From the NCBI GenBank assembly GCA_004563595.2, contig CP042461.1, positions 120,001 through 152,000 of the forward strand: a stretch of 32,000 nt of DNA. Reading direction: 5' to 3'. Below, piece after piece: positions 1 to 32,000 of this stretch (its first letter is position 1; each line of letters starts with the position of its first letter). Under the pieces are notes generated by a model, which saw only the letters and a list, made by a program, of their open reading frames with translations, made no database searches and was not told the origin of the DNA. The translations under genes were made by a program, and so were the position numbers. The DNA comes from Candidatus Saccharimonadota bacterium (GTDB lineage Bacteria > Patescibacteriota > Gracilibacteria > BD1-5 > UBA6164).

Positions 1-1916
1 CCTCTTACGATGAGTGATGCAACCCTTCATCAATGAGAATATGAGGGAGCTGATTGAGTGCTATCAAAATGAAACTTATCTACTCATACTGAGAGTAAAA
101 AATTTGACACAATATTTTGAATTTCGTAATATACATTTTCTCCTTTATTTGTAGTGACTCATGCAATAGAATAATTTTCCATAATATCTGAATCTGCTCT
201 CTTGAATACTTTCTCTATTTCAAATAATTTAAGAGTATCAAAGTCTCTTATATTTTTTTCAAGAGAGAGCATAAGATTAGGAATAAGACTTCACCTCATA
301 TGACTCAGCTCTTCACTGAGTGGATTTTTCATTGGAACCAAGTTGGAAACATCAGAATCAAGTTTTTCCATTAATTCTAGATTCACAAAAGAATAGGTAT
401 ACATATCAAAGAATCATGTATTACAAAAGAAGTCTTTTGCATCATTTTTTATTTTGTATGTATTTGTTTGACTAATAGCTCAAAGGTTAATTCTTGGCAC
501 CGTTGCAACTACATTATTATAACCATGGATTCTTGCTATTTCTTCAGCGATATCAGCTTTGTAGACTAAGTCTTTTCTCCAAAATGGAATAATAAGGTTT
601 TCTGATTGAAGTTGTATTCATAGGTTTTCTAAAATAGATAGTATTTCAATTTCAGAATAATTACTTCAAATAATTTTATTTATGAAGTCCACATCATGAG
701 GGATAGCGAGTTCTTTTTGTATGTTTGGATATATATCGGAGTATGATATTAATGAAATTCAGTCTAGATTTTTTTCTAATTCTGTTACGATAAGACTTAT
801 TCACGCATCTTGCATTCCATTTACGATATCTTTTTCGAATACATTGAGTGAATCAGTCCTAATTCATAACTTTTTTCATGTTTTTCTAATAATGGCTTGA
901 TCAAAATGAGCTGATTCTATGATAATTGAGGTTGTTGCATCAGAAACTGAACTTTCTTTTCATCCAATGATTCATCCCAGGGCAAGTACTTTTGAATCAT
1001 CAGCAATAACAATATCTTTTGTAGATAATTCATATTCTGAATCATTTAATGCTAGAAATTTTTCTCATTGGGTTGCATATCTAATAGTTATATTTCATTC
1101 TATTTTATCTGCATCAAAACAATGAGTAGGTTGACCATAGAGATAGAGAGCGTAATTAGAGATATCTATAAGGATTCATTTTGATGTTGTATCTGCTGAT
1201 AATAAAATTTGTTTTATATATTCAGGAGATTCTATATTTTTTACCCCATTTATTTGTAATCCAATATATCTTGTAACTACATCTGTAATATCATTTTTGA
1301 TTCCCAAGTCAGGAAGCTTTGAGAAGTCTTTTTTTGCATATTCAAACTCAAATTCTTGACCATTAATAGCATAAAGCTCTCTAATAATTCATATATGACT
1401 AAATAAGTCAGGTCTATGATTGATAGCTTTGTTATCTACTTCTAAAATAGCATCATCTTTTTGAAGGTACTCTCTCATATTCATTCCTAGAGGGGCATCA
1501 GTAGGGAGTTCTAATATTCCGATTTGTCTTTCTTCATTGAGTCAAAGCTCATCTTCACTACAAATCATTCATTCACTTACTTCTCCTCTAATTTTTGTTT
1601 TTGAAATAGTGAAATCTGGAGCTAGCTGAGCTCATACTAAAGCAACAGGTACTTTTATACCAGCTTTTACGTTTGGAGCTCCACATACAATTGGGTATAT
1701 TTTTCAGCTTACTTCTACAGTTGTACAGTTTAATTTTTCTGAATCAGGATGTTTTTCACAAGTTTTTACTTCTCAAATAAAAACTCACTTTAAATTATCG
1801 CCTTCATATATGATGTCCTCAACTTCAGCTGTATGCATGATTAAATCTTGAGCTACATCTTCAGGAGACTTAATATCGGATATATAGTCTTTTAGAACTT
1901 TGTATGAAATTTTCAC
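1..1916 (-). CDS. pheT: phenylalanine--tRNA ligase beta subunit (N-terminal ~638 aa; the gene runs off the left edge of the window)
   Basis: Minus-strand ORF is intact only if TGA=Gly. GTG start at 1916. Product starts VKISYKVLKDYISDIKSPEDVAQDLIMHTAEVEDI...KTCEKHPDSEKLNCTTVEV...YPIVCGAPNV (tRNA-binding OB domain), followed by B3_4/B5-like stretches (GQPTHCFDADKI, IIPFWRKDLVYKADIAEEIARIHGYNN). Confidence 0.9.
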
Positions 1917-1995
1917 TTTCGTATTTTTAAGTTACACTGTAAATTATTGAGCTAAATATATGCAAAAAATGGCAAAAGGCAAGGGGAGAGTAAAA

Positions 1996-2033
1996 TAAAA
2001 AAAGATTTCAATATATTGAAATCTTTTTTTATT
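1996..2033 (-). terminator. intrinsic terminator downstream of recA (perfect palindrome; could act in both directions)
   Basis: aaaaaaAGATTTCAATAT/ATATTGAAATCTttttttt: a 12-bp perfect inverted repeat at 2003-2026, flanked by A-run and T-run. It lies immediately 3' of the recA stop at 2034. Confidence 0.6.
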
Positions 2034-3020
2034 TTACATACTATTTTTAATTACTTCTTCTATTTCATTTGCCATTTTTGCATTTTCTTTTAAGAATTTT
2101 TTTGCATTTTCTCTTCCTTGTCCAAGTCTTGTTTCTCAATAAGAGTAGAATGCTCATGCTTTTTTAATGACTTCAAGTTGAGTTCATATATCAAGTATTT
2201 CTCATACTTTTGATATTCATTCGTTGTACATCACATCAAATTCAGCTTCTCTAAAAGGAGGAGCAACTTTATTTTTGATTACTTTTACTTTCGTCAGATT
2301 TCAATGAACTTCTTTATCCATTGCTGTTCATGTTTCAATTTTTGCCTTTCTTCTAATATCTAATCTTTGAGATGCATAAAATTTAAGAGCATTTCATCCT
2401 GTTGTTGTTTCTGGAGAACCAAACATAACTCAAATTTTCATTCTGAGCTGGTTGATGAAAATCACAGTTGTACCACTTTTATTAATCACTCATGTGATTT
2501 TTCTAAGAGCTTGACTCATAAGTCTTGCTTGGAGTCCCATATGAGAGTCACCCATATCTCATTCTATTTCAGCCTTTGGAACAAGAGCTGCAACAGAATC
2601 AATGACTATAAGGTCAATAGCTCCTGATCTGACAAGTGCATCAACTATTTCTAAAGCTTGTTCACCATAATCTGGTTGAGCAATAATAAGGTTGTCAGTA
2701 TCAACTCATACTTTTTTAGCATATGATGGATCTAATGCATGTTCTGCATCTATAAATGCTGCAGTCCCCCCTGCTTTTTGTACTTCTGCTATCGCATGAA
2801 GAGTAAGTGTGGTTTTTCATGATGATTCTGGTCCATATATTTCAACGATTCTTCATTTTGCATATCATCCTCACAATGCAAGGTCTAGTGAAAGGGAACC
2901 AGATGATGTTGTTTCTATATCAAGTCATCCTTCTTTGTCTCAGAGTTTCATAATAGATCATTTCCCAAATTGTTTTTCTATCATTGATAATGCGTTGTTG
3001 AGTGCTTCTTGTTTGTTCAT
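2034..3020 (-). CDS. recA: recombinase RecA (328 aa)
   Basis: Table-25 translation: [28 protein letters not shown]...[19 protein letters not shown] (Walker A), [77 protein letters not shown]. The Walker-A Gly before Lys is encoded by TGA (2817-2819, minus strand). Confidence 0.96.
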
Positions 3021-3043
3021 AATAATAGAGTTATGTTAATTAA

Positions 3044-3117
3044 TATATACATAATTATATATATGTATATAAAGAGTGTATATATTTTATATACATTGTC
3101 AAAACTTTTATATACAT
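3044..3117. promoter_or_regulatory. cluster of TATATACAT motifs in the recA upstream region (candidate operator/promoter array)
   Basis: The 9-mer TATATACAT occurs at 3044-3052, 3088-3096 and 3109-3117. Its reverse complement ATGTATATA occurs at 3063-3071, and there is a partial inverted copy near 3077-3085. All lie in the 105-bp gap between the zinc-ribbon gene stop and the recA start. Confidence 0.35.
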
Positions 3118-3125
3118 AATATATA

Positions 3126-3347
3126 CTACTTGATTTTATAGTTACTTCTTAACCCTTCATGTGTACCAATAACAATATTTTTTCATTTACAAATAGTACA
3201 GAGGAAAGTATATCATTTTGGATTTTTCCTGTCGGTTTCAACTATCTTTTTACAGTCTTTACAATAAAAACTTACTCATCACCTTTCAGAGTTAAAGGTG
3301 TCTCGTTTTTCAAATTCTTCGATGTTTATAAGGTCATGATATGACAT
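3126..3347 (-). CDS. small zinc-ribbon protein (73 aa), function unknown
   Basis: MSYHDLINIEEFEKRDTFNSERGGVSFYCKDCKKIVETDRKNPKGYTFLCTICKGKNIVIGTHEGLRSNYKIK. It has two CxxC pairs (CKDC...CTIC), needs TGA=Gly, and is packed between the exonuclease gene and recA. Confidence 0.55.
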
Positions 3348-3371
3348 TTTTTTTTGTTAATATATATAATA

Positions 3372-3980
3372 TTAGAATAGGCTCATTATTTCTTCTTTTT
3401 TTTCTTTTACTTGGATAGTATTGTTATTTACAAGTTCTATAAAACACCTGAGAGTTGCTTCGACATCTGTGATGGCATCATGTGCTCATATAAAATATTC
3501 AGAAAACAATTTTTTATGAAGTTCTCATAGTTTTGGATACTTGAATCTTTTTCAATTTCATTCTAGTGCACAAAAATTCACTGTTGATTTCATAGTACAA
3601 AAAACTTGTTTTGGTTTATATTTATATTCTAATGCCTGCCTTTTTAGCTCCAGCTTGATCATATCTTGATCATATTCAATATTATGTCATATAATCATAT
3701 CAGGCTCATTGATGTATTCTAATATTTCATCAATTACATCTTCTATAAAAGGAGCTTTTTTGATATCTATATCATATATATGGTGTACTTCTGATGATGC
3801 GTATGGGATAGGGGTTTTTGGATTTATCAGGATATTCACTCTTTTTTCTTCTATAAATTTTCAATTTGTTAGGTCTCACATTATTCAAGCGAATTGAATA
3901 ACTTTTGGCTGTAAGTCAAGGTTTGTTTCCTTTTTGTTAATAAATCAAGTTGTTTCAGTATCAAATACAAATATTTTCAT
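3372..3980 (-). CDS. DEDDh 3'-5' exonuclease, DnaQ/DNA polymerase III epsilon-like (202 aa)
   Basis: MKIFVFDTETTGF (ExoI DxE), IIGHNIEYDQDMI (ExoII), GAHDAITDVEATLRCF (ExoIII H-x4-D). Confidence 0.8.
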
Positions 3981-4045
3981 AAGTGCTTCTACACGTTATT
4001 AGATAATATACTATTATGAGTGTATAAAATTAGAAGTGTTTGTAA

Positions 4046-4086
4046 AGAAAAAATAGCTTACTTTTTAAAGTAAGCTATTTTTTATT
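4046..4086 (-). terminator. intrinsic terminator after the sigma-region-4 gene
   Basis: Stem ATAGCTTACTT (4053-4063) pairs with AAGTAAGCTAT (4068-4078) around a 4-nt loop. It is flanked by an A-run and a T-run on both strands. Confidence 0.6.
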
Positions 4087-5137
4087 TTTTTAATTGATAG
4101 TAATTTCTTCAGACCCTTTCTACTATGCTTTTATTTTGTAAATTCATATAGATTGTAGTTTGTTTTACATTCCTTGTTTTGAGAACTTCCTTCGTAATTT
4201 CTTCAGTATTCATAGCTTCACCATTTTTTTCTAGTACATTTACTATAACATCTAACACTGTACCAGGGACGAATCACCATTCTTTGAGGGCATATATTCC
4301 TCTTCAAATAAGTACAAATTCATTATTTCTTATGAGTTCATTGTGAATAGTGTTTACTTTTACATTTTCTCAAAGGAAGTCAGTAATTTTATTAGAGATA
4401 TCTATGAAGTGCATAGGAATCTTTTCTTTTTTCATGACATAGATAGCTTTATCTTTGAGTGTTTTTGGATTTAATATTTTCCATTTTGTTAACCCTATCA
4501 GAGTTTCTTCTCATTTTACAATATCATCAAAAAGATCAAGTACTGAATCTACAAAAGTAGAGTTGATATTTTCTTTTCCTTTTAAATTTAGAATAATTGT
4601 TTCATAGAGTGCATTTTGATCAATGACATCTTTCTTTTTCTTTAATATTTTTCAGGCTTCTGTATGAACCGCTTCAATAGTTGTTTTTGCAATACTTGGA
4701 AGATAAAAATAGATTTTACAACCAAGTTTTTGTTTTGATTTTTTCACATCAAAATCAGATTGAATAATAACCTCTAATATACCTGCATTTACATTCTGTT
4801 CAAGTTGAAGGTCCTTGATAATTATGTTGATGAGTTTTTCTCTTGATAATGCTCCTCCGTGAAGTGAAAGAAGTTCTTTCGCTTTTTCTTGAATACTTGT
4901 TAAAAGAGTTGTTTTTACAATTCTTCAGATTTTTTTAATTCAAGAGTCCTCTATTTGTCTTACTCTTTCTCTTGTAATTGCCGGAGAAAAAGAAGATCCA
5001 ATATTTTGTAGAGTTTCTCTTTCTCAAGAGATTCATACTCTTCTTTCTATAACATTTTTTTCTCTTTCTGAAAGAGAGTTTAATATTCACCCGAAAGAAG
5101 AGGAAATATTTTTATTGTTTAAAGTTAAAGTGTTCAT
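4082..5137 (-). CDS. sigma-70 region-4-like HTH protein with C-terminal HARE-HTH-like domain(s) (351 aa)
   Basis: N-terminus LSEREKNVIERRVGISGERETLQNIGSSFSPAITRERVRQIEDSGIKKI resembles sigma-70 region 4. C-terminus ...MHFIDISNKI...VNTIHNELIRNNEFVLIGRGIYALKEWGF resembles a HARE-HTH. No sigma region 2 was seen. Confidence 0.6.
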
Positions 5138-5209
5138 GTATTTTTTGTTAAATATATGTCTTCATACATATATAATTATTTTATCTTAAAAGTCAAATAT
5201 TTTAAGTTT

Positions 5210-5794
5210 TTAAAAAGGAAGTTTCATGTTGTTTTTTGCTATTGTTTTTGTCTCTGTTTCTCAATACTCATTGATAAAGGTCTCTATTTTATATTCCTTT
5301 TGTTCTTTCATTGATCATAATCATCAGAATAAAATTACTATTCCTGATGAGATAGTTAAGATAACCCCTTGTCAGTAAATTATATTTTGAAAGAAGAACT
5401 GAAGTCAATTAATAAAACTGAGAGAAATAAGTCATGATAGAATGATAAATATTCAACTTATTATTATTATGTAATAATTTTTAAAAGATATATTTGAATG
5501 CAGTTTAATTTTTTCCTTGTTGCTCGTTGAAAGAGTAAAGAATAAAATAAGCAGAAGCAGAAGTATTAAGATAAAACCAATATTTCATGCAAGAGGGCTA
5601 AATGACGTCCAAAACTTGTCATTATCAGTGTTAATAAGCCAAGGTTGAAAAAGAGATATGAGAAGTACTCCACTTCAAAATAAACTTATTTTTCCTGAAA
5701 AACTCAGGTACAGGCTTTTAAATTTGAGTGTATTTATGGTTTTTATAAGTATGTTTTGTATCTTTCTTTTTTTTCATCTTTCTTTGTAATCCAT
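5210..5794 (-). CDS. hypothetical multi-pass membrane protein (194 aa)
   Basis: The ORF was checked for in-frame TAA/TAG by position arithmetic and is open under table 25. It contains several hydrophobic stretches (GVLLISLFQPWLI, IGFILILLLLLILFF, IIIISGIFIILSGLISL, VILTISSGIVILFGG). Confidence 0.5.
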
Positions 5795-5896
5795 TTTTTA
5801 TTTTTATTGTTTAGTTGTTTTAAAATCTAATAATATTTGATATTTTTGCAAATACTTTATACTATTTCATATTAAAAGTGTATAACATATGATGAA

Positions 5897-6157
5897 ATGG
5901 GAAATAAAAAAGTAATAAAAAATAGTTTTTTTGACTTAATAGCATTTATTTTAAGTTTTTTTTGATGATTTTTAAGAGGGATTGTTTTTTTTGTAAGAAA
6001 AAGGGAAAAATTACAATTGAAAAAAAATTACTTTTTTAATTATCTAGATTTTATTTTTAGAAAATGGCCAAAATATTTTTGGAATAAACCAAGCTTTTTT
6101 AAATTGACTTCATTTTTTTGAGATATGCTTCACTTTATCTTTAAAAAAGAGAAGTAA
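5897..6157 (+). CDS. possible small hydrophobic protein (86 aa)
   Basis: Open only under table 25: MGNKKVIKNSFFDLIAFILSFFGGFLRGIVFFVRKRE.... There is no recognisable SD and no homology was recognised. Confidence 0.25.
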
Positions 6158-6238
6158 TTACTTATAATCCATCCCCCTAACGGGTACTTCCTTTCATACG
6201 AAAGAAAGAAATAATTTTAATTTATCCCCTCTGTAATT

Positions 6239-7387
6239 ATGAAAATTAAAAATATATGAGCTTTTACATTAATAGAGATTTTAGTTTGAATTCTGATCAT
6301 ATCATTTATTATGATTTGATGATTTCAAGCATTGACAGCAGTATGAATATGAAAAGTAAGACTTATACAACAAACAGATATGCAAAAACAAAGTTTTTAT
6401 TTTACAGAGAAACTTTTTGAGATGATTAAGAAATGAGGGACGCTTGATTATGAAGAATTCTTTAATAGGAAAACTGTTTGAAATGTAAGCTTCACATGAG
6501 GCCACTTTTTATCTCCTACCTGATTTGGGAATTTTTGAGAATGATGAAGTATATGATCAACTGCTTATGGAGCGAATTTTTATTATTGTAGAAGTTGAAA
6601 CGGAGTAGATATTATGTGAACAGGTTGATGCGTAGAAACATCAAATACCTGAACTTTAGCTAATGATTCGAGCTATATTGGGACTGCGCAACGATATGGA
6701 CAGTATAGCTTTCAGTTTATTGATTATAATTCAAATGCGGATGATGATTTATGAAATGAGAATGGCATAAATTGAATTATTTGAGATGATGATGATGAGT
6801 ATTTATGAGAAGGCCCAATTGTTTTTAGCGGATGAACAAATATCACAGAGCTGTTTCTTATTAGTTGAGATAATAAAGAAAGACTATTATTTAGATGGGA
6901 TGTCAAGAATGATCCGGATTATCCATGAAGTGCATGTAACTTTTGAGATTGATCATCTCCTACTTGAAGTGGCTGTCTTTGAACTATAGAGTATTTAAAG
7001 CTAGAAGGAAAAGATTGGTGAATGGACCATGATGAATGAACTTCCGATACGAATAATACTCAGTATGATGGAGTTATTGATACTTGGATCATTGATACTG
7101 ATTTTACTTGAGGAGCAAATATTATTGCAGCTTCGAACACTACGAATTATTGGGTATCTCTTTTTCCAGATACTATTAATGTATCGACTTTTGCAGTGTT
7201 TGCTTATCCAAATAAAGATAGAAACTTAGCTTGGAGAGATGCCAGCCAGTCTACTAATATTACTCCTTATGTGAGGTTAAAAATTGGATTACTTCCATCT
7301 TGGAAGAGCAGAAAACAAATAAAATGAAACCCAAGAGAATTAAAGTTTTCTACCACTATTAGCCTTACTGATATTTTTTCTAATTAA
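6239..7387 (+). CDS. prepilin-type N-terminal cleavage/methylation domain protein (type IV pilin / pseudopilin-like, 382 aa)
   Basis: N-terminus MKIKNIGAFTLIEILVGILIISFIMIGGF matches the class III signal (G-x-FTLIE plus a hydrophobic helix). It is followed by a large C-terminal domain rich in Gly, Asp and Asn. Confidence 0.75.
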
Positions 7388-7392
7388 TCTTT

Positions 7393-8292
7393 ATGAAATT
7401 ACATAATATTCAAAATACATCAAAGTGATTCACTATTGTACTTGCTATGTGAATAGTCTTAATTATCACATTACTTGCTTTACTGATTTTGGAGTATATA
7501 ATTCCATTTTCAAAAAATGTAAAAGGAATTGAAAATAGTTCAAAAGCTTATTATGAAGCAAATTCTTGAATAGAAGATGCCCTGTGGTTTACCAGCCAAA
7601 ATAGCGTTGGGTCAGAAAGTTGAACGATTATTTCGTCAACTGCTGTCTGAAATAATTTTACTGTTATTGGTTTAGGTGATATACTTCCTCCAGTTTGAAA
7701 ATGAAATAGTGAATATGATTCTGATTGGAATAAAATAGCAGAGTGACAACCTATACAATTAGATATATGAAGTGGGGCTATTAGTAATTGGAATACTGTA
7801 GATTTTTATTTTAGAGTTCCTGACCTAGATTATAATAAATCAAGTTCAGAGATTTTATGATGATCTAATCCAATAGTGAATTGGCAATTATCATGAGAGG
7901 CTGATGCTGTGAATGCAAGTTGAAGTTATATATACCCCTGAGATGTTTGTGACTCTGATACTTCATGCAGTACAGGAGATATAAATTTTTCTTTAAAGAC
8001 ATGAATTCAGCTTGCTTGAACTTCTATTAATTTTGCTTCTTTTTATGCTACTGAATGTGATGATGGGACAGAGCAATGTAGTTTGAAATTATCAGTCATT
8101 AATGATTTAGAATTATCGGATGGTACTCCTGTGCCATACCTGGAATGGAAAATTGATTTTGGAACCCCGGTAGCACTCAGGTTTGCTCAAGTTAATTCAA
8201 GTGGGAAATCATATTGATTTAAAAAGGAGTTAGAAGTAAAGGTAGCTCAACAGACAGTTATAGAAGCTTTTGATTTTACTATATTTCAGTAA
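7393..8292 (+). CDS. minor-pilin-like protein (PilX/GspK-like N-terminus, 299 aa)
   Basis: MKLHNIQNTSKGFTIVLAMGIVLIITLLALLILEYI: a pilin-like KGFT motif and helix that lacks Glu5. It starts 5 nt after the preceding pilin gene. Confidence 0.55.
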
Positions 8293-8295
8293 TAT

Positions 8296-8354
8296 TGTAC
8301 TTACTTTTGTGACCAAAAGTAACAAAAGTCTTTAAGGCTTCGCAGCCTTAAAAA
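8296..8354 (+). terminator. two hairpins after the pilin pair (putative terminator; no clean T-run)
   Basis: TACTTTTG-tgac-CAAAAGTA, followed by AAGGCT-tcgc-AGCCTT (8334-8349). Confidence 0.3.
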
Positions 8355-8397
8355 TCTGCGATGAATACAGAAAACAAATATTTTTTAGATATAATAA

Positions 8398-9411
8398 ATG
8401 AAACTATTTAAAATAGAAGAAAATGATGCGAATCAGAGGTTAGATAAATTTTTAAAAAAATTATTTCCATCTGCAACAAGAAGCCTGATTTATAAGTTTA
8501 ATAGGAAAGATAAAATTAAGATTAAGTTTGAATGATCAGAGTGAAAGTATAGAAAAAGAGATAATGAATACAAAATTCAAGAGGGAGATGAAATAAAGAT
8601 TTTTTTGAGTGATGATGACTTTGATGAGTTGACCTCACCCCAAGCTTCTTCTGTAGGAGAGGAAGTAAAGGGAGAGAAGTTTCATAAAGAAAATATTGCA
8701 TATGAAGATGAGGATTTATTCATTGTGAATAAAAACTCTGGGATAAATGTACACCCATGAGATTTTAAGACAAAAGAAATCTCACTCATTGCTCAAGTAC
8801 AAGATTATTTATGAGATACACTTAATAGTCTTACTTTTAAACCCTCGTTAATTCATAGGATTGATAGGGATACGAGTGGGATCTTGATGATAGCAAAGAA
8901 AAAAGATATTTTAGTAAAACTTGTAAATGATTTTAAGAGCCATACAAAAGTAAAAAAAACTTATTATGCTATAGTTCTTGGAAAACTGAGTAGAACATCA
9001 TGATCAATAACAAAAAAACTTCTCAGAATAGAAAATGCAAGAAATGAAGCAAAAGTTCAAGTATCTGAAAAGGGGCAGACAGCAATTACTCACTATAAAC
9101 TTTTAGCAGAACATACATTACAAACAAAAGAATGAATTGTGATTCTTTCGGAAGTTGAAGTAAAAATTGAAACATGAAGGATGCATCAAATTAGGGTGCA
9201 TATGGCCTCAATTGGAAACCCAATAATTTGAGATAAATCGTATTGAGATAAAAAAATGAATTCTTTTATGATGAGACAATATGGTCTCAGTAGGCAAGCC
9301 TTACATGCTTGGAAAATAGAGTTTTTTCATTATGCTAAGAATAAGAATATGGAGATTACAGCAAGCTTAAAAAAAGATCTTGCTCAATTTATCACTAATA
9401 TACAAAAATAA
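8398..9411 (+). CDS. RluA-family 23S rRNA pseudouridine synthase with N-terminal S4 domain (337 aa)
   Basis: S4-like RLDKFLKKLFPSATRSLIYKFNRKDKIKI. Catalytic motif PSLIHRIDRDTSGILMIAK. C-terminal GRMHQIRVHMASIGNPIIGDKSYG. Confidence 0.9.
8629..8679 (+). repeat. degenerate copy of the ACCTCACCC...hairpin element, in frame inside the rluA-family gene
   Basis: ttgACCTCACCCcaagcTTCTTCTgtaggAGAGGAAgtaaagggagagaag encodes LTSPQASSVGEEVKGEK. It aligns with the copies at 11636 and 16743. Confidence 0.5.
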
Positions 9412-9413
9412 CA

Positions 9414-10226
9414 ATGGAAGCTTTTTTATGAACATTATTATGAAATATAATTATTGCCTTTTGAATTATGGTAACTATTTTTATTTTCAGTATTTTTAAG
9501 AAGAAACTCATTCATTATATAAATTATATAACAGCAACTACTGTTGGACTTTTGTTATGAATAATATTTATTTGATTTATTCCTGAATTAGCAGAGTCTG
9601 AGTTGTCTTGAAAACATTTATGACTGTTTATATTGCTAGGTTTATTTTTATTTTATGTATTTGAATTATTTCTTCATTGGCATCATTGTCAGGACTTATC
9701 TCATGAATCACATGGTTGTCATCATACTCATGCTCATTCAGGGAAAAGTGGAAAATTAATGTTTGGTGGAACACTTTTGCATAATATGTTTCACTGAGTT
9801 ATACTATTTTGAGCATTTTCGATAAATATGACTTTTGGAATTGCAACAACCTTTGCATTATTATTACATGGAGTCCCTCAAAATATCGTGAATTACATTA
9901 TGAATCATAAAAAGGAAAAATATGCTTATATTGCAGCTTTTGGTGGAATATTTTGAGCTCTTTTAACCTATCCATTTGCGGATACCTTACTTGAAAATAA
10001 GTTCTTTATTTTAGCTGTTATTACATGAGGTTTACTTTACACAGCATTGGCAGATATCTTTCCTGAATTTAAAGAAAAATGAGAGATGAAAGCAAAAGTG
10101 AGTTATTTGTTTTTTATTATTTTATGAGTATCTTTCTTTTTTGGATTTGAGGAAATGATTGAATCTGGACATCAAGAAGAGGTACATGAAGGGCATGAAA
10201 ATACACATGATACGTATTCTCATTAA
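9414..10226 (+). CDS. ZIP-family divalent metal (zinc) transporter (270 aa)
   Basis: Multi-pass membrane protein with His-rich loops (HWHHCQDLSHESHGCHHTHAHSG; C-terminal HQEEVHEGHENTHDTYSH) and the ZIP-like motif LLHNMFHG...LLLHGVPQN. Confidence 0.8.
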
Positions 10227-10247
10227 ATAATTTTTTAATAGTATACT

Positions 10248-11387
10248 ATGGTTTGAAAAATTCTAAAACTTATGTTTACCAGAGGACTTTCAATGAAAAG
10301 GTGGAATAATTTTCCACGTATTGAAGATGTAAGTCACTTGGATAATATTTGATACAAAGTACACATTGCATTGTTTTTAGCATATTTAGAAGAAAAAAAT
10401 TGAACTTCAGTTGATAGAGAGTTTTTAATAAAAAGAATTATTTTTAATTCATTTAGATGACTGGTAATCTCAGATATTCATTCGTGAACAAGAGATTATA
10501 TAATGGAGATTGATAGTGATATTTTTTCAGAAATTGAGAAAAAGGCATATATAGCTATTTTTGAAAAAGAAGCTCCGTCACATATAAAGGAGGATATGGA
10601 AAATACGATAAATGATAACTCAAAAACAATAGAGCTAGATATTATTTTTGCAGCAAAGAAATATGCTGCGTATAGAGAGTGTCTTGTAAATGAAAAAGTA
10701 TATTCAGATATGTATGAAGTTCCTTTAAAATGACTTATCATCTCACTTGAAAAACAAAGAAAGAAATTGAAAAGTCTCGATATTCTCTTAGGAAATGATA
10801 ATTATATAAAATTTTTATCACATATTAGAAGGCTCTCACATTCTCTGAGATGGAATCAAGAAAAAAGAATGTTTCCTGTATCTGTTATGTCTCACTTAGT
10901 TATTATAACTTTTATTTCATATGTATTATGAAAGATTGAGAATGATAATGGAGGAAATTATAATATTCTTGAACTCATGTTAAAATCAATTTATCATGAT
11001 ATTCCAGAGGCTATTACATGAGATATTATAACTCCAACAAAAAAATCAGTTTCATGATTTGAAGAGGTTTTAGAAAGAGTAGAAATAAAAATGATGGATG
11101 ATTATCTTTTTTATTATGTGGAGGATGATTATAAAGAACTTGTAAGCGATTATATGTTGCAGCCATTTGAGGGCGATCATGGAGTTTTATCAAAAAAAGC
11201 AGATATATTAAGTGCATTATTTGAAGCAAAGGTAGAAGTAAATAATGGGGCTACAAATTTTTATGATATATATAGAAAAATTAAAAAGAAAGTAAATTCA
11301 TTTGATTCAGTAAGTGTTGATTACTTCGTAAGAGATGCTCTTGATAGTTTTGATGATGTTTCAGACGATATTAATTTAAACAACTAA
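10248..11387 (+). CDS. HD-domain phosphohydrolase (YfbR-like 5'-nucleotidase family, with insertions; 379 aa)
   Basis: LKRWNNFPRIEDVSHLDNIGYKVHIA..., VSVMSHLV and IYHDIPEAITGDIITP (H...HD...D metal-binding pattern). Confidence 0.65.
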
Positions 11388-11389
11388 AA

Positions 11390-12175
11390 ATGAAAACCTA
11401 CGATAAGTTTTTAAAATACTACGATGAGATTGTGAGAGGAGTGAATAGTCCTCTAGAAGAAGAAGTAGAATTTTTAATAGAAGATGTTATAAATGAACAT
11501 AAGCCAGATACAAAAAACATTTTAGAAACAGCTTGTTGAACTGGAGTGATAGCACGTGAAATTATTAAAAAATGATACTCAGTTACGTGACTTGATATGA
11601 GTGAGAATATGTTGAAAATGGCAGAAGTGAATCTAAAAACCTCACCCCTAACCCCTCTCCTTCGGAGGAGAGGGGGAGGACAAAAAAAAGATGCCGGACT
11701 TGTACTGGCTGATATGACAGATTTTGATCTTGAGGAAACTTTTGATACGGTGTTGTGTAATTATAATTCTATTTGTCATTTATTGAAATGGGAAGATTGG
11801 GTGAAATTTATTGAGATGGCAAATAAACATTTAGAAAAAGATGGATTATTCGTATTTGATATTAATACGCTCTATGAATTTGAAAATATAACAAAAGACT
11901 TTGCCCAATTTTATACATTTTGAGATGATAATGTGTGTTTAGAAATGTTTAAAGTTGGATGATATTTTGAGTGGCTTGTGAAGATATATGAGAAATCTGA
12001 TGATGGAAGATTTGATCTTACTACTGAAGTAGTGAGAGAAAATAGTTTCCCAATTTCTAAAATAGAAAAAGAATTGAAACAACAAGGGTTTAAAGTTCTT
12101 GAAAAAATAGATTATCATTATGGAGAAGTAACTGCAAAAAGTGAAAGGGTATACTTTATTTGTAAAAAGAAGTAA
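11390..12175 (+). CDS. class I SAM-dependent methyltransferase (261 aa)
   Basis: Motif I ILETACGTGVIAREI, and GLDMSENML. The post-I region is interrupted by the repeat-encoded TSPLTPLLRRRGGGQKK, then LADMTDF and a C-terminal dimerisation-like region. Confidence 0.8.
11636..11689 (+). repeat. 54-bp hairpin element inserted in frame in the methyltransferase gene
   Basis: aaaACCTCACCCctaaCCCCTCTCCTtcggAGGAGAGGGGgaggacaaaaaaaa. It has a perfect 10-bp G+C-rich stem (11652-11661 / 11666-11675) in an otherwise AT-rich gene. Confidence 0.75.
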
Positions 12176-12254
12176 ATTCGAGACTATTGCTTTATAAAAA
12201 TGTATCAGTATAGTTAAATCACATAAAATTTATTTTTCATAAATGTAAGGAGGT

Positions 12255-12533
12255 ATGAAAAATTGAAACAAAGCACCGAGTGGGTGTAGTTTATTAGATG
12301 GAGCAGTAAAATTTGAAGAAGCATCAAGGGAAGATAACATAATGTCATTGTCTTCACTATGAGATATATACTATGAATTAAGACTTTATACTCTTGCGAG
12401 AATATTTTACTTAGGAGCTCTCGGGGTTCATCGAGAGGGAAAAAAAGATGATTTAAGTATTTGTTTCGTGAAAGAGATGAATTTGAAAATAAAGGATGTA
12501 GAAAAAATACTAGCAGATGAAAAAACAATATAA
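12255..12533 (+). CDS. hypothetical protein (92 aa)
   Basis: A strong SD (AAGGAGG) lies 5 nt upstream of the ATG. The ORF is open under table 25. No family was recognised. Confidence 0.45.
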
Positions 12534-12554
12534 CAAATTAATAATAAAAAACAC

Positions 12555-13664
12555 ATGCAAAAATACGTCCTATCAACCATTATGGGAGTTGAATCAATAG
12601 CAAAAAAAGAAATAGAAAGACAAGGCTGAGTTATAGAGGAAGTAGTAGATAGACTCATTACTTTTTCATGAGAAATAGAATTAATTCCAAGGGTAAACTT
12701 TTGGTCAAGAGTAGGGAACAAAATGTACATGTTATTAGCTGAGGCTGATAATATTGATAATTTTGATAGTTTGTTTGATGTAGTAAACTCGATCCATTGG
12801 AAAAAGTATTTTAAAAAAGATTTTCCAATTTTAGTAAAAGCTACTTCTTTGAGATCAGAGCTTACAGCTATTCCAACAATTCAATGAGTTTCTAAGAAAG
12901 CTATTGTTAAGTCTTTAACGGGAGGTTCAGGAGATCATGTAAATGAGGATAGAGATCTAGAAAAAATGGATATTTTAATCTTGCTTATTGATAATAAAGT
13001 CAGAGTTCTATTAAATACTTCGTGAAAAGCTCTTCATATGAGAGGTTATAGAGAGGAAGCTTGAGAGGCTCCAATAAAAGAGTCTCTTGCTGCAGCATGT
13101 ATTTTGTTATCAAATTGGAGATTTAAAGAGGCCTTTTATGATCCTTTTTGTGGAAGTGGAACATTTGCTATTGAGGCACTTATGATAGCAAGAAATATTG
13201 CTCCATGACTGAGGAGAAAATTTGCCTTTGAAGGTTTACAACTTATAGACTGGGAAACTTCTGAAAATGAAAGGGCACTTGCAAGAAAAAAACGTTTTGA
13301 ATGAGAGTATAAAATATATGCTTCAGATATTGATCCAGAAATGATTAAAATTGCAGAAGCAAATACCGCAAGAGCAGGACAAGAATGAAGGATAGATTTT
13401 CAAGTGAAAGACTTTAAAGCTTTTGTAGAACCAGGACTTCCATGAACTATAGTCACAAACCCTCCGTATAATCAAAGGTTAAAAGATGATAATATTGATA
13501 GTTTATATAAACATATTGATAAGTTATTTAGAATAAACCCAGAGTTAAAATGATGAGCTATTACCAGTTATACAGATTTTGATAATCTCATAAAACTTTC
13601 AGAGTATAAAAAGAGAAAGTTATATAATGGTGGAGAGTTATGTTACTTTTATAGAAGAAAATAG
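12555..13664 (+). CDS. THUMP-domain class I SAM-dependent RNA methyltransferase (RlmL/YpsC-like, 369 aa)
   Basis: THUMP-like N-terminus. [17 protein letters not shown], motif [16 protein letters not shown], catalytic [12 protein letters not shown]. Confidence 0.85.
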
Positions 13665-13690
13665 TTTTATATTTTAATGTCTTAAGTATT

Positions 13691-13909
13691 ATGGGTGATA
13701 AAAAAACGCAAAATTCTCATTTGAGCGTAGTTGAAAATACACAAGAGGAAGCTCAAGAAATGTTTCCGGATGATACATTCGAAATTCAAGAAAAAAAGAG
13801 AGCAATATTCGATCGTACAGTTGAGAATTTTCTTAACGTTATGAGTAATGAAGGATTTTCTTCTCAAACTTTATGAGAAAAATTGGAGGAAGAAGAATGG
13901 AATAAATAG
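13691..13909 (+). CDS. hypothetical small acidic protein (72 aa)
   Basis: The ORF-track entry 13691..13876 extends through one TGA to a TAG at 13907-13909. No family was recognised. Confidence 0.35.
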
Positions 13910-13960
13910 ACGTTATTTGTAAAAGTGCCAAAAAATTAAGTAAAAAGATAAAAAATAGAA

Positions 13961-13995
13961 AAAGGCCAGTACGATGAGTACGGCCTTTTTGTTTT
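13961..13995. terminator. bidirectional intrinsic terminator at the left edge of the pyrC island
   Basis: aaaGGCCaGTACgatgaGTACGGCCtttttgtttttt: a G+C-rich stem with A/T runs on both sides, between convergent genes. Confidence 0.6.
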
Positions 13996-14011
13996 TTCAT
14001 TTTTTTCTCCT

Positions 14012-15052
14012 TTAATTGTTGACAATGGACCATTCCAATTTTTCACCATGCATTAATGGTATAAGTATATCTTCGTCATTTTCTGAAAAACGATATTCTT
14101 TGGGGACGGTCATTGGGGTTTTTTCTAAAGTAATTGTTTGTGTATTTGTTTCTAATCCATAAAAGTTAGCACCACTTATACTTGCAAATGTTTCTAACTT
14201 ATCTAATGCATCAACCGAATCAAATACTTGAGCATACATTTGTAATGCACTGAGTCCTGTAAAGCAACCAGCACAACCACAGGTGGATATTTTTTTATTT
14301 TTTAGGTGGGGAGCTGAGTCTGTTCCCAAGAAAAATTTACTATTTCCACTGGTAGCAGCTTTGATTAAAGCTTCTTGATCAGTGTCTTTTTTTAATATTG
14401 GAAGACAATATAGGTGGGGTTTAATTCCTCCTACTAACATGTCATTCCCATTAAATAAAAGATGCTGGGGTGTAATAGTAGCACCGATTTTACCTTTTGC
14501 ATTTAAGACATATTCAACGGCTTCTTTTGTTGTTATATGTTCAAGTACAATTGGTAATTCTGGAAACTCTTCCCTTAAAGGTTTAAGAACTTCTGAAATG
14601 AAACCAGCTTCTCTATCAAAAATCCACCCATGTGTTACTTCTCCATGTAGACAGAGAGTCATTCCATGTTTTTGCATTTCATCCAGTACAGGATATATTT
14701 CTTTTATATCTGTTACTCCTGCGTCAGAATTTGTTGTTGCTCCAGCTGGGTACAGTTTTGCAGCGAGAATAGATTGGATTTTTGCAGCTTTTCGAATTTC
14801 ACTTACCGTTGTCTGATCTGTAAGATACAGAGTCATATACGGTGTAAAATAATCATTAGAAGTTGCCCTCATTACTCGATTTTTATAATCAAGAGCTTGA
14901 TTCACTGTTGTAATGGGTGGGATTAGATTTGGCATTACCAGAGCTCTTCCAAAGGTCTGAGCCGTTATTGGTGCGACTTCATTTAATAAGTCACCATCTC
15001 TAAAATGTACATGCCAATCATCAGGTTGTATAATCGTAATTTGCTTAGACAT
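14012..15052 (-). CDS. pyrC: dihydroorotase, type II (E. coli PyrC-like homodimeric class, 346 aa)
   Basis: Intact in the standard-code track. IIQPDDWHVHFRDGD (metal-binding HxH), RALVMPNLIPPITT, AAKLYPAGATTNS (the carboxylated Lys would be in KLYP), CLHGE, LEHITT, FLGTDSAPH. SD AAGGAG upstream. No TGA codon. Confidence 0.95.
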   Translation of the reverse strand: MSKQITIIQPDDWHVHFRDGDLLNEVAPITAQTFGRALVMPNLIPPITTVNQALDYKNRVMRATSNDYFTPYMTLYLTDQTTVSEIRKAAKIQSILAAKLYPAGATTNSDAGVTDIKEIYPVLDEMQKHGMTLCLHGEVTHGWIFDREAGFISEVLKPLREEFPELPIVLEHITTKEAVEYVLNAKGKIGATITPQHLLFNGNDMLVGGIKPHLYCLPILKKDTDQEALIKAATSGNSKFFLGTDSAPHLKNKKISTCGCAGCFTGLSALQMYAQVFDSVDALDKLETFASISGANFYGLETNTQTITLEKTPMTVPKEYRFSENDEDILIPLMHGEKLEWSIVNN

Positions 15053-15064
15053 TTCTGTCTCCTT

Positions 15065-16015
15065 TTAAGAAAGTTCTAAAATTGATTTTATTAACCAGGG
15101 CCTGAGCATAAAAACAGTACCAATTGCAATTGCATCAGCGTATTTTTGTAGCTCAATTGCTGCACTTTTTGATTGGACTCCATTTCCAGCAATAATAGGG
15201 AGTGTAATACCTTTGTTCTTTGCCTCCTTAACCGTTTCAATTACATATGGTAAAACTAAGTGACTACTTAATCCTCCTGCTTGTTTAAGACCTCGTTTTA
15301 AGAGAGGAGATGTATCATCAAAAATTGACCAATCAATTGGTTTTTCAAATTTATGATGAGCTTGTTCAGATTGAGTTCCATATGGAACTGTATTTGCAAT
15401 CCAAAAAGCATCAGCTAAACCTTTATCCTGAATCTCTTTTAAAAGTTGAATAGGAACAAATGGGTTAAAATTTGCCACTAATGGAACTTTCGTAAGTTTT
15501 CTTGCTTCTTCAAGCATTGGTATTACCATTTTTAAAAAAGCTTGTGGGTCTTGACCTGTATTTGGGCAAGCGAAGTTAATTTGGAGAGCAAAACTATTGT
15601 TCAAAACAGAAATTGCTTTACAAAAATAACGTAACTCTTCCAGTTTTTTTTCTAGGTCTGGTTCGATAGACATAAAGGAAAGAAAATAATTATCTTTTCT
15701 TTTTTGCCACATCATTTGATCCATAGACCAGTCAATACCTTTATTGGTAAGTCCGACTGCATTTATAACATGACCACCAAAGAAATCCACATATACACAT
15801 TTTGGAAGTATATGTAAAGGAGTTATATGGTCTTTTCTCATAGGCATATTTCCTTTTCTCTCATAAGCTGTTACTGTTTTTGCAGCAAAAGCTATATCAG
15901 AAGAATAACCAGGTACAAACTGCAGTAATTTATGGAAGGGATATCCTTCACCAAAAAAACCGAATGTTCCAGGAGCACATATGACTCTTGGGAAATCTAA
16001 GTTTCCTATTCTCAT
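15065..16015 (-). CDS. pyrD: dihydroorotate dehydrogenase-like FMN TIM-barrel protein (class-1-like, divergent; 316 aa)
   Basis: Intact in the standard-code track. By-eye alignment to class 1 DHODH: AAKTVTAYERKGN, INAVGLTNKGID, LQINFACPNTG (catalytic Cys motif SCPN-like), GGLSS, PIIAGNGVQS...AIAIGTV. SD GGAGG. No TGA codon. Confidence 0.65.
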   Translation of the reverse strand: MRIGNLDFPRVICAPGTFGFFGEGYPFHKLLQFVPGYSSDIAFAAKTVTAYERKGNMPMRKDHITPLHILPKCVYVDFFGGHVINAVGLTNKGIDWSMDQMMWQKRKDNYFLSFMSIEPDLEKKLEELRYFCKAISVLNNSFALQINFACPNTGQDPQAFLKMVIPMLEEARKLTKVPLVANFNPFVPIQLLKEIQDKGLADAFWIANTVPYGTQSEQAHHKFEKPIDWSIFDDTSPLLKRGLKQAGGLSSHLVLPYVIETVKEAKNKGITLPIIAGNGVQSKSAAIELQKYADAIAIGTVFMLRPWLIKSILELS

Positions 16016-16105
16016 TTTCTTACCTCCATAATATTAATGAAATTTGAATAGGGTACTTTTATATATTAAAACATATAAAAGTCAATATTATTTCTTTTTG
16101 TTCTT

Positions 16106-16136
16106 TTGATTGCAAAAAACATAATCTCACTATAAT
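16106..16136 (+). promoter_or_regulatory. candidate sigma-70-type promoter for tsaD
   Basis: TTGATT (16106-16111), a 19-nt spacer, then TATAAT (16131-16136), about 30 nt upstream of the tsaD ATG. The spacer is longer than optimal. Confidence 0.3.
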
Positions 16137-16166
16137 ATCAGGGAAAACAATTTAATATAAATAAAT

Positions 16167-17213
16167 ATGAAAATACTTGCATTTGAGACATCTTGTGATG
16201 ATACATCTATAGCAATTTTTGAGGATGAGAGACTACTTGCTATGAATACTGATAGTCAGATCAAAATTCATAATAAGACCTGATGAGTAGTTCCTGAGGT
16301 AGCTGCACGTGAACATGCAAATGTTATTTTTGATGTGCTTACTCAAACCCTAGAGGATGCGAATACAAAACTTGAAGATATTGATTATATAGGAGTGACT
16401 ACAAATCCTGGATTACTCCCTTCGCTGTTAACAGGAACCACGGTTGCTTCCACTATTTCAACAGTTTTACAAACAAAAATAATACCAATAAATCATATAG
16501 AGGCTCATATATTTGCAAATTTTCTTGAGAGAAAAGAGAGTGAGATAGAGTTTCCATTGGTATGTTTAACGGTGTCGGGAGGTCATAATGATATGTATTC
16601 TATGAAATCGATGTGGGATTTAGAAAAAATCTGAAGCTCATGAGATGATGCGTGAGGTGAAGCTTTTGATAAGGTAGCAAAAATGATGGGGTTATGATAT
16701 CCTGGAGGGCCGATTGTGAGTCAGTTGTCGGAAGAGTATGAGAAAACCTCACCCACAACCCTTCTCCTGTCAGGAGAGGGGAGTAAGAAAAAAAGTTTAT
16801 TCCCTCGTGTTTGGCTTGTAAAAAAAGAACATAATTTTTCTTTTTCTGGACTGAAAAGTGCGGTAAAAAGAGAAGTTGATAAAAGAATAGCAGAAAAGTG
16901 AGAATTATCTGACTTGGATAAAAGAGAGATTTCATATGAATTTGAAACAGCAGTTGTAGAGGTGCTGGCTTATAAGCTAGTTCAGGCTGCAAAACAAAAA
17001 TGAGTGGAAACGGTTATGTTAGCAGGGTGAGTAAGTGCAAATAATAGGTTGAAAGATCAGATAGAAACACTTTGTAATAAAGAATGATTAGAATTTATAT
17101 ATCCTAAAAAACTTGTATACTGTATGGATAATGCAGCGATGGTAGGAATAAACACTTATTACCGTGTGAAATACTGAGAGTTTGAAGATAAAATATGAGT
17201 TGTGAAATTATAA
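16167..17213 (+). CDS. tsaD: tRNA N6-adenosine threonylcarbamoyltransferase TsaD (348 aa)
   Basis: [31 protein letters not shown] (GG encoded by TGA TGA at 16281-16286), [60 protein letters not shown]. Confidence 0.94.
16743..16796 (+). repeat. 54-bp hairpin element inserted in frame in tsaD
   Basis: aaaACCTCACCCacaaCCCTTCTCCTGtCAGGAGAGGGGagtaagaaaaaaag encodes [17 protein letters not shown]. It sits in the loop between the GYPGGP motif and the FSFSG motif. Confidence 0.75.
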
Positions 17214-17248
17214 GAAAAGATCCTGAGCTATGCTCAGGATCTTTTTAT
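17214..17248. terminator. bidirectional intrinsic terminator between tsaD and the convergent gene
   Basis: aaaaGATCCTGAGCtatGCTCAGGATCtttttattt: a 10-bp perfect stem flanked by an A-run and a T-run. Confidence 0.7.
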
Positions 17249-17252
17249 TTAC

Positions 17253-17807
17253 CTATTGTGATATTATTTTATAATCTCTCATAAATCTATTCAAGGCCTC
17301 TTCTATCAGAGGATTTCATTCTGTATATTTTACTATTTTTTTTATTGTATCTTGGAATGATTCAGTGTATTTTGGGTTATGAAAATTATTAATAGATCAT
17401 TTTGTATTTGTGAGCAAGTAATATGCTATTTTTATAGTAATCTCTTCGAGTTCTTTATTGGTATATAGATCTCAATTCATTCCTATTTCATTTAATATAA
17501 ATTGTGTATTAGTGAGATTAAGAGCAGTCCATTTTTTTGGATTTAGGTATATGTCTTTTGTAGAAGTGTGAAGAGGTAGGGCTTCAAAAAAATTTCCGTT
17601 AGATCCTAATATTCTTTCATATGCATATGTAATATCGATAATTTCTGTTTCTCATAGTTCGTTTGCTGGTTTGAAGTTAGAAGCATTCAATATTCATAAT
17701 GCTTGATTATGACTGTCTCACACTTGAGAACTAATTTGTCCAGTATAATTTGTATTTTTTTCTACTTGCCAAGTAGGTGTATTAGTCTGTTGTTCTGTAG
17801 AAGTCAT
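17253..17807 (-). CDS. hypothetical protein (184 aa)
   Basis: Open under table 25; in-frame TAA/TAG were excluded by position arithmetic. MTSTEQQTNTPTWQVEKNTNYTGQISSQVGDSHNQALG.... No family was recognised. Confidence 0.5.
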
Positions 17808-17888
17808 TTTTTTGTTTAAAAATAAATTCCGTATATTCTATCTATGAAATAGATAATGTCAATACCTTCAATATGTTTAGTGTATTTT

Positions 17889-18500
17889 TTATTTAATACC
17901 TAATTTTTGTTTAATTTTCAAATTATCATGCAGGAATATATTTCCATGCTCGGTTAATATATTTTTGATGAGTTTATCTCAGAATTCAAGCCTAGAGTAG
18001 AAGTCTTCTGTTGAGATAATTGCATATTTGACTTTTCTTCCATAAAATACTCAGGCAAGAAAGCCGTTAAAATCATCTTTATCTATTTCTCATATTAAGA
18101 AAATATCTAAAATATTTTTTCAGCTTTTTATGAGTTTATATTTAATTGATTCATTGATGATGACAAGCTCTAGCTCAGTTTTATCTTTGAAATAATCTTT
18201 TAGCTTGTTCATAGGATTATATATCTTTAGAAATACTCCCATGAATTCATCTATGAGGATGAATCTTTCATTCAAGAAAAATATTTTCTTTTTTAAATCC
18301 ATTTTATGTTTGAGTATTCAGAGCTCAGTGAGATTATCAAGCTCTCTCTTTACTGAATTAATTTGCTCTCAAAGCTCTCTAGAGAGACCTCTCATGTGAA
18401 AACCTTTATTATTTCCTGATTCATATTCAAGAAAAAACTTCTCTAAAAGCTTTGTCCTGCACTTTGATCAAAGAATTTTTGAAATATCAAAAGTTTTCAT
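17889..18500 (-). CDS. winged-helix (ArsR-like) DNA-binding protein with uncharacterised C-terminal domain (203 aa)
   Basis: KCRTKLLEKFFLEYESGNNKGFHMRGLSRELGEQINSVKRELDNLTELGILKHK is a typical wHTH. Frame verified by position arithmetic. Confidence 0.55.
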
Positions 18501-18578
18501 TATCGTTTATTATTTCTTGTATAAAATATTTATTTACTCGAAATGTATCATAATAATGGGAAAAATCAAATATTTTTA

Positions 18579-18606
18579 TTGATTTAATCATTTGGCTGTG
18601 TATAAT
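18579..18606 (+). promoter_or_regulatory. candidate sigma-70-type promoter for tyrS
   Basis: TTGATT (18579-18584), a 16-nt spacer, then TATAAT (18601-18606), 34 nt upstream of the tyrS ATG. Confidence 0.4.
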
Positions 18607-18639
18607 TTTGGCAATATTTAAAATGATTAGTAAAATAAT

Positions 18640-19920
18640 ATGAAAAAACTACAACAAGAGTTAGAAGATAGAGGTTTGTTATACCAAATTTCGAGTGATG
18701 AATTATTTGATACTTTTGATAAGTGAGAATGAAAATTTTATTGTGGGTTTGATCCAACAGCAGACTCATTACACTTGGGGAATTTTATAGGTTTTATGGT
18801 GGGGGTTCACCTTATGAGAAGGGGGAATAAGTATACTGCACTCACTTGATGAGCAACAGGAATGATTTGAGATCCAGGTGGAAAAGATGCAGAGAGAACT
18901 TTTTTATCAGTAGAAGATCTTGAAAACAATCAAAAAAGTATTTCAACTCAAATTTCAAGTATTTTGAAAAACCTTCAAGAATTTAGTGGAGACAGTTTTG
19001 CATTTGATTTTGTGAATAATAAAGATTTTTACACAGGTATGTGATATCTTGATTTTTTAAGAGAGGTTGGGAAATATATCACTATTAATAATATGATAGC
19101 AAAAGATACGGTGAAAAAAAGAGTGGAAGATCCAAGTCAATCTATCTCATATACGGAGTTTTCATATATGTTATTACAAGGGTATGATTTTGTAAGGCTT
19201 TTTAAAGATAAATGAGTAACACTTCAAATAGGAGGGCAAGATCAATGGGGGAACTTAGTAACAGGGACAGAGCTGATCAGAAAAAAATATGATTGAGAAG
19301 CAAATGTATTAACCTGGCCTCTTATTACTGATGCTACAGGAAGAAAATTTGGAAAATCTGAATGAAATGCAATCTGGCTTGATAAAGATAAAACATCTCC
19401 ATATGAAATTTATCAGTATTTTATGAATACCTCAGATAATGATATAGAGAAATATCTAAAAATGCTCACACTTATAGAAACAGAAGAAATTGATAGAATT
19501 GTAGAAAATCATCTTGAAGATCCCGAAAAAAGATGAGGTCAAAAACTTCTTGCATATAGAGTGGTTGAGATTATTCATGGGGCTACAGAAGCTGATTTAG
19601 CAAGAAAGATATCAGACTTTATGTTTGGATGAGTTGATAAAATAGAAATACTCAAAGACTTAACAGAAGAAGAAGGGTATACATTTAAGAAATCAATGTG
19701 AGGATTTAAATATAAATCAGAAAACTTATTTGAATCTATAGTAACTTCATGACTTGCAAAGTCTAACTCAGAAGCAAGACAAGCAGTTCAGTCATGAGCT
19801 ATTCACATAAATGAAGAAAAAATTTCAGATTTTAATCATGATTTTTCAGGTGACTTTATCCAAGATAGAATACTTCTTTTGAGAAAAGGGAAGAAAAACT
19901 TTAGGATATTGTTGAAGTAA
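18640..19920 (+). CDS. tyrS: tyrosine--tRNA ligase (426 aa)
   Basis: [15 protein letters not shown] (HIGH-type motif), [40 protein letters not shown] (KMSKS-type motif), and a C-terminal S4-like domain ([21 protein letters not shown]). Confidence 0.95.
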
Positions 19921-19932
19921 GATTTTTCTCTT

Positions 19933-19988
19933 GAAATGAGACCTCTCACTTGAATTCTCTCTCCTTGTCAGGAGAAAGAGGCTGCATG
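19933..19988 (+). repeat. repeat A: palindromic element copy 5' of the DUF559 gene
   Basis: gaaatGAGACCTCTCACTTGAATTCTCTCTCCTTGTCAGGAGAAAGAGGCTGCatgg. It is an inverted match to 20381-20430 and a direct match at both ends to 20475-20553. Confidence 0.8.
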
Positions 19989-20017
19989 GTTAGGTTTGTT
20001 ATTTAAAATCAAAAAAA

Positions 20018-30043: not shown

Positions 30044-30376
30044 ATGTGAGACAATTTAGAAAAAATATCAGCTCAGATGAGGAAGTGAATCTTGGAATAT
30101 GTAATCCTGATGATTATAGATTCTGGAGACGTCTATTCATCTGATATATTAAAGATGTTAAAAGAAAACAATCTGATAGTCGTTGAGGGAACACTCTATC
30201 CACTCTTATCCAGATTGAGAAAAGAATCGATTATTACCTACTTTTGGGTGGAATCAAGCTCTTGACCACCAAGGAAGTATTTTAAACTCACCAAGGAATG
30301 AAAAGAGCTGTTAAAAACGATGAACATCGTATGGACTGACCTGCGAGATGCAGTAAAAAATATTTGAAAGAAATAA
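30044..30376 (+). CDS. PadR-family transcriptional regulator (110 aa)
   Basis: RKGILEYVILMIIDSGDVYSSDILKMLKE.....VVEGTLYPLLSRLRKESIITYFWVESSSGPPRKYFKLTKEGKELL is the canonical PadR wHTH pattern. Confidence 0.85.
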
Positions 30377-30398
30377 TTTATATTTAAAAAAACAAAAA

Positions 30399-32000
30399 AT
30401 GAAAAAGATAGTAATAGGTGGTCAAAAATTTAGTCTTTCAGAAACCTCAGAAATATTTTTAAATAAATATTTAAGTAAAATGAAGACTTTTATGAAAAAG
30501 AACGATATCGAAATAGAAGTCTATGATGACATCGAAGAAAGAATATCTGAAAGATTTAATGAAAGCATTCCATCAAAAACAAAAAGAGAAATATCAGATA
30601 CTATAGTTATTGATATCGTAAATGAAATCTGAGAACCAGATGAAATATTTGCTGACCTTTTAGATGACTCAGCTCCTGAAGTAAAAAAAGAAAGTAAAAT
30701 AAACTTCAAAGAATATTTTTCAAACGAAAATGAAACACTCACAAGAAACTCTGAAGAATGAATTATCTTTTGAGTATGTTATTGAATCGGTGATAGATAT
30801 GGAATAGATCCGCTATGGATTAGACTATGATTTGTATTTGGTGCTTTCCTATGGGGAATGACACTCTTCTTATACATCATTCTCGCAATCTTGCTTCCTA
30901 ATATTGCAGGGTCAAAAAAAAAAGTAATAACCTATGAGAGTAAAGTTGATAAAAAAGAAGCTAAAAAAGAAAATAAAGGAGATGAAATAAAAGAAAAAAA
31001 TATTCCTCTCAAAAATACTCCTACCCAAAAGAGTGAAGAACAAAAAGATGAACAAATCGTAGAAAAACCACCCGTAATAGAAGTGCCAGTTCAATATATC
31101 AAAACAAAAGCACCTTCGTTTTTTAAAGAAGTTGGACTGTTAATAAAAAGAGTATTTTTCTTTTTATTATGGATAATAAGAATCATGATAGCTGCTCTCT
31201 TATCAGTTTGGGCAATACCTGTTATTCTTTCTTTTTTACTCGTATCAGGAATGTTTTTTGCTGATCTATCGTTTGATAATCAAAAACTATTTACACACTT
31301 GCATTTATTCTTAAAAATTTGAGCTGTTTGAATGCTCATGTCGCTGGCATTTTTGATAATTTGAATTATCTGAAAGCTGTTAAAGTGAAAATGATTTACA
31401 AATATCCTAATGTTTATTGGTTTTATTGGAATCCTAAGTTTCTTGTTTGTATGAAGCGTATGATTCTTTAATACTTTCAATAATTATTCAAATGTATATG
31501 AAAAAACTGAGACCTATGATTTTGGAAATAATGAAGCAATGTTAGATAGACTATCTGCATTTTGAGAAAGTACCTCTATGATAAACGGAGTCAATTGGGT
31601 TGATAATTTAGAATTCAGAAAATCAAATACTGGAAGTATTAAAATAGAAGTTGTTTCTAAGATTAATGCAAAAAATCAAGCTGTTGCTGATAGTATATTA
31701 TCAGAGCTCACTCCATTAGAATTTGAAATGGACCCAAATATATGATTTTGATTAGACTGAAAATCAACTTTTAAAAAAGAAGTAGCATTTTCATTTCTCA
31801 GAAGAGATATCATTATCTATATCCCAGAGAAAGACTTTGATTTGAGGATAGGGGATTTATATGAGATGGATATTCATGAAATCAACAATCTTTACTATGA
31901 AGATGATGGGGAATATGAAAATTATTGGATTTCATATCATTGTATGAATACAAAGGTTGAATATAACGAAGAAAAATGATTTTTCGTTTGTAGGAAATAA
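30399..32000 (+). CDS. PspC-domain membrane protein with large C-terminal extracytoplasmic region (533 aa)
   Basis: LTRNSEEGIIFGVCYGIGDRYGIDPLWIRLGFVFGAFLWGMTLFLYIILAILLP is a PspC domain. It is followed by a K/E-rich linker, 4-5 TM helices and a soluble C-terminus. The TAA stop falls exactly at 31998-32000. Confidence 0.8.

Follow-up and report, generated by a model that had tools for sequence, protein, structure and literature searches.

In-frame copies of the BoxC/PIT/TM_ECO repeat in Gracilibacteria proteins and a candidate link to DUF559 nucleases

How does a short, G+C-rich hairpin come to be written into a conserved enzyme of an A+T-rich genome, and what could have carried it there? 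The locus that raises this question is a methyltransferase gene in a 32-kb stretch of Gracilibacteria DNA (the window: the whole stretch of 32,000 nt that was analysed, from a genome of ~1.3 Mb). The organism uses genetic code 25, in which TGA encodes glycine; the GGVVPE motif of tsaD, for example, is spelled with TGA TGA. The gene and the element within it, here called W1, are laid out as follows.

11390..12175, + strand: class I SAM-dependent methyltransferase gene, 261 aa under code 25, Pfam Methyltransf_25/11
11639..11683, + strand: copy W1, a BoxC/TM-type element of 45 nt (15 codons), peptide TSPLTPLLRRRGGGQ
11640-11648: pyrimidine box of W1, CCTCACCCC
11649-11651: spacer of W1, TAA
11652-11661: first stem arm of W1, CCCCTCTCCT
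11662-11665: loop of W1, TCGG
11666-11675: second stem arm of W1, AGGAGAGGGG
11676-11683: tail of W1, GAGGACAA

The hairpin CCCCTCTCCT-TCGG-AGGAGAGGGG (11652-11675) has a perfect 10-bp stem and a 4-nt loop, with one match in the window and none in 100 dinucleotide shuffles. Folded as single-stranded DNA, W1 reaches -13.2 kcal/mol (z = -3.65), a stability equalled by none of 200 shuffles. Local G+C content at W1 is 47%, compared with 29.5% across the window, so that the perfect stem and the compositional contrast reported in the first-pass annotation are both borne out. That annotation had drawn the element as 54 bp (11636-11689), or 18 in-frame codons. Translation under code 25 agrees, as position 11636 is codon-aligned in the ORF at 11390-12175 and the segment reads KTSPLTPLLRRRGGGQKK without a stop. 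Orthologues without the element read Lys-Lys at the empty site, which makes it most likely that the lysine codons at the two ends of the 54 bp are host sequence. The element proper is accordingly trimmed to a core of ~45 nt (11639-11683). W1 is essentially a single hairpin with A-runs on both flanks, and duplicated A residues (a target-site duplication) would therefore not be recognisable. No Rfam family matched anywhere in the window; on this ground, and because copies are found in either orientation and in two frames, we dropped the reading of the element as an RNA gene.

Comparison with orthologues argues for an insertion into a surface loop, as initially proposed. An insert of at least 10 aa is missing at the W1 site in 103 of 120 methyltransferase orthologues, closely related sequences differ in whether they have it, and PDB homologues show a gap of ~13 aa where it sits. 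The predicted presence/absence polymorphism thus exists, with the 17 carriers scattered over the tree. On a neighbour-joining tree of the 120 orthologues they imply at least 16 gain or loss events from a root state of ‘absent’, a count that rests on a 245-aa protein and in which recombination across lineages might pass for recurrent gain. The insert follows a helix (residues 72-83) and precedes a strand (103-106). Mapped onto an AlphaFold2 model with a mean pLDDT of 87, made from the database version of the protein with Trp at its 5 TGA codons, it falls in a low-confidence coil (residues 84-102; pLDDT below 50 at 89-100), consistent with a disordered loop. Locus L005 has a copy at the identical methyltransferase site in a different codon phase, and loci L001 and L004 have copies at two additional sites within the gene. 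These alignments place the entry of W1 into the gene after divergence from its closest orthologues, and they indicate recurrent insertion, in which one methyltransferase loop was struck repeatedly across lineages and other loops were struck elsewhere.

Class I methyltransferases do vary in length at this position, as would suit an ancestral, lineage-specific loop. That such a loop, or else an assembly artefact, accounts for the segment is nevertheless extremely improbable. We ruled out the ancestral loop on the strength of the 103 orthologues that do without the insert and the ‘absent’ root, beneath which the carriers are dispersed; the element is moreover present within unrelated genes and between genes. 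An artefact is opposed by related copies in independent assemblies, and by the presence of the window’s own methyltransferase on database contigs as long as 493 kb.

Two further genes of the window, tsaD and an RluA-family gene, had been named as hosts of homologous copies.

16746..16787, + strand: copy W2 in tsaD, in frame, 14-letter peptide
16759-16768 with 16772-16781: paired stem of W2, including one G.T pair
8632..8667, + strand: copy W3, decayed, in an RluA-family pseudouridine synthase gene, in frame, peptide TSPQASSVGEEV

Alignment identifies both as true relatives, in the same orientation and codon phase as W1: the local alignment scores, 55, 39 and 25, exceed a shuffle mean of ~15 and are matched by at most 2 of 1,000 shuffles. 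PDB homologues of TsaD have a gap of 14-15 aa at W2, and in the syntenic relative L004 the tsaD loop is shorter and free of the element. At W3, the net change in length relative to orthologues is merely 1-2 aa.

Altogether, the window contains three copies of this G+C type and three arm-type copies, which are described below. Copies beyond the three first listed are plentiful, as had been anticipated: ~170 kb of Gracilibacteria-like DNA yielded 20 non-redundant copies, 16 of them within long ORFs (14 sense, 2 antisense), and in these A+T-rich genomes most copies are intragenic. Other phyla contribute ten more intragenic cases in Pfam-verified genes; sense copies in such genes come from Nomura-, Gottesman-, Moran- and Falkowbacteria and from cyanobacteria. 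Among the proteins that bear inserts in Gracilibacteria, other CPR phyla and cyanobacteria are TsaD, DNA ligase, RsmB, Dus and MgsA. The intragenic copies observed keep the frame, are read in one of the two sense frames free of stops, and occupy loops, where their translations are predicted to form short disordered Pro/Ser/Thr...Gly/Glu/Arg segments. Pattern scans found the family in at least 120 viral contigs and at least 120 genome loci from many phyla among the matches listed, and an exact 18-mer is common to Gracilibacteria copies, E. coli and at least 120 viral contigs. Elements also occur as a head-to-head doublet (locus L008, 11236-11337).

In the reduced, A+T-rich genome of Rickettsia, palindromic repeats of selfish appearance, the Rickettsia palindromic elements (RPEs), lie in frame in genes at positions where the protein surface tolerates them. 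The early comparison with them was apt, inasmuch as the element here is likewise a dispersed hairpin repeat found in frame in ORFs at tolerated sites, including a surface loop. RPEs, however, are ~100-150 bp long and confined to Rickettsia, whereas the present element is 35-45 nt, pan-bacterial and related to BoxC/TM; size and relatives alone set the two apart, and to our knowledge a three-block, triplex-type layout has not been reported for RPEs. Yeast mitochondrial G+C clusters are short mobile palindromes of an A+T-rich genome, in frame within var1, but they are organellar, unrelated in sequence and ascribed to another mechanism.

The closest relatives of W1 lie in a family that has been known from E. 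coli since the 1990s, the BoxC/PIT/TM_ECO repeat, whose earlier literature reportedly runs from Bergler 1992 and Bachellier in the 1990s to Hoyne/Maher 2000. We know of no established origin, mode of spread or function for these repeats after ~30 years, nor, where a comparison with MITEs is concerned, of any IS element that matches the BoxC/TM-type element. The BoxC/TM layout can form an intrastrand triplex in vitro; here, hairpin folding alone was computed.

The family was surveyed by Holder et al. 2015, who equated BoxC with TM_ECO and gave its G-rich strand as CCCTCNCCC-N3-6-GGGNGAGGG-N3-GGGNGAGGG, that is, a C-rich stem, a first loop of 3-6 nt, a G-rich stem, a second loop of 3 nt and a mirror G-rich block (PMC4666352). 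The G-rich strand of W1 reads CCCCTCTCC-TCCGAA-GGAGAGGGG-TTA-GGGGTGAGG, the ‘type A’ layout of TM_ECO with TTA as second loop and with both G blocks mirror-symmetric; it retains layout and symmetry with a one-base register shift relative to the published regular expression. The copy at 662-709 of locus L001, CCCTCACCC-TAA-CCCTCTCCC-AAA-GGGAGAGGG, fits that expression exactly, and copies in L004 and L008 fit it with one stem mismatch, which the published pattern permits. The E. coli copy adjoining ycjD (ycjD-fabI), which fits the pattern in Table 1 of Holder et al. (PMC4666352), is almost identical to a Gracilibacteria copy in L004. Like TM_ECO, the elements are G+C-rich, multicopy and dispersed, conserved in sequence and present singly or as inverted doublets, and they are locally unstable, in that relatives differ in presence or absence. 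By these comparisons W1 is a ~45-nt copy of the BoxC/PIT/TM_ECO family, and the earlier suggestion of an undescribed, CPR-specific family does not hold: the layout and several exact copies are those of BoxC/PIT/TM_ECO, and the scans reach many phyla.

The Gracilibacteria copies nonetheless depart from the published description. TM_ECO elements of E. coli MG1655 are ‘always located intergenically’ (Holder et al., PMC4666352), whereas those described here are mostly translated in frame within housekeeping genes, at 29.5% G+C and under code 25; intergenic location is a descriptive trait of the E. coli copies and stands outside the sequence definition of TM_ECO. That survey counted TM_ECO in Proteobacteria, reported none in Salmonella and noted related G+C-rich motifs in cyanobacteria (PMC4666352), and the family found here spans many more phyla. 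In the literature searched, we found no description of an in-frame intragenic lifestyle for BoxC/TM repeats, nor of these repeats in Gracilibacteria or other CPR phyla.

Could the hairpin be kept in genes for a useful role in cis, as a ribosome-pausing or transcript-stabilising mRNA hairpin, a hot spot of recombination or mutation, or a flexible peptide linker? The sense bias of intragenic copies (14:2; ~18:3), which stop codons leave unexplained, would speak for this, as would the instability of TM_ECO loci in E. coli (PMC4666352) and the stems at one methyltransferase site, which stay paired despite changes in both arms (CCCCTCTCCT/AGGAGAGGGG versus CCCCTCC/GGAGGGG). Such paired changes are equally explicable if different subfamily members inserted there. 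Most orthologues, moreover, manage without the insert, close sisters differ, copies decay (W3 and the site-1 copy of L004), and the use of two reading frames yields different peptides. Earlier work, as cited by Holder et al. (PMC4666352), detected no promoter or terminator activity in the E. coli elements. We therefore regard a cis role as improbable.

The arm-type copies of the window lie at and around a DUF559 gene.

19939..19983, + strand: left arm of the DUF559 unit, a hairpin with a W1-like layout and more A+T, AGACCTCTCA-CTTGAAT-TCTCTCTCCT-TGTC-AGGAGAAAGAGGCT
20018..20443, + strand: DUF559 (PF04480) gene, a Vsr-like PD-(D/E)XK endonuclease, E = 1.2e-28
20383..20427, - strand: right arm, an inverted copy of the left (45-nt arms, 98% complementary)
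20473..20552, + strand: third copy of the arm element, with a ~35-nt interruption bearing a second conserved motif (..CCCTAAAGGATGACAC..)

As far as we know, no role or activity has been assigned to DUF559, which is one of the very large protein families; Vsr is a T/G mismatch repair nuclease. The DUF559 protein of the window has the residues that are invariant over 13 aligned homologues, and its nearest solved structure is 3hrl. Its final codons (..IVASFSGQGERIQERG..) run through the right arm, and the arm-encoded C-terminal ..ASFS motif is conserved in many DUF559 homologues of Gracilibacteria. What the arms share with W1 and W2 is chiefly the hairpin and the overall layout. At the syntenic site of L004 the whole unit is absent.

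The arrangement recurs in other lineages. Inverted arms flank DUF559 in the window, L009, L010/L011, L257 and L258; in L008, arm-type hairpins lie on both sides by eye, with no pair scored by the repeat finder, and in L253 and L255 a clear 3′ arm is accompanied by an upstream arm or a C-arm/G-arm hairpin. Starting from repeats, we met DUF559 at none of 120 viral loci and, as one weak match, among 120 genome loci. A large excess of solo copies over the gene would lead one to expect such rarity, which is no positive support for a link; as the repeat-first design is uninformative where solo copies dominate, the survey was then started from DUF559 genes. A metagenome scan with a single DUF559 protein gave 6 loci. 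In named taxa, TM-type hairpins lie within ~200 nt of DUF559 in eight of eight cases (Picosynechococcus, Synechocystis, Neisseria, Deinococcus, Sphingomonas, Sinorhizobium, Klebsiella and Azospirillum). The density of such hairpins in the 11-40 kb around DUF559 predicts ~1 within 300 nt of the gene; 11 are present. All lineages checked but one have hairpins within ~200 nt of the gene, including the window (19939-20427) and E. coli ycjD; the exception is P0217, a Bacteroidota-like DUF559 lineage surrounded by other repeats and without a clear TM. Two alignments join solo copies to arms: in L009, an in-frame solo copy matches the left arm of DUF559 from the same genome at ~41 of 44 positions, loop included, and a strong alignment links W1 to the left arm of a Synechocystis DUF559 gene. 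In the literature searched, a BoxC/TM-DUF559 link is undescribed, and Holder et al. (PMC4666352) report no gene association for TM_ECO.

As a separate observation, there is a hint that E. coli genomes with ycjD contain more matching copies than genomes lacking it, in a 25-row sample that is confounded by phylogeny and that we do not count as evidence.

We infer that DUF559, whose gene sits between inverted element copies in the window and in other lineages, may propagate, or co-propagate with, the repeat family. VSR, DUF559 and DUF2726 form one PD-(D/E)XK clade together with the Vsr-like (EDxHD) homing endonuclease I-Bth0305I (PMC3424549), and a true homing endonuclease among its relatives makes a mobility role for DUF559 plausible. 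The recurrent filling of one methyltransferase site would resemble homing, by analogy, with the difference that DUF559 here has no intron or intein. Under the mechanism that we propose, DUF559 would nick or cut either A-rich target sites or the hairpin or triplex once extruded, and repair would then copy in an element present at a different locus. Such a cut-and-repair route would fit those copies that take the place of host codons and do not simply add to them. The gene would ride between inverted copies while propagating or maintaining the hairpins; in compact, A+T-rich genomes, hairpins would land in coding sequence, be translated and add disordered loops to conserved proteins. Taken as a whole, the reading that W1 is a BoxC/TM copy inserted in frame, from a family propagated by or co-propagating with DUF559, is probably correct.

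A less probable, though by no means negligible, alternative accepts the repeats and in-frame insertions as described and assigns their movement to another enzyme, such as a RAYT/IS200-type Y1 transposase, or to replication or repair errors at a fork-stalling structure; in that case DUF559, as a selfish or accessory gene, would have landed or been retained in hairpin clusters. Homing of a Vsr-like endonuclease gene is indeed known, with I-Bth0305I in the same clade (PMC3424549), and Holder et al. saw instability and no mobility genes at TM_ECO sites of E. coli (PMC4666352). Most copies are distant from any DUF559 gene, one DUF559 lineage (P0217) has no clear TMs, and the orientation of flanking copies varies among lineages, being mostly inverted, direct in Neisseria and in doublets in Sinorhizobium and Sphingomonas. 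Against the transposase version, the window ORFs tested matched no transposase and no Y1_Tnp family, and no IS200-type TnpA was found in 240 repeat-bearing loci (2 Mb), a weak test made with one IS200 TnpA query. Under any reading, the near-identity of solo copy and DUF559 arm in L009 and the cross-phylum association need explaining.

The unit does recall REP/REPIN-RAYT systems, in which, as here, short G+C-rich hairpins occur in many dispersed copies, with inverted doublets (L008, Sinorhizobium and Sphingomonas), and one small gene lies between inverted copies of a dispersed repeat. A GTAG or CGTC tetranucleotide is conserved at one end of REPs, according to Di Nocera et al. 2013 (PMC3733652), and by inspection the aligned copies here have neither of these tags, which also counts against a RAYT as mover. 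REPs are species-specific, whereas the present sequence is conserved across phyla and its copies are mostly intragenic; the gene is a DUF559 PD-(D/E)XK nuclease, of a fold other than the Y1 HUH transposase. With no Y1 transposase among the window ORFs tested and DUF559 as the flanked gene, membership in the classical REP/RAYT class was ruled out. More tentatively than the reading preferred above, and at somewhat less than even chance, we suggest that BoxC/PIT/TM, with DUF559 as its missing partner, forms a REP/RAYT-like system that spans the bacteria and relies on a Vsr-like PD-(D/E)XK nuclease.

The window connects BoxC/PIT/TM repeats with DUF559, an association that gives testable predictions. 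These repeats are not solely intergenic, having been written into proteins of Gracilibacteria, other CPR phyla and cyanobacteria. For annotation, puzzling P/S/T...G-rich loops may be repeat insertions, and for phylogenetics, repeated insertions at the same site can imitate shared ancestry. The finding is also relevant to the origin of new protein segments: if the proposed link is true, a DUF559 system would repeatedly supply conserved bacterial proteins with disordered loops.

A hairpin, CCCCTCTCCT-TCGG-AGGAGAGGGG, lies within a class I SAM methyltransferase gene. Its pattern matched the window once and none of 100 shuffles, and folding as single-stranded DNA gave −13.2 kcal/mol (z = −3.65). 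G+C content at this copy (W1) is 47%, compared with 25–34% across most of the adjoining 1.3 kb. The first-pass annotation described a 54-bp in-frame insertion at 11636–11689. Position 11636 is codon-aligned and the 54 bp hold no stop codon, but the flanking lysine codons probably come from the host gene, as orthologues read Lys-Lys at the empty site; the element proper is about 45 nt (11639–11683). The copies reported in tsaD (W2) and an RluA-family gene (W3) are true relatives of W1 and, as claimed, share its orientation and codon phase.

11390–12175: ORF of the class I SAM methyltransferase, host of W1
11652–11675: W1 hairpin, from pattern match and folding
16746–16787: W2, copy in tsaD
8632–8667: W3, decayed copy in the RluA-family gene

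A G+C-rich hairpin at 12410–12439 (GAGCTCTCG-GGGTTCAT-CGAGAGGG), in the spacer between the methyltransferase gene and a THUMP/RlmL-type gene, may represent a decayed element or else a terminator.

The window has a G+C content of 29.5%, and the nearest database homologues carry the name Candidatus Gracilibacteria. Genetic code 25 (TGA = Gly) is the only sensible reading; TGA TGA encodes part of the tsaD GGVVPE motif (16279–16284), and the methyltransferase GxGxG motif uses TGA (11537–11539). In a table-11 ORF list nearly all genes are fragmented. Five small ORFs without a Pfam match stand in a row at 27125–29863, directly preceded by a 2110-codon ORF (20778–27110).

Of the 120 closest methyltransferase orthologues, most have 244–245 amino acids and read ..AEKNL-D-KK-N-LVLADM.. 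at the site; 17 have at least ten extra residues there, with inserts that are related yet differ (for example, NPPLTPPLNKGGGQKV, SSPHPSPEGDGIKW and CPPSNSPLAGGEHI). Carriers are dispersed over the neighbour-joining tree, several with empty sister sequences. Most orthologues lack the segment and the root state is 'absent': the segment is an insertion, as originally proposed, and the reading as an ancestral loop is rejected. Fitch parsimony on this tree gives at least 16 events, an approximate count given that the protein is short and that recombination could contribute; the patchy distribution itself is robust. At the DNA level, copies in three other loci (L001, L002 and L004) share the site and phase of W1, and that in L005 occupies the same site in a different phase. 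The same gene in L001 and L004 carries further copies at two other positions, one of which uses a second open frame (NPHPNPLP...). At a second site in the L001 orthologue (4470–4575), a composite insert, longer at about 30 amino acids (TSPPSPQLRSNFEDSRSSTPVSVILKGEGS), looks from its sequence like an element with an expanded loop or one that has received extra DNA.

W2 is missing from tsaD of the syntenic relative L004 and from every solved TsaD structure, and alignments to solved methyltransferase homologues have a gap, about 13 residues long, opposite the W1 insert. In tsaD, in the RluA-family gene and at methyltransferase site 3, the net lengthening falls short of the full element; therefore, host codons were partly replaced, or the loops differed beforehand. 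The AlphaFold2 model of the methyltransferase (mean pLDDT 87) supports the suggested surface-loop placement: residues 84–102 form a coil between a helix (72–83) and a strand (103–106), with pLDDT below 50 at residues 89–100.

Aligned copies keep a constant three-part layout: a pyrimidine box, CC(T)CACCC(C), a TAA-like spacer and a hairpin with C/T and G/A arms. The G-rich strand of W1 reads CCCCTCTCC-TCCGAA-GGAGAGGGG-TTA-GGGGTGAGG, by its sequence a 'type A' triplex motif (TM) with intact mirror symmetry. This is the BoxC repeat, also called PIT or TM_ECO, with the pattern CCCTCNCCC-N3-6-GGGNGAGGG-N3-GGGNGAGGG (Holder et al. 2015, PMC4666352), and the family was therefore already known. [quoted passage not shown] E. 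coli K-12 and two of the Gracilibacteria copies have an exact 18-mer in common, CTCACCCTAACCCTCTCC, and more than 120 viral contigs (35–70% G+C) contain it, with the full layout each time among the matches listed. The window-subtype pattern matched more than 120 genome loci, in cyanobacteria, Ignavibacteria, Chloroflexota, Armatimonadota, Bacteroidota, Melainabacteria, Alpha- and Gammaproteobacteria, Bdellovibrionales, a Firmicute and at least eight CPR lineages.

The first-pass observation of an in-frame hairpin with relatives in two other genes is thus confirmed, and its interpretation was partly right: W1 resembles Rickettsia palindromic elements in behaviour, as an in-frame, selfish-looking insertion, but it does not belong to an undescribed CPR family. 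Insertion of this known pan-bacterial hairpin/triplex repeat into coding DNA has been recent and repeated, and the copies that survive lie in loops, keep the reading frame and use stop-free phases.

In Gracilibacteria-like DNA totalling about 170 kb after removal of redundancy, a profile of 247 copies detected 20 elements. Long ORFs hold 16 of them (code 25; 14 sense, 2 antisense); the other four are intergenic, and three of these are arms that flank DUF559 genes. Hosts include DNA ligase (two copies), a radical-SAM enzyme and an RsmB/F-type methyltransferase (L008, 10431–11891) with three in-frame copies (11236–11337 and 11414–11453), two of which form a REPIN-like head-to-head doublet within the ORF (11236–11337). 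In the genome sample from many phyla, ORFs of 150 codons or more contain 36 of 127 copies, and all ten hosts checked among these are real genes in which Pfam domains flank the insert on both sides (Dus, an SdhA-like flavoprotein, FemAB, MgsA, a kinase, PatG, an M48 peptidase, UvrD, an nSTAND/CHAT protein and FliO). What is new here is the BoxC/TM repeat in frame within genes of CPR and other bacteria. Low-G+C loci of this sample hold about 18 sense and 3 antisense copies. Stop codons do not explain the sense bias, because each orientation has two stop-free frames; it may reflect selection against two G-rich, Shine–Dalgarno-like blocks in the mRNA, or strand-specific insertion.

Used as queries against the window, the copies also revealed a gene between inverted elements that have the layout of the intragenic element and are richer in A+T.

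19939–19983: left arm, 45-nt element
20018–20443: 141-codon ORF, DUF559 (PF04480, E = 1.2e-28), Vsr-like PD-(D/E)XK nuclease
20383–20427: right arm, inverted copy of the left (98% complementary)
20473–20552: third, interrupted arm copy, 3′ of the DUF559 gene

The unit is absent from the syntenic site of L004. Among other Gracilibacteria, inverted hairpin arms enclose DUF559 genes in L009 and L010/L011. In L008, arm-type hairpins are visible by eye on both sides, where the repeat finder scored no pair, and L253 and L255 have a clear 3′-end arm and, upstream, an arm or C-arm/G-arm hairpin. Many Gracilibacteria DUF559 homologues end in an arm-encoded ..ASFS. The left arm of L009, of the G+C-rich type, matches an in-frame solo copy 2 kb distant at about 41 of 44 positions, those of the loop among them, and the right arm has an A+T-richer spacer; at the sequence level, this pair bridges the two forms.

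A second conserved motif, about ATCCTTTAGGACAGGA (window 20491–20520, ..CCCTAAAGGATGACAC..), adjoins DUF559 genes in Gracilibacteria-like loci and in a Bacteroidota-like locus without clear TM hairpins, with further examples downstream of the gene in L010, upstream in L255 and on both sides in L259/L262.

Across phyla, DUF559 genes lie within clusters or inverted pairs of TM repeats. TM-type hairpins occur within about 200 nt of DUF559 at all eight loci of named taxa, often on both sides, and 11 lie within 300 nt, compared with about one expected from local density in the surrounding 11–40 kb. Two distant metagenomic DUF559 genes (31–34% identity; 45% and 58% G+C) sit between inverted C-arm/G-arm hairpins, E. 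coli ycjD runs into a decayed hairpin and is followed by a BoxC copy after about 170 nt, and W1 gives a strong alignment to the left arm beside a Synechocystis DUF559 gene. The Bacteroidota-like lineage P0217 has no clear TM around its DUF559 gene. Titles and abstracts of the searchable literature mentioning DUF559 contain no such connection, and ycjD is unmentioned in Holder et al. (PMC4666352); the association is apparently unreported.

On a Synechocystis sp. B12 plasmid (L275, 19316–21840), the DUF559 unit and its arms have a truncated DUF1156 gene on one side and a 'hypothetical' gene on the other, and appear to have landed within a DUF1156 gene; the unit of Picosynechococcus pAQ6 (L265) is directly 5′ of an intact DUF1156 gene. 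In E. coli K-12 (L012), a 39-nt, 90% identical duplicate of the ycjD 3′ end (6321–6359 and 6427–6465) separates ycjD from the BoxC copy and looks like the trace of a rearrangement or of a second DUF559 gene. Of 5426 complete E. coli genomes, 3377 contain the ycjD region at a coverage of at least 80%; most others match just the BoxC part of the query elsewhere, 281 have no match, and ycjD-positive genomes have more matching BoxC places than ycjD-negative ones in a small sample among the matches listed. A Bacteroidota-like DUF559 gene with a repeat-rich spacer of about 300 nt is tandemly duplicated in some strains (L262, 3001–4103; L263, 1660–2761), and in other strains that position, within an exopolysaccharide gene cluster, holds a single copy. 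Neisseria gonorrhoeae (L276, 10800–13060 and 20500–21200) has long arrays of two alternating C-arm/G-arm hairpin kinds, one beginning directly 3′ of a DUF559 gene.

The arrangement parallels that of REP/REPIN repeats and the RAYT gene, and by this analogy we infer that DUF559 may drive the copying of TM elements: the nuclease would nick or cut DNA at target sites or at the structured element itself, after which elements would be copied from locus to locus by repair. No transposase was found among the ORFs tested in the 32-kb window. The causality could also run the other way, with DUF559 homing into hairpin clusters already present, or new copies could arise purely through replication or repair. 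Most repeat copies have no DUF559 gene nearby, and the orientation of the flanking copies differs among lineages. The association between the DUF559 nuclease and TM repeats is testable.
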